From: Candidatus Heimdallarchaeota archaeon
GTDB taxonomy: Archaea; Asgardarchaeota; Heimdallarchaeia; Heimdallarchaeales; Heimdallarchaeaceae
Reading direction: 5' to 3'
Length of the DNA: 64,000 nucleotides
Assembly (NCBI GenBank): GCA_030603365.1
Contig: JAUVXV010000001.1
Location: 64,001-128,000, forward strand
Part shown: one piece after another, positions 1 to 64,000 of the stretch
How positions within the stretch are numbered: position 1 is the first letter of the stretch
How the letters are laid out: every line of letters starts with the position of its first letter
Translations under genes and position numbers: made by a program
Notes under the pieces: generated by a model
Database searches by the model: none
Seen by the model: the letters and a program-made list of their open reading frames with translations, nothing else
Told to the model about the DNA's origin: nothing

Positions 1-1
1 T

Positions 2-928
2 TCGAAGTGCAGCAATTGAAGTGCTCTTTGCGAATAAATCACCTTCCCCTTCCCCTGCTGTTGGTGGAGCTACTGCTGTTGTTGGTGCTCCTGGAGCTGG
101 TGGCTTTGGTGTGGGGACTGTAGGTGCTGGTATTGAAGGAGTAATTGCTGGTGCTCCTGGTAGAGCTGATGGTATTGGTGGAGAAGGAACTGCTGTTGCT
201 GGAGGTGGTGTTGTTACTCCAGGTGGAGGTGGTGGTGCTGCTTGTCCAGGTAATGGAGGAGTTGGTGGAGTAGCGACCTTTGCTTTACCTCTATCTCTCT
301 TCTTCTTTTTCTTTGGAGGTTTAGAAGGTTTGGGAGCTACAATTGGAGTTGGAGTTGGCATTGGTGGTGCTGGAGCAGCTGGCATTGGTGGTGCTGGAGC
401 TGATCCTACAGCAGGTGGTGCAGGTGGTGCGGTTGAAGGAGTTGAAGGAGTTACTTCAATTTTTTCTTCTCCTTTAATCTTGCTTAAATAATCACCTTGC
501 ATTTTCTTCAATTCTTCTTCTAATTGGGAAACTTCTGCTTCTCTGGTAGTCTTTTCAATTTCATCTTCAATTTTCTTGACATCAGATGCATATCTTACAG
601 ATAATCTGCCAAAAATTGATTCACTAATTTCTTTCTTCTTATGTGCATCAGATAAAGCACGTTGAGCAGCAATTGATTTTGCTTTTTCAATATTTAAAAT
701 AGCAATTCTCTCTGAAGAAGGAATATCAGTGGGAGTTGGCAAATCTGTTTCAAAATCTAAGTCCAATAGAGAAGGAGCGTCTCTTTTTCTATAAAATCGC
801 GTAGCAAAAAATACTACAAGAGCACTTAGAAATGTGAAAATCACTAATAGATATATAAGCATCTTTACGCCTGTATCAGTTAAGCTTGCTGGAGGTAAAT
901 TATTAAACCAATCTGTAAATGGGGACAT
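2..928 (-). CDS. Membrane-anchored, coiled-coil, proline-rich protein (3' end runs off the window)
   Basis: Manual translation from ATG at 928: MSPFTDWF..., one hydrophobic helix (MLIYLLVIFTFLSALVVFFA), charged helical region, long Pro/Ala/Thr-rich tract incl. PPPPP, ending ...GDLFAKSTSIAALR at the edge; no stop in frame. Not in ORF track. Confidence 0.85.
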   Translation of the reverse strand, partial: MSPFTDWFNNLPPASLTDTGVKMLIYLLVIFTFLSALVVFFATRFYRKRDAPSLLDLDFETDLPTPTDIPSSERIAILNIEKAKSIAAQRALSDAHKKKEISESIFGRLSVRYASDVKKIEDEIEKTTREAEVSQLEEELKKMQGDYLSKIKGEEKIEVTPSTPSTAPPAPPAVGSAPAPPMPAAPAPPMPTPTPIVAPKPSKPPKKKKKRDRGKAKVATPPTPPLPGQAAPPPPPGVTTPPPATAVPSPPIPSALPGAPAITPSIPAPTVPTPKPPAPGAPTTAVAPPTAGEGEGDLFAKSTSIAALR

Positions 929-1100
929 ATCCTTGCCTCTGAATTTTTATTTAACTAAACTTTTTAGTTTTTTCTCTGTCTAGAGAGTATTAGATTATAC
1001 TTAATAAACTCTGTCAAAGTGTCCAATTAAAAAGGACAATAATATCTTGAGAATATGGTCTTTTTCATACTGAGATATTTTGAAACAAAAAAATCTATTC

Positions 1101-1742
1101 TTACTGTTTCTTAGCTTCGAGTATGGCTTTTACTCTCTTTAATCTAGAAAAAGTTTCACGCTCTTGTTCTTCAAGAGTACTTGCAATGAAGTTTGCAGTT
1201 GCTCTAAGTTTTGGTATTAATATGTAGTTCAGAGCATTAACTCTTCTTTTAGTTTTATTAATCTCAGATGCAAGTTTTTCGAGTAACGTCATTTTTTCTG
1301 CAATGATCATTAATGTTTTCAGAGATTTTCTAAAATAGACTATTGCTCGATCTAATTGTGCACTAGAACTAGTTAAACCGTAAAAAATTTCTTCTTCCTT
1401 TTGGGTTTCCTCTACCACAAACTTTGGTGATTTAACTCCCATAATACTTACAGAGTGAGTTTTTATTTCAAGTACTGAAGGTGCATATTGGGCTAAATCG
1501 CGTATCTTATCAGGGCCAAGAGCCATCTCTCCCTTTGCCAAGGATTGATATGCAATTTTCAGCTCTTTTTCCACTTGCATTCTTGCCTCACGAACTTCAT
1601 CTTTGATGGCATACAATTCAATAACAAGACAATCCATTTTTTCTTTAAGCAGATCATGACCTTTTTGAGCTAGTCGAATCCTAGCTCTGGTATTTAGGAG
1701 TTCCATTCTTGTAGCATTAACAACATTAGAATCAAAGGACAT
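1101..1742 (-). CDS. atpD: A/V-type ATP synthase subunit D
   Basis: TRMELL...LAQKGHDLLKEK and KTKRRVNALNYILIP...LEEQERETFSRLKRVK motifs. Confidence 0.95.
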   Translation of the reverse strand: MSFDSNVVNATRMELLNTRARIRLAQKGHDLLKEKMDCLVIELYAIKDEVREARMQVEKELKIAYQSLAKGEMALGPDKIRDLAQYAPSVLEIKTHSVSIMGVKSPKFVVEETQKEEEIFYGLTSSSAQLDRAIVYFRKSLKTLMIIAEKMTLLEKLASEINKTKRRVNALNYILIPKLRATANFIASTLEEQERETFSRLKRVKAILEAKKQ

Positions 1743-1931
1743 TGATTCAGTTGTAAGTAAAGTTATTAAAAGTTTTATTATACAATTATAATAATTGTTA
1801 ACTCAACTAAGATTGGTTACATTTTTGGGTAAGATATTCTGAGGAGGGTGGTTTTACAATCTGTAATTTCAGTTTTATGATATCTTATAACATATTATTT
1901 ATATGCGTTTATTTTATTAAACAAAATCGAA

Positions 1932-2618
1932 ATGAAAAGTGGGAAGATTTCATTTAAATTGGGGTTTTTATTAATAATAGCTCTAGTTTTTTCTCTATTC
2001 TTTATTAATTTATTTTGGTCAATCATTCCTATTTTCCAATATCGGAAAAATGCTATAATTTTAATTATAGGTGATTATGGTCCTTTTAACGATTCTAATT
2101 ATGATGATGATTTTCTGTCTGAAAAATACAGGGAATATTGGGGAGTAAGAGCTGAAGAACTCAAGAAATTCACTAATTGGGAAGTATATTATTGTTATGA
2201 AAAGACATTTAATTTTCAATTAAGTTATTTTAAAAATCTTCTAGTTATTATTGAAGGTCATGGAAGTGTATCAAATTACTATAACAGTCATTATATCAAA
2301 ATTAATGAGCAAAAAAGGATCTATGCTAGTGAATTTAAAATTCAATGCAATAATCTTACTCTTGTTATTGATTCTTGCTTTAGTTATAATTGGTATTCTG
2401 ATTTTAGTCATAAAAATCTAAATTATTTATTCACAAGTGATTTAAGTAACAATGTTTCATGGAGTCGTTATCAATATCTCCCAGAACCATATGACAATTT
2501 GATAATCCAGAGATACAACCGTTTCTTCCTAGATGCTTTTCTTAAGGATTATTCATATCAGAAAGCAAATGAAACAGCTTGGATTAATATGACTCAGTTT
2601 AATCTTATGAATTATTAA
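1932..2618 (+). CDS. Membrane-anchored caspase/clan CD-like cysteine peptidase
   Basis: N-terminal hydrophobic helix; IIEGHGS and VIDSCFS His-Gly / Asp-Ser-Cys dyad motifs. Confidence 0.65.
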   Translation: MKSGKISFKLGFLLIIALVFSLFFINLFWSIIPIFQYRKNAIILIIGDYGPFNDSNYDDDFLSEKYREYWGVRAEELKKFTNWEVYYCYEKTFNFQLSYFKNLLVIIEGHGSVSNYYNSHYIKINEQKRIYASEFKIQCNNLTLVIDSCFSYNWYSDFSHKNLNYLFTSDLSNNVSWSRYQYLPEPYDNLIIQRYNRFFLDAFLKDYSYQKANETAWINMTQFNLMNY

Positions 2619-2760
2619 CAAAAAAGTTGTCCTCTCTCAAGAGAGATTATTTGAAGAATCATCAAGAATACCAGAATACAAGACCAATCAGTAACATCAA
2701 CCCCAATCAATGGAGAAGAAGTTAACCATGTGATCCATACTTTCTCTAAATAGTACCTAT

Positions 2761-3126
2761 TTAAACTAAGTAAGAATGAGAAATTAGTTTAGCTTGTTGA
2801 CTGATAATCAATATCTGATCTACTTCTTTCTGAGTAAATAGGAAGAATTTTTCTTTTTCGCTTTTATTTAAATATTCAACCATTTCAGAGGCAATAGAAC
2901 TAAAGCGATTAGCTACAATTATAGCCCCATCACAATTTATCTTTCTAGTTCTTTCCTCAGTTCTGATAATAGTATTAGAACCCACACTTTTATTCCAATC
3001 AAAAACAAAAACAGCATACTTTTGAGTTTCATCACTAACAATGAAAGGTTTGATAGTATCTAGCTCATCGAATAATTGTTCAACTTTACCATAACGATGT
3101 AAGAAAAACCAGACCTTAGTTTCCAT
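2761..3126 (-). CDS. Small Mrr-like restriction-endonuclease-fold protein (probably degenerate)
   Basis: DWNKSVGSNTII...GAIIVANRFSSIA resembles the Mrr_cat C-terminal pattern; start placed at METK (3126). Confidence 0.5.
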   Translation of the reverse strand: METKVWFFLHRYGKVEQLFDELDTIKPFIVSDETQKYAVFVFDWNKSVGSNTIIRTEERTRKINCDGAIIVANRFSSIASEMVEYLNKSEKEKFFLFTQKEVDQILIISQQAKLISHSYLV

Positions 3127-3547
3127 CGTTTTTATAATCATTTTCTCTAATAAACTTCCTAATAAGAGATATTTGTACATACGTAGTTCACAAATATTAC
3201 AAAAAAACTTTCTAAAGTATCTTCAAAATTTAGTAATTCTAGTGCTATATTGTATAAGATATTTCTTAAAGCGGGGATAATAATTCCACTAAAAATAGAT
3301 TTGATCTTCATATAATATTTGATAATGATGCCGAATAGATTTCATACATGTCTTTACAAAACTTTCTTCATCGAAGACATCAGATTTCATAAATCAAATC
3401 ACTCAATTCATAATAATTTACAAAGCACATATTTCTACTAAATGTTAATTTCTAGAGTAAAGATCTGAGCGAAAATAAATTAATCTATAAGTTTCAATAC
3501 ACCCTCCGAAAAAGTTAAATGTAATACACTATAGTGTAATAAGTAAG

Positions 3548-4228
3548 TTGATTAAAATGTTCAGTAAGGAGGTTGAATTAGTAGACAACTTTTTAACTAA
3601 TATGTTCAAGGAATATGAATTCAATAATTATGATATAATATGTGAGTACCCATATAATTCAGGGAGAGCAGATATAGTTCTTGCAAACATTAACAAAAAA
3701 AAGCTAAAAAAGCGCTTGAAATCTGGATTGATTGAACCATTAAAGAATAAAATTCAGATTCAAATATTGTTCCATCTAGCTAAAAACAAAACTATTGAAA
3801 AAGATAAATTACAAAATATTCTTTGCTCGAAATCTTTCAAATCGAACATCAAAATCCTAATTAAAAATGGTTATGTAAAGGAGAACGCAAAAAACTACAT
3901 AATATCGAAAAAATATAAAATTCACATTAGTGACGTTATCGCTATAGAAGCAAAGATTAAAAATATTAGAAGAGCACTAGAACAAATTCTTCAAACCTCG
4001 TCTTTTGCAAATAAAAGATACATTCTCTTGGATCCTGATTATTCAACTAATATCTACAAATACACTGAATTATTAGCAAATAAAGGAATTGGATTAATAA
4101 TTGTTGAAAAAAATACTCCATTAATTCTGAAAAAATCTAAGACAATTACTCCTTATTCAGAAATTGCTTTACTGCATTTAAATGAATACCACTTTAGGAA
4201 GCGAGGTTCAAATTATGACTGTAGCTAA
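3548..4228 (+). CDS. PD-(D/E)xK nuclease-fold protein with inserted winged-helix
   Basis: CEYP..GRADIV...IAIEAK...ALEQ...SFANKRY; overlaps kinase start. Confidence 0.7.
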   Translation: MIKMFSKEVELVDNFLTNMFKEYEFNNYDIICEYPYNSGRADIVLANINKKKLKKRLKSGLIEPLKNKIQIQILFHLAKNKTIEKDKLQNILCSKSFKSNIKILIKNGYVKENAKNYIISKKYKIHISDVIAIEAKIKNIRRALEQILQTSSFANKRYILLDPDYSTNIYKYTELLANKGIGLIIVEKNTPLILKKSKTITPYSEIALLHLNEYHFRKRGSNYDCS

Positions 4229-5084
4229 TTTTTCTATCGAAGATATTCAAGTATTTTTTCCTAAGCTCGAAATAAAGAATGTAATTGGAAGGGGTGGACA
4301 AAAACAGGTCTTTAAAGCCCTCTTGGATGATAAAATCGTTGCTTTGAAGATTATTATTTTGAAAAAAGATAAGAACATTAAAAAACAACTCAAAAGGATT
4401 TCAAGAGAACTTAAAGCTATGATTAATGTAAAGTCACCACATTTAGTAGAACTCTTAGCTGCAAATTTTATTGCTATCAATGGGGAGATGTGCTATTACT
4501 ACATTGAGGATTTCATAGAAGGAGACAATTTACGGGACTTAATCGTTAACAAGAAAAATGATTTTACCAAAAAAGAATTCATTCAAATAGGGAAGTGTCT
4601 TTTATTGGCAGCAGAAGAATTGTGGAAATTTGGTATTGTTCATAGAGATATAAAACCAGAAAACATCATTATTACAGAAGATAAGAAAGCATGTTTATTA
4701 GACCTTGGAATAGCACAATTCAAAGATGATTCTACTATAACTATCCCTTTTTTTGGGAGAGGACCAGGAACATCAGGATACATGGCTCCTGAGTTGTTGA
4801 ATTATGACAAAGAGTTACAATCCATTCGAACAGATATCTTCTCCATAGGAATTACACTTATTGAATCTTATACGGGGAAACATCCTTTTGACATTGCTAA
4901 TTCAGAAAATTCAAGAGATGAAAATATATTAATGGAAAAAAAATCTTCTTTTAAAAAATACTTTAAGAATGAATCTTGTCTTTTTGATTCTTTAGATATG
5001 ATGATAAATTATCATCCTTATGAAAGACCAACAAATGCAAAGAAAGCTATAGAAAATCTAGAAAGGTGCTTAGAAAATGAATAA
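4215..5084 (+). CDS. Hanks-type Ser/Thr protein kinase
   Basis: IGRGGQKQV, VALK, RE, HRDIKPEN, DLG, GTSGYMAPE, DIFSIG, RP; start at MTVA after GAGGT SD (track start 4182). Confidence 0.92.
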   Translation: MTVANFSIEDIQVFFPKLEIKNVIGRGGQKQVFKALLDDKIVALKIIILKKDKNIKKQLKRISRELKAMINVKSPHLVELLAANFIAINGEMCYYYIEDFIEGDNLRDLIVNKKNDFTKKEFIQIGKCLLLAAEELWKFGIVHRDIKPENIIITEDKKACLLDLGIAQFKDDSTITIPFFGRGPGTSGYMAPELLNYDKELQSIRTDIFSIGITLIESYTGKHPFDIANSENSRDENILMEKKSSFKKYFKNESCLFDSLDMMINYHPYERPTNAKKAIENLERCLENE

Positions 5085-6264
5085 TGAATTCTATTTCCAA
5101 ATGGGACATGGACAGCTAGAAATGATTCCCAATTTAATTAGTCTAGGAATTGGTGATGGAATTATCTTAAGTCCCAAAGATGTTAAATTTAATAGATGTG
5201 AAAAATTTGTGAAAGATGTACGTAAAATCAAACCAGATATTTCTATTATCTTTGATCCACAATTTTATTTTCCAAAATTTGATCATGATAATGTAGTTAG
5301 TTATCCATATTATATAGATAACTTTGAAACAGATGATTTTTATTCTAATAGTTCAAAACAGAAAGAATTTCATAACAAACTTGTTGAAACCCAGTTGATT
5401 TTTGATGCTGATATTATATTAACTCCAGCTATTTATAGAAAAACATTTTCTCTAGCAAATTTCAGACAAAGTCTTGACTTTGCTAACGAATTCAGGGAAG
5501 TAGCTGAATCAGAAGGACGACCTATCTATTTAACATTGCAATTTCACATAAGAACGCTACTAGATAGTGATTACTTTGATAAAATTTTAAGTTTAGTAAC
5601 AAATCTTGGCTATAAAGGTATCTATCTAGTTTTGGAACTTGAAGAAGAAGAGAAATTTCTTTGGACAAATCAAGCAAATATGTATCTTGTTATGAAATTT
5701 CTCCACCATTTAGTCAACAATAACATTGATATTATTATGGGGTATTCTGCACAGAGCATAATACCCATGTTAGTTACAGGAATAACGAAATATGCATCGG
5801 GTCACCATCGTAACTTACGAACATTCGAAACAGAACGTTGGAGTAAAGAAAAAGAAGTGAGAACACCAAAAGACAAATATTATTCACACAAATTACTCAC
5901 AGATCTAGACATTGATTCTGATTTAGAATTACTATTTCAAAGAAAAAATGATTTATATGAACTTATAAGATCACCATCTCCCTTCGACAATAGCTTATTT
6001 GATGGTGATTCTCCTGCTACAATACCTTGGAGAAGATATAGTTATAGACACTACATATATTGTTGTGATCAAATGAAAACAGAAGTTAGTAGTCCTGATA
6101 AATCAAAAAGATACACAGAAGCAATAGAAATACTGGAGAATGCAGACAATCTTTTCTCATCATTGAAAAAAAGAGGAGTTTCCTTTAAAAGACGTGTTAA
6201 TGATGGTTCTCACATAAGGGGATGGATTGCAGCACTAAATGCTTATGAAGACGAATTCATGTGA
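5077..6264 (+). CDS. Uncharacterised TIM-barrel-like (beta-protein/TGT-like) protein
   Basis: FQMGHG...GDGIILSP...IFDPQFY and alternating beta/alpha pattern; overlaps kinase stop. Confidence 0.5.
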   Translation: MNNEFYFQMGHGQLEMIPNLISLGIGDGIILSPKDVKFNRCEKFVKDVRKIKPDISIIFDPQFYFPKFDHDNVVSYPYYIDNFETDDFYSNSSKQKEFHNKLVETQLIFDADIILTPAIYRKTFSLANFRQSLDFANEFREVAESEGRPIYLTLQFHIRTLLDSDYFDKILSLVTNLGYKGIYLVLELEEEEKFLWTNQANMYLVMKFLHHLVNNNIDIIMGYSAQSIIPMLVTGITKYASGHHRNLRTFETERWSKEKEVRTPKDKYYSHKLLTDLDIDSDLELLFQRKNDLYELIRSPSPFDNSLFDGDSPATIPWRRYSYRHYIYCCDQMKTEVSSPDKSKRYTEAIEILENADNLFSSLKKRGVSFKRRVNDGSHIRGWIAALNAYEDEFM

Positions 6265-7876
6265 AAGTGGGTTTCAGCTTGGTGGAGAAAAACAACCTGA
6301 TACTGGCTTCAAGGGAACACATTACACTTCTGTAGATAACAAAATTGCAAGAGTAAGCTCTTTAGGTTCGTCTATTGGAAGAGCGGAAGAATATTTCTTT
6401 AAAGATGCGAATAAGTCACCTCTTGGTTCAAAACAACAAATGAAATTTAGCAAACTAAGAAAATTCTATCATGACCCTGGAGCTATTAAAGGAAAAGAAA
6501 CGGATTACAGAACTTTAAAGATTTTAGACGAAGTTTTAGTAAGACTACAGCTTCCAAAGAAAACTCAAGATAGATCACGATTTCTATATAGGGAATATAA
6601 GGATAAATACAAAGGAAAGATAGCTAACCATGTGCTATTATCTGCTGTATGTGTTTTCCAAGCAATAAGAGAAAATAAATGCCCCACTACCCTAAAGGAC
6701 TTGGTAACCACATACCAACAACTCAAGCACAGAGTTTATGCTAGAACAATTATCAAACTAAAGGAAAGGTTAGAAATTAGAACTTCTTTAAGGAGAAGTT
6801 AAGACTATGTTTCCCAGATTTGTTCTGATCTTTGCAAAAGTCCAGTCATTATTGATAGACTCCTATGTAAGTACAAAATAAATGTTAGAGTATATGAAAA
6901 TATTCTCAGATTGCTAAGTTATCGTCTACTCGAAAACATAAGTCTTAAAGATCGTGGAGGAAGAAGACCTCGACCTTTTGCAACAGCTGTTGTCTATGTT
7001 GTCGATAAACGCTTTGCACAGCTTATGTTAAAAGGAGGTAGTGCTCTAACACAGAAACTAACAGCAAAATATACTGGAGTGGCAGAATTTACCATTCGAG
7101 AACATTCTGAATTTGCTTTAAAATACTGCACTGATGATCTATATGCAGATATCAGAACTCACCTAGGTATGGCTAAAGGATTGAAGCCATTACCACAAAA
7201 TGCAAACCAACAGGAACTGATAAAATCTGTCTGTGAGTTCTTTAGTATACCTTCCAAAACAAAGAACAGAGCTTTGTTCTTGTTTGAAAATTACAGTGAA
7301 GTATATCAAGAAAATATCTCAAATACTATCCTCTTATCTGCTTTATGCTTACTTTTTGCCTTAAGAGAACATAAGTGTAATATTATACCCATGGAAATCA
7401 TCACAGCTTTCAAAATTATGGGACAAAGTATATCAGAGAGCCAATTAGTAAAGTTGTTGAGAGAATTAGAATTAAAAGAAGTAAAAACAGTTTTTCTAGA
7501 GAGTGAAGATTATATCCCAACTGTTCTTTCACTTATTAGTTCTAGCCTAAAGGTACGAGCAAGGTTGTTAAATAAATACAAGATGAATATTCAAGCATAT
7601 AAAAAACTTCTACTAATTATAAGTGATCAAATATTGCAGAAAATCCCTGCATCCAAACGCAAACACTATCCCCCTTATACCTTTACTGTAGCGGTTTTTT
7701 ATACTGTGGATAAGTATTTTGCTCAGTATATCAAAAAATCCTCAGTTTTAACCTATGAGATTATTTAAGATACAACTAGAATTACCCATTCAGAAATTTC
7801 AAAACATGTTGATTTTGTCTCTTCTTTCATTACTAAGGATATTTTCAGAATTTTCAAAGATTCTTTCTCCACATAA
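6239..7876 (+). pseudogene. TFIIB(TFB)-like cyclin-repeat protein with two in-frame TAA stops
   Basis: ORFs 6239-6802 and 6911-7768 are in the same frame; reading continues through TAA 6800 and TAA 7766 to 7876; internally duplicated (RRS*DYV vs LESEDYI; LTQKLTAKYTG vs LTYEII*DTTR); N-terminal Zn ribbon missing. Confidence 0.75.
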
Positions 7877-8073
7877 CAATATGATCCAAACTTGTGTTCA
7901 AATAGTAGATTTATTCAAGGCTAATATGTTTTCAAAGGAGTGAATATAAGCTGCTCAACATATCTGAAAATGTGTTCTTTGAAACAGGAGTTATTGTCCT
8001 GTTTTTAAGAAATGTTTATATTTCCTTAAACAAATAAAAAGTGTACAAAATATAAAGGAAGGAGAGAAAAGTA

Positions 8074-9255
8074 ATGCGATATAACAAAATCTATTTTTTG
8101 CTATTGATTATACTAATGTGTGTAACACCTTTATTTAGTATTGGAAAACCGCATATGAAAATAACTTTGAATGGAGAAATAACCGAAGATGTTCCAAATC
8201 CATCTGTAAAAGTTGGTCAGCTTCAAGATGGTGCGTATACTTATACTGGCGCAGATATTGTAGTCTATGAATGTGGGATACATATTGATGATCATGTTAC
8301 TGTGGTGGTAATTGACGATGGACTTCATCGGTGGGAATGGAAAGCACTAGAGCAAAACCCAGAAGCTAATGTGGATATCGTTGGATTTGTTACAGAAGAC
8401 ACAGATGATTCAATTAACTGGATTACAAACCCCGATAATCTTCCATATACACAGAAAGTTTATGGTCATGGTTTTGCTGTTGTATCAGCACTTGCAGCAA
8501 TTGCAAGAGATGTAGAAGTGGTTTTTGTTGATCTTCAAATGTTTGTATCAATTTTTAAATATGACACCTATGGATTTGAATTAAACGATGAATCACTTTG
8601 GAATTGGATTGACACATACCAATCATCACTTGATATAGATATTATTTCCTGTTCAGTTGCAACATTTAGTGATTATGCTACAAGTGCAATTTTTGATAGT
8701 TGGGATAGCTTGAATGATAAAGGTGTGATGATGGTTTGTGCTGCTGGTAATGGTGGGAGTTACTTGAACTATGAAACAGCAGTAGGAGAATATATTATGT
8801 ATAATCAATATTATACAGATTGGTACACTATTGGTTCAGTTGACCACGAAAATAGACCAGGTGAGTCTATAAAACACCAGAGAACAGATTTATCATCTTG
8901 GTTTGAAGATTATACAGCTGGAAACCACATAGTTAATTGGCTTGCACCCGGAAACGGAATACCTGTTTTAACACAACCTTATAGAGATATTATACTTGAT
9001 GTTTACAGAGGAACTTGGGTATATATGGCAGGAACTAGTATTAGCACACCCTACTTAGCAGGGATAATTGCATTAATTATAACTGGATACCATAATGGGT
9101 TAGGTTCTTATACAGATCCTACGGTGCAAAAGGTAATAGATATCCTTCAATATGCTAGTTCAAGAAGTATTTTTGACCAAAAAATGGGATATGGATACGT
9201 TGATGCTTACTTAGCTTATGGGAGAGCATATACGGAGGGGAGATTAGCAATCTAA
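8074..9255 (+). CDS. Secreted subtilisin-like S8 serine peptidase
   Basis: Signal peptide; VVVIDDG, GHGFAV, AAGNG, GTSISTPYLAG catalytic motifs. Confidence 0.92.
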   Translation: MRYNKIYFLLLIILMCVTPLFSIGKPHMKITLNGEITEDVPNPSVKVGQLQDGAYTYTGADIVVYECGIHIDDHVTVVVIDDGLHRWEWKALEQNPEANVDIVGFVTEDTDDSINWITNPDNLPYTQKVYGHGFAVVSALAAIARDVEVVFVDLQMFVSIFKYDTYGFELNDESLWNWIDTYQSSLDIDIISCSVATFSDYATSAIFDSWDSLNDKGVMMVCAAGNGGSYLNYETAVGEYIMYNQYYTDWYTIGSVDHENRPGESIKHQRTDLSSWFEDYTAGNHIVNWLAPGNGIPVLTQPYRDIILDVYRGTWVYMAGTSISTPYLAGIIALIITGYHNGLGSYTDPTVQKVIDILQYASSRSIFDQKMGYGYVDAYLAYGRAYTEGRLAI

Positions 9256-9330
9256 ATGGTTATATGTGCTATTGTACTAGTATAATTAAAAACCAGTTGC
9301 TAGAATTAGAGAATAAGGAGGAAGGATGTT

Positions 9331-10008
9331 ATGAATACAAAATCTGGTAAATTCTTGGCTATATCGTTAATAGTATTTACACTTTTACTCCCTTGTGTAC
9401 TGGTAGTAGAAGGGGAGGAATCAACTATTGCTTCTAGAGTCTCAGAAATTTCTGAAGTTTCTGAACTTCACAATTCATATTTTAGCAAACCCAATACCAC
9501 TTTGTTTGGTATCAATGTAACAGTAGAAATTTTAAATAAAGAAACTGAAAATCAAACAGTCACTGAAATATCTGATTATTTACCAAAGGTTATCATCAAT
9601 GCATCACTTGAGAACCAATCATTGGAATTTGAACGATTAGGATATGTACACTCAACAGTTATGAAACATACTTATCAACCGGGCATTACAGTTGAATATA
9701 GTTATGTTATGTTCTATATTAATCAAACGGATTTAGATCAACTTCCAGATGGCAATTACACTCTTTGGAGACCAATCAATACTGCTTATCAGTGGTTAAA
9801 TACTACTAAAGCAGAAGTATTACTTACAACAATTAACGTATCTTCTGGTGTGCTGAATATAACTTACATAGAATTCGATTATAATCCTACAGAAGTAACG
9901 AGTATCTCATTCATATTCCCAATAGTATTCTTTTTGCTATTTTCATTAATGGTTGCGAATAACACAAGGAAAAAATCACTGTATAATCAAAAAGAAGTAT
10001 CTAAGTAA
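9331..10008 (+). CDS. Cell-surface protein, signal peptide + C-terminal TM anchor
   Basis: N-terminal hydrophobic stretch, several N-x-T/S sequons, C-terminal TM followed by basic tail. Confidence 0.75.
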   Translation: MNTKSGKFLAISLIVFTLLLPCVLVVEGEESTIASRVSEISEVSELHNSYFSKPNTTLFGINVTVEILNKETENQTVTEISDYLPKVIINASLENQSLEFERLGYVHSTVMKHTYQPGITVEYSYVMFYINQTDLDQLPDGNYTLWRPINTAYQWLNTTKAEVLLTTINVSSGVLNITYIEFDYNPTEVTSISFIFPIVFFLLFSLMVANNTRKKSLYNQKEVSK

Positions 10009-10175
10009 AATATTCAGAATACTAAATATCCAAAACTAAGAAATACAAAGTAGATGACGATATTTTCACTTTGCTTATTGAAAATAAATGAGATTACAAG
10101 GTGATTTTCATCAGTCTTTTTGTTTCAATATTTTCTCTACTTTATAAATCAAACTAAAAATATACTAGTTAGACA

Positions 10176-20175: not shown

Positions 20176-20973
20176 ATGAGTAGAAGAAACCTTCCAGAAT
20201 ATGGAGATTTAGTTATAGGTACAGTAAAAACGATTTTCGATCATGGAGTATATGTTGATCTCGATGAGTATGAAGATCTTCAAGCATATTGTCACGTTTC
20301 AGAAGTAAGCTCAACCTGGGTTAGAAATATCAGAAATGTAATGAGGATTGGGAAGAAAGTTGTTGGCAGAGTTATGCGAATAAAAGAACATCAAATTGAT
20401 ATTAGTATAAAACGAGTTTCAGACGGTTTAAAAAGGTCAAAAGTTGAGGATTGGAAACGATATAAAACAGGATTGACTCTGTTAGAAATGGCAGCAAAGA
20501 AAAAGAAAGTAAATTTGGAAACTGCTAGATCCGAAGTGGAAGATCTACTAACTGATTTTTATGGAAGTTTGTACAATGGTTTCGAAGACGCCTTATTTCG
20601 AGGAGAAGCTTCATTTATAGAAGCTGAACTTCCTGAGGAATGGGCTACTATTCTCACTTCAATAGCAAAGAAAAATCTTACTATTCCCAAAGTTAACATC
20701 ACTAGAGATTTAGAGATTATGTGTTGGGAAAGTAATGGAATAACTTTGATAAAGAAAGCTTTGAGTGAAGCAAAAAAAGCGAGGGAAGAAATAGATGCTG
20801 AAGAAGAAGAACTTAGTATGAGTGTCTTTACTAGAGGATCACCAATGTACAGATTTAAAATTCAAGCTAGAGATTATGAGCTTGCAGAAGAATTAATGTC
20901 AAAAGCAGTTGAGAATATAGAAAACTGCCTTTCAGATTACAAAACTTCAGTAAAAGTTGTTGAAGTGAAATAA
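20176..20973 (+). CDS. eif2a: Translation initiation factor aIF2 alpha
   Basis: LPEYGDLVIGTV S1 domain, HVSEVS..WVRNIR, IDISIKRV. Confidence 0.95.
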   Translation: MSRRNLPEYGDLVIGTVKTIFDHGVYVDLDEYEDLQAYCHVSEVSSTWVRNIRNVMRIGKKVVGRVMRIKEHQIDISIKRVSDGLKRSKVEDWKRYKTGLTLLEMAAKKKKVNLETARSEVEDLLTDFYGSLYNGFEDALFRGEASFIEAELPEEWATILTSIAKKNLTIPKVNITRDLEIMCWESNGITLIKKALSEAKKAREEIDAEEEELSMSVFTRGSPMYRFKIQARDYELAEELMSKAVENIENCLSDYKTSVKVVEVK

Positions 20974-20975
20974 TA

Positions 20976-21140
20976 ATGACTAAATCTATATATCGTTGTC
21001 TTAAGTGTGAAAAATATACTTTGAATGAAAAAACTTGTCCTCACTGTAGTGGTCGAGTTGTGTCTCCACAACCAGCACGATTTTCTTTGGAAAAGGAGAA
21101 AAAATATTCAAAATACAGACGACAATTACTTAAAAGTTAG
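20976..21140 (+). CDS. nop10: H/ACA RNP protein Nop10
   Basis: Manual translation MTKSIYRCLKCEKYTL...CPHC...PQPARFS...YSKYRR; canonical position after aIF2alpha. Confidence 0.9.
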   Translation: MTKSIYRCLKCEKYTLNEKTCPHCSGRVVSPQPARFSLEKEKKYSKYRRQLLKS

Positions 21141-21167
21141 TAAAAGTGGAGCTAAATCTCTTTTCTT

Positions 21168-21767
21168 CTAAACAATTCGTAGAATTGCTGCTTCTATCAC
21201 ATGATATTTTTTCTTGTGAAATTTATAAGATTTAGGAATTTCAAATTCAGCTTTTATTACCTCTTTTACTTCTCTCTTTTGTCTTCTAACATAATTTGTT
21301 AAAAAGTCAATATTTTTTTCTTGATAAAGATGAATTGAATATACAACTTTGGACATTTTTAGAGCTGAGAATAAAAATTCCTGATCTTTAACAATTCCTT
21401 GTATTCCAAAAGGAGCATTCATGAATACAGTATCAAATGACTTCTCTACCTCTCTGACATCCTTGTTAATGAAATTAATTTTTACGTCTGCTTTTTTTGA
21501 GTTTTCCTTAGCAATTTCAATAGCATCATTATCTATTTCAATTCCATGAACTTCTTTTGCACCTAGAAGCTTTGCACCTATTCCAAATAATCCTGTTCCA
21601 CAACAAAGATCTCCCACTATTTTGTTTTTTAAATTTTCTAGTTGAAGAGCTCTCCATAAAATCATGGCAATTATGCGTGGAGGAGTTTGGTATTGTTCAA
21701 GATGTAATTTAGGATTCTTAAAAGATTGAAGTTGAGTTAAAAAAATCTCAATATCCTTTTGTTTCAA
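21168..21767 (-). CDS. METTL5-family rRNA adenine methyltransferase
   Basis: F.NPK..LEQY.TP, DLCCGTG, MNAPFG. Confidence 0.9.
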   Translation of the reverse strand: MKQKDIEIFLTQLQSFKNPKLHLEQYQTPPRIIAMILWRALQLENLKNKIVGDLCCGTGLFGIGAKLLGAKEVHGIEIDNDAIEIAKENSKKADVKINFINKDVREVEKSFDTVFMNAPFGIQGIVKDQEFLFSALKMSKVVYSIHLYQEKNIDFLTNYVRRQKREVKEVIKAEFEIPKSYKFHKKKYHVIEAAILRIV

Positions 21768-21773
21768 ATATTG

Positions 21774-22517
21774 TCACTCCTCTATTTTTTCAGAACAATT
21801 TTGCTTAATGGTTTTAAATATGCCAATTAATGAATGGATTTCTTCACTAGTAGAGAAACTTCGATTTATCATTGTTGTAAAACTATGAAAAACAATAGGT
21901 TTCCTATGTTCTTCATAAGGTAATGCTTCCACTATCTCTTTGAATGTATCAAATAGAATTTCTCTTTCTTTACTATTTGAACTCTTTTCTTCAGTTAATT
22001 TCACTTCTTTTTGAAAAATCAGTTTCCAAATTTCATACAGAACGACTGCCACTGCATGTGAAATATTCATCACTTTAAATTTGGCAGGAACAGGAATATT
22101 CACAAGAAAATCACAGTTTCGTAGCTCTTCATTTGATAATCCTCTATCCTCTCTTCCAAAAACAAGACCTATTTTTCCTTCCGTAACTCCTAGCATTTCA
22201 TGCAATTCCCATGGATAGGAAGGCTGTCTAAGAACATTGTAGTTTCTTCCAGCTTTTGCTGATGTTCCAATCAAGAAAGAGTAAGTATCTCTTATACTTT
22301 CGAGAGATTCCCATATTTCAGCGTTTTCTAAGTAATAATGTGAATGTTTTGCCCTCTGTCTCGCTTCATCATTGTTGTGATCAATTTGAGGTGCAACTAA
22401 TACTAATTTGTTAACATTGAAATTTTGACAGAGCCTAGCTATTGCTCCAATATTTCCACCAATTTTAGGTTCTACTAAGATGATATCAAAATTTAGTTTT
22501 GCTTTATTATTTATCAT
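21774..22517 (-). CDS. trmJ: TrmJ-family SPOUT RNA methyltransferase
   Basis: GNIGAIAR, LVFGREDRGLSNEEL, MNISHAV. Confidence 0.85.
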   Translation of the reverse strand: MINNKAKLNFDIILVEPKIGGNIGAIARLCQNFNVNKLVLVAPQIDHNNDEARQRAKHSHYYLENAEIWESLESIRDTYSFLIGTSAKAGRNYNVLRQPSYPWELHEMLGVTEGKIGLVFGREDRGLSNEELRNCDFLVNIPVPAKFKVMNISHAVAVVLYEIWKLIFQKEVKLTEEKSSNSKEREILFDTFKEIVEALPYEEHRKPIVFHSFTTMINRSFSTSEEIHSLIGIFKTIKQNCSEKIEE

Positions 22518-23139
22518 TATTATCCCAAACTTTTACTTTTACCAAATATAGTTTTTCAAAGAATATTTTTACTTCATCGTAAATTTCTAAATCAATTCCT
22601 TCATTCTTTAATTTGTTAAATGTGTTGTCAGTTGTGCCTACAGAAGAGAATATTGTATAAAAGATAGCTTGATTCTTTTGTGACTTAAGATATTTAATGA
22701 ACTCATGAGCTGCCTCAAAACCCTTATTTCCTCCTATGAGCATTAATTTCTCAAGAGCTTTTAGGTTATCTGTTTCTTCATCTTTAGGTAAGTATGGAGG
22801 ATTCCAGATAATTATATCCGGATTAAGGTGATTACTTGCATCAAGTTTATCCATGCAGATTAAGTCAATATGATTTTTAATTCCGTTCAAATTGATATTC
22901 TTTTTAATCATTTTTACAGCTTTATAGGAAATATCTGTTATTAAAAATCTAACATCCGGATATTTTTTAGCGAGAACAATTGATATTATACCGGATCCTC
23001 CCCCTAATTCAACAACAAATGTTACTTCTTTGTTAAATCGAATAGAATCTATTAGAGCGAATGTATCCTCTGCAGGGAAATAGATGTCTTCATCTATTTC
23101 AAGAACTATCTGGTACTTAGGGAAGTCATAGCTGACCAA
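22507..23139 (-). CDS. HemK2/N6AMT1-like release factor glutamine methyltransferase
   Basis: IYFPAEDT, ELGGGSG, NPPYLP. Confidence 0.85.
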   Translation of the reverse strand: MVSYDFPKYQIVLEIDEDIYFPAEDTFALIDSIRFNKEVTFVVELGGGSGIISIVLAKKYPDVRFLITDISYKAVKMIKKNINLNGIKNHIDLICMDKLDASNHLNPDIIIWNPPYLPKDEETDNLKALEKLMLIGGNKGFEAAHEFIKYLKSQKNQAIFYTIFSSVGTTDNTFNKLKNEGIDLEIYDEVKIFFEKLYLVKVKVWDNNDK

Positions 23140-23990
23140 AGATCCTCACCTAATTTAGCTTTTAAAACTGAATATAAATCAGCAAGTTCATCTATTGTTA
23201 AACTGAAAATTCTTCTTTCTAGATGTGGTAAATTATCCATTACAACGTAATCTATTAGTATGCTTTGTTTTGATTTTCTTTTAATCAAGTTAACAAGTAC
23301 ATTTCTAACTGTTTTCTTTCTTTGAGTAAAGAGTAAGGTTATGAACTGTCCAAAATCGTTGTGATCTATATCAAGAGATTTTTCCTTTTTCTTAACTGAA
23401 ACAATGGATGAAAAAACTTGAGGTTTTGGGAAAAATAAAGAAGGATTCACTGTTTTAAGATATTTACAGCTAGCTTTTAAGTTCATCATCACTGAAATTC
23501 TTGAATAATCTCGTGTTCCTGGAGATGCAAAGAATCTTTGAGCAAACTCTTTTTGATACATGAGTATAGCTATTTCAAAATCATGTTCAAGAAGTTTAAA
23601 TGTAATCGGGGAAGAAATTTGATAGGGAAGATTAGAAACACACTTCGTAAAACTAGGTAATTCTGTCTTCACGGCATCTCCTTGTAATATTTCAGTGTTT
23701 GAATAGCAACTCATAAACTCTTGAAGAAAGCTAACCATTCTTCTATCTACTTCAATTATGAATAGCTTCTTTGCTTCTTCTGCTAAGCATCTAGATAGAT
23801 TTCCAAGCCCACCACCAATTTCTAAAACAGTATCATTATGGTTGATTTCAGCTTGTTTAACCTGGTATTGAATTATATTTGAATCAATTAGGAAGTTTTG
23901 TCCTTTGTGTTTTGAAGGACTTATATTCAACTTTTTTAAACTATCAAAAACATGTTTCTTAATAGCAGAAGAAGAGTCCCAACAGCCCAT
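23106..23990 (-). CDS. rsmA: 16S rRNA dimethyladenosine transferase KsgA/Dim1
   Basis: GQNFLID, LEIGGGLG, SNLPYQISSP, QKEFAQR. Confidence 0.95.
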   Translation of the reverse strand: MGCWDSSSAIKKHVFDSLKKLNISPSKHKGQNFLIDSNIIQYQVKQAEINHNDTVLEIGGGLGNLSRCLAEEAKKLFIIEVDRRMVSFLQEFMSCYSNTEILQGDAVKTELPSFTKCVSNLPYQISSPITFKLLEHDFEIAILMYQKEFAQRFFASPGTRDYSRISVMMNLKASCKYLKTVNPSLFFPKPQVFSSIVSVKKKEKSLDIDHNDFGQFITLLFTQRKKTVRNVLVNLIKRKSKQSILIDYVVMDNLPHLERRIFSLTIDELADLYSVLKAKLGEDLWSAMTSLSTR

Positions 23991-24014
23991 TACTCAAACC
24001 CTATACCATCAATA

Positions 24015-24680
24015 TTATCTTTTTTGACCTGAATCAGAACTTGCAGTAAATAATCTGTGCTTTTCATCTTCTTCTAGTTCTTGCTTGATTCTATTAAGAA
24101 TCATTTTTCTGATGTCAGATATCTTGACTCTTTCTTCAATATCACTGAAAGAAACAAAAGGCATACCTTTTCTTGCATCTAATATCTCCCACATTAGTTT
24201 CTTTCCTATTCCAGGTATTAACTGCATAGAATGTATCCTATTTGTTATCGGTTGTGCTTTATTGAAGAATGATACAAAGCGTTTTTCATTTCTATTAATG
24301 ATTAGAAGAACAGCTTCCTCTAACGATTCATAACCTGTGTTAGTCAAGTCGTTTACTGTTACTCTGCGTTTAACTTGCTTAACAGGAGTTTTTTCACTTG
24401 TTTGTGGCAAATCTAGTTCAGAGAATTTTGCGTAATTTCCTTTTCGGTCAACAACAACATCAAGCAAACTGAACCATTTTGTGCCTATACCTTGTACGAT
24501 TGGTTCTCTTTGTTTAGTTTGCCCAAATCCTTTACCTTCTGGCAAATAATCAAGTACCAAAATACGAGATTCTACTTTTTTGAATTGCTTTATGTGAGTT
24601 ACTGCTCCAAGTATGAATTCATCACCATCAGATTGTTTTTCAGGACGTCTATTTGTCCTTGGATTTTGCTTGCTTGCCAT
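24015..24680 (-). CDS. DUF655 nucleic-acid-binding protein
   Basis: VLDYLP.G, FFNKAQPIT.RIH..QLIPGIGKK HhH; synteny with rpoF. Confidence 0.9.
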   Translation of the reverse strand: MASKQNPRTNRRPEKQSDGDEFILGAVTHIKQFKKVESRILVLDYLPEGKGFGQTKQREPIVQGIGTKWFSLLDVVVDRKGNYAKFSELDLPQTSEKTPVKQVKRRVTVNDLTNTGYESLEEAVLLIINRNEKRFVSFFNKAQPITNRIHSMQLIPGIGKKLMWEILDARKGMPFVSFSDIEERVKISDIRKMILNRIKQELEEDEKHRLFTASSDSGQKR

Positions 24681-24759
24681 ATTGTTCTCACCATATATAA
24701 TCTCGAATACAAAAAAAGTTTTTGTTTTCTTTTAAATGAACCCTAAAAACTCCATTTCT

Positions 24760-25113
24760 CTATTTTTGGTTTTCGTACTTATCAACAAATGGTTTTATGA
24801 TATCATAAATATCTTTGATATCTTGATCTGTTAGTATCTTGGGTTCTTTTGAAAGTAGATCTTTCAATTCTTCAATTGATGGGGGTAGAATATTTGCAAT
24901 TGTAAATGCTGAAAGCTTGGAAATTTTGTGCTTCTTGATAAGCTCTTTAACAATTTTTCTGGATTCTTCTGGCTCTATTCGAGCATTTTGCATAGCGTGC
25001 TCAAATGCAACTCTTTGCCAATAGGATAGTTCAGATTCTTCACTTCTTGCTTGTAAAATACCCATTGCTTCTGATATGGTTAATGGTTCCTTATTTAGAA
25101 CTTCTCTTGGCAT
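24760..25113 (-). CDS. rpoF: RNA polymerase subunit F (Rpo4)
   Basis: LTISEA...ELSYWQ...IANILP.S.EEL. Confidence 0.9.
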   Translation of the reverse strand: MPREVLNKEPLTISEAMGILQARSEESELSYWQRVAFEHAMQNARIEPEESRKIVKELIKKHKISKLSAFTIANILPPSIEELKDLLSKEPKILTDQDIKDIYDIIKPFVDKYENQK

Positions 25114-25125
25114 AAACTCACTTCA

Positions 25126-25437
25126 TTAATTACCTGTTTGAATAACAGAACGACTTAAGCGCAAATGTTCTTTTGACGCAATAATCTTTTTTATTGCATT
25201 TCCTTGTTTTATTGCAACAATGAATGCTTTTCCTTGTTTCTTTATTATTTCCCCAGTTTTTCCATGATATCTTCTATGTGGCATAGCCTTGTGTTCACTG
25301 GAGTCAATGATAATGTCAACTATATCTCCTTCGTTGAAATCACGTAATAGGTAATCCAAAGGTCTAATACCTTTTTTTCTTGTGTGTTTTTTAAAGAGAT
25401 GTCTGGTTCTGGCACGATATCCTCTAGATTTACGCAT
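25126..25437 (-). CDS. rpl21e: 50S ribosomal protein L21e
   Basis: SRGYRARTR...MPHRRYHGKTG. Confidence 0.95.
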   Translation of the reverse strand: MRKSRGYRARTRHLFKKHTRKKGIRPLDYLLRDFNEGDIVDIIIDSSEHKAMPHRRYHGKTGEIIKKQGKAFIVAIKQGNAIKKIIASKEHLRLSRSVIQTGN

Positions 25438-25562
25438 CTAATGTACACCCTTTTAGTTATTTAATACATATAAGTGAGCAAAGTCCCTCGATGTAACTTT
25501 TAATCTTTTCGTTTTACGTTTCCGTAAAATAAAAAAAAAACCACTTTAATTCCTTTTTACTT

Positions 25563-26882
25563 TTAATTGCTTTCTTTTCTAACCTCTACAACATCAAGCT
25601 CTTTACAAATTGCCTTAATTCCTGCAATTTTTGATATACTCGGATTCGTTCTATCTTCATCCCCCGATATCAATTCTTTGACATAACATCCTCCATCACA
25701 GGTAATTGTAGCTTCAATTTCAGTGTCGTTTGTTCTTAAACATTCTACTGAAAAGACTTTCTTTTTTCTGATTTTGTCGGCTCTTCTATGTAATACTCTT
25801 TGAGGTGTTTGTTGTTCTATTTCTTTATTATTGAAAAAAGCCTCAATTTTAGTTAGTGTCCCATTAGATATAGTTTTATCAAATAGAATCTTCGCTCGAT
25901 ATTTCTTTACAGTGGTTTCTGCACTCCCTTTCAAATCTCTTAACTCCTCTTTTGAAGACCACCGATATCCTGTAACTTCTATTTTTCCGCTTGCATATTT
26001 GTTTATACTCATTTGGAGCTCACCTAAATCAATAGCACGTATCTTAGGTGCTACAACCTCAAAAACAAAAGGCCGTCCATTTCCCAACATTAACGCATCT
26101 ATATCTTCTCGTCCTGCTCCATGAAGAACACCTTTTTCTCCCTCAGTAATTTTAATTGTTTCATACTCAATTAATTCCTCTATAGACTCTTGGTATCTTT
26201 TTCCTGTCTGATTACACTCATTACAACCTTTTCCCTTACATTTAAAACATGGCCATCTTGTTTGAGGTATCGTACGAAGGTATTTTAGATATCTTCCATA
26301 GATATACAGTGATCTAATTCTAGTATTGAATTTATATGAGATAGGATTAATTTCAATAACAACCTCAGGTGCATTAAAATCTGTTATAACTGCAAGTTTT
26401 TGGGCAATTTTCTTCCCTATGATTCTGTTAAATTCTTGTTTAAGAAACTCTGTTTGAGAAACATCAAATTCTTCCTTTAACTTCTTCTCTCTCTCATGAA
26501 ATTCTTTGGGTAGAATTGTACCAATTAGAAAAGTTTGAAATTTAATTTCTTCTAGGGTTGGTGTTACAATATCAACAATATCATCTATGTGTTCAAGCGT
26601 ATCTTGACAGATGAAACATTGCTGTGTTTCTTCAGGAATGTATTCTTTTTTCCTTAAGGTGCTTTTTGATAATTCTCCTCCTGACTTGGATAGTATCTGC
26701 AGAAAGGATAAATCATTCTCTTCAACTTGAATAACTGTATTCATAGTCGAAAATTCCTTGATTATAATTCCTCTCCTTTCATTTGTTGTCCCTGTTGCCA
26801 AATTAGAAAATTGTCTCCCTAGACAATGATTGCACAATGAATGTTTATTTAGAATTTCTGTAGTTCTTTTTATTAAATTCAA
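25563..26882 (-). CDS. pus10: tRNA pseudouridine synthase Pus10
   Basis: LCxxCLGRQF, HGAGREDIDALMLG.GRPF, QTPQRV.HRRAD, YVKELISGD. Confidence 0.95.
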   Translation of the reverse strand: MNLIKRTTEILNKHSLCNHCLGRQFSNLATGTTNERRGIIIKEFSTMNTVIQVEENDLSFLQILSKSGGELSKSTLRKKEYIPEETQQCFICQDTLEHIDDIVDIVTPTLEEIKFQTFLIGTILPKEFHEREKKLKEEFDVSQTEFLKQEFNRIIGKKIAQKLAVITDFNAPEVVIEINPISYKFNTRIRSLYIYGRYLKYLRTIPQTRWPCFKCKGKGCNECNQTGKRYQESIEELIEYETIKITEGEKGVLHGAGREDIDALMLGNGRPFVFEVVAPKIRAIDLGELQMSINKYASGKIEVTGYRWSSKEELRDLKGSAETTVKKYRAKILFDKTISNGTLTKIEAFFNNKEIEQQTPQRVLHRRADKIRKKKVFSVECLRTNDTEIEATITCDGGCYVKELISGDEDRTNPSISKIAGIKAICKELDVVEVRKESN

Positions 26883-26883
26883 G

Positions 26884-27471
26884 TTATTTCACACTCTCTA
26901 TCATGAAATTTGTCATAATTATCTGTTCATCTATATCTAATGGACCTAAGGAACGCTTTGTGATTTTATTTTCTAATTCAGAGAGATTTTCAAATCCATA
27001 AAAAAATACATTTGAATTGGAGGACATATTTAGTGATATGTTTTTGCTTATAGTTTTAGATGCTATAATTTGGAAACATCTTTCATTTCTATATTTATCG
27101 AAAACCCACTCCATTTTTCTTCTATGAACAGATATACCAGGTGTCAGTTTTCCTTTTTTGGAATCAGGGTTAATAATGTGGTTTTTTGCTCTTAAAAGTA
27201 AATGACCTGCTGAGAAAAAACTAGGACCTAGAAAACGTAATTCATCACCTTTGAATGTAATTTGATAAGACTCTCCTCCAAAATCAGTACAATAGTAAAC
27301 TAAATTATTTTTACGAAAATGGTTAGAAAGGAAAAAAGAATCAGCTATCGCTTTGATATATTGATTAAGCTTATTATGAGAAAATTCTGTACTATACAAA
27401 TCTGGTTTATCAAACGAGAATGAAGGTGCATTAATAATGAATACAGTTTTTGACATGAAGTTTTCACACAA
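26884..27471 (-). CDS. TrmY-like SPOUT methyltransferase (divergent)
   Basis: SFFLS..FR.N, G.ELR.L.P, TPGI, SLGP; typical position between srp54 and pus10. Confidence 0.6.
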   Translation of the reverse strand: MCENFMSKTVFIINAPSFSFDKPDLYSTEFSHNKLNQYIKAIADSFFLSNHFRKNNLVYYCTDFGGESYQITFKGDELRFLGPSFFSAGHLLLRAKNHIINPDSKKGKLTPGISVHRRKMEWVFDKYRNERCFQIIASKTISKNISLNMSSNSNVFFYGFENLSELENKITKRSLGPLDIDEQIIMTNFMIESVK

Positions 27472-27482
27472 AGTGGGTTCTC

Positions 27483-28826
27483 TTATCCTCCCAGTAATCC
27501 AGGGGGCATTCCAGGAATTTGCATTCCTCCACGACGTCCTTTACGCATGCGTTTTACGAGATTTGTCATCATTTTGTGTTGAGCTATCAGCTCTTTAACT
27601 TCTGCAATTGATCTACCACTGCCTTTTGCTATACGTTGGATTCTTGAGCTTCCTAGTTTGGTTTTTCCATCTAATTCGTCATTTGTCATCGAAGACATAA
27701 TAACTTTGAATTTTTTCATATTATCCTTTGAAAGATCCATCATGTTATCGTCTATAGTCATTCCAAGACCTGGAATCATAGACATCATCCTTTTCAAGGA
27801 ACCCGTTGAACTAAAATTGTCAAGCAATTCCATCATCTGTCGATATGATATCTTTCCACTTAACATGCTCAAGGCTTCTTCTTTTGAAGGGAGCACTTCT
27901 AGTTCTCTAACCTCTTTTAATAAACCTTCAAGATCTCCAACTCCTATTAATCTACTAACAAAAGAAGTTGGATTAAACTCTTCTAAAGCATCTATGTTTT
28001 CTCCATCTGCAAGAAACTTAATGGGGACTTTAACAGCTGCTGCTGCAGATAGGCTTCCACCACCTTTTGCAGAACCATCCATTTTTGTAACTATGACAGA
28101 ACCCACTTGAGTAGATTTTGAGAATGCAAGTGCTTGTTGATGAGCACCCTGCCCCAGATTACCATCTACTACTAAGATTATCTCATCAGGTTTAATTTTA
28201 TCTCCAATTTCTTTCATTTCTTTAAGTAGAGCTTTTTCTTCTTTGTGGCGTCCAGCAGTATCAATAAGAATGACGTTATGCTTTTCATCTAAGAATTTTT
28301 TAACACCATCAACTGCAATCTTAACTGTGTTTTTATTTTCTGGTTTTCCATAAACTGGAACATTGATAGGTGAACATAGCTGTTGAAGTTGCTCATATGC
28401 ACCAGGTCTAAAGTTATCAACAGTAACAACAGCAACTTTTTTTCCGCGTTTTTGAATATATTTTGCAAGCTTTGCGGTTGTTGTAGTTTTTCCTGAACCC
28501 TGAATACCCACAAGCATAATAATTGTTGGTTTGTTAGGGTGTAATGTTAATGGATGAGATTTTGTACCCAGAAATTTTGTTAGTTCATCATGAATAATAG
28601 ACAATACACTCTTTTTACGAGAAAGACCATCTGGAAGTTTTTTATCCATAGACTTACTTTCAACTTCATTTACTACTTCTGCTGCTAAATCAAATTGAAC
28701 ATCTGCTTCTAATAGAGCTTTAAGCATAGCATTCTTGAGTTCACGAATTTGTTCTTTATCAGGTGGCCCTCCTCTAATAATTTTAGAGATAGCTGTATTA
28801 AGAGCAGATCCAAGTTTCCCTAACAT
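27483..28826 (-). CDS. srp54: Signal recognition particle protein SRP54
   Basis: GIQGSGKTTT, DTAGRH, TKMDGSAKGG, Met-rich M domain with RIAKGSG. Confidence 0.97.
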   Translation of the reverse strand: MLGKLGSALNTAISKIIRGGPPDKEQIRELKNAMLKALLEADVQFDLAAEVVNEVESKSMDKKLPDGLSRKKSVLSIIHDELTKFLGTKSHPLTLHPNKPTIIMLVGIQGSGKTTTTAKLAKYIQKRGKKVAVVTVDNFRPGAYEQLQQLCSPINVPVYGKPENKNTVKIAVDGVKKFLDEKHNVILIDTAGRHKEEKALLKEMKEIGDKIKPDEIILVVDGNLGQGAHQQALAFSKSTQVGSVIVTKMDGSAKGGGSLSAAAAVKVPIKFLADGENIDALEEFNPTSFVSRLIGVGDLEGLLKEVRELEVLPSKEEALSMLSGKISYRQMMELLDNFSSTGSLKRMMSMIPGLGMTIDDNMMDLSKDNMKKFKVIMSSMTNDELDGKTKLGSSRIQRIAKGSGRSIAEVKELIAQHKMMTNLVKRMRKGRRGGMQIPGMPPGLLGG

Positions 28827-28912
28827 GAATAATCAAAAGAAGGAAAACAAAGAGATTAAAGAATATTTTGTTTAAAGTTAAAAGAAAAAGAGTTGAAGCT
28901 CAAAAAGCTCCT

Positions 28913-29809
28913 CTATAATTTTAATTCTTCTGGTTTAATTCGAATAGGGTCGCTAGATAGTTTTGCACTGCGTTTAACTTTAATAGAATTTACAAAATAG
29001 ATTTGTCCATTTACTTTGGTTTTCCTACCTATTTTGACATCAAAACCTTTTACATTTCCTTCCACAAGTGTTTTTGTCAAATCCACTTTATTTTTTCCAA
29101 AAACACTTCCTTGAATTTTGTATGGGTGTTTGAATGCTGAAGATATTGTTAAACTCAAAAAGCTATACCAGCGTCTTGTCCCAACATCAATGTTTTCAGC
29201 AACTAAGTTTCCACCTAATATAGAACCACCTAATATTGAAACGTCCTTTTGGGATAGTACGTTTCCATCTACTCCTAGAAATCCTGAAGTTGATAATCCA
29301 CTAACCGCTTGTAAATTGCTTTTAATTTTAAGTGACCCAGATGCTTTTGTGAAACCTTGTATGGATGTTTCACCACCAATTTTTGTAGATCCACTAAATT
29401 TTGCATTATTTCCTAAATCTAGTTCACCATCCACTTTGAAAGATCCTGAAGATTTGACTGAACCGACAATTGTTACATTCTGTCCAATCCTTACTGAACC
29501 TGAGAATTTTGCGTCAGCACTTCCCTGAAGACTCCCTTCAGTTTTAAATGATCCAGAGCTTTTTACATAACCTTGGGAAGTTATACTTCCTGCACTTTGC
29601 AAGGAGCCTGAAGATTTTAATCCTTGACATCTTAGGTCTCCTTCTATTCTTCCTGAACCAGATATTCTCAATTGTTTTGGAATCTCTCCGCCTGATATGC
29701 TTGCTGATCCAGAAACTTTAACTTCTGTATCAGATTCTCTTAAACTTCCTGCAGAGCTAATTAATGCTCTTTCATAACTTTTAGATGTTTTTTCTTGTGT
29801 GTTTTCCAT
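28913..29809 (-). CDS. Bactofilin-like beta-helical polymer-forming protein
   Basis: ~18-aa repeats of K(F/S)SGS.(K/R)(I/V).G. Confidence 0.75.
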   Translation of the reverse strand: MENTQEKTSKSYERALISSAGSLRESDTEVKVSGSASISGGEIPKQLRISGSGRIEGDLRCQGLKSSGSLQSAGSITSQGYVKSSGSFKTEGSLQGSADAKFSGSVRIGQNVTIVGSVKSSGSFKVDGELDLGNNAKFSGSTKIGGETSIQGFTKASGSLKIKSNLQAVSGLSTSGFLGVDGNVLSQKDVSILGGSILGGNLVAENIDVGTRRWYSFLSLTISSAFKHPYKIQGSVFGKNKVDLTKTLVEGNVKGFDVKIGRKTKVNGQIYFVNSIKVKRSAKLSSDPIRIKPEELKL

Positions 29810-29840
29810 TTTAATCTCTCCTTTACAACCTGTACTATAA

Positions 29841-30749
29841 TTATAATATTAGATCCTCTCTTCTGATTTGAACGGGTTCGTGTTCAAGCTGAGCTTTATT
29901 ACTTAATTCAATCCTGTCAACATAATATATGACACCTTCAACTTTAGAATATGGACCAATTTCCACATTTAATCCTTTAACATCTCCTTCTGCACGGGTA
30001 TTTGCTAAATATACTTCACCTGTTCCGAAGATATTTCCAGAAATTATAGAAGGCATTAGTTTCTTCCATCTATGTCCATAAGTGTGTCTTCCTTTGTTAA
30101 TTAAGACATCTTCCCCAACTAAATCTCCATCGACTTGTATTCTTCCTGCAATTTCAACCAATCCTTGAGATAATAGACTTCCACGTATATTAGCTGAACC
30201 TGAGAATTTAACTCCTCTTTCTGCTTGAGTGAGACTTCCACTAGAAAAGCTTCCAGCTGCAGAAATTCTTCCTTGAACTATTACTTCTCCATCTATCTTA
30301 GCAGATCCTGAGAATTTAGCATCCTTATCCACATGTAGTGATCCTGCACATTTGAAGGATCCAGCACATCCAACATCTCCATGAGCAAGTATGTTTCCAA
30401 AGCATTTCAAAGATCCAGCAGATTTTAGATTATTACATTCAACATCATTATCTATTTTTCCAGAACCTGCAATACGAATATCCTTCCTTACTTCACCGCC
30501 AGAAATTCGTGTAGAACCAGCTGCGGTTAATGATTTTTCTGTAACAGATTTAACTCCAGAAGTATAAATTTTTGATGCTTCTTTGTGTATCTCTTGATTC
30601 TGCTTAGATACCTCAAGCTTTTGTTTGTATCTTGTTTTTAACTCCACATAATTGCTTTTATCAATTTCACCATCATCAAACCTCTTTTCCAGAAGTTCTA
30701 AGAGTTCTTCATACATTTGCATTTCGTGTTTTGTCACGTTTATCACCAC
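29841..30749 (-). CDS. Bactofilin-like protein with N-terminal SHOCT-like helical domain
   Basis: Paralog of 28913-29809 (AGS/SGS repeats); N-terminal LEKRFDDGEIDKSNY. Confidence 0.75.
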   Translation of the reverse strand: MVINVTKHEMQMYEELLELLEKRFDDGEIDKSNYVELKTRYKQKLEVSKQNQEIHKEASKIYTSGVKSVTEKSLTAAGSTRISGGEVRKDIRIAGSGKIDNDVECNNLKSAGSLKCFGNILAHGDVGCAGSFKCAGSLHVDKDAKFSGSAKIDGEVIVQGRISAAGSFSSGSLTQAERGVKFSGSANIRGSLLSQGLVEIAGRIQVDGDLVGEDVLINKGRHTYGHRWKKLMPSIISGNIFGTGEVYLANTRAEGDVKGLNVEIGPYSKVEGVIYYVDRIELSNKAQLEHEPVQIRREDLIL

Positions 30750-30907
30750 GATACCTATTACAGCGCTTTATTTAATCATTTTTTTAATTGGTTAGAACAA
30801 GTGCTTAATCGCTTGGTTAAACAGTTTTAATTTCAAAGTAGAGAGAATAAACCATATAGCTTAACATTAAACCAAACTGTCTGAAAAAAAGTATAGAAAG
30901 AAAAGAA

Positions 30908-31034
30908 TGGTGCGGGGAGGGAGATTCGAACTCCCGAACCACTAAGGAACGGATTTCTCATTTTTTCTAACCCTTATCTTAGGCTTAAACCAAGATCTTA
31001 AGTCCGCCGCCGTTGGCCACTTGGCTATCCCCGC
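30908..31034 (-). tRNA. tRNA-Leu(UAA) with ~42-nt canonical intron, CCA encoded
   Basis: GCGGGGA/TCCCCGC acceptor stem, GCGGA-CT-TAA-G anticodon arm, intron, long variable arm, GTTCGAAT T-loop. Confidence 0.92.
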
Positions 31035-31114
31035 TTTGAAATTTAATTCACTTGCTATTATTATGAAACATGTTCATTTTTTAAGATTTTTCATGTTGAT
31101 TGAATTATTAACTA

Positions 31115-32428
31115 TTATGGATGTAACCTTGATGGATCTCTTGGAAGCAATCTTGCTTCTCGAACATTTTGTAAATTCAACACTTTTTGTACAAATCTTT
31201 CTATTCCTGTACCACTCCCACCATGAGGTGGAGCTCCATTTCTAAAGAATTGAAGGTAACTGTCTACTTCTTTCAATTTGAAGTCTTTTTCAGTAGCCTG
31301 TTTAGTTAGAATGTCCACCCTATGCTCTCTTTGTCCACCTGTTGTTAGTTCTTGCCCTTTGTATAAGAGGTCAAAAGATTTTGTCAAATTAGGATCTTCA
31401 TCATCTTTCATAGTATAAAATGGTCTTACTTCCCATGGGTATTGATCAACAAATACAAAATCGGAATTCCATTTTTCCTTTGCATACTGACCAATTATCT
31501 TCTCTGCTTCTGCATCTAAATCTTCATACAATCCAAGTTCTTTTCCTTCATTACTTAAAATCTCATTACACTTTGGAATAGAGATTATGGGCCATTCTTT
31601 TGGTTGTTTATCAATTACAACATCTAATTCTTCTAACACTGCTCCTTTGGTTTTACTTATTGTATCTAAAGCATAATCTACTGCACCTTGAAGAACTTTC
31701 ATTACATCAAGTTGATTTTTAATGTACGATATCTCAAAATCGATGGAAGTATACTCGCAAAGATGTCTTGAAGTATGATGTTTTTCAGCTCTAAAGACAG
31801 GTCCAATTTCAAATACTTTCTCGAATCCTGCCATTAACATCATCTGTTTGTAGAACTGTGGTGATTGAGCCAAGTATGCTTTCTTATCAAAATAACTTAT
31901 CTCAAAGACATTCGCTCCACTTTCAGTTGCAGAACCCACAATTTTAGCGGAAAAGAATTGCAGAAAATTGTTTTTGTTGAAATATTCTTGCAATGAATAG
32001 GCTACTGTACTTTCAATTTCAAATATTTGAGCAATATTTCTGTTTCTGAGATCTAAGAATCGATAATCATACCTTTTATCTGGATTAGTTTCTATTTTCT
32101 CCGTTACTGCTATTGGATACTCCTGAGTCCTTTTATTTAGAACTTCTATGTCCTCTGGAAGAATTTCCTTCCCTTTGGGAGCACTCTCATTAGATACAAT
32201 TTTCCCCTTAACTAATAATATGTCTCCTTCTTGGTAATCAACTTCGAAAATCTCTGGAGTGACTTTCTTTTTTGGTAATACTATCTGTACAACACCAGAC
32301 CTATCTTGTAGTTGAAGGAATTTTAAACCTCCAAGATCTCGAACTTGCTTAATCCAACCAGCTATAGTTGCTTCTTCTAAGTCTTCAAAAAATACTTTGT
32401 TGATAGCAATTCTTGCATGTAAATCCAT
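31115..32428 (-). CDS. aspS: Aspartyl-tRNA synthetase (probably non-discriminating)
   Basis: LAQSPQFYKQ, FRAE, GGQREHR, PPHGG.G.G.ER; Pro in anticodon-binding L1 loop. Confidence 0.93.
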   Translation of the reverse strand: MDLHARIAINKVFFEDLEEATIAGWIKQVRDLGGLKFLQLQDRSGVVQIVLPKKKVTPEIFEVDYQEGDILLVKGKIVSNESAPKGKEILPEDIEVLNKRTQEYPIAVTEKIETNPDKRYDYRFLDLRNRNIAQIFEIESTVAYSLQEYFNKNNFLQFFSAKIVGSATESGANVFEISYFDKKAYLAQSPQFYKQMMLMAGFEKVFEIGPVFRAEKHHTSRHLCEYTSIDFEISYIKNQLDVMKVLQGAVDYALDTISKTKGAVLEELDVVIDKQPKEWPIISIPKCNEILSNEGKELGLYEDLDAEAEKIIGQYAKEKWNSDFVFVDQYPWEVRPFYTMKDDEDPNLTKSFDLLYKGQELTTGGQREHRVDILTKQATEKDFKLKEVDSYLQFFRNGAPPHGGSGTGIERFVQKVLNLQNVREARLLPRDPSRLHP

Positions 32429-32568
32429 TTGCTGTCCTCTTTTTTATGTTTGCAACTTTGATATTTAATTAAAAAAGGTTCTCATTTTTGTTGTATTTTC
32501 TAGAAAAACATTATAAAAGAGAAAAAACATTATGTATTATATCAACAAAATAGGTTTAAGCGATATAT

Positions 32569-33258
32569 ATGAAGAAGATTGTAATCAAATTTGGTGGATC
32601 TGTTTTATATAAGGAAAACATGGAATTGAATGTTGATAGAATCAGAGAAATAGTGGATGCTATTATTGTACTTCATGAGGATGGTTATAAACTTGCAATA
32701 GTTGTTGGAGGAGGTAAATTAGCTCGTGTCATTATTCAAGCAAGTGATGTTCTTGGACATGCAGCAACATTCAAAGATATTCTTGCTGTCGAATCTACAA
32801 GAATTCATGCTTTACTAGTCATTGCCTCATTAAAGAATAAAGCATATTTACTTGTACCAAGATCATTTGAAGATATAGGAAAAGCTCTCTCCACTGGTAA
32901 AATAGTTGTTACTGGTGGATTACAACCTGGACAGTCCACAAGTGCGGTTGCTGCACTTGTTGCAGAATATTGGGGTGCAGATTTACTGCTTAATCTAACA
33001 AACGTGGATAAGGTCTTCGATAAAGATCCGAAAAAGTTTCCAGATGCCAAAGAACTAGATAGAATATCAGCTGAAGAACTACTAGATATAATCTCAAAGC
33101 AAGAAGAGGAACCAGGAAAATATGCCTTATTTGATAAAGTTGGATGCGAGATAATAAAGAGATCTCGATTAAAAGTAGTATTTGCTAATGGTCAAGATCC
33201 ATCTAATATATTCAAGGCAGTGAAAGGAGAATCTGTAGGAACATTAGTTTCTGACTAA
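32569..33258 (+). CDS. pyrH: Uridylate kinase
   Basis: VIKFGGS, VVGGGKLAR, PGQST.AVAA, TNVD..FDKDP. Confidence 0.93.
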   Translation: MKKIVIKFGGSVLYKENMELNVDRIREIVDAIIVLHEDGYKLAIVVGGGKLARVIIQASDVLGHAATFKDILAVESTRIHALLVIASLKNKAYLLVPRSFEDIGKALSTGKIVVTGGLQPGQSTSAVAALVAEYWGADLLLNLTNVDKVFDKDPKKFPDAKELDRISAEELLDIISKQEEEPGKYALFDKVGCEIIKRSRLKVVFANGQDPSNIFKAVKGESVGTLVSD

Positions 33259-33277
33259 TTCTCTCTTATTTTTCGTC

Positions 33278-34561
33278 TTAGTAATTGTCATACGACTTGT
33301 AACGCAAAATCGCTGCTATTCCACCAAATGTATTATAGAGCATAGCTCCATCATCATGATCTGTTGATATTACTTCTAGTGTAGCATTTGTTTTTGTTGC
33401 AAGTTCATTTAATTCTGTAATTAAGTCCATCTCACTCTCAATGTACATTCGAGAATTACTGCATTCGGGGCAATTTCTATCTGACAGTTTTTTAACAAAA
33501 TTATTGTAATCTCTTGTTTTGACTGATTCTTCAGTTGTATACTCACAGTTGTCACATTTAATTTCAAGTGTAACACGATCAACGTCTTCACTAGCAAGTA
33601 CAATGTCAACAGAAGCTTTTTCTAAAGCATCTTTAACGAATTTTTCTCCATATGTAGCTAATCCTGTATCTTTCCCTAAGTGTTCCATAAATTTCTCCAT
33701 TAACAGCCTTTCTTTTACAAGATCAAAATCAGCTAACTTGTCCTGCGCTTTCCCCAATAGTTCTCTCATCCCTTGTAATCCTCCGTATCCAACATCATAT
33801 ATTCCAATAACTTTTTCTTGCACACGATAATCTATTTCTTTACTTTCCAAATATTGTGATTTGGACAGTGCAGGACCACCTATAATTATCGCTTCCACAG
33901 GAAAATCTTCTAGATAGATTTTGTTCATTTTATCTGCAACTTTGGTGTACCACTTTTGTGCTGCTTCTTCTATCAATCTTTGAAAACGTGCTTGTGATTG
34001 ACCACCCATTTTATGTTTCCCAGGAACATGTGAATCTTCCTCCCAGTAAATGTCAATTTTAGAGCCTTGAACTGCTGCGATAGTTGCTGTTCCTCGAGCT
34101 ACAATTGCTAATCCATAACGTTGTTTACTCTCTAACATCTCTTTTAAGTGTTCAACAAGGAAAATCTGATCACAACGATATAATTTTATGCCAACTGGAT
34201 CTGGAGGAGAAATGGAAAAATACTCAATTTTATTGTTCTGAGTAAGTCCACAGAAGATGACTAAGCCATGTTCACCTGCATTCTTGATAGTTTTCATTCT
34301 AGATAGAATTGATGAGATTGCAGATTGAATAGCTTTACCTGTACTTTTATCCTTGATATTTGTTGCAGTTCCATATTCATTTTTAAGTTGAGAGGTGATA
34401 TCATGAATTCTTGTACCTGGTGGAATGTATAAGGAGATCAAACTTGTAGACATATTGAAACTTCTTCTTGCTTCCAGTTTTGCGATATCGTGTTTCAACA
34501 TATATCTTTCAACAGAACTTCTCTTCTTTTCTTGTTGTTGAGTCATTTTCTTTCTTCTCAA
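33278..34561 (-). CDS. prf1: Peptide chain release factor aRF1
   Basis: TATNIKD, Y.CD, KHKMGGQSQARF, FGGIAAILRY. Confidence 0.97.
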   Translation of the reverse strand: MRRKKMTQQQEKKRSSVERYMLKHDIAKLEARRSFNMSTSLISLYIPPGTRIHDITSQLKNEYGTATNIKDKSTGKAIQSAISSILSRMKTIKNAGEHGLVIFCGLTQNNKIEYFSISPPDPVGIKLYRCDQIFLVEHLKEMLESKQRYGLAIVARGTATIAAVQGSKIDIYWEEDSHVPGKHKMGGQSQARFQRLIEEAAQKWYTKVADKMNKIYLEDFPVEAIIIGGPALSKSQYLESKEIDYRVQEKVIGIYDVGYGGLQGMRELLGKAQDKLADFDLVKERLLMEKFMEHLGKDTGLATYGEKFVKDALEKASVDIVLASEDVDRVTLEIKCDNCEYTTEESVKTRDYNNFVKKLSDRNCPECSNSRMYIESEMDLITELNELATKTNATLEVISTDHDDGAMLYNTFGGIAAILRYKSYDNY

Positions 34562-34710
34562 ATATTATATGATGTGAAAATCTTCAATTAGATTGACATA
34601 TTCATTTTAGATAAAGAACAAAAATTTCTTATTATCCTTTTGGATATGCGATTTTTTGATGTTTTTTGAAAACCAGAGAAATATTTTAGAAAGATTAACT
34701 AAATATTATA

Positions 34711-34974
34711 TTGACTATTATGGTTATGAAAGAACAAATAGAGGTTGACTTACTAGATATTTTTGTGTCTTTGAATAGGGGATTGAATATTTCTGATATA
34801 TCTTTTCAACTCAATAATCTATATGCCCCTAAAGGGGAATCAGCAGAGCCTGAAATGATTTTAGCAGTGTTAAATGCTCTGACAGAAAAGGAATTCTTAA
34901 GAAAATTTCAAGTAGGGACTTTGGATAGTTGGAAAATAACAGAAGACGGAGAAGATTATTTCTATAGTCTTTAA
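34711..34974 (+). CDS. Small winged-helix protein
   Basis: L..L.EK.FL....W.ITEDG wHTH pattern. Confidence 0.55.
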   Translation: MTIMVMKEQIEVDLLDIFVSLNRGLNISDISFQLNNLYAPKGESAEPEMILAVLNALTEKEFLRKFQVGTLDSWKITEDGEDYFYSL

Positions 34975-34999
34975 CGCAATCTAAAGTGAGAAGAGATAG

Positions 35000-35758
35000 A
35001 TGGATTTAAGGGAAAGTCTTGGATTGCCTGTAGAGAGCGAAAATACAGTTCTCCAATATGATAATAATGAAATTAGTGTAAAGAATATATTTGTGTACAA
35101 AGTGAAGGATATAGAATCAAGCTTAAGCCAAAAGGAATGGGAAGGGAAAGATAACGATGAAGAGGTTTTCAGAGTCTATGAGGGGTTGAGGAGAGTTGAA
35201 GATAAAGAACTGTGGGATACTATACGGTTTGATGTGATAATTATACAGCCAGGACATTTGGGTGCTAACTACAAGAGTACCCCTGGTTATTATAGATCTG
35301 TTGCAGAAAATGGCTATAACTATCCGGAAATCTACCAAGTTGTAGATGGATATGCTGAATTTTTACTACAACAACCAGGAGAAAAACATGAATTGGTAAA
35401 AGATGCAATTATGTTAAGAGTTCAGAAATTTGATGCCATTATTATACCTCCAGTATATGGTGTTTCTATAATAAATCCAAGTGAGAAACAAACCATATTA
35501 GCAAGAATAAGAGCAGATGAAGCAAAAGAAATAACAGAACGATATGAAAGAACAGAAGGAACATGTTACAGTAGGAGGGTGGAAGGAAGGTGGGAGTATA
35601 ATGAAAATTATGAAGAAATACCTCAATTAAGGTTAGGGGAGCCACAGAATAAATGGAAAACAGTCAAGCGAGGAATACCAATTTATGCATCATACGTATA
35701 TAGACCCAAACATTTCAGATCATTGGTAGAGCCTGATCCCGCAGAATTCCTATTGTAA
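35000..35758 (+). CDS. Cupin-type glucose-6-phosphate isomerase-like protein (metal ligands degenerate)
   Basis: RFDV.II.PG..G..Y.ST.GYY, YPEIY.V..G.A.FLLQ, IPP.YG.S.INP. Confidence 0.75.
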   Translation: MDLRESLGLPVESENTVLQYDNNEISVKNIFVYKVKDIESSLSQKEWEGKDNDEEVFRVYEGLRRVEDKELWDTIRFDVIIIQPGHLGANYKSTPGYYRSVAENGYNYPEIYQVVDGYAEFLLQQPGEKHELVKDAIMLRVQKFDAIIIPPVYGVSIINPSEKQTILARIRADEAKEITERYERTEGTCYSRRVEGRWEYNENYEEIPQLRLGEPQNKWKTVKRGIPIYASYVYRPKHFRSLVEPDPAEFLL

Positions 35759-35764
35759 CAAAGT

Positions 35765-36256
35765 TCATTCATCTGCTCCATAAATTTCTTTGTCAGTCCA
35801 TCCAGTCGAACGTTTAAGTAGCCATTGTAATTGTCCTAAATGTCTGTGTTCATGGTTGATTAGACGTACTAAATAAATACGTCTTTGCATTTTTCCTTTC
35901 CACATGTCAATATGTTCTTCTTCTTGTTCAAGTGTAAGTAAAGATAGACGTTCATTAAGAACAGGAGAAATTTTGTTGAATTCGTCAATTATTTCCTCTA
36001 GAGTAGCTTGATTATCTACCTTTTCTTCAAGATCAAAAGCAAACCCAGAAGGGTCCAATGACGCACCTGGGAGTTTATCAAGAATCCACCATATGTTCAT
36101 AAGGAGATGTCGAAATATTAGTTCAGGAGACCAGGTATCCTCAATAATAGAGCTGTAGAAATGTTTCTTGTCAATTTTTTGAAAAAAACCTAAGGTCTTC
36201 ACTCTATCTTCTTCAACTATATTGTAAAGATGCTGAATAGAAATCATCGATATCAA
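35765..36256 (-). CDS. DinB/YfiT-family protein
   Basis: WSPELIFRHL...HEHRHLGQL. Confidence 0.8.
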   Translation of the reverse strand: MISMISIQHLYNIVEEDRVKTLGFFQKIDKKHFYSSIIEDTWSPELIFRHLLMNIWWILDKLPGASLDPSGFAFDLEEKVDNQATLEEIIDEFNKISPVLNERLSLLTLEQEEEHIDMWKGKMQRRIYLVRLINHEHRHLGQLQWLLKRSTGWTDKEIYGADE

Positions 36257-36359
36257 GAAGTTCAGTGTTTAGACACTTATATTTATTATATTTTATAATT
36301 GTGAAGAAAGTAGTAAAAAAAGTACAAAAACTATAAAATCTAAGTAAAGCAAAGAAAAA

Positions 36360-36468
36360 TGGTGGGGCATAACAGATTTGAACTGTCGACCCCCCGGTCT
36401 CGAATTAAAATCCTTTCAAGAATTTTAAATATCAGCCGAGTGCTCTAACCAAGCTGAGCTAATGCCCC
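36360..36468 (-). tRNA. tRNA-Ile(GAU) with ~31-nt canonical intron, CCA encoded
   Basis: GGGGCAT/ATGCCCC acceptor, CTCGG-CT-GAT-A, hairpin-forming intron, GTTCAAAT. Confidence 0.92.
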
Positions 36469-36593
36469 GTTCTTACTGCATTCTTCCTAATTTATTACTT
36501 TTAAAAATGTTTTCTTATAATTCCAAAAAAAAGAAGGAAAGGAATAGTAATAGATTAAAACACCCATACTTCTACGTTTATTATGGTGTTCAA

Positions 36594-36968
36594 ATGAGTT
36601 CTGAAGATGTTGAACTTGTCAATGAAGCTCTAGATATCTATTTTGAAGGGAATAAGGAGCTCAATGCTAAAAAGATCCTCTCTGTTTGGGATAAAGATTT
36701 GAAAATTATCTCAACAGAAAGAACACAAGGTCCTCAAGCTTGGATAGAAATGGAAGAACACTATAAAAAGGAAATAAACAATGATATGAGTAAATGGGAT
36801 ATAAGCTTCAACACTATCACCATAGATGTTTTTAGAAATTGTGCATCAGTTCGATTGGATGTGAAATATAAACTTGATTCCAAAGAATTTAGTGAAACTC
36901 AGTTTCTACACATGTTAAAGAAAGAAAGCACTTGGTTAATTTATAGTAAGATTTTTGTTTTTTACTAA
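36594..36968 (+). CDS. NTF2/SnoaL-fold (putative lumazine-binding-like) protein
   Basis: YFEG...IDV...A.V......FLH.LK....WLI.SK; start moved to MSSED because track start overlaps tRNA. Confidence 0.7.
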   Translation: MSSEDVELVNEALDIYFEGNKELNAKKILSVWDKDLKIISTERTQGPQAWIEMEEHYKKEINNDMSKWDISFNTITIDVFRNCASVRLDVKYKLDSKEFSETQFLHMLKKESTWLIYSKIFVFY

Positions 36969-37198
36969 TTGTCCAAGCAATTACTACATCTATCTTCCTT
37001 TGGTTTATAAAAAGGAGATTTTTTCTCGTTTTTCAACATTCGAATCAATCTATCTACCCCCTCAATTTCTTTTACACTTACTCCTGGTTTTTCTTGCAGT
37101 AAATCATGAAATCTTAAAACTTTATTTTTACTATCTACATTAATAACTATTTTAGGGATTGATTCAATTTCTCTTTCAGTTTCATCAGTCATTTGCAA
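36965..37198 (-). CDS. Small hypothetical protein with C-terminal CxxC
   Basis: 77-aa ORF filling gap between genes. Confidence 0.45.
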   Translation of the reverse strand: MQMTDETEREIESIPKIVINVDSKNKVLRFHDLLQEKPGVSVKEIEGVDRLIRMLKNEKKSPFYKPKEDRCSNCLDN

Positions 37199-37320
37199 AT
37201 ACCACTATTGCTTTAGCTCCCAATCTGAATTTTGCATATGATTGGATGTATTACTTGCGTATTTGCCAGATAATTATTATAAACAATTAAGATTTTATAC
37301 TTTACTTGTTCTGTTTTCTT

Positions 37321-37749
37321 ATGTGCCCATCAAAAGATTCTGATGCTTCTATCAAAGCAGGTGCAGATTTATTGTTGAAAGGATGGAAGATGTTGAACAA
37401 AGCTTGCCCTGATTGCATTGAGCCCTTATATGAACGGGATGGAAGAGTAGTTTGTGTGCACTGCAAAAAACAATATGTTATGGTAGACTCAACCGCAGAA
37501 ATCCCACAAAAAGACCAATCTAATCAAGTTCAAAACATTTCCCAACAATCTCCACACTTGCCAAAATCTATGTCCTCATTTGATTTCAGTTCCCTTCCTT
37601 CTGCTCTTGCTGATTCAGCTAAAATAATGCTACACAAGATAACTGATCTCAATGTTAGATTAAAAGAATCAACTGATCCTAAAGAAATAGTTGAATTATC
37701 ATCATCTATTCGTTCTCTTGTTGATTCTCTTCGTTCTTTGACCTCTTAG
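37321..37749 (+). CDS. UPF0148/SSSCA1-family Zn-ribbon protein
   Basis: GADLLLKGWKML..ACPDC..PLY...G...CVHC. Confidence 0.85.
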   Translation: MCPSKDSDASIKAGADLLLKGWKMLNKACPDCIEPLYERDGRVVCVHCKKQYVMVDSTAEIPQKDQSNQVQNISQQSPHLPKSMSSFDFSSLPSALADSAKIMLHKITDLNVRLKESTDPKEIVELSSSIRSLVDSLRSLTS

Positions 37750-40186
37750 ATGCTTTCTCTCTTTTATCTTTTCTCAGGAAGTCTAAGTCCTCTTTCATAG
37801 TACTAGTTTCTTCTCCCGTTTCTATTTCGTTATAGTTACTATAAATATAATCTATAATATCTGAAGCAATTTTTTCTCCTATTCCTCTTACTTCAAAGAA
37901 ATCTTCTAAGTTAGCTGTCATTATATTTCGGATAGAACCAAAATGCTTCAGTAATCGATTTGAAATTTTGTGATCAATATGCGGTAAAGAAGCTATTGTC
38001 TCTTCCAGCTGAATTTTAAGACCCATTCCTTTTCTTTTACCTATAGTTATTCTTCTTTTTCTCTCTTCTTGTTCTCTTCTTGCAAAAGAAAATAGAATTT
38101 CCGCTGTTTCCTTCTGATTTCTAGTATATATTATTGGTAATCGGAAATCTGTTGCTAAGGATGTTAATGCTCCTGCAAGTGCGTGTGGATGAAGAGATGA
38201 ACTGAAAAGATTCAAATCACCTTCTATAATTAGAACAGGCTTGGAACAGCTTTCTACCATCGCTTTCGTTTGTGTAAATAATCTTTTGTCAATTATCGAC
38301 TTCACAAAATCCTCTTCGGTTTTTCTTTCTACAATTATTTGATCAGAACAAATATAATCTCCAAAATCTAATCTTTCAAAACCAATTTCCACTTCTTTTT
38401 TCATTAGTTCTTTAATTACAACAGAGTTTCTTTCTCTACTGTCACATATTATTTTGATTTTTCCTTCTTCTTTCTCAAATATTATTTCTTTCTTCTCTTC
38501 TTCAAAATCTTCTATAACCTGTTCCTTGTCCTCTTTTACAATTGAAGCCTTTTCTGCTTCTTTGAGAAAATCGACAATACCTTTTTGTTGATCTTTCTTT
38601 GGTTGTTTTCTAGAGCCTTTGTGTCCATCTAGTTTCTTGACTAGTTTTCTCATTTTTTGAGTTTGCCTTTTCGAAGCCCACATATATGCTTCATCCCTTG
38701 TCCCCTCCGCGATTAGCATGATCACTTTGCCTTCTTTTCTTCTTCCAGTTCTTCCTTTTCTTTGAATTAATCGTATCGCACTGGGGACTGCATCGTAAAA
38801 AACTACAAGCTCACATTCTCCTATGTCTAGCCCTTCTTCAGCTACACTAGTTGAAACTAATACATTATATGTCCCATCACGAAATTCTTGCATAATTTCT
38901 ATCTGTTCTTTTTGAGATAGTCCTTTGTCTCCTCGGGCTGATGACTGTCCCACAAACCAATGGCTATTAATCCCTTTAATTTTACTTAATTCATCACTAA
39001 TCATTTTTGCTGTCACTCTGAAATGTGCAAAAACTAGAATTCTATTATTGGGATTATTTTTTAATTCTTCAGATATCAGTTCCCTAAGTCTTTCAATTTT
39101 AGGATGGATTATTTTATCTTCTTGAAGCTTTTGAACTGATTCCACGACTTTTCGCATCTCTTCAGAAAACATGAGGTCTTTAAGTGCTCTACTCCCTTTC
39201 CCAAATTTTATTTCGTTTATTTGACCCTCTAAGTATTTGCTTAATGATGGTATTCCTTGTGTTTCAATAAGCTCAGTAGCGTGAGATAGCCTAATTGAAT
39301 TGCCTACTAAAGACATTGCTCTAAAGAATTCCGACCTATCTTCTGTATTTTCACTAAATTTCTCGTTAACTCTAGCTCTTAATTGTAAAAGTTCTTTTCT
39401 TGGATTGTTCTTTGGTTGAGCAGATGCGATTATCTCTAATTCTTTTAACCCTTCTAGAATTATTTTGAAAAGATCATTTAGTGTATCTATTATTACCTTA
39501 AATTCCTCAGCAAGAGGAATTATCTCCCAGTTTTCTTTTATCTCATGAATGTATTGTCTAACATCATCAGAACTTTCATCTCTCATTTCAACATTTGTGA
39601 TATAGAGATTGTTTTGGACATCTTCTATGCGTTCAATTTTAGATCCTGGACTTGCGGTTAATCCAAGCAAAAGCGAATTTTTTGCTTTCTTATGATATTG
39701 ATCAGCTATGAACACATAACTGTGATCTCCCACACTTTTATGAGCCTCATCTAAGCATAGAAAAACTATTTCGTCAAGTTTGACTCTTCTTTGGATTATG
39801 TCATTTTGAATGGTTTGGGGGGTACAGATGAATACTTTACCTTGTTCCCATATCTCTTTTCTTTTCTTTGGGTCTATCTGTCCAGAAACCTGAATTATTG
39901 TTTCTGTATCAATATTCAGGGATTCTTTTAGTGTACGCTCGTGTTGATCCAGCAAAGGTTTTGTAGGGGCACAAAAAACAATTTTTCCTTCTGGATATTT
40001 TTCTAAACGGTGAGCAGCTATCATTAAAAACAAAACAGTTTTTCCCAAACCTGTAGGTAGAACAACAAGTGAGTTTTCCTTAATACATGAAGCAAATAGT
40101 GTCTGCTGGTATAATCTAGCTTCAACTTTATTTGTTTTGATAAGTGGATGGTTAAGGTATTCTGTTTGATTCATAAGAAAACACAT
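37706..40186 (-). CDS. hef: Hef (FANCM-like DEAH helicase + XPF nuclease)
   Basis: RLYQ, LPTGLGKT, DEAH, TASPG, QRKGRTGR, DSRE, GDY, ERKT..D, HhH. Confidence 0.95.
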   Translation of the reverse strand: MCFLMNQTEYLNHPLIKTNKVEARLYQQTLFASCIKENSLVVLPTGLGKTVLFLMIAAHRLEKYPEGKIVFCAPTKPLLDQHERTLKESLNIDTETIIQVSGQIDPKKRKEIWEQGKVFICTPQTIQNDIIQRRVKLDEIVFLCLDEAHKSVGDHSYVFIADQYHKKAKNSLLLGLTASPGSKIERIEDVQNNLYITNVEMRDESSDDVRQYIHEIKENWEIIPLAEEFKVIIDTLNDLFKIILEGLKELEIIASAQPKNNPRKELLQLRARVNEKFSENTEDRSEFFRAMSLVGNSIRLSHATELIETQGIPSLSKYLEGQINEIKFGKGSRALKDLMFSEEMRKVVESVQKLQEDKIIHPKIERLRELISEELKNNPNNRILVFAHFRVTAKMISDELSKIKGINSHWFVGQSSARGDKGLSQKEQIEIMQEFRDGTYNVLVSTSVAEEGLDIGECELVVFYDAVPSAIRLIQRKGRTGRRKEGKVIMLIAEGTRDEAYMWASKRQTQKMRKLVKKLDGHKGSRKQPKKDQQKGIVDFLKEAEKASIVKEDKEQVIEDFEEEKKEIIFEKEEGKIKIICDSRERNSVVIKELMKKEVEIGFERLDFGDYICSDQIIVERKTEEDFVKSIIDKRLFTQTKAMVESCSKPVLIIEGDLNLFSSSLHPHALAGALTSLATDFRLPIIYTRNQKETAEILFSFARREQEERKRRITIGKRKGMGLKIQLEETIASLPHIDHKISNRLLKHFGSIRNIMTANLEDFFEVRGIGEKIASDIIDYIYSNYNEIETGEETSTMKEDLDFLRKDKREKASKRSKNEENQQENE

Positions 40187-40429
40187 TCACTGTAGCATAA
40201 GATGTTCTTTTTTTTAATATTTAAACTATTAACTCTTTATTATATCTATGTTATATAATTTATTGATTAAAGCTCGTTATGTTAATTATGAAGAAAGTAG
40301 TATTCAAGTCAATAATTCTTGACGATTATATTAAAAAGGTCTTAATAATAGTGAATATTGATACAACGATTATAATTGGGTGATAAATCACTCAATTTTT
40401 AAATCAAAAATATCGACCTATACAAAAAG

Positions 40430-42907
40430 GTGACATCGGTGAGTGATTTCGTTCCGAAACTAACTGAAAAAACATATGATCCTCAGAAGCAAGATTTGAT
40501 GCTTTTCAAGAAGTGGCAAGAAGAGAAGATTTTTGCTTTTAACAAATCATCAGGTAAACCTATCTTTAGTATTGATACCCCCCCTCCTTATGCAAATGCT
40601 CCTTGGCATATGGGCGGTGCGATACATTATAGCCAAATAGATATGATCGCTCGTTACAAACGTATGGCAGGTTACGAAATTTTGTTCCCAATGTGTTTAG
40701 ACCGTAATGGTCTTCCCATTGAAGTACAAGCTGAAAAGAAATTCAAGATATCTATGCATGATGTCCCAAGAGAAGACTTCCTTAATATGTGCAGACAGTT
40801 ACTAGATGAGGTAGGTGATCAAATCCTTGATATTTGTAAAATATTAGGTTTCAGCAATAATTCTCTTGAATGGGACGAAATTTACAAGACTGATGAAGAA
40901 CAATATCGAACTCTAACCCAAAGCACATTCATAAAATTGTTCAAAGAAGGACAGATCTATGAGGATGATAGACCAAATAACTACTGCACTCGCTGTAAAA
41001 CTACTATCGCCGATAATGAAATTGATTACAAATCAGGATCTCATACGTTGTATGATATTAGATTCAAAGTGAAAGAAACTGGTGAGGATCTTATCATTTC
41101 AACCTCTAGGCCTGAATTAATACCTGCAATTGGTGTAGTAATATTCAATCCGAAAGATGAACGATACCAATATTTAGGTGGAAAAACTGTAATAACTCCT
41201 TTGTTTGAAGATGAAGTACCAATAATGGCTCATCATTATGCGCAAATGGAATACGGTACTGGAATAATGATGGTTTGCGCTTATGGTGATTCAAGTGATG
41301 TTCAAATCTTCAGAGAATTAAAACTAAATCCAAAAACAATAATTGATACATCTGGAAAAATTACTGATAAAGTTCCTGAGTATGCTGGTTTGAAGGTGAA
41401 GGAAGCTAAAAAAGAAATAGCTGATAAGCTTGAGGCAGAAGGATATGTAGTAGATAAGGCTGATGCACCACATAATTTTCCAATTTGTTCTCGTTGTAAA
41501 ACTCTAGTAGAATTCCTTGCAATGCCCGAATACTACTTGAAACAGGTCGAATATCTTCCTAAACTTCATGAATATGCACAAGAAATGGAATTCTTCCCAC
41601 CATTTATGAGACAAGTGTGGGTAGACTGGTTAAACACTGTTTCAATTGATTGGCCAATTAGTAGAAGACGTTATTACGGAACTGAGGTTCCTGTTTGGTA
41701 CTGCAAAAGCTGTAACCATCCTAATCTTCCAGAACCTGGCAATTATTATCAACCTTGGAAAAATGATCCTCCATTTGAATCCTGCCAAAAGTGTGATAGT
41801 TCTGATGGTTTCATAGGAGACTTAAGAACATTTGATACTTGGATGGATTCTTCTCTCAGTGAGATATATACCATTATGCATCCTCATAATAAGAAAGATG
41901 AAACCTTATTCAATGAATTAATTCAAAGACCATATATCTGTGATGTAAGACCATCTGCAAAGGATATAGTAAGAACTTGGCTTCACTATACAATGTTAAG
42001 GGGTTTACAATTATACAATAAACCAGCCTTCAATTGCGCTTGGATTTCAGGTTTTGTGGTTGATAGTAAAGGAGAAAAGTTATCTAAGAGTGCAGGATCA
42101 ACGATTAAACCAGAGAACATGATAGAAAAATATGGTGGAGATGCAGTAAGGTTTTATGGTGCCGCAGAAGCTAGTCATGGGTCTGATATACGTTTTAACC
42201 AACAGCGACTTCAAGGAATATCTAAATTTATAAATAAATTTTACAACATTGCAAAATTCCTCAGCCGTTTTCCTATTATTACAAACAAGTCGGAAATTTC
42301 TCTTCAACCAGCTGATGAATGGATTCTATCTGAATTAGCTAGAGTAGTGGAAGAAGCAAAATCAGGATATGAGATTTTTGATTTTCAGATTCCAGCAAAG
42401 TCCCTTAGAAACTTCACTTGGGAAACTTTTGCATCACATTATGTGGAGCTAGTTAAAGGAAGAGCTTACAATAGAAATAATTCCTATGAAGAACGAGAAC
42501 AAAAAGCTGCTTGGTACACTCTTCATAAGGTTATGAAGGAATTAACAATAGTATTCGCTCCGATTATTCCCTTTGTTACAGATTTAATTTATAGAGGTAT
42601 TTACGATAAGACAGTTCACTTAGAAAAATACCCAGAAGGAAAGGAAATTATCGACAAACAACAATATCTCGAAATAACACCAACTCTTCTAGATTTAAAC
42701 TCAGCAATCTGGAAATACAAGAAGAGTAAGCAATTACCCTTAAACACACCAATTGAACAAGTTTACATGCCAGAAATACTGTTTCCATTAGCAAAGGATT
42801 TAGCATCTATGCATGCAATTGAGACATTAGTTAAGGAAAAAGATGAGATGCCAGAAGGAGATATCATTAGTATTAATGAAACTGAGAATATTGTCATTAG
42901 AATATAA
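40430..42907 (+). CDS. valS: Valyl-tRNA synthetase
   Basis: IDTPPP, HMGG, GTG, DWPISRRR, DTWMDSS, KLSKS. Confidence 0.95.
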   Translation: MTSVSDFVPKLTEKTYDPQKQDLMLFKKWQEEKIFAFNKSSGKPIFSIDTPPPYANAPWHMGGAIHYSQIDMIARYKRMAGYEILFPMCLDRNGLPIEVQAEKKFKISMHDVPREDFLNMCRQLLDEVGDQILDICKILGFSNNSLEWDEIYKTDEEQYRTLTQSTFIKLFKEGQIYEDDRPNNYCTRCKTTIADNEIDYKSGSHTLYDIRFKVKETGEDLIISTSRPELIPAIGVVIFNPKDERYQYLGGKTVITPLFEDEVPIMAHHYAQMEYGTGIMMVCAYGDSSDVQIFRELKLNPKTIIDTSGKITDKVPEYAGLKVKEAKKEIADKLEAEGYVVDKADAPHNFPICSRCKTLVEFLAMPEYYLKQVEYLPKLHEYAQEMEFFPPFMRQVWVDWLNTVSIDWPISRRRYYGTEVPVWYCKSCNHPNLPEPGNYYQPWKNDPPFESCQKCDSSDGFIGDLRTFDTWMDSSLSEIYTIMHPHNKKDETLFNELIQRPYICDVRPSAKDIVRTWLHYTMLRGLQLYNKPAFNCAWISGFVVDSKGEKLSKSAGSTIKPENMIEKYGGDAVRFYGAAEASHGSDIRFNQQRLQGISKFINKFYNIAKFLSRFPIITNKSEISLQPADEWILSELARVVEEAKSGYEIFDFQIPAKSLRNFTWETFASHYVELVKGRAYNRNNSYEEREQKAAWYTLHKVMKELTIVFAPIIPFVTDLIYRGIYDKTVHLEKYPEGKEIIDKQQYLEITPTLLDLNSAIWKYKKSKQLPLNTPIEQVYMPEILFPLAKDLASMHAIETLVKEKDEMPEGDIISINETENIVIRI

Positions 42908-42986
42908 TTTGAAGAAATACTCTCTTTCTATTCTTTTTAAGTCATTAAAGAAAACCATTTTAAATATCAAATAGTCGAATTTACTT

Positions 42987-43050
42987 GCTGGGTATTGAAG
43001 ATTACAATTTGTAATCGTTAATAAACCTTAAAAATTGTACTCATACCCGC
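42987..43050 (+). promoter_or_regulatory. Putative structured 5' leader of rpl22 operon
   Basis: GGGTAT/ATACCC and TACAATTT/AAATTGTA long stem; competing GATTACA/TGTAATC hairpin; TTTAAATA TATA box ~42959. Confidence 0.45.
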
Positions 43051-43092
43051 TATTGTAGTCAGTAGTAACAAGATGTAACAGGAGAATTAAGA

Positions 43093-43557
43093 TTGCCAAA
43101 ATATAAATATTCCATTCAAACAGATCCTGATAGGTCAGCAAAAGCCTCAGCACGAGAAATTGATATTAGTCGAAAGGCTGCTAGAGAAATATGCAATACA
43201 ATAAAAGGAATGACAATTCATCAGAGTATGGAATTTCTTGAGAGTGTTATTGCTAAAAAAATTGCTGTCCCCTATAGGCGACATAAAAGAAATGTTGGTC
43301 ATAAGAGTACAGTAATAGGTTGGGGTCCAGGAAGGTTTCCAGTTAAAGCTGCAAATGAAATTCTTAAAGTTGTAAAGAATCTTGAAAATAATGCTGAAAA
43401 CAACCAATTGCAACTGGATAGGTGTAAGATTACTCATGCTGTAACTTTACTAGGTTCGAAACAACAAGGGATTTTCCATAGAGCTCAAGGAAGATCGACA
43501 CCTAAAACAAGACAATTTGTTCATGTTGAGTTAGTAGCTGAAGTAGCTGAGATGTGA
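43093..43557 (+). CDS. rpl22: 50S ribosomal protein L22
   Basis: ISRKAAREIC, GRFPVKAA, RAQGR. Confidence 0.95.
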   Translation: MPKYKYSIQTDPDRSAKASAREIDISRKAAREICNTIKGMTIHQSMEFLESVIAKKIAVPYRRHKRNVGHKSTVIGWGPGRFPVKAANEILKVVKNLENNAENNQLQLDRCKITHAVTLLGSKQQGIFHRAQGRSTPKTRQFVHVELVAEVAEM

Positions 43558-44597
43558 TAGATATGCCCACTACAAAAGATTACTTAATTAAAAAATACCA
43601 AAAAAACGCTATAGATGAATTTCTAGCACTAGAATTAAAGAATGCAGAATACGGGGGAGTTGAATTAAGACGAACACCTCTTGGAGACCGTGTGATTCTT
43701 CGAGTGGGAAGAGTAGGTTTAGCAATAGGGGGAAGAGGGAGAAATATTCATAGAATTACAGATGCCTTGCGTGAAACTTATGGTCTTGATAATCCACAAA
43801 TTGAGGTCGCAGAAGTAGAAAATCCTGAAATTGATGCACGAATTATGGCTTTTCGATTAGCTTCTTCACTAGAAAGAGGTCGTCACTTCAGAAGAAGTGC
43901 TCACGGTATTATTAGACGTATTTTGGCTAGTGGGGCCAAAGGTGTTGAAATAAAGATTAGTGGAAAAATAACCAGCCAAAGATCAAGAGTCGAAACTTTT
44001 AGAGCTGGATTTGTTGCAAAAGCTGGAGATCCTGCTGATCGGTATGTGGATTTAGGTAAAGCTCAAGCTCTTATTAGACGAGGATTACTGGGAATTCAAG
44101 TTCGTATAATGCGTGGTGATGCAATTCTTCCCGACGACATTGAAATCGAAGCTGAACCAACTTCAACATCAATGATAGTTGATACAGGCCCAGAAGAACC
44201 AGAGATTGCTGAAGAAATTAGTGAAGAAGTCATTGATGAATTAGAGGAATACCCAGATATAGAAGAAGAGCTAGAACAAATAGCCGAAGAAGTTTCTTCG
44301 AAAACCAAGGCTGATGACGTATTACAAGAACTAGATGAAGTTGATAAAGCATCAAAAGCAAAACAAAAGAAAATATCGAAGAAAGTTGAGAAGGAACCAG
44401 AAACCTCAGAAACCAAAGTCAAAGAAACCAAGCCAAAAGAGACTAAAGTCAAAGAAACCAAGCCAAAAGAGACCAAAGTCAAAGAAACCAAGCCAAAAGA
44501 GACCAAAGTCAAAGAAACCAAGCCAAAAGAGACTAAAGCCACTAAATCTGAAGAAGTTAAAGAAACCAAATCAAAATCGAAAGCAAAAGAAGAGTAA
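43554..44597 (+). CDS. rps3: 30S ribosomal protein S3 with ~145-aa acidic/repeat C-terminal extension
   Basis: KH domain IGGRGRNI, LERG.HFRR, GAKGVEI.ISGK. Confidence 0.95.
   Translation: MIDMPTTKDYLIKKYQKNAIDEFLALELKNAEYGGVELRRTPLGDRVILRVGRVGLAIGGRGRNIHRITDALRETYGLDNPQIEVAEVENPEIDARIMAFRLASSLERGRHFRRSAHGIIRRILASGAKGVEIKISGKITSQRSRVETFRAGFVAKAGDPADRYVDLGKAQALIRRGLLGIQVRIMRGDAILPDDIEIEAEPTSTSMIVDTGPEEPEIAEEISEEVIDELEEYPDIEEELEQIAEEVSSKTKADDVLQELDEVDKASKAKQKKISKKVEKEPETSETKVKETKPKETKVKETKPKETKVKETKPKETKVKETKPKETKATKSEEVKETKSKSKAKEE
44409..44538 (+). repeat. 30-bp coding tandem repeat x~4.3 (ETKVKETKPK) in rps3
   Basis: GA(A/G)AC(C/T)AAAGTCAAAGAAACCAAGCCAAAA units. Confidence 0.95.
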
Positions 44598-44606
44598 GGT
44601 GTAAAA

Positions 44607-44810
44607 ATGGCATTAATCAGAAATAGCGAAATAAGAAAAATGAACAAAGATCAAAGACTTAGAAAGCTAGAAGAGTTTAAGAAAAAACTCTTTACTGTCA
44701 AATCTGAACTATCATCGGGAGGTTCTATTGAGAATCCCGGTCAGATTCAAGAATATAAAAAAGCCATTGCAAGGATCAAGACAATTATGGTTGAGTTAGA
44801 TGAAATTTAA
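44607..44810 (+). CDS. rpl29: 50S ribosomal protein L29
   Basis: EIRKM...ENPG.I...KK.IARIKT. Confidence 0.93.
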   Translation: MALIRNSEIRKMNKDQRLRKLEEFKKKLFTVKSELSSGGSIENPGQIQEYKKAIARIKTIMVELDEI

Positions 44811-45118
44811 TGTCAAATAAAAATAAGAAAGATTGTAAAAAAGCTTCAGTTTGGAAGCAACTTACTTTGTCTTTGATAGGTTTGAAAGTTTGGATTGTAA
44901 AAAGTTCTTCAAAAGACTTGGAGGGAATAAAGGGTATTATTAGGGATGAAACCCATAATTTACTTAAAATTGAAACAAAAAACAAACTTTTGTCAATACC
45001 AAAATCCCATCAAATTTTTACGATAGAAATCAAGGATGGATCAAAGTTATTAGTTGATGGTCAACTTCTAGTTGGTAATCCTGAGAACAGAATTAAGAAA
45101 AAAATAAGAAACTGGTAG
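44810..45118 (+). CDS. rnp1: RNase P protein subunit 1 (Rpp29)
   Basis: LIGL.V....G.I.DET.N.L.I...PK...F...G.LL...PE.R. Confidence 0.9.
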   Translation: MSNKNKKDCKKASVWKQLTLSLIGLKVWIVKSSSKDLEGIKGIIRDETHNLLKIETKNKLLSIPKSHQIFTIEIKDGSKLLVDGQLLVGNPENRIKKKIRNW

Positions 45119-45248
45119 AATCAAACTGATTTAGATTTTCAGTTTTTATAAGCGGAACTTATTGTTTACAAAATACTTCACTATAAAAAATATTAAAAAG
45201 ATATAAGTTTGCAGAAACTTGAAACATATTCGTATAGAATACAGATTC

Positions 45249-45354
45249 GTACAGGTAATTGACGTCTTACTTCAAAATAATTTGAAGCTATGATTGCTTT
45301 CCTTGGTTTTCAAAACGAGGAAATGCATGGGTATAAGACGCTGTACCGAGGTGA
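45249..45354 (+). promoter_or_regulatory. Putative multi-helix RNA leader upstream of rps17
   Basis: Nested stems GTACAG/CTGTAC, CGTCTTA/TAAGACG, CTTCAAA/TTTGAAG, TTTCCT/AGGAAA ending immediately before SD GAGGTGA. Confidence 0.65.
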
Positions 45355-45360
45355 AAAAAA

Positions 45361-45693
45361 ATGAGTAAAGTAAGGAATATAGGTATTCCCGGTGTTGAAC
45401 CACCTTCTACTGAGTGTGATGATATAAGATGTCCTTTTCATGGAAGTCTTCCTGTAAGAGGAAGAATATTCACAGGAAAGGTGGTTTCTGACAAAATGAG
45501 AAGAACTGTTGTTATTAGACGAGATTATCTGAAGTATGTTAAAAAATACCGAAGATACGAACGTGCTCATGGGAAAATTTCTGCTCACAATCCTCCTTGT
45601 TTGAACGTAAAAGAAGGAGATATAGTTGTGGCAGCAGAGTGTAGGCCACTAGCTAAGACTGTAGGTTTTGTCGTGGTTCAGAAAGTAAGTTAA
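45361..45693 (+). CDS. rps17: 30S ribosomal protein S17
   Basis: [23 protein letters not shown]. Confidence 0.96.
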
Positions 45694-45702
45694 GGTGATC
45701 AA

Positions 45703-46119
45703 ATGGCAAAGAGAAAAGTTATTGGTAGACCCCAAGTACATATTTCCAAAGGGTTAATAGTTGGTTCTAAAATAAAGAGCGCAGATAATTCTGGAGCACG
45801 CATTGTACAAATTATAGCTGTTAAGAACTACAGAGGTAGACTTAATCGAATTCCCAAAGCATCAGTTGCAGATATGGTAATAGTATCTGTTAAACAAGGA
45901 ACTCCACAGAGAAGAAAACAAATTTTTCCTGCTGTGATTGTAAGACAAAAACTAGCTTTTCGTCGTAGATCGGGCGATTGGATCCAGTTTGAAGAGAATG
46001 CAGTAGTTTTGACAAATGAAGTAGGTGACCCATTAGGGAGTGAAATTCGAGGTCCAGTAGCTAAAGAAGCAGCTGAAAGATGGCCAAGAATCGCACATCA
46101 AGCTTCGATAATAGTGTAG
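45703..46119 (+). CDS. rpl14: 50S ribosomal protein L14
   Basis: ADNSGA, FEENA.V, GPVAKEAAERWP. Confidence 0.96.
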   Translation: MAKRKVIGRPQVHISKGLIVGSKIKSADNSGARIVQIIAVKNYRGRLNRIPKASVADMVIVSVKQGTPQRRKQIFPAVIVRQKLAFRRRSGDWIQFEENAVVLTNEVGDPLGSEIRGPVAKEAAERWPRIAHQASIIV

Positions 46120-46695
46120 GTGAAAATGATGAAACAAACACAATCAAAACAACCTCGAAAACAGAGAAAAAGCCATTTTAAAGCTGATTATCATCTGAGG
46201 AATCGAAAAATGACTGCACTTCTATCTCATTCCTTGAGAGAAAAATATGGTATCAAACGTCTCCCTATTCATAAAGACGATAAAGTGATAGTTTACAAAA
46301 ATGTATCAAAAGATGAGGAAATCAAGGGAAAAGTGATACGAGTTATTCCCCAGAGATTTTCTATTCATGTTGAAGGACACAGTAAAGAAAAAGCTGATGG
46401 TACAATTGTTAGTTTTCCAGTTCATCCAAGTAATATTGTTATTACAGCTCTAAATCTTAGAGATAAGAAAAGACGTGAGATAATTAAAAGACGTTCAGGA
46501 AAAGAAATCACAGAAGAAGAGCTAACAGAAGGAATTTTCGATGATGAGGAAGAACTCGAAGAAGAGCTTGAAGCTGATGATGCTTTAGAAAGTGAAGATT
46601 TACTAGATGAAGAATTTGAAGAAATAGAACTGGATGAACCCGAGGAAGAACTCAAAGAAGAATCCGAAGTTGAACAAGAGGAGGAATCATCATGA
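46120..46695 (+). CDS. rpl24: 50S ribosomal protein L24 with acidic C-terminal tail
   Basis: SKQPRKQRK, LREKYG, HPSN. Confidence 0.95.
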   Translation: MKMMKQTQSKQPRKQRKSHFKADYHLRNRKMTALLSHSLREKYGIKRLPIHKDDKVIVYKNVSKDEEIKGKVIRVIPQRFSIHVEGHSKEKADGTIVSFPVHPSNIVITALNLRDKKRREIIKRRSGKEITEEELTEGIFDDEEELEEELEADDALESEDLLDEEFEEIELDEPEEELKEESEVEQEEESS

Positions 46696-47438
46696 CAAAG
46701 GGTGGAGGAAAACGACACTTAAAACGATATGTTGTTTCTAAACACATTCCAATCCATAAAAAAGCTTTCACATTTACAGTAAGACCAGCTCCTGGTCCTC
46801 ATTCAGCAGATGACAGTATCCCTGTAGCAATTTTGCTCAGAGATATGTTTCAATATGCACGAAATATGAGTGAAGTTAAACGAATTTTATTTGAGAGAAA
46901 TGTGGTAATTGATGGTAAAGTAAAAATCAACAGAAAGCATCCTCTAGGATTCATGGATGTTGTTTCTTTACCTAAAATGCAGAAACACTTCAGAATGGTT
47001 TATGCGCTTAAACAAGGATTAAGAGCTGTTCCAATTAAAGAAGCTGAAACAAAAGAAAAACTGTGTAAGATAAAAAACAAAACCGCAATAAAAGAAGGAC
47101 TGATACAGCTTAATCTACATGATGGAAGAAATATAGTTCTCAGTAAAGATGAAACTGCAAAATCTTCCTATTCAACCCATGATACCATAAAAATCTCTCT
47201 TCCTAATCAACAAATAATTGAAAAATATGAGTTGAAAGTTGGAAATTATGGCTTTGTAACTAGTGGTAGATGGATGGGTATGCACGGAACCATTGAAGAG
47301 ATTAGTACCCATGGTACTAACAAGACAAAAACAGTTACATTGAGTACTCCTGAAGGAGAACAATTAGTTACTCTTCTCAGATATATCTTCGTTGTAGGGA
47401 ACAAATCCCCAAGTGTAACTATTACTAGCGAGAAGTAG
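46692..47438 (+). CDS. rps4e: 30S ribosomal protein S4e
   Basis: HLKR, PGPH, LLRD, QLNLHDGRN. Confidence 0.96.
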   Translation: MTKGGGKRHLKRYVVSKHIPIHKKAFTFTVRPAPGPHSADDSIPVAILLRDMFQYARNMSEVKRILFERNVVIDGKVKINRKHPLGFMDVVSLPKMQKHFRMVYALKQGLRAVPIKEAETKEKLCKIKNKTAIKEGLIQLNLHDGRNIVLSKDETAKSSYSTHDTIKISLPNQQIIEKYELKVGNYGFVTSGRWMGMHGTIEEISTHGTNKTKTVTLSTPEGEQLVTLLRYIFVVGNKSPSVTITSEK

Positions 47439-47448
47439 GTGAAGAAGG

Positions 47449-48015
47449 ATGACAGAAGAAGTTATGGAAGAAGAACAATTTGTACCCCGATTCGCTGAAG
47501 AATGGGAAAAACACCCTATGAAAAAACCAAGATTAAAAGCTCTTATTGTAAATACTTGTGTTGGTGAATCTGGTCCTACATATGAAAGAGCAAAAAGTAT
47601 ACTCCGTCAAATCACAAATAGGGAACCAGTAGAAAAACCAGCAAAAGAATCTATAAGGGGATTTGGAATTCGTAAAGGAGAACCCATCGCTGCAGTAGTG
47701 ACTATACGAGGAGAAGAAGCACAAACCTTGCTCAGAAGATTTCTATATGCTTATGATTATGAAATCAAATCAAGTTCTTTCGATCAACAAGGAAACTTTG
47801 CTTTTGGAATTACTGAACACGTTGATATTGAAGACGCTCCTTTTGATCCAATGCTAGGAACAATTGGTTTCAATGTAGTCGTAAAGATTGAGAGACCAGG
47901 ATACAGAGTAAAATATAGGCAAAGAAAGAGACAAAAACTCCCTAAGAAACATTTTGTATCTCCTGAAGAAGCAATGGAGTTTGTGACAACTGAATTTGAT
48001 ATTAAGGTTATTTAG
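47449..48015 (+). CDS. rpl5: 50S ribosomal protein L5
   Basis: FGIRKGEPI...VTIRG, SFD..GNF.FGI.EH. Confidence 0.96.
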   Translation: MTEEVMEEEQFVPRFAEEWEKHPMKKPRLKALIVNTCVGESGPTYERAKSILRQITNREPVEKPAKESIRGFGIRKGEPIAAVVTIRGEEAQTLLRRFLYAYDYEIKSSSFDQQGNFAFGITEHVDIEDAPFDPMLGTIGFNVVVKIERPGYRVKYRQRKRQKLPKKHFVSPEEAMEFVTTEFDIKVI

Positions 48016-48024
48016 GTGACGGAA

Positions 48025-48192
48025 ATGCAGATAAAACGAGAAATCAAATATGGAAAAGGATCAAGAACATGCAGACGTTGTGGAACTCATAAAGCTATCA
48101 TTAGGAGAGGAGGTCTATTTGTTTGCCGCCGCTGCATAAGAGAGATTTATTCAAATATCGGCTTCAAAAAGACAGGAAGTCGTGGAGGATAG
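48025..48192 (+). CDS. rps14: 30S ribosomal protein S14 (Zn-binding)
   Basis: Manual translation [20 protein letters not shown]...CRRCIRE...GFKK; below ORF-track cutoff. Confidence 0.93.
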
Positions 48193-48196
48193 AAAA

Positions 48197-48586
48197 ATGC
48201 AAATGGATACTCTAGCAGATACAATGTCTGCTATACTAAATGCAGAGAAAACAGGTAAAAAGACCGTCACTGTTAAACCAGCAAGTAAGATGATTGCAAA
48301 TGTTCTAAGAACAGCTCAACGAGCAGGTTATCTTGGAGAACTCGAATACATCGAAAATAATCGCGGTGGAATGTTCGAGATTCAATTGTTGGGACGTATC
48401 AATAAATGTGGTGTTATTAAACCTCGTTTTCCAGTGAAAAAAGATCATCTAGAAGACGAAGAAAGAAAGTTTCTACCCGCAAGAGGTTTTGGAATTCTCA
48501 TAATGACAACTCCTGAAGGCGTGATGACCCATGAAGATGCTAAAGAAAAAGCAATAGGTGGTCGTCTAGTGGCCTATATATATTAA
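48197..48586 (+). CDS. rps8: 30S ribosomal protein S8
   Basis: D.LAD, PASK, GRINKCGVIKPRF, GG.L.AY.Y. Confidence 0.96.
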   Translation: MQMDTLADTMSAILNAEKTGKKTVTVKPASKMIANVLRTAQRAGYLGELEYIENNRGGMFEIQLLGRINKCGVIKPRFPVKKDHLEDEERKFLPARGFGILIMTTPEGVMTHEDAKEKAIGGRLVAYIY

Positions 48587-48597
48587 GGTGATATGTA

Positions 48598-49149
48598 ATG
48601 AAGCAACTCTATGTAGAAGCAGCAATTGATATTCCTGAAGAATTGAAATTAAACATAAAAGACAAAGTTGTTACAGTAGAAGGACCTAAAGGAACTCTAA
48701 TTAGAAACTTTGAAAATGTTGATTTTGAAATAAACAAAAAAGGGAAAAAGGTCAATATTAAAGCCTATTACATCAATAAAAAGCGAAAAGCAGCTACTCT
48801 TGCTGTTGTGGGTTATATCAATAATATGATTAAAGGCGTGTCACAAGGGTATGTCTATAAATCAAAAATAATCTTTAGTCACTTTCCTATAACAGTTGAA
48901 CCAGATAACAAAAAGAAAATTGTAACTATCAAGAACCTTTATGGTGGAAGGAAAAACATTATTGTAAGAATTATGGGTCAAGAAACCAAAGTTTCTATAG
49001 ATAAGGACGATGTAATTATTGAAGGAATTGACAAAGAAGCTGTTGGTCAAACTACAGCAAACATGCAAGAAGCTTGCAGATTGCGTGGTAAGAGAAAGAA
49101 AGATCCTGAAACTTTTATGGATGGCGTATGGTTGTGGCATAAAGAATAG
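48598..49149 (+). CDS. rpl6: 50S ribosomal protein L6
   Basis: VEGPKG, NMIKGV, SHFP, KD...F.DG. Confidence 0.95.
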   Translation: MKQLYVEAAIDIPEELKLNIKDKVVTVEGPKGTLIRNFENVDFEINKKGKKVNIKAYYINKKRKAATLAVVGYINNMIKGVSQGYVYKSKIIFSHFPITVEPDNKKKIVTIKNLYGGRKNIIVRIMGQETKVSIDKDDVIIEGIDKEAVGQTTANMQEACRLRGKRKKDPETFMDGVWLWHKE

Positions 49150-49312
49150 CCACATCTATTTTTATTTTTTATTTCGAATTAACTCTATTTCATAGTGCTG
49201 TTTCTTGAAAATTAATACATCTAAATCATTTTCACAATTTCTTAACAATAAAAAGTATTAAAAACTCAAGAAGGAAGGTAGCGTACATTACAAAGGTAAC
49301 ATTCTACTGTGA

Positions 49313-49849
49313 GTGCCTATGACAATCAATAAAAAGAAATTATTGGAAAAACGAAAAAAAATCAATGCTCGTAGACCAAAGTTTGTACGTCAAGAAAGTT
49401 GGCGATACAACCGTGTCAAAAAGAGTTGGCGTAAGCCAAAGGGTATTGATAATAAAATGTTGGAAAAGCGAAGAGGTTACCCTTCGATGGTTAGCATCGG
49501 TTATAGGGGACCTAAAGCTGTCAGAGGTCTACATCCTTCGGGTTATCAGGTAGTTCATGTTGCAAATATCTACGAACTTGACGAAGTAGATAAAGAAAAC
49601 GAAGCAATTATTATTAAGCACACTGTAGGTGCTCGAAAACGGCAGACTATTATAGACACTGCGTCCGATTTGGGGCTTAAAGTACTTAATCCTCCTTCTC
49701 GAGTAGAAGAATTTGGTGAAGTACTCGAAGAAGGTTTGCTTGAAGAAGAATATGAACTCCTTGATGATGAATTCGAACTCGATGAAGAGATCGAAATGGA
49801 TGAAGACCTAGAATCAGATGAAGACCTAGAGGAGGAATCTTCATCATAA
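49313..49849 (+). CDS. rpl32e: 50S ribosomal protein L32e with acidic tail
   Basis: F.RQE, WRKPKGIDNK, RGLHPSG. Confidence 0.95.
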   Translation: MPMTINKKKLLEKRKKINARRPKFVRQESWRYNRVKKSWRKPKGIDNKMLEKRRGYPSMVSIGYRGPKAVRGLHPSGYQVVHVANIYELDEVDKENEAIIIKHTVGARKRQTIIDTASDLGLKVLNPPSRVEEFGEVLEEGLLEEEYELLDDEFELDEEIEMDEDLESDEDLEEESSS

Positions 49850-49867
49850 AGAAAACTGAAGTGAGGT

Positions 49868-50338
49868 TTGATTATGGACGTTAAAACCCAAAGAAGAATC
49901 GCTGCTAAGGTTCTAAAGGTTGGAGTCAACCGTGTAAAGATTGATCCAGATAGCTTACCTGATGTTGCTTTGGCTATTACAAGAGAAGATGTTAGACGTC
50001 ATATTGATGACGGTGATATCGGAAAACGTAAAATCAAAGGAATAAGCAGAGGTAGAGCAAAAGCTGTAGCAGCCAAAAAGAAAAAAGGACAAAGAATCGG
50101 ACCCGGAAGTCGTAAAGGACCAAAATATTCTCGTTTGTCAAGTAAAGATAGATGGATAAACAAGATAAGAGCTCAAAGAAAATATCTGAAAGCACTTAGA
50201 GATGAAGGTTATATTGATACTATAAACTATAGAAAATTATATCTTCAATCAAAAGGTAGTCTTTTCCGTTCTGTTCGTTATCTTCGAAACTATATTGCTG
50301 AACATGGTTTAGCAAAGAAACGTCTTCCGGAATTGTGA
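49868..50338 (+). CDS. rpl19e: 50S ribosomal protein L19e
   Basis: QRRIAA, AITREDVR, G.GSRKG, W...IR.QR. Confidence 0.96.
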   Translation: MIMDVKTQRRIAAKVLKVGVNRVKIDPDSLPDVALAITREDVRRHIDDGDIGKRKIKGISRGRAKAVAAKKKKGQRIGPGSRKGPKYSRLSSKDRWINKIRAQRKYLKALRDEGYIDTINYRKLYLQSKGSLFRSVRYLRNYIAEHGLAKKRLPEL

Positions 50339-50350
50339 TGAGGTGTAAAT

Positions 50351-50989
50351 ATGTCAAGACGAAGAAGAGGTTTCAGGAAGATACGAAAATTACAACAAAA
50401 GCAGAAGAAACAAGGTCCATTATATAGAGTGCCTTTCAGAAGACGCAGAGAAATGAAAACTGACTATCAACAACGTAAAAGACTCTTAAAATCTGGAAAA
50501 ATACGTTTTGTAGCCCGTCCTTCTAACAAGCAAGTTTTAGTTCAATTTGTTGAATCTAAAATAGGTGGAGACCAAACTTTTATTCAAGTAAGTTCAAATG
50601 ACTTGAAGAAACATGGATGGGATGTAGCTACCTCAAATCTTCCAGCTGCTTATCTTACTGGTTATCTAGCTGGAAAGAAAGCTATTAAGGCAAAGATTAA
50701 GGAAGCTATTCTGGATGTAGGAACTTTTACTGTAAACCCAGGTACAAGACTTTTTGCTACATTGAAGGGTGTTGTTGATGCAGGTATTGAAGTGCCTTAT
50801 AATGAAAGGATGATACCCTCTGAAGAAAGAATCAGAGGTGAGCATATCAAGGAACATGCAAAACTATTGGCAAAAGAAGATAAAGAGAAATATGACATAA
50901 TATTCTCAAAATATCTTGCGGCTAATAAGAAACCTGAAGATTTGCCAAAATTGTTTGAAGCAACCAAATCTAAAATCGACACAATATAA
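50351..50989 (+). CDS. rpl18: 50S ribosomal protein L18 (uL18)
   Basis: YRVPFRRRRE.KTDY, NLPAAYLTG. Confidence 0.96.
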   Translation: MSRRRRGFRKIRKLQQKQKKQGPLYRVPFRRRREMKTDYQQRKRLLKSGKIRFVARPSNKQVLVQFVESKIGGDQTFIQVSSNDLKKHGWDVATSNLPAAYLTGYLAGKKAIKAKIKEAILDVGTFTVNPGTRLFATLKGVVDAGIEVPYNERMIPSEERIRGEHIKEHAKLLAKEDKEKYDIIFSKYLAANKKPEDLPKLFEATKSKIDTI

Positions 50990-51003
50990 TGAGGTAGTAA
51001 AAA

Positions 51004-51642
51004 ATGAGTAGAAATATGTATATGGATTTAGATGAATGGGTACCCCGAACTCGAGTTGGAAGACTTGTAAAAGAGGGTAGAATCTCCACAATCGATGAGA
51101 TATTCCAGCAAGGATTACCTCTGGTTGAATCTGAGATAGTTGACATGCTTTTCGGTGATACCTTAGAAGATAATGTTGTTGATATTAGTTTGGTGCAAAG
51201 ACAAACAGACGCTGGTAGAAAAAGAAAATTCAGAGCCACAGTTGTTGTTGGCAACAAAAACGGTTATGTTGGTGTCGGAGAAGCCAAATTAAAAGAAATT
51301 GGACCTGCAATCAAGAAAGCAATTGTTAATGCAAAATTAAACATACGCCCAATTAGACGAGGGTGTGGATCATGGGAATGTTCATGCGGAACCCCTCATA
51401 CTGTTCCATACAAAGTAACTGGAAAAGTTGGGTCTACAAAAGTAATTCTTTATCCCGCTCCACGAGGTCTAGGACTAGTGGTTGGTAATGTTGCAAAAAC
51501 AGTGTTGGAACTAGCTGGTATATCGGATGTTTGGAGTAAAACATTTGGTGAAACAAGAACAACATCTAACTTTGCAAAAGCAACTTTTGAATCATTGAAA
51601 AACAGCTATGAAATCATGGCTCCATATGATTGGACAAGCTAA
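51004..51642 (+). CDS. rps5: 30S ribosomal protein S5
   Basis: [29 protein letters not shown]. Confidence 0.97.
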
Positions 51643-51656
51643 GGACGTAGATATGA

Positions 51657-52145
51657 ATGAGTCAAAAGCAAGAAAAACCAGAATTGTTAGCAGTTATTCG
51701 TTTGAGAGGTAAAGTTAATGTTCATTTCAAAGTGCAAGAAACTCTCGATATGTTAAACATTCGAAGATCAAACTATATGACATTAGTGCCAAACACTCCC
51801 TCTTTCCTAGGCATGCTAAAGAAAGCAAAAGATTGTGTAACTTGGGGTGAAATCAACAAGAAAGCTCTTGAACACGTGTTAATGAAACGCGGTGAACTTC
51901 CTGGAAAGACCAAAATCACTAACAAATATTTGAAAGACCACACCCCTTATACAACAATCAAAGCATTATCAAAAGCATTCCTTGCATGTGAAGTAGATTT
52001 CAAAGATGTCCCAGAAATGAAGAGATTCTTTAGACTACATCCTGCTAGAAAAGGATACAAGAAAGTTAAAAGAGGCTTTGCAGAAGGTGGTGAACTAGGT
52101 TATAGAGGATCCGCTATAAATGAGTTAATTATAAGGATGGCATGA
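51657..52145 (+). CDS. rpl30: 50S ribosomal protein L30 (uL30)
   Basis: VIRLRG, TWGE, FRLHPARKG. Confidence 0.95.
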   Translation: MSQKQEKPELLAVIRLRGKVNVHFKVQETLDMLNIRRSNYMTLVPNTPSFLGMLKKAKDCVTWGEINKKALEHVLMKRGELPGKTKITNKYLKDHTPYTTIKALSKAFLACEVDFKDVPEMKRFFRLHPARKGYKKVKRGFAEGGELGYRGSAINELIIRMA

Positions 52146-52149
52146 TAAA

Positions 52150-52593
52150 ATGACTGTAAGAACTAGAAAACGAGTAAGAAAACAACGTGGTTATAGAACA
52201 CATGGATGGGGCATAACAAGACCTCATCGTGGAAGTGGTATGAGAGGCGGAGTTGGTAATGCTGGTCCAAAATCACATCATAAACTTCTTGTAATTATAG
52301 GAAAACGACCCCCAATAGGAAAGAGAGGTTTCATTGTCCCTCCATCTGTAGTTGAAGATGTCCCCACAATTAATGTTTCCCATTTAGAAGCTATGTTACC
52401 AACTTTATTAAAGGAAGGTAGTGCAACCCAAAAAGCTAATGTTTATCAGATTAATCTTATCGAATTGGGATATTCAAAGCTTTTAGCACAAGGGTCAGTT
52501 TCTGCTCCTATGAATATAACTGTTAAATATGCTTCTAAAAGAGCAATCAGCAAAGTTAAAGCTGCTGGTGGCAAAGTGAATCTAAAAGAATAA
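52150..52593 (+). CDS. rpl15: 50S ribosomal protein L15
   Basis: RG.RTHGWG, HRGSG.RGG.G.AG, KVKAAGG. Confidence 0.95.
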   Translation: MTVRTRKRVRKQRGYRTHGWGITRPHRGSGMRGGVGNAGPKSHHKLLVIIGKRPPIGKRGFIVPPSVVEDVPTINVSHLEAMLPTLLKEGSATQKANVYQINLIELGYSKLLAQGSVSAPMNITVKYASKRAISKVKAAGGKVNLKE

Positions 52594-52686
52594 TCTCTTT
52601 ACTTTTTTCACTTTTTACTCTCTTTTTTTTATTGAATTTGCTTCCGAAAACCTTTTGTTTGAATGATATAATCTGAATCGAAGATT

Positions 52687-53301
52687 ATGAAAGTTTTTAT
52701 TCTTGTAGGACTGCAAATGAGTGGAAAATCATCTCATGGTCATAGGTTAAGGGAGGAAGAAGGTATCCCGATGGTTGAAACTGGGCATGCCGTTTACTAC
52801 GAGTTAAAAAGACAAAAACTTCATGTTAATCACGAAAATACTACTAAAGTTATTCAATCTCTTTTATCTCAAGATCCTATCGCTTTTGCACGAACAATTT
52901 TAGATTATGAAAAGGATAAATATGAAAATTCTGAAACATTGATTCTAAACGGAGTGAAATCCCCTGCTGAAATTAAATATTCTAGAAAACGATTTGGCAA
53001 GGATAATGTGAGTGTTCTTGGTTTTCATTCTTGTCAAAAAACAAGATTTAACCGAGTTAATAATCCTGATCGATTTGCAGTATCAGGAAAGTTTCTTGAA
53101 AAAACTCAGGAAGATCAAGATTTAGCAAAATGGGAAAATTTCATTAGCAGAGATGTTCGTGAAATAGGTCTAGGAATAGGAAGTGCTTTAGCCACAGCAA
53201 ATGAAATAGTTATTACCGAAGATGAGAATTGGCCATTCTACTCTTTTGATATATCTTACGATCATTTTCGTAATTTTATATTGAGTGGAATAAAAACTTA
53301 A
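52687..53301 (+). CDS. P-loop nucleotide kinase (UPF0200/dephospho-CoA kinase-like)
   Basis: GLQMSGKS, GVKSPAE, F..RD.RE...GIG. Confidence 0.75.
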   Translation: MKVFILVGLQMSGKSSHGHRLREEEGIPMVETGHAVYYELKRQKLHVNHENTTKVIQSLLSQDPIAFARTILDYEKDKYENSETLILNGVKSPAEIKYSRKRFGKDNVSVLGFHSCQKTRFNRVNNPDRFAVSGKFLEKTQEDQDLAKWENFISRDVREIGLGIGSALATANEIVITEDENWPFYSFDISYDHFRNFILSGIKT

Positions 53302-53320
53302 GAAGATTTTTCAGAATGAA

Positions 53321-54334
53321 CTAATTATCCTTTTTTTGACTCGGATAAGTTCCGATTTGCATAATTACTCTATTTACACTTGCAAGAAGCCCTTGTTCCT
53401 TACTTTTCAGATTTTCAGAATCAAGTTGTGCTTCACCGAGACCAATTAATTCATGTTTCAAAGTGAAAATCCCTACCATATTTCCTTTACTAAAATTATT
53501 GGTGAATTTTGACACTCCTGGCATTGCTAGGGGAGCACCATGACATAGAGAGTCTACTGTGCTATCTTTGACAAAGATTTTTGGCAGATGTGTTACACCC
53601 ATCTCCATTGGCAGAATTATATTTCTAAGTGGGATTTCATCCTTTTCTTCTTCTAGCCACATATAGGCATCATACAAATCTTGAAGCGTTGCTAGATATT
53701 TTTTCTCTGAGAACGGACCTGAACGTATCCTTCTCAGTTCTTTCATGTGTGCGCCACAAGACAGACTTTGACCTATATCATGTGCATACTTTCGGATATA
53801 AGTCCCTGCTTGACATTTAATCCTGAACAGTACTTCTCTCTCTTTGATGTCTATAATCTCATTTTCATAGACCTTTCTAACCCTTAATACACGCTTAACA
53901 CTCGAACGAAATGGTGGGCGTTGATATATATCTCCCACATACTCATTCATTATTTCCTTGATTCTCTCTTCTTCAACATCTTTATGTAAGCGCATATTGC
54001 AAACATATTCCTTACCCGCAAGAAGTAATGTACCTAAAATTTTTGTAGCTCTACCTAAAGCAATAGGAAGAACACCTGTAACAAGTGGATCTAGGGTACC
54101 TGAATGGCCAGCTTTTTGTAGATTTAACATCTTCTTAACGTAACTTACTACTTCATGGCTAGTTGGTCGAGGGGGTTTATCAAGATTAATAATTCCATAA
54201 TCTAGGAGCTCTTTTATCGATCTTTTCGATGGCATTTTTCCCCATTTATAGTCAGTTGTATCGCTTGATAACTCTACAATAGATTCTGATTCATCTTCAA
54301 AAGAAAGTTTTAGGGGAGTAAAAATCAAAGTCAT
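53321..54334 (-). CDS. cbf5: H/ACA pseudouridine synthase Cbf5
   Basis: DKP..PTSHEVV, GHSGTLDP, QRPP, GTYIR, PUA domain. Confidence 0.97.
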   Translation of the reverse strand: MTLIFTPLKLSFEDESESIVELSSDTTDYKWGKMPSKRSIKELLDYGIINLDKPPRPTSHEVVSYVKKMLNLQKAGHSGTLDPLVTGVLPIALGRATKILGTLLLAGKEYVCNMRLHKDVEEERIKEIMNEYVGDIYQRPPFRSSVKRVLRVRKVYENEIIDIKEREVLFRIKCQAGTYIRKYAHDIGQSLSCGAHMKELRRIRSGPFSEKKYLATLQDLYDAYMWLEEEKDEIPLRNIILPMEMGVTHLPKIFVKDSTVDSLCHGAPLAMPGVSKFTNNFSKGNMVGIFTLKHELIGLGEAQLDSENLKSKEQGLLASVNRVIMQIGTYPSQKKDN

Positions 54335-54378
54335 CTTTAACCAACTATAAAAAATAGGGATATAAAGTTTGAGGATAT

Positions 54379-54660
54379 CTAAACCTTAGGTATAATTGCC
54401 TCTTGCATGTAATCCTTCAAACTTCCAGCTTCAATTGCTGCTGCAACTTCTTCGTCTGTTGCATCTCTTTTAACTGAAACTACTTTGTCAGTAGGTTCAA
54501 TATGTCTGATATTGCATTTTCTTCGACGAACAGAAGTCAGTGATTGTGGGCCAGTAAGAAGGACATAATTTTGATCAATCAAATTTATAATAACTCCTTT
54601 TTTACCAGCTTCTCTTCCATTAGTTTTTACAACTACTCTTCCAATTTGGATTGCTGTCAT
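54379..54660 (-). CDS. rpl14e: 50S ribosomal protein L14e
   Basis: GRV.VK..GREAG, TGP, RRRKCN.RHIEP. Confidence 0.95.
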   Translation of the reverse strand: MTAIQIGRVVVKTNGREAGKKGVIINLIDQNYVLLTGPQSLTSVRRRKCNIRHIEPTDKVVSVKRDATDEEVAAAIEAGSLKDYMQEAIIPKV

Positions 54661-55250
54661 TTTTCTACACCTTTCATTTTTTTCTCAAATGCTAGTAATA
54701 TTATCTGAACACAGTCAGATGCACTAAATTTCTGCGAATTTAAGATTATATCGTATATAGTTAAATCAGAAATGTCGATTTTATACAGTTTTTGATATCT
54801 GCTTTTTTCTGATTCTTCTCTTGTTATTGTTTCTTGACGAGTTGTTTCGGCTGATTTATTTTCTCTTTGAATTATTCTCCCAATTCGTGTTTCAAACGGA
54901 GCTGTGATATATATCAACATATTTGCTATGTCTTTTAACATCCACCCACCTAATTGTGCATCAACAACGATATTGTCTTTTAATTTTGCCAGTTCAACTG
55001 TTTTATCATCAATAAACTTGTCAATTTCCTCTTGTAATTCAGCTTTTTTACTGAATTCCTCAAGATTCATGTTTGCGTTTTCTGCCATGTTTCTGAATAG
55101 TTCCCCTGCTGATATATACTCATAACCAAGTTTTTCTGCAACTTCTTTTGCTGCTGTACTTTTACCTGATCCATGGGGACCTGAAACAGCGATAATTGGC
55201 AAGTTAGCAACTTCCTCCCTTCTAGCTACGTACTTCGGCTTTGATAGCAC
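54657..55250 (-). CDS. cmk: Cytidylate kinase (true start probably ~55200)
   Basis: SGPHGSGKST, SAGELFR, RE.SE..RY..LY.ID. Confidence 0.93.
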   Translation of the reverse strand: MLSKPKYVARREEVANLPIIAVSGPHGSGKSTAAKEVAEKLGYEYISAGELFRNMAENANMNLEEFSKKAELQEEIDKFIDDKTVELAKLKDNIVVDAQLGGWMLKDIANMLIYITAPFETRIGRIIQRENKSAETTRQETITREESEKSRYQKLYKIDISDLTIYDIILNSQKFSASDCVQIILLAFEKKMKGVEK

Positions 55251-55485
55251 CTTTCAGACATCTTGTGCACAAATATCCTGCATGAACTCTAGATGGAAGG
55301 CGTTCAGAGCGAGACATCTTTCTTACTCTATTTTGTCTGCCGAATGCTACCCCATGAAGGATAGCTCCACATTTAGAACAATGTGGTTTCTTAGTTCTTT
55401 TTTCGATTCTAGTTAACTTTGTTTCAGATGGAGTTCTTTTCATCCTTGTTTTCGCGACACGTAACGAAGGTCTAACCATTTTCAT
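55222..55485 (-). CDS. rpl34e: 50S ribosomal protein L34e
   Basis: RTP, CSKCG..L.GV, P.R...G.LC..C. Confidence 0.92.
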   Translation of the reverse strand: MKMVRPSLRVAKTRMKRTPSETKLTRIEKRTKKPHCSKCGAILHGVAFGRQNRVRKMSRSERLPSRVHAGYLCTRCLKGAIKAEVRS

Positions 55486-55494
55486 TCCTCACGT

Positions 55495-56187
55495 TCATTT
55501 ATTCTTAGTAATTGTTTTCTTTTTAGCTAACTCAGCTTTGGCAGCTGATACAGGTGTTTTAACTATTTTGTGTTCTGGTTTCTTAATTTTGGTTTTTGTT
55601 GCTCCTGAAGGTGTAACTCCAAAAATCCTTGAAATTACGGATCCAAATGCAAATGCTGATATAAAGTACCAAATGGTAAATGAAGATTTTGAAAATATTC
55701 GTCCTTCAAATGATTCTTGTCCTAACCAAGATGCTGATCCAATCCATGGAAATTCTCCTAGATTGAAAGGTAACCACGCGTAGTAATGTCCTGCATCGCC
55801 AACAGGGAACGCATTTCTCATAACTGTAAATATCAGTAGAAACGGTATGATTGTAAACAGCATAGGTTTCATACGCTTAAACATCATTGATGATTGCATC
55901 TTCTTAATACGCTCTTCATCCCTTTTTACACTTAACCACAGTTTTTTATCAGCAGTGGACATAGCTTGTTTTTTGCGTTTATTCCACTCATTAACTTTTT
56001 GCATACTTTCCTTTAATGCATCAACATCTGTGACTAATCTAGTGATGAAGGTCGATAGAATTGCAATTAATACTGCAGTTACCGCTATCACCCACGCAGA
56101 TGTTGGGCGCTGATTCAACTGATTTGTTGTCATCCACTCTGTTATTCCTGTAAACCAACTATCCCAGAAGGCCATAATTAAAACCAT
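55495..56187 (-). CDS. EMC3/TMCO1 (DUF106, Oxa1 superfamily) membrane insertase
   Basis: TM-coiled coil-MKPMLFTIIP-TM...WYF; position next to rpl34e. Confidence 0.88.
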   Translation of the reverse strand: MVLIMAFWDSWFTGITEWMTTNQLNQRPTSAWVIAVTAVLIAILSTFITRLVTDVDALKESMQKVNEWNKRKKQAMSTADKKLWLSVKRDEERIKKMQSSMMFKRMKPMLFTIIPFLLIFTVMRNAFPVGDAGHYYAWLPFNLGEFPWIGSASWLGQESFEGRIFSKSSFTIWYFISAFAFGSVISRIFGVTPSGATKTKIKKPEHKIVKTPVSAAKAELAKKKTITKNK

Positions 56188-56267
56188 ATTCTGTGCTTAC
56201 TTACTCCAGAAATTATTTTCTTTTTAAAAGCTTTTGTAACTTGAGTATTCTAATCTCTACAAAATGC

Positions 56268-56990
56268 CTATGTTGAGTTCCTTAATAGAAGAAAAATATT
56301 TTCATTACCACTTGAACCACCAAGTTTCGTGCATTCCACTATTTCAAAATCACATTTTTCAATGATTTTAACCAATTCTCTCTTTGTAAACAGATGATAA
56401 TATCGCTTTGCAACGATTTCCTTATTGTTATTAAACCAAGACAAGTAGATGTCTCCATGCCTCCACAATCTGTTTTTTAATTTGTTATAAGGATAAATCA
56501 ATAGGTCTTTGAGCATCTCTCTTCTTGATCCTTTTTTCCATCTTCTCCAGCAAGAAACAATTAAATAAGTATTCTTCTTCAAAATCGCACTAACATCTCT
56601 CAATACTTTTACAACTTCTTTGCTGTTTCTTAAATGATGAAGTGTAGCGATACATATGGCAAAATCTGCAAAATTCTCTTTTAGAGGAAATGCTTTCATA
56701 TCATTATTTAGAGGGTAAATAATATTTTTTTCAGTAGAAATAGCGTTCTTTAACAATTCAAAAGAAATATCAGATGCAATATGTTCCCATTTCTGTTCTT
56801 CGAAAAGAAGAAGATTTCTACAGTTACCAGTCCCAATGTCAAGTAAAATCCCAGATGTAGGTAATGAGAAATTTTGCTTAACTAATACAATATAATCTTG
56901 AAAATCTTTCCAGGGTTTTTTCTTCAAACTTGTATATTTTGGAGAGATTTTCCTATATGCTTCTACTAGTTCATAATCTACATCTGTCAA
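56268..56990 (-). CDS. Class I SAM methyltransferase (Trm9/ALKBH8-like)
   Basis: LDIGTGNCRN, IATLHHL, RYYHLF. Confidence 0.8.
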   Translation of the reverse strand: MTDVDYELVEAYRKISPKYTSLKKKPWKDFQDYIVLVKQNFSLPTSGILLDIGTGNCRNLLLFEEQKWEHIASDISFELLKNAISTEKNIIYPLNNDMKAFPLKENFADFAICIATLHHLRNSKEVVKVLRDVSAILKKNTYLIVSCWRRWKKGSRREMLKDLLIYPYNKLKNRLWRHGDIYLSWFNNNKEIVAKRYYHLFTKRELVKIIEKCDFEIVECTKLGGSSGNENIFLLLRNST

Positions 56991-57126
56991 GATGAAAGGA
57001 CTATAGTAACATCCTATATCAACTTTCTTTTTTGAAAGAATGAATTATATCAGAATAAGAAATTTTATATATTAACTTTTGTTTACTCAAAATGAGTAAA
57101 TACTCTTTGGCAGTAGATGTGATAAA

Positions 57127-58077
57127 ATGGATTCTTTTAATATAGCAGTAATTGGAGTGGGGAGTTGGGGTAAAAATCATGCCCGTGTCTTTAGTGAAAT
57201 GGAAAACGTAAATCTTCATAGTATTTATGATTTAGATTACACCCATGCATCGAATTTAGCTCAGATTTACAATACTAAAGCAATAAAAAATCTTGATGAT
57301 TTACTACAAAATGAAGAAATCGATGCCATTACCATTGCTTCACCAACTTCAACACATGCAAAAATTGCGTTACAAGCAATAGAAAATAGTAAGCATGTTC
57401 TTATTGAAAAACCAATGACCAGTACAGTAGAAGAAGCAGAAAAAATACTTGATGCAGAAAAACAATATAATGTTATAGTGTCGGTTGGTTTCATTGAACG
57501 TTTTAATCCAATTATATCCCGATCTAAACAACTAATTAAAAATGAAGAATTAGGCGAACTTGTTTTAATAAGCGCAAGACGATTGGGACCTTACTGGCCA
57601 GATAGACTAAAAGATGTTGACGTTATTAGAGATGTAAGCATTCATGATATAGATGCGTTTAGATACTTATTAGCTAAAGAACCAAAATCAGTATATGCAA
57701 GAGGAGGAAAATTGAGACATTCATATCTTGATTATGCAGAGATTTTACTCGATTTTGAAAACGGAGTTACAGGATTCATTGAATCTAATTATCTTACACC
57801 ACATAAACTAAGAAAACTGATGTTAACTTGCGAAAAGGGAATTGTTGAAGCTGATTATATTTCCCAAGAGTATGTAATTGAAGATGCGGAATGGTTAAGA
57901 AAGAATAAAATGGAATGGCAAGAACCCCTAAGCAAAGAGATGTACGCTTTTGTTGATGCATGTTTAGGGAAAACTCCACCAGTAATAACTTCCTTAGACG
58001 GTGTAAATGCTCTGAAAATAGCTCTATCTTCCATAGAGAGTGTTGAAACTCACAAAGTAATTGATCTCGATTTATGA
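57127..58077 (+). CDS. Gfo/Idh/MocA NAD-dependent oxidoreductase (nucleotide-sugar dehydrogenase-like)
   Basis: GVGSWG..HAR, EKP, GFIERFNP, D..IHDID. Confidence 0.9.
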   Translation: MDSFNIAVIGVGSWGKNHARVFSEMENVNLHSIYDLDYTHASNLAQIYNTKAIKNLDDLLQNEEIDAITIASPTSTHAKIALQAIENSKHVLIEKPMTSTVEEAEKILDAEKQYNVIVSVGFIERFNPIISRSKQLIKNEELGELVLISARRLGPYWPDRLKDVDVIRDVSIHDIDAFRYLLAKEPKSVYARGGKLRHSYLDYAEILLDFENGVTGFIESNYLTPHKLRKLMLTCEKGIVEADYISQEYVIEDAEWLRKNKMEWQEPLSKEMYAFVDACLGKTPPVITSLDGVNALKIALSSIESVETHKVIDLDL

Positions 58078-58116
58078 GAATAAACTAAAAATAAGAAATA
58101 AAAAGGGAAGGAGATT

Positions 58117-59589
58117 TTATTGCAGCCCTAAGAAACCAGCTAATGCAGGTACTGTTTCGCTGACTTGCTCGCTTGCAAATATCTCATAATATTGTCTTAG
58201 AATACCTGTTGTAAGCAGAATTCCCGTACCAGTTCCTAGCGCTCCTAAGAAATCGGCAAACGCCGCTAGTACTCCTATGAAGAATCCTCCTAACCATGCT
58301 GCTGTTGGAATATACCTCTCTAAGTATTTTTCAACTATACGAGGATTTCTTCTGAAACCTGGTATTTGCATATTGGCATCTAAAAGTTGTTTTGCAACAT
58401 TCTTTGAGCTCATTCCCGCTGTATCTATCCAGATACGTGAGAATATACCACATAAGGCTATCATAAGAATTAGATAGATGATAGCATTAACTGGAAACGC
58501 TGCCACTTGTTCCGGCCCATACGGTGCCGTCGTATACGCCGCTATGCCGCTCGTAGGCGCGAGTTGTTCCGTTTGCCCCGGATCCGCGACATTTTCCCAC
58601 CGACCAAAGAAGTTCACAAAGAAGTACTTAAACCCTGATTCTTCCTTCCCCCAGTTGTTAAACATTAGATTTGAAACAAAGTAAATATTAGCAAATAATG
58701 CACTTACTAAAATGACAGGAATGTTTGATGTGTATAGGAATTTGATTGGATAACGTGCTGGCATTTTGTATTGACTGTGTTGAACTGGAATTTCAATCTT
58801 AACAGAATCAACATAGATTACAATTGCAAAAACAACTATTGTTGCAAGCAAGCCTATTAAATCAGGTGATCTTCCCGTTCTACTAAATGCATTTGCAATC
58901 TCAGTGCCAGGATTATCACTGAACAATCCTTGGAAGAAAGCAATAATACATCCTCTAGATTGAGTAGCAGTTTCTGGTTTAAGGCTGAACATACCATCAA
59001 AGATATTGAATGAGACACTAGCCGCAATAAAGAGACTTATCCCGCTACCCATCCCATACCCTTTCTGTATGACTTCATCCATTAATAATATAATGAAACC
59101 CGCAACAAGAAGTTGTAAAAGAATTATCATTATAGCTTCGATTCCTAAATCCTCTCTTGCTCCATAAGCTCCTCCAAGAATATATGCTAGAGCTTCAAAA
59201 ATGGTCATCAATACAGCAAGTATCTTTTGTGTCCCTGTATACAGCCCTCTTTCTTCAGGGTTAGTGAAATCTACTTTTATAATCTGAGACCCTACTAACA
59301 ACTGCATGATCAAACCAGCTGTTACTATAGGTCCTATTCCTAATTCAGCTAAAGTTCCTCTTTGAGATGCTAAAATTGCTCTCATCGCAAAGAATGGATC
59401 GGCACCCTCATCTCCCTTAGGTACTCCTACAATGGGGATGTTGAGCATAGTTAAGTATATTGCAAGGATTCCAAAAGTCCAGAATATCTTCTTCTTGAAA
59501 GAAGGTTTCCTTGCAGGTTTCTTCACTTCAAATATGAATCGTTGAAAGGGTTTGAATAGCAGTAAGAATTTTGACGTCATTGAAACCAC
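58117..59589 (-). CDS. secY: Preprotein translocase SecY/Sec61alpha
   Basis: ELGIGPIVTAG, GSGISLFIA, YTSNIPVIL, QIPGFR, GTGILL. Confidence 0.97.
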   Translation of the reverse strand: MVSMTSKFLLLFKPFQRFIFEVKKPARKPSFKKKIFWTFGILAIYLTMLNIPIVGVPKGDEGADPFFAMRAILASQRGTLAELGIGPIVTAGLIMQLLVGSQIIKVDFTNPEERGLYTGTQKILAVLMTIFEALAYILGGAYGAREDLGIEAIMIILLQLLVAGFIILLMDEVIQKGYGMGSGISLFIAASVSFNIFDGMFSLKPETATQSRGCIIAFFQGLFSDNPGTEIANAFSRTGRSPDLIGLLATIVVFAIVIYVDSVKIEIPVQHSQYKMPARYPIKFLYTSNIPVILVSALFANIYFVSNLMFNNWGKEESGFKYFFVNFFGRWENVADPGQTEQLAPTSGIAAYTTAPYGPEQVAAFPVNAIIYLILMIALCGIFSRIWIDTAGMSSKNVAKQLLDANMQIPGFRRNPRIVEKYLERYIPTAAWLGGFFIGVLAAFADFLGALGTGTGILLTTGILRQYYEIFASEQVSETVPALAGFLGLQ

Positions 59590-59823
59590 CGGTTCGATTT
59601 CAATCCCATTGATGTTCTTCTATTTATAAGCATTTTTCTGTATGTTACAAACAAAGAAAGAAAAAATTAATTATTAGGTGAAAAAACAGAACTCGATAGA
59701 ATATTTGTCTTTTTATCGATTGATAAAAAATAATTTTATTCTCATAACAAAACAAGAATTAGCATATTATGGCAATATTTTTAATATTATCCTTTTACAA
59801 AGTCTATTATTCTCTAATACTTC

Positions 59824-59907
59824 GCCAGGATACTCAAGCGGTATGAGGCTAGATTGGAAATCTAGTGCCATTATGGTTCCGGGGTTCAAATCCCCGTCCT
59901 GGCTCCA
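59824..59907 (+). tRNA. tRNA-Ser(GGA), CCA encoded
   Basis: GCCAGGA/TCCTGGC acceptor, CTAGA-TT-GGA-AA-TCTAG, long variable arm, GGTTCAAATCC. Confidence 0.92.
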
Positions 59908-60026
59908 TTGTTTCTAAACTTCTCTTTAGATTTTTGTCTTTGAAGCAAATGTTTAAAAAAATCATCTGCACCCTCCAACTAAAGTCATTTGTGCTATTAT
60001 ATAATAGTTGGAAAGCACTGGGCGAA

Positions 60027-60093
60027 GCTCTACGGGAAAAAACCCATTTCTGACAGAGTTCAGAAACAGGAGCACCACAACTGCGGGTTGTGG
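60027..60093 (+). promoter_or_regulatory. Putative structured leader of rps13-rps4-rps11 operon
   Basis: GCTC/GAGC closing GGG/CCC and TTTCTGA/TCAGAAA hairpins, then CCACAAC/GTTGTGG hairpin; TTATATAA TATA ~59997. Confidence 0.6.
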
Positions 60094-60118
60094 AATACAA
60101 AACAAACAAAGTGATAAC

Positions 60119-60562
60119 ATGTCATTTCGCCATTTAGTTAGGATAAAGTCTACTGATCTTGAAGGATATCTTACTGTTACTTTGGGACTATCAAAAATCT
60201 CTGGAGTAAATAGAAGATTAGCTGAAGCAATTGTGCGAACTTTAAAGATACCTATGTCTGAACGCGTAGGTTTTCTTACCGATGCTACTATAAAGGAAAT
60301 AGAGCGCATTATTAGTGACCCTACTTCAGCTGGAATCCCAGCTTGGTTAGTAAATAGAAGGAAAGATCGTCAAACCGGTGACGATTTACACATTACTGAA
60401 GCACAACTTATCTTGCAAACTAAGCAAGATGTTGAAAGATACATACGTATTCGTAGTCGTAGAGGAATTAGACACCAATTCAAACTCAAAGTTAGAGGTC
60501 AAAGAACCAGAACTCATGGTCAGCGAGGAACTACTGTGGGTGTCTCAAAGAAGAAAAGATAA
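60119..60562 (+). CDS. rps13: 30S ribosomal protein S13
   Basis: FRHLVRI, IP.WL.NRRKD, RG.RH...LKVRGQRT; start at MSFR. Confidence 0.96.
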   Translation: MSFRHLVRIKSTDLEGYLTVTLGLSKISGVNRRLAEAIVRTLKIPMSERVGFLTDATIKEIERIISDPTSAGIPAWLVNRRKDRQTGDDLHITEAQLILQTKQDVERYIRIRSRRGIRHQFKLKVRGQRTRTHGQRGTTVGVSKKKR

Positions 60563-60572
60563 GGTGGATTGA

Positions 60573-61658
60573 ATGGGTGGAATACGAAGACAAAGAAAGA
60601 AAATTATGACTCCTGGTCATCCTTATGATAAAATTCGTATTGATCAGGAATTACCTTTAGTTGGAGAATACGGTTTAAGAAACAAAAAAGAACTGTGGAA
60701 AGCAAGAACTGTTCTATCTAAGGCTAGACAACAAGCTCGTGCTTTACTTGCACTTCCAGCAGATGTGAGAAAGCAACGAGAAAACGAATTACTATTTCGT
60801 TTAGCTAATCTTGGTGTGCTTCCTCCAGGTAGCGACCTTGACTCTGTTCTAGCGCTAGAGGTTCGTACTGTGTTGAATAGACGACTGCAAACCATAGTGT
60901 TTAGAAAAGGGCTCGCAAGTTCGCCTTATCAAGCAAGACAGTTTATTGCGCATAGACATATTGCTATTGAAAGAGCTGTTGTTACCTCTCCAGGACGTCT
61001 TATTAAAATCAATGAAGAAGAAAATATTGACTATGCTCCCCTATCTCCTATGCTAGAGAAATCACATCCTGCTAGACCTCAAGCACCTCCTGTTAGTGAT
61101 GAAGTGCCTCTTGAGAAGAAGGAAGTTCCTAAGAAGGAAGCTCCTAAACCCGAAGTTAAACCAGCTAAACCTGTTCCTAAGAAGGAAGTTGAAGCTCCTA
61201 AACCCGAAGTTAAACCAGCTAAACCTGTTCCTAAGAAAGAAGCTCCTAAACCTGAAGTTAAACCAGGCAAACCTGTTCCTAAGAAAGAAGCTCCTAAACC
61301 TGAAGTTAAACCAGGCAAACCTGTTCCTAAGAAGGAAGTTGAAGCTCCTAAACCTGAAGTTAAACCAGCTAAACCTGTTCCTAAGAAGGAAGTTGAAGCT
61401 CCTAAACCCGAAGTTAAAGCTGAACCTAAACCTCCAGCTAAACCTAAGGTTTCCAAAGTGGATGTTTCTGAAATAAAAGGCGTTGGAGCTAAAACTGCTA
61501 TGCTTTTGAAAGAGAATGGTTTTGATACTGTTAATAAAATTGCTTCTTCTTCTGACGAAGCTTTATCTAAAGTTCCAGGCATCGGTCCTGCTACTGCTAA
61601 AGCTATGATTAGTGAAGCAAAGAACATTCTGACCAAAGCTAAGGAGAAATCCAAGTAG
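60573..61658 (+). CDS. rps4: 30S ribosomal protein S4 fused to Pro/Lys repeat linker and C-terminal HhH domain
   Basis: [29 protein letters not shown]; C-terminal IKGVG.KTA...VPGIG.ATA. Confidence 0.95.
61125..61418 (+). repeat. 48/54-bp coding tandem repeat x~6 (VPKKE[VE]APKPEVKP[A/G]KP) in rps4
   Basis: Near-identical nucleotide units. Confidence 0.95.
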
Positions 61659-61666
61659 GTGATTGT

Positions 61667-62341
61667 ATGAGTGAAGAAAAAGCTAAAACTAAACAAGAAG
61701 AAAAGAAGGAAGCAAAGCCGGATAAGAAGTCAGATAAGAAGTCAGATAAGAAAGCTGACGCTAAAGAAGACAAGAAAACTGACGCTAAAGAAGACAAGAA
61801 AACTGACGCTAAAGAAGACAAGAAAACTGATACTAAAGAAGACAAGAAAACTGACGCTAAAGAAGACAAGAAAACTGAAGCTAAAGAGGAAACAAAGCCA
61901 GAAACAACAAGAGAAGATTCTAGAAGATCAGAAGCAAGATCTCGAACCTCTAGAAGAGACTCTAAATATGGTGTCGCTCACATCTTTTCCAGTTACAACG
62001 ATACAATCGTTCATATCACCGATATCTCAGGCGCAGAAACATTCAGCCGTAAAAGCGGAGGAATGTTTGTGAAAGCTGACAGAAATGAGTCCAGCCCATA
62101 CGCAGCAATGAAAGCAGCAAACGCAGCAGCAATGGAAGCACAAAGTAAAGGAGTGTACCAACTGTATGTGAGATATAGGGCACCAGGAGGACATAAAAAT
62201 AGAACTCCAGGACCAGGAACACAAGCAGCACTAAGAGCACTGAAAAGATCAGGAATGAGAATACTAAGACTAGAAGACGTGACCCCACTTCCTCATGATG
62301 GGTGTAGGAGGAAGGGGGGCAGACGTGGTCGTCGAATGTAA
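61667..62341 (+). CDS. rps11: 30S ribosomal protein S11 with charged-repeat N-terminal extension
   Basis: [48 protein letters not shown]. Confidence 0.96.
61721..61887 (+). repeat. 12-bp (DKKS) and 24-bp (DAKEDKKT x5) coding tandem repeats in rps11
   Basis: GATAAGAAGTCA and GACGCTAAAGAAGACAAGAAAACT units. Confidence 0.95.
62283..62319. promoter_or_regulatory. Predicted zinc-finger binding/target site within rps11 3' end (inverted pair GAGGAAG(T/G)GGGG, 13-bp spacer)
   Basis: Minus strand 62283-62306 = TAC ACC CAT CAT GAG GAA GTG GGG matches decoded helices of the two downstream C2H2 proteins; plus strand 62308-62319 = GAG GAA GGG GGG. Confidence 0.7.
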
Positions 62342-62342
62342 T

Positions 62343-62380
62343 CTCTCCTTTTTTATTTCTTTTTTCATTTTCATTTTTGT
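62343..62380 (+). terminator. Archaeal oligo-T terminator after rps11
   Basis: Several T4-T7 runs directly after the stop codon. Confidence 0.6.
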
Positions 62381-62429
62381 ATTATTTGAGTTTATAATCT
62401 AATTTCTGTATTGAATGAATGAATATTAG

Positions 62430-62816
62430 ATGAATAGTGATTCAGAAACCATATTACATGTCTGTGACATTTGTCAGAAATCTTTCAAGCGGAGATATTA
62501 CTTGAATAGGCACATTGATGCTGTACATGAAAATCAAAAGGTTTTTAGATGCTCATATTGTAATTTTCAGACTTCAAGGAAAGATGCTTTGGATAGACAT
62601 GTTAATCAAATCCATATAACAAGCAGAGTTCATAAATGCAAAAAATGCGGGGAAACATTCAAGCAAATAGGAAATCTCTATAGACACACCAATACTGTGC
62701 ATACAACTGAAAAGAGATTTCAATGTAAAGACTGTTTTTCTTCTTTCTCAAGAAAAGATAATCTAGAGAGACACATAAAGAAATTTCACACATCAACCAT
62801 ATCAGAGGAATATTGA
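62430..62816 (+). CDS. 4x C2H2 zinc-finger protein, no effector domain
   Basis: Four C-x2-C-x12-H-x4-H fingers; helices RRYYLNR, RKDALDR, QIGNLYR, RKDNLER. Confidence 0.93.
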   Translation: MNSDSETILHVCDICQKSFKRRYYLNRHIDAVHENQKVFRCSYCNFQTSRKDALDRHVNQIHITSRVHKCKKCGETFKQIGNLYRHTNTVHTTEKRFQCKDCFSSFSRKDNLERHIKKFHTSTISEEY

Positions 62817-63988
62817 GTATGAGCTCCTCTACGAAATCTAGTTTTGAATGTGAAATTTGTGGAAAAATACTCTCGAGAAAAGATTTACTTACACGTCATA
62901 TTAAGTCTGTACATCAAAAAATTAAATATCCATGTCCTGAATGCTCCTATGTTGCTAACAGACAAGATTATCTAAAACGTCATATGAATGAAGTGCATCT
63001 TAACCTTCGTTCTTATGTTTGTGAGTTCTGTGGGATGAAGTTTAATCAATCTGGAACTATGAACAGACATATAACAACAGTTCATAAGAAAGAGAGAAAT
63101 TATAACTGCCCTGAATGTGAACCTGTTTTTTCTCGTAAGGATCAGCTTCAAAGACACATAAGAGCTGTCCATCTAAATCTTCGACCTTATATCTGTAAAG
63201 AGTGCGGTGCCTCCTTTAAGTTACCCAACCATTTGAAGCAACATCACATATCTATCCACACTAACCAACGTAAATATGTCTGTGAGGAATGTGGTTTTGC
63301 ATTTAAGTTATCACAGCATCTTAACGATCATATCAAGGTTGTTCATCAAAATCATCGTCCTTACGTGTGTGAAGAATGTGATGCTTCTTTTCCCCATGCT
63401 CGTAATCTTAAGTTACACATCATTGCTGTGCATACTGATGAGAAACCTTACGTTTGTGAAGATTGTGGTAGAGGTTTTGCTGATCCTAGTCATTTATATA
63501 AGCATAAACAAGCTGAAGCTTGTTGGTTTACAACTACTACTGCTTACAAATGGGAGGAACTCTGTAAAGAGATAGCAGAGGTTTTACTAGCTGATGAAGA
63601 TTGGAAGTGGAAACCTAAGATAGACACTCCTGAGCTAAAGAAACAGAGCTGGATTCAGCCTGAAATAATTGTATACTACGAAAATAATACGAAAAGAATC
63701 ATTGATGCTAAGAGATCTACTCAAGCGATATTCAAGGAGAAGGATCTGGTAGTATATCCAAAAGTGGCTGAGAAAGTGGAGTTCTGGTGCCTCTATGGTA
63801 AAACTGAGGGAATGTTTGATGAAAAGGAGGAGATGGAGGCTAAGGGTAGTGAGGAGATTATTGCAGAGTTGAAGAAAAGGAAGAATAAAAGGAATAAGAA
63901 TTTGATTGGCAATCTGATAATGAAGGTTGAGATGCTAAAGAAAGGATTAGAATTCAAAGGACAGAGATTACTTATTGATTCTTCCTAA
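62813..63988 (+). CDS. 8x C2H2 zinc-finger array fused to PD-(D/E)xK-like nuclease domain (natural ZFN candidate)
   Basis: Seven C2H2 + one C2HC fingers with canonical-type linkers (TDEKPY, NLRPY); C-terminal KWEELCKEI...IQPEIIV...IIDAKRS; start overlaps upstream stop (TTGA). Confidence 0.85.
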   Translation: MSMSSSTKSSFECEICGKILSRKDLLTRHIKSVHQKIKYPCPECSYVANRQDYLKRHMNEVHLNLRSYVCEFCGMKFNQSGTMNRHITTVHKKERNYNCPECEPVFSRKDQLQRHIRAVHLNLRPYICKECGASFKLPNHLKQHHISIHTNQRKYVCEECGFAFKLSQHLNDHIKVVHQNHRPYVCEECDASFPHARNLKLHIIAVHTDEKPYVCEDCGRGFADPSHLYKHKQAEACWFTTTTAYKWEELCKEIAEVLLADEDWKWKPKIDTPELKKQSWIQPEIIVYYENNTKRIIDAKRSTQAIFKEKDLVVYPKVAEKVEFWCLYGKTEGMFDEKEEMEAKGSEEIIAELKKRKNKRNKNLIGNLIMKVEMLKKGLEFKGQRLLIDSS

Positions 63989-64000
63989 TAGTAATAATCA

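Follow-up and report, generated by a model that had tools for sequence, protein, structure and literature searches.

A candidate zinc-finger homing nuclease in a heimdallarchaeon and a nuclease-free companion that tracks the resident rps11 allele

Introduction

In the window, by which we mean the whole 64-kb stretch of heimdallarchaeal DNA analysed here, the ribosomal protein genes rps13, rps4 and rps11 are followed by two zinc-finger genes. The first encodes a small array of four fingers (hereafter the companion), the second an eight-finger protein with a nuclease domain. No class of DNA-binding domain in animals is larger than that of the tandem C2H2 arrays; to our knowledge, they are nearly absent from prokaryotes. 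An earlier note on this DNA proposed that the two proteins form a pair resembling a restriction-modification (R-M) system, in which a DNA-binding protein replaces the methylase. The locus raises the question of what a nuclease-free binder does next to a nuclease whose predicted site contains its own.

Results and discussion

The cassette downstream of rps11

A pattern search of the genome containing the window (G000, 3.65 Mb) returned the two zinc-finger genes as its sole multi-finger open reading frames (ORFs). The features of the locus are collected in Table 1. The last 20 or so codons of rps11 appear to contain both the recognition site and the break point, and the TATA-like motif (TTTATAA, 62391–62397) in the following intergenic region was conserved and common to cassettes with and without a companion. 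Upstream, rps4 (60573–61658) contains an extended Pro/Lys/Glu repeat and, at its C-terminus, a helix-hairpin-helix domain; rps11 begins with a Lys/Glu/Asp repeat extension (61667–61950) of very variable length across the genus. The gene rpoD is not the downstream neighbour of rps11.

Table 1 Features of the rps11 locus in window coordinates
Feature	Position	Strand	Basis
rps11 (uS11), target gene	61667..62341	+	Translation; family search in 61 genomes; PF00411 in related loci
Predicted 12-bp site of the companion, GAG GAA GTG GGG	62283..62294	-	Sequence; sole 11/11 site in the window
Predicted 24-bp site of the nuclease, codons T-P-L-P-H-D-G-C-R	62283..62306	-	14/15 contacts at −1 and 6
Putative break/insertion point, 5–6 bp beyond finger 8	62311..62313	.	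Deduced from the longest displaced rps11 remnants
Replacement 3′ end of rps11	62312..62341	+	Genome-wide profile scan
T-rich terminator-like stretch, then TATA-like motif (putative function)	62342..62429	+	Alignment of 33 intergenic regions
Companion, four C2H2 fingers, effector domain absent; candidate shield	62430..62816	+	Translation, Pfam
Eight-finger nuclease (7 C2H2 + 1 C2HC) with C-terminal PD-(D/E)XK domain	62819..63988	+	Motifs, model, fold matches
Near-copy (11/12) of the companion site, inverted	62308..62319	+	Sequence scan

In each close homologue for which the locus extends far enough, the nuclease gene lies directly downstream of rps11. We detected the cassette in 19 of the 24 other genomes of the genus, with empty sites in G003 and G018; it was not found in the six other genomes of the family, and no relatives were found in viral contigs. 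At the empty site of G018 (L023), the rps11 end is near-identical to that of the occupied locus L011, and the cassette has probably been lost there while a resistant allele was kept. Companions were gathered from rps11 loci, which gave 17 distinct pairs of companion and allele and 32 of nuclease and allele; a word-index homologue search with the companion sequence gave no matches. The nuclease of L009/L041 contains a stop codon next to an odd rps11 end (T-P-L-T-H-D-V-C...K-C-G-I). This may be a decayed copy, the result of repair scars or an assembly error. L009/L041 was excluded from the residue-base tallies, the dN/dS and trend counts and the count of low-specificity residues.

The companion and its predicted site

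As the earlier note had described, the companion ORF encodes four fingers with the helices RRYYLNR, RKDALDR, QIGNLYR and RKDNLER. The protein comprises 128 aa including an 8-residue tail and matched PF00096 in four stretches (E 2e-21). Its C-x2-C-x12-H-x3-5-H repeats and short linkers fit the classical tandem C2H2 array (Kruppel/TFIIIA type), and the use of positions −1, 3 and 6 for base reading is supported by residue-base covariation. Across the 17 companion loci, C-terminal tails measured 0–9 residues, and an effector or interaction domain was absent. The site assigned by the same note, GAGGAAGTGGGG on the minus strand (62294 to 62283), covers the rps11 codons T-P-L-P-H and lies 136 nt before the companion ATG. 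It matched the finger code at 11/11 positions and, when both strands were scanned, proved to be the only such match in the window, two other sites scoring 10/11. The exact 12-mer occurs in 2 copies in the 3.65-Mb genome, the other copy lying within an ABC-transporter ORF. In 17/17 companion loci, the predicted rps11 site was the top-ranked one for the companion.

The companion site falls entirely within that of the nuclease. Each finger triplet consists of the first base of the next codon, the wobble base and the second base on the template strand, the middle bases being the wobble positions of the Pro, Leu, Pro and Thr codons. In this register, helix positions −1 and 6 therefore face invariant bases, while position 3 faces the wobble base. 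The inverted near-copy of the companion site lies at a distance of 13 bp and spans the presumed cut point. It occurs only in the window and L080 and is missing in L008, L032 and L033, which belong to the same companion clade. We consider this near-copy probably incidental, and its interpretation as a dimer arrangement resembling that of zinc-finger nucleases (ZFNs) was dropped for want of conservation.

A C-terminal PD-(D/E)XK domain in the eight-finger protein

The nuclease gene encodes eight fingers and a 150-residue tail, with the nuclease domain at 63518–63988. Its ATG at 62819, located 2 nt past the companion stop and 9 nt after a GAGGA motif, is a likelier start than the TTG at 62813; the deposited protein begins there and has 389 aa. 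The 4-nt gene overlap claimed earlier would need the TTG, whereas the tight coupling of the two genes holds for either start. The motif residues E246, P281-E282 and D296-A-K298 (counted from ATG 62819) correspond to the E, P-E and D-A-K that are invariant in 17 close homologues. In 48 distant homologues, E, P and K were conserved to at least 90%, many of these proteins having P-D. No Pfam family covers the nuclease domain. A model of the domain based on 48 sequences reached a pLDDT of 90.4; an earlier model from a shallow alignment (pLDDT 50.9) was not used. The best fold match was AF1548 (Z 8.1, rmsd 3.2 over 109 residues), further matches including Can2, Can1, McrC, Card1, many type II enzymes and also R2 endonuclease domains. 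The Z values are middling, yet nearly the whole list has the restriction-endonuclease-like fold. With the core fold recovered in the model and the catalytic motif conserved among the homologues, we assign the tail to the PD-(D/E)XK nuclease superfamily, and catalytic activity would be expected.

Fingers 1–4 (F1–F4) of the nuclease and the four fingers of the companion have the same residues at −1 (R/R/Q/R), and both sets have R at 6. At position 3 the two proteins differ (L, Y, T, Q in the nuclease vs Y, A, N, N in the companion), in agreement with the parallel drawn previously. Tallies of residues and bases in 31 nucleases gave Arg-G in 93/93, Leu-T in 62/62 and Asp-C in 30/30 cases at −1. 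When loci were scanned using −1 and 6 alone, the rps11 site was the best in the locus in 29/32 cases and tied in 3/32; since the tables for −1 and 6 were drawn up with the data in view, this agreement represents a consistency check rather than a blind prediction.

The companion tracks the resident allele

At position 3, the simple finger code pairs H/K/R with G, N with A, A with T, S/T/V with a pyrimidine and D/E with C. Exceptions to this code exist (PMC4330361). Under the textbook code, position 3 of the companion fitted the resident wobble base in 74/74 scorable fingers from 17 loci. For F1–F4, 65 fits compared with a mean of 22.2 in 20,000 host shuffles (maximum 49). Collapsing the data to 11 haplotypes left 43 fits against 15.1 expected, a value as high being reached in 0/100,000 shuffles, and with one member from each of the five companion clades, the true pairing was the best among all 120 permutations (1/120). 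To be independent of the position-3 code, we added a leave-one-finger-out test that uses no code, in which the mapping from four fingers predicts the fifth. Again, 74/74 companion fingers were predicted correctly, and the mapping was alike in every finger (N-A, H/K-G, S/A-pyrimidine). The covariation between position-3 residues and host wobble bases that the earlier note had put forward as a check was thus borne out with and without the code. A chance match of the companion to its site is excluded by the shuffles, the clade permutations and the leave-one-finger-out test.

The correspondence extended to finer detail. At position 6, companion F2 carries Arg wherever the host uses a CTN Leu codon (12/12) and Asn, Lys or Ser wherever it uses TTR (5/5). 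Five base-class changes within clades were each paired with a change of the companion residue, 0 being discordant: L032/33 vs the window type (F4), L035 vs L078 (F2 and F4), L081 vs L004/L083 (F1), and L004 vs L083 (F5). Linkage explains an association at the level of lineages, but not one externally known mapping in five different fingers. Companion genes showed a dN of 0.18 and a dS of 1.76, with a dN of only 0.03 at −1 and 6 and invariant zinc ligands, indicating purifying selection; a dN/dS of about 0.10 also excludes the companion as a decayed duplicate. A single origin of the companions was not rejected (AU p = 0.18). Sequence comparison strongly demonstrates allele tracking by the companion, which appears to have been selected to bind the resident allele over exactly half of the nuclease site.

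The nuclease is predicted to avoid its own allele

For the window nuclease, the misfits to the resident allele were those already listed in the earlier note (F7 Asn vs C, F3 Thr vs A, F1 Leu vs G). Across loci, F1–F4 of the nucleases fitted their own allele in only 13/95 scorable fingers, compared with 36.1 expected (20,000 shuffles, minimum 19). Restricting the analysis to one nuclease per lineage gave 5 fits vs 9.3 expected (p = 0.027), indicating that self-avoidance, once kinship is removed, is weaker than companion tracking and points in the same direction. On average, 22% of other alleles fit a given nuclease worse than its own allele does. Many nucleases fit the alleles of other occupied hosts; the L013/L083 type, for instance, fits the CTC alleles of L007, L010 and L012. 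For the resident allele of the window, nucleases of the L004, L011, L078 and L086 types are predicted to fit.

A separate companion was absent from 15/31 cassettes with intact nuclease motifs. Some of these are close relatives of companion-bearing cassettes and have a similar nuclease on an allele that is identical or nearly so (L013/L086 vs L081/L083; L082 vs L012), so the companion is dispensable. Primary self-immunity would thus arise from allele mismatch, with the companion as an optional extra layer. In P0008, a nine-finger nuclease (L088:770-2041) has the first finger of the companion fused to the nuclease. It apparently goes back to a deletion that joined two homologous finger repeats, and a companion can be lost in this way. 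These distributions do not support a strict R-M-like pair. Discrimination of self from non-self through synonymous alleles agrees with both tracking by the companion and avoidance by the nuclease; the part that lacks support is the obligatory antidote.

Displaced rps11 ends and exchange of modules

G000 retains an older rps11 end at C1:130647-130675, 4.3 kb downstream and beyond the end of the window, and a second, decayed one at C1:133717-133745, 7.4 kb downstream. A genome-wide profile scan recovered the resident end and these two displaced ends, and no others. Over the last 24 nt, the displaced remnant and the resident end were identical at 16/24 positions. Both displaced ends precede a T-rich stretch, and unrelated cargo genes lie between them. 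We interpret the two ends as traces of successive insertions. Displaced ends were also present in about ten other loci, where they start at or after a Lys codon, and the longest remnants (G000, L002, L010 and L081) begin within this codon, corresponding to 62312–62313 of the window. This is where the C-terminal nuclease domain would be expected to cut, a line of evidence independent of the recognition code.

Phylogenetic analysis separated the two halves of the nuclease. F5–F8 and the nuclease domain follow the EF-2 host tree. When recognition codons were masked, by contrast, the trees of nuclease F1–F4 and of the companion proved incompatible with three host clades (AU p ≤ 1e-4; ≤ 7e-4). Because of the masking, convergence is an unlikely cause of the conflict. 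The wobble bases of the four target codons were 71% identical within the same finger lineage across host clades, and 20% identical within the same clade between different lineages; upstream rps11 codons, taken as a reference, gave 70–95% identity. The tree conflict and the wobble identities thus show that the allele, the companion and fingers 1–4 have been exchanged as a module between occupied loci.

A model for the companion and its alternatives

In the model that we propose, the cassette would be a selfish homing element whose nuclease recognises a 24-bp run of conserved rps11 codons and cleaves the DNA a few bases beyond, and repair from the donor would copy in the donor rps11 end together with the cassette. 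The wobble-reading residues of the nuclease, tuned to other alleles and missing their own, would provide the main self-immunity. The companion would represent a nuclease-free paralogue of fingers 1–4(5) whose specificity has been readjusted to an exact match with the resident allele. By binding the half-site it would exclude the nuclease of its own cassette, whose fit to all invariant bases is retained, the enzymes of rival cassettes, or both. Since the 3′ end of rps11 is replaced and exchanged between hosts, rival nucleases are a second possible target of the shield; they would include the resident nuclease of a recipient when an allele, companion and fingers 1–4 enter an occupied locus. DNA binding, cutting, expression and protection, as well as which nuclease is blocked, are what we infer from these patterns. 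We regard shielding of the resident site by occupancy as probable. On the wider proposition of a sequence-programmed, stand-alone shield whose individual fingers co-evolve with synonymous codons of an essential gene and which guards that allele in a contest among zinc-finger homing nucleases directed at one another's alleles, our judgement is evenly divided.

Three comparisons among related loci, uncorrected for kinship, bear on the target of the shield: with a companion, predicted self-mismatches were fewer (2.75 vs 3.4, p = 0.036), CTN hosts commoner (11/16 vs 4/15, p = 0.032) and low-specificity residues commoner (22/64 vs 11/60, p = 0.066). These trends weakly favour some self-shielding, and the window nuclease, with one clear predicted self-mismatch in F1–F4, is the extreme case. 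According to a rough count, companion-bearing alleles were only slightly more exposed to foreign nucleases, which does not establish the variant in which the companion defends against rivals. The overlap of the companion and nuclease sites is expected from common finger ancestry anyway.

The companion might instead be a regulator, acting either as a roadblock or attenuator at the rps11 end that curbs read-through into the nuclease from the strongly expressed ribosomal protein operon, or by tuning the promoter of the cassette. A resident allele serving as operator predicts the same tracking and purifying selection, the companion is the first gene of the cassette, its dispensability suits a fine-tuning role, and DNA-binding autorepression is known for homing endonucleases, as in the I-TevI operator (PMC2988022). 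The site, however, precedes the TATA-like box by about 100 bp and is situated within the rps11 coding region, before the terminator-like stretch, and no good promoter site was found: the best intergenic score, relative to a deduced promoter position, was 6–8 of 11–15 in 17/17 loci. A roadblock at the rps11 end would hamper rps11 too, and whereas a regulator site would be free to drift, five of five clades hold the exact register of the nuclease. We consider such a regulator unlikely. To a strict toxin/antidote pair, in which the nuclease cuts the host rps11 unless the companion is present and the pair is addictive, we give little credence. Tight gene coupling with the companion first would suit it, as would the window nuclease, which combines its single clear F1–F4 self-mismatch with three low-specificity residues in a lineage that always bears a companion. 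Yet almost half of the intact-looking nucleases (15/31) do without one, within three lineages it was lost on alleles that are identical or nearly so, one companion was fused to its nuclease by deletion (L088), and nucleases already avoid their own allele.

Equally slender are the chances that the companion aids homing in another way, for instance by marking the donor template or clearing the nuclease after repair, or that it is a finger set captured from rival nucleases and kept only briefly. It does travel with the allele between host clades, and its single origin was neither established nor rejected by the AU test. An effector or interaction domain that could serve another homing function is, however, lacking in its short tails, the high dS and low dN within clades speak for long retention under selection, and its residues change in step with the allele, unlike those of a passive relic. 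Very improbable, finally, is a heterodimer partner or specificity subunit needed for cutting. The adjacent, coupled genes and the inverted near-copy across the presumed cut in the window genome and L080 would be in line with this idea. The companion, however, fits the allele that is not to be cut, overlaps the nuclease site on the same strand, and has neither a nuclease nor a dimerisation domain; half of the cassettes do without it, and the inverted site is not shared by the rest of its clade (L008, L032, L033). Occupancy of the resident site remains our preferred reading.

Related nuclease-domain proteins

The same nuclease domain was encountered in other contexts. L072:811-1968 (G012:C175) encodes an eight-finger protein with canonical TGEKP linkers, convergent with a ferredoxin-like gene. 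Its best predicted site is the conserved cysteine motif of this adjacent gene, with the codons C-L-E-C-A-T-C-R (14/18, next 12). Finger 4 is predicted to prefer a Gly codon as in L071, where a remnant of an L072-type element is present; the host has Ala, i.e., a mismatch. L072 possibly represents a second zinc-finger homing family, and the ferredoxin locus in G012 supports, as one example, the general idea. More distant multi-finger fusions to the domain were found in L068 (G071), L069 (G086), P0036, P0037, P0041, P0043 and P0058, originating from other Asgard families and metagenomes. In L074:385-1956 (G000 C3), L073, L075 and L077, the nuclease domain is joined to a different repeated Cys-containing N-terminal module; one of these fusions (L074) thus resides in the genome of the window itself.

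Comparison with known systems

Judged by the features that can be tested on sequences, the cassette behaves as mORF or free-standing homing elements do, and its binding architecture is new. Elements of the mORF type are known from fungal mitochondria, i.e., atp6 of Allomyces macrogynus and atp6, atp9, cox2 and nad3 of Glomus (PMC3630166). There, too, an endonuclease gene brings a foreign 3′ end that restores the host gene in frame, and the native end is displaced downstream. In contrast, our cassette is situated on an archaeal chromosome in a ribosomal protein gene, combines a C2H2 array with PD-(D/E)XK instead of being LAGLIDADG or GIY-YIG, and is carried by nearly all members of the genus, which swap specificity modules. 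An allele-matched companion is not described in PMC3630166. The Seg and Mob nucleases of T4-like phages (intronless homing, marker exclusion; PMC2988022) are likewise intergenic, cut the rival allele of a neighbouring conserved gene and spread with co-conversion (PMC2988022). In the autorepression of I-TevI, it is the nuclease itself that acts at an operator in the promoter (PMC2988022), whereas the companions lack a promoter site. Unlike Seg and Mob, the cassette has a different nuclease family and binding domain, a target readable finger by finger, a presumed cut some 120 bp away from the first gene of the cassette, and a separate nuclease-free binder.

Type II R-M systems and their C proteins combine a PD-(D/E)XK fold with an adjacent gene of the same site specificity, and the companion could similarly give self-protection. 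The differences are that a methyltransferase is absent, that there is a single 24-bp target with self and non-self distinguished by synonymous alleles, and that the companion fits the self allele rather than the preferred sequence of the nuclease and is dispensable. None of the loci examined has a methyltransferase or another modifying gene in the interval from rps11 to the nuclease, and the companion consists of C2H2 fingers only. Two defining features of R-M systems, the modifying enzyme and an antidote obligatory with an intact nuclease, are thus wanting (15/31 without companion), and a site at the promoter, typical of an operator-type autorepressor such as a C protein, was found in none of the 17 loci.

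Engineered ZFNs resemble the nuclease in joining a C2H2 array to a C-terminal nuclease that cuts a few bases past the array. The cassette enzyme, however, is natural and evolved, has one eight-finger array instead of a designed pair, and its cutting domain is not FokI (fold match Z 5.9 only). The accessible part of one preprint describes allele sequestration by dCas, likewise a catalytically empty binder on one allele (bioRxiv 10.64898/2026.06.03.729891). Archaeal Tn7-like elements are, according to the accessible part of another, Asgard mobile elements with C2H2 arrays for target choice on TniQ; a companion is not described in that part (bioRxiv 10.1101/2025.07.27.667033). Different from Tn7-like elements and R2, the cassette has no transposase, TnsC or reverse transcriptase. 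In the literature searched, with subscription journals mostly outside its coverage, we found no paper that describes the cassette, a comparable natural nuclease with a C2H2 array or an allele-matched shield. As far as the accessible text of the preprint goes, the nearest report is that of C2H2 arrays on Asgard Tn7 TniQ (bioRxiv 10.1101/2025.07.27.667033).

Conclusions

C2H2 arrays that follow the textbook code in an Asgard archaeon, within what would be a selfish element, make the target, the nuclease and the binder all readable from sequence. The nuclease would be a natural counterpart of engineered ZFNs with a compact non-FokI cutting domain, and the companion is a candidate for self-protection by site occupancy instead of methylation, for which no natural precedent was found in the literature searched. 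With sharp predictions for 17 binder-allele and 32 nuclease-allele pairs, a synonymous-codon arms race is directly testable. The cassette also offers a concrete lead on a wider question, namely whether mobile elements gave rise to poly-zinc-finger proteins around the time when eukaryotes originated. If shielding is true, the companion would represent a new kind of nuclease immunity.

Follow-up and report, generated by a model that had tools for sequence, protein, structure and literature searches.

An inverted repeat at the 3′ end of a Heimdallarchaeal rps11 gene pairs a predicted zinc-finger site with a near-cognate copy that may be incidental

Engineered zinc-finger nucleases consist of Zif268-type C2H2 arrays joined to the FokI cleavage domain, and they use paired half-sites with 5-7 bp spacers. 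In fingers of the Zif268 type, helix positions 6, 3 and -1 specify the 5′, middle and 3′ bases of a triplet, respectively; an Ala at helix position +3 makes a contact of little specificity. The R2 retrotransposon protein, which targets the ribosomal RNA gene, has N-terminal C2H2/Myb motifs together with a restriction-like endonuclease domain. The 3′ end of a host gene can be replaced by mobile-ORF or free-standing homing endonuclease elements, of which that in Allomyces mitochondrial atp6 is an example. In Asgard archaea, Tn7-like elements have TniQ target selectors that carry C2H2 zinc fingers (bioRxiv 10.1101/2025.07.27.667033). These TniQ proteins are the sole published case found of C2H2 arrays used in this manner by an archaeal mobile element, and a literature search showed no natural C2H2-nuclease described in archaea.

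The DNA analyzed here is a 64,000 nt stretch (the window) of a contig from a Candidatus Heimdallarchaeota archaeon, the genome of which (G000) is 3.65 Mb in length. An inverted repeat is found at the end of the rps11 gene, and genes for two C2H2 zinc-finger proteins follow downstream, here called the cassette. The two arms of the repeat are 12 nt each, left CCCCACTTCCTC (62283-62294) and right GAGGAAGGGGGG (62308-62319), and are 11/12 complementary (92%) across a 13-nt spacer. Both are inside the uS11 coding sequence, within the final 20 codons of rps11. The features of the locus are as follows.

61667-62341, plus strand: rps11 (uS11) coding sequence, PF00411, with a tail peptide that starts EDVTPLPH(D/N).
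62283-62294, minus strand: left arm, predicted cognate site of the 4-finger protein, GAG GAA GTG GGG, read by fingers 4 to 1 in the 5′ to 3′ direction.
62283-62306, minus strand: predicted register of the 8-finger protein, placed by the recognition code, with a skeleton that fits the invariant helix positions.
62295-62307, no strand: spacer of 13 nt with His, Asp, Gly and Cys codons, mostly beneath fingers 5-8 if the 8-finger array is in the left-arm register.
62308-62319, plus strand: right arm, near-cognate copy GAG GAA GGG GGG, formed with the silent G of AGG, AGG, AAG and GGG.
62309-62375, plus strand: mosaic patch, consisting of the "block C" tail and the T-rich terminator region (P ~4e-4 in both directions).
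62312-62341, plus strand: repeated rps11 end, Lys through stop codon, with "orphan" copies downstream of the cassette.
62376-62405, plus strand: promoter-like element of putative function from a genus-wide alignment; it precedes the finger genes and contains the TATA-like TTTATAAT at 62391-62398.
62430-62816, plus strand: 4-finger C2H2 protein with no other domain; helices RRYYLNR, RKDALDR, QIGNLYR and RKDNLER.
62819-63988, plus strand: 8-finger C2H2 protein with a predicted C-terminal PD-(D/E)xK-fold domain at 63524-63985 (154 residues).

The codons through the repeat are acc cca ctt cct cat gat ggg tgt agg agg aag ggg ggc. An earlier note on this DNA had described an 11/12 inverted repeat with a 13-bp spacer, and these are the arms found at 62283-62294 and 62308-62319. 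Its statement that four consecutive G-ending codons (AGG AGG AAG GGG) occur in an AT-rich genome is also borne out, with 33% GC and genome codon shares of 0.11 for AGG, 0.26 for AAG and 0.11 for GGG. The tail-to-tail geometry that it described holds as well, with the spacer flanked by the two finger-4 ends. Across the genus, the uS11 tail peptide does not change and its silent sites vary widely. Oligo-T tracts are found 3′ of the rps11 stop codon. The 30-nt intergenic element at 62376-62405 is near-invariant in the genus, whereas the sequence right after the rps11 stop codon varies, and judged by this sequence pattern the element is probably the cassette promoter. It should be noted that the ribosomal proteins encoded here have unusual extensions. 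uS11 displays an N-terminal extension of ~95 residues (61667-61960) made of Lys/Asp/Glu-rich tandem repeats with DKKTDAKE units ahead of the conserved S11 domain, and uS4 (60573-61658) is joined to a helix-hairpin-helix module (PF01479 and PF14520) by ~120 residues made of Pro/Lys-rich repeats.

Species genomes of the genus (25 in number) were used for comparison; the rps11 end is fully assembled in 22. Finger genes are present directly 3′ of rps11 in 20 of the 22, and also in G010, the tail of which was not parsed. Nine of these 20 have the 8-finger gene only and 11 have a small 4- or 5-finger gene, which is followed by the 8-finger gene in 10 of the 11; in G019 the contig ends after the small gene. 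The finger genes are absent in G003, in G018 and in other genera of the order.

The 4-finger gene starts 135 nt downstream of the left arm. A simplified canonical code, fixed beforehand, was used to scan each small array on the 69-nt rps11 tail of its own species. The best site in each of the 11 small-finger species is in the same minus-strand register, equivalent to 62283-62294, and in G000 the left arm matches the 4-finger protein at 11/11 specified bases. Matches per species (n=11) are 11/11, 12/12, 14/14, 12/15, 14/14, 12/12, 11/12, 13/14, 13/13, 12/12 and 14/14. The part read by fingers 1 to 4 has 0-1 mismatch in every one of the 11 species, and the fifth finger of G007 adds two (12/15 overall). 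The middle base of each left-arm triplet is the silent third base of a Thr, Pro, Leu or Pro (and His) codon. Because this register places silent third bases mid-triplet while the outer bases are fixed by the protein sequence, the small arrays track the silent spelling of the gene. In a cross-matrix of arrays and alleles, the own allele is the row maximum every time, and 48 of 49 specified silent (middle) positions match in the left-arm register. With six independent specificity classes there are 4 total mismatches vs a permuted mean of 21.2, and none of 200000 shuffles is as good. Site and recognition helices at the left arm co-vary across the relatives, and the left arm is a well-supported candidate for the cognate site of the 4-finger protein, which would read the silent third bases of the resident Thr-Pro-Leu-Pro codons. 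A homologue search with the 4-finger protein as query returned no candidate.

The right arm matches the 4-finger protein at 10/11 specified bases, with G in place of T opposite Ala +3 of finger 2. The primary sites of G017 and G007 are not free of code mismatch either, thus a one-mismatch site is within the range of presumably functional sites. The 4-finger protein may bind the right arm weakly.

The exact right arm is found in only one of 21 congeners (G021), and a one-off version, with 9/11 of the motif, is in G024. It is also present in the G021-like locus L067, one of 7 loci from a metagenome scan. G021 and L067 have the 8-finger gene only and no small protein, and the fingers of G024 differ in specificity from those of G000. 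The closest relative, G023 (91% in the rps11 body, 74% in the small protein), has the same predicted specificity and reads GCGCAAAGGTGG at the place of the right arm. In the 10 other small-finger species, no second site with 2 or fewer mismatches was found from -400 to +2300 nt of the rps11 stop codon (2.7 kb). Thus the right arm is present in one of 11 species with a small finger protein, and site and helices do not co-vary. From the common allele GAGAAAGGGTGG of 5 species, two silent changes suffice to reach the right arm. The exact-arm species G000 and G021 are two of the three whose arrays fit the arm within one mismatch (the small array of G000, fingers 1-4 of G021), with a post hoc P of ~0.01-0.03.

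On balance the repeat probably consists of one real zinc-finger site beside an accidental look-alike, the right arm being an incidental near-cognate site. The earlier note had reasoned that the same codons in cassette-free relatives would speak against a second site. The codons differ in cassette-free G003 and G018, and by this comparison the proposal is not refuted; however the G-ending codons do not track finger specificity in G021, L067 and G024, so the comparison in spirit goes against it.

How surprising the repeat appears depends on the null model. As a generic repeat it is not beyond chance: 4 inverted repeats of equal quality are observed in the window vs 9.1 +/- 3.6 in Markov simulations. 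Among G+C-rich inverted repeats of such quality in the window it stands alone, with 0 expected. In a codon null, the fixed peptide was resampled with synonymous codons according to genome codon usage; the probability of 11/12 or more pairs is then 5e-6, and that of a right arm with at least 10/11 of the finger motif is 4e-4. In the 3.65 Mb genome GAGGAAGTGGGG has only 2 exact and 7 one-mismatch copies, and two of these nine are the two arms. The other seven near-matches are all within unrelated coding sequences, and thus there is no regulon.

A portion of the pairing is set by the protein itself. The invariant peptide dictates four of the 12 pairs, as codon positions 1-2 of Thr/Pro/Leu/Pro are antisense to codon positions 1-2 of Gly/Gly/Lys/Arg. 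This peptide antisense symmetry, whereby the Pro, Leu, Pro and Thr codons reverse-complement those of Arg, Lys, Gly and Gly, gives the same GNG-GNA-GNG-GNG skeleton on both strands.

In 21 relatives, complementarity in the same register is 5-9 of 12 pairs. This bears on a possible function at the RNA level, i.e., a hairpin in the rps11 mRNA that acts on 3′-end stability, termination or ribosome pausing. The predicted stem has -19.2 kcal/mol with a z-score of -1.85, and the oligo-T tracts after the stop codon would fit such a role. However the pairing varies among the relatives as given above, the overall folding energy of the tail does not stand out from that of the relatives, and the hairpin ends 22 nt of coding sequence before the stop codon with no T-run directly after the stem. 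A role as RNA hairpin is thereby very improbable; as a conserved mRNA hairpin or terminator, the repeat was rejected on the lack of maintained pairing and on the 22 coding nt between stem and stop codon. Most relatives have a different hairpin, which spans the rps11 stop codon and is followed by a T-run, and this hairpin is absent in G000.

The protein-fixed skeleton of the 8-finger register is (T/G)RC ANC CRT YRT GNG GNA RNG GNG. An alternative plus-strand placement on GGT GGC CGT AGA was tried and rejected, with only fingers 5-8 fitting. When the variable +3 residues of the 8-finger arrays are compared with the resident silent bases, 31 of 136 match, vs an average of 45 for other alleles. 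By the code, the resident allele of G000 is mismatched to its own 8-finger array at 6/7 specified silent positions. No target allele of the 8-finger arrays was found among the 22 sampled rps11 tails, where the best fits are at 4-6 of 6-8 silent positions, and thus the 8-finger target is predicted from the register only.

The C-terminal domain of the 8-finger protein has 61-75% column-wise identity across the genus. E11, P46 and K63 do not vary among paralogues with 34-44% identity, and either acidic residue occurs at positions 47 (E or D) and 61 (D or E). The E...P(E/D)...(D/E)xK pattern is a PD-(D/E)xK signature with conservative swaps. A first structure model based on 18 sequences had a pLDDT of 59.5 and no fold match. 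With six distant paralogues added, a second model attained a pLDDT of 78 and a pTM of 0.74, the other 4/5 models being of low confidence. Nearly all Foldseek matches of this model (E-values 1e-3 to 1e-1) are to nucleases of the restriction type. In VIA-align, Z is 9.9 for AF1548, 8.2-8.5 for Can1/Can2, 7.7 for R.BspD6I and 7.0 for the FokI cleavage domain, the last with an rmsd of 3.2 over 108 residues. Pfam and PDB sequence searches with the C-terminal domain showed nothing above threshold, and an Atlas search gave weak leads only, to PD-(D/E)xK families. Motif and fold matches together thus support a restriction-endonuclease-like fold in the modeled domain, which is a putative nuclease.

R2 retrotransposon chains are also found among the Foldseek matches of the domain model (63524-63985), with E-values of 2.5e-3 to 3e-2. 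Outside of the window, at G000:C3:42593-44206, a paralogue of the domain is fused to five "EWHPTKN...CPYC" zinc-ribbon repeats and has no C2H2 fingers, and similar nuclease-fold paralogues are present in G013, G012, G008, G050 and G070. Thus the same effector domain travels with different DNA-binding arrays. A second complete gene with a C2H2 array and the nuclease fold is found away from rps11 at G012:C175:18406-19506.

The host gene end is duplicated around the cassette, with the old end left downstream. The repeat unit extends from Lys/Gly-Gly through the rps11 stop codon and includes terminator-like sequence. In G000 the orphan copies are beyond the window end, at window-equivalent positions 66649-66675 and 69719-69745 (G000:C1:130649 and 133719). 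One of the two is ancestral-type and the other decayed, with unrelated cargo between them (a TPR protein, a YaaC-like protein and unknowns). Two bracketing orphan copies point to at least two nested insertions at the same point. After the second copy is the gene that in cassette-free G018 is second downstream of rps11, past one intervening ORF. The resident tail of G000 and the orphan repeat show 18/27 identity. In G012 the orphan copy is 27/27 identical, and decayed copies are found in G009, G008, G013, G005 and the metagenome contig L064; orphan tails were not found in G021, G006 and G023 (6-8 kb examined in G021 and G006).

The left boundary of the direct repeat is at ~62311/62312, within the right arm and 5 nt past the end of the predicted 8-finger footprint (62306). 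Judged by its position, this boundary would be the insertion or cleavage junction, good to within 2-3 nt. With this boundary, the cut position that the earlier note had predicted gains support that is independent, albeit indirect.

Inverted arms that adjoin an insertion junction could represent a recombinase core site, or the paired half-sites of a dimeric 8-finger nuclease. However the junction falls in an arm and outside of the spacer, which has a length of 13 nt, other species with the same direct repeats do not have the inverted repeat, and no integrase or transposase gene is found between the repeats, where the genes code for the TPR protein, the YaaC-like protein and unknowns. Two 8-finger footprints would also overlap, and a site of either kind is scarcely credible. 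A tyrosine-recombinase core or Tn7 attachment site was rejected in view of the junction inside the right arm, the absence of recombinase or TnsABC-TniQ genes and the absence of a TniQ domain. Half-sites for a dimeric nuclease were likewise rejected: a dimer on the two arms is sterically excluded by the overlap of the footprints (62283-62306 vs 62296-62319) and the 13-bp spacer, and the 4-finger protein has fingers only. The reading of the arms as a dimer's half-sites like those of engineered nucleases, offered in the earlier note, fails on the same grounds, with a spacer of 13 bp and not 5-7, a 4-finger protein that has no cleavage domain, and overlapping footprints.

The 3′ end of rps11 in G000 is a mosaic. 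The last 39 nt are 95% identical to G021, 92% to G024 and 72% to G023, and both flanks of the patch are closest to G023, i.e., the upstream 300 nt of rps11 (91%) and the promoter-like region downstream. The patch is ~36-65 nt in length, starts 3 nt or less from the junction and spans the same gene-end-plus-terminator unit that is repeated downstream. Another ~10 substitutions in the patch have no bearing on the site. In the last 10 codons nearly all silent sites depart from the ancestral-type tail, the form kept in cassette-free species and in the orphan copy of G000 itself. Most cassette-bearing species retain the ancestral tail, and a second, distinct recoded tail is present in G006 and G015. 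In ancestral-type tails (e.g., L053, L052 and L054) the sequence for G-R-R-G-R-R is an exact tandem of two copies of GGCCGTAGA, which creates the palindrome GGCCGTAGAGGCC; this palindrome has been lost by recoding in G000, G021 and G024 and separately in G006 and G015.

The right arm as an accidental look-alike may be explained by this exchange together with the antisense symmetry in the peptide. G000 would have taken on a recoded rps11 end, "block C", which is common to non-sister species and in which all four silent positions happen to be G. The arm would be located on the junction because the exchangeable gene-end module begins at the junction, and it would be neither selected nor required in the cassette. 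Among the small-finger species the right arm is seen only in G000, and its origin as by-product of an imported gene-end variant is likelier than selection for a second site.

It should also be considered that the recoded gene end was selected for a reason unrelated to the 4-finger protein, with the repeat again incidental. Recoding might make the cleavage region a poor substrate for the zinc-finger nuclease, or the lower identity to the orphan repeat (18/27) might guard against loss of the cassette by recombination. The change of nearly all silent sites of the last 10 codons from the ancestral-type, the different recoded tail in G006 and G015, and a patch that starts within 3 nt of the junction are in agreement with such selection. 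On the other hand the ancestral tail is found in most cassette-bearing species, the repeat of G012 is identical at 27/27, and no orphan copy is present within 6-8 kb in G021 or G006. Since orphan tails were not found in G021, G006 and G023, the idea that recoding prevents recombination is supported in G000 only, and selection of this kind is unlikely.

A functional right arm was likewise evaluated. Two 4-finger molecules would be tail-to-tail in G000 as a "double shield" that brackets the 8-finger footprint, one on the sub-site of fingers 1-4 of the nuclease and the other on the junction. The resident rps11 allele would thereby be more strongly protected, or the pair would serve as operator of the cassette promoter, which is 75-110 nt downstream. 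A G-ending tail variant, once imported, would then have been retained for the site that it created, in a species-specific arms race with zinc-finger nucleases over silent spelling. In its favor, the 10/11 match has its one mismatch at the Ala +3 contact of low specificity, the direct-repeat boundary (5 nt past the 8-finger footprint) falls within the arm, few copies of the motif exist in the genome, codon usage makes the arm improbable, and modeling supports a nuclease fold in the partner protein. However the arm is present in one of 11 small-finger species; G023, with the same specificity, is without it, and G021 and L067 have the arm and no small protein. The small protein also shows no evident dimerization or effector domain, and in the resident allele 6/7 specified silent positions already disagree with the 8-finger array of G000. 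A functional pair of this type is rather unlikely. The second docking site over the scissile region that the earlier note had suggested thus stands as a 10/11 copy on the junction, next to the gene for a partner with a predicted nuclease fold, but not as a feature of the system, with 0/10 other species having it. Counted against the preferred reading of the right arm as a by-product are the codon-usage improbability of 4e-4, the occurrence of two of nine genomic sites 13 bp apart at this one locus, the location of the arm, tail-to-tail, on the inferred junction, the code mismatch that the G017 and G007 primary sites show as well, and the post hoc coincidence (P ~0.01-0.03) of the exact arm with fitting arrays in G000 and G021.

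In this Heimdall (Asgard) genus, eukaryote-type C2H2 arrays at the rps11 end have variable +3 residues that are aligned, by the predicted registers, to the silent third bases of eight consecutive codons. Two proteins are involved: the nuclease-free one has a near-perfect fit to the host silent spelling in every species that has it, and the one with the restriction fold is tuned away from that spelling. The repeat marks the start of an exchangeable gene-end module. Were the right arm bound, G000 would offer a natural setting in which to see how a finger "guard" protects a cleavage site; if it is unbound, the arm would serve as an internal control, a one-base variant 13 bp from the cognate site, for the specificity of a natural archaeal array. 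The second site itself is probably a side effect, and the system that surrounds it is unusual.

A comparison with known systems shows partial similarities to each. The R2 protein also joins zinc-finger targeting to a PD-(D/E)xK-type endonuclease domain; however the rps11 cassette has no reverse transcriptase and is a DNA cassette in an archaeon, and only the folds are alike. Among published systems, the nearest parallel is with the C2H2 arrays of the Asgard Tn7-like TniQ proteins, where eukaryote-like C2H2 arrays similarly pick a site in or near a host gene for an archaeal mobile element (bioRxiv 10.1101/2025.07.27.667033). The rps11 proteins differ in that they have no TniQ domain, no TnsA/B/C genes are found between the repeats, and the effector has a predicted nuclease fold and is not a transposase recruiter.

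Similarity to engineered zinc-finger nucleases includes the modular C2H2 arrays with 3 bp per finger, the predicted restriction-fold C-terminal domain with a FokI match, the tail-to-tail arms and a putative junction ~5 bp beyond the last finger. The rps11 system differs in being natural and in having a 13-bp spacer, and its nuclease domain is unlike FokI in sequence, with no sequence match in Pfam or PDB. Moreover the 4-finger protein, which fits both arms, lacks a nuclease domain, and the right arm is imperfect and not conserved. As in mobile-ORF elements, a cassette with an endonuclease-like ORF is situated in the 3′ end of an essential gene, supplies a new end and leaves the old one as a downstream orphan. 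In contrast to these elements, recognition would be through a C2H2 array that follows the silent bases, the resident allele is matched by a paralogue that has no nuclease domain, and homing and cleavage are putative. By analogy, the architecture may thus be likened to an engineered zinc-finger nuclease combined with the mobile-ORF elements that replace the 3′ end of a gene.
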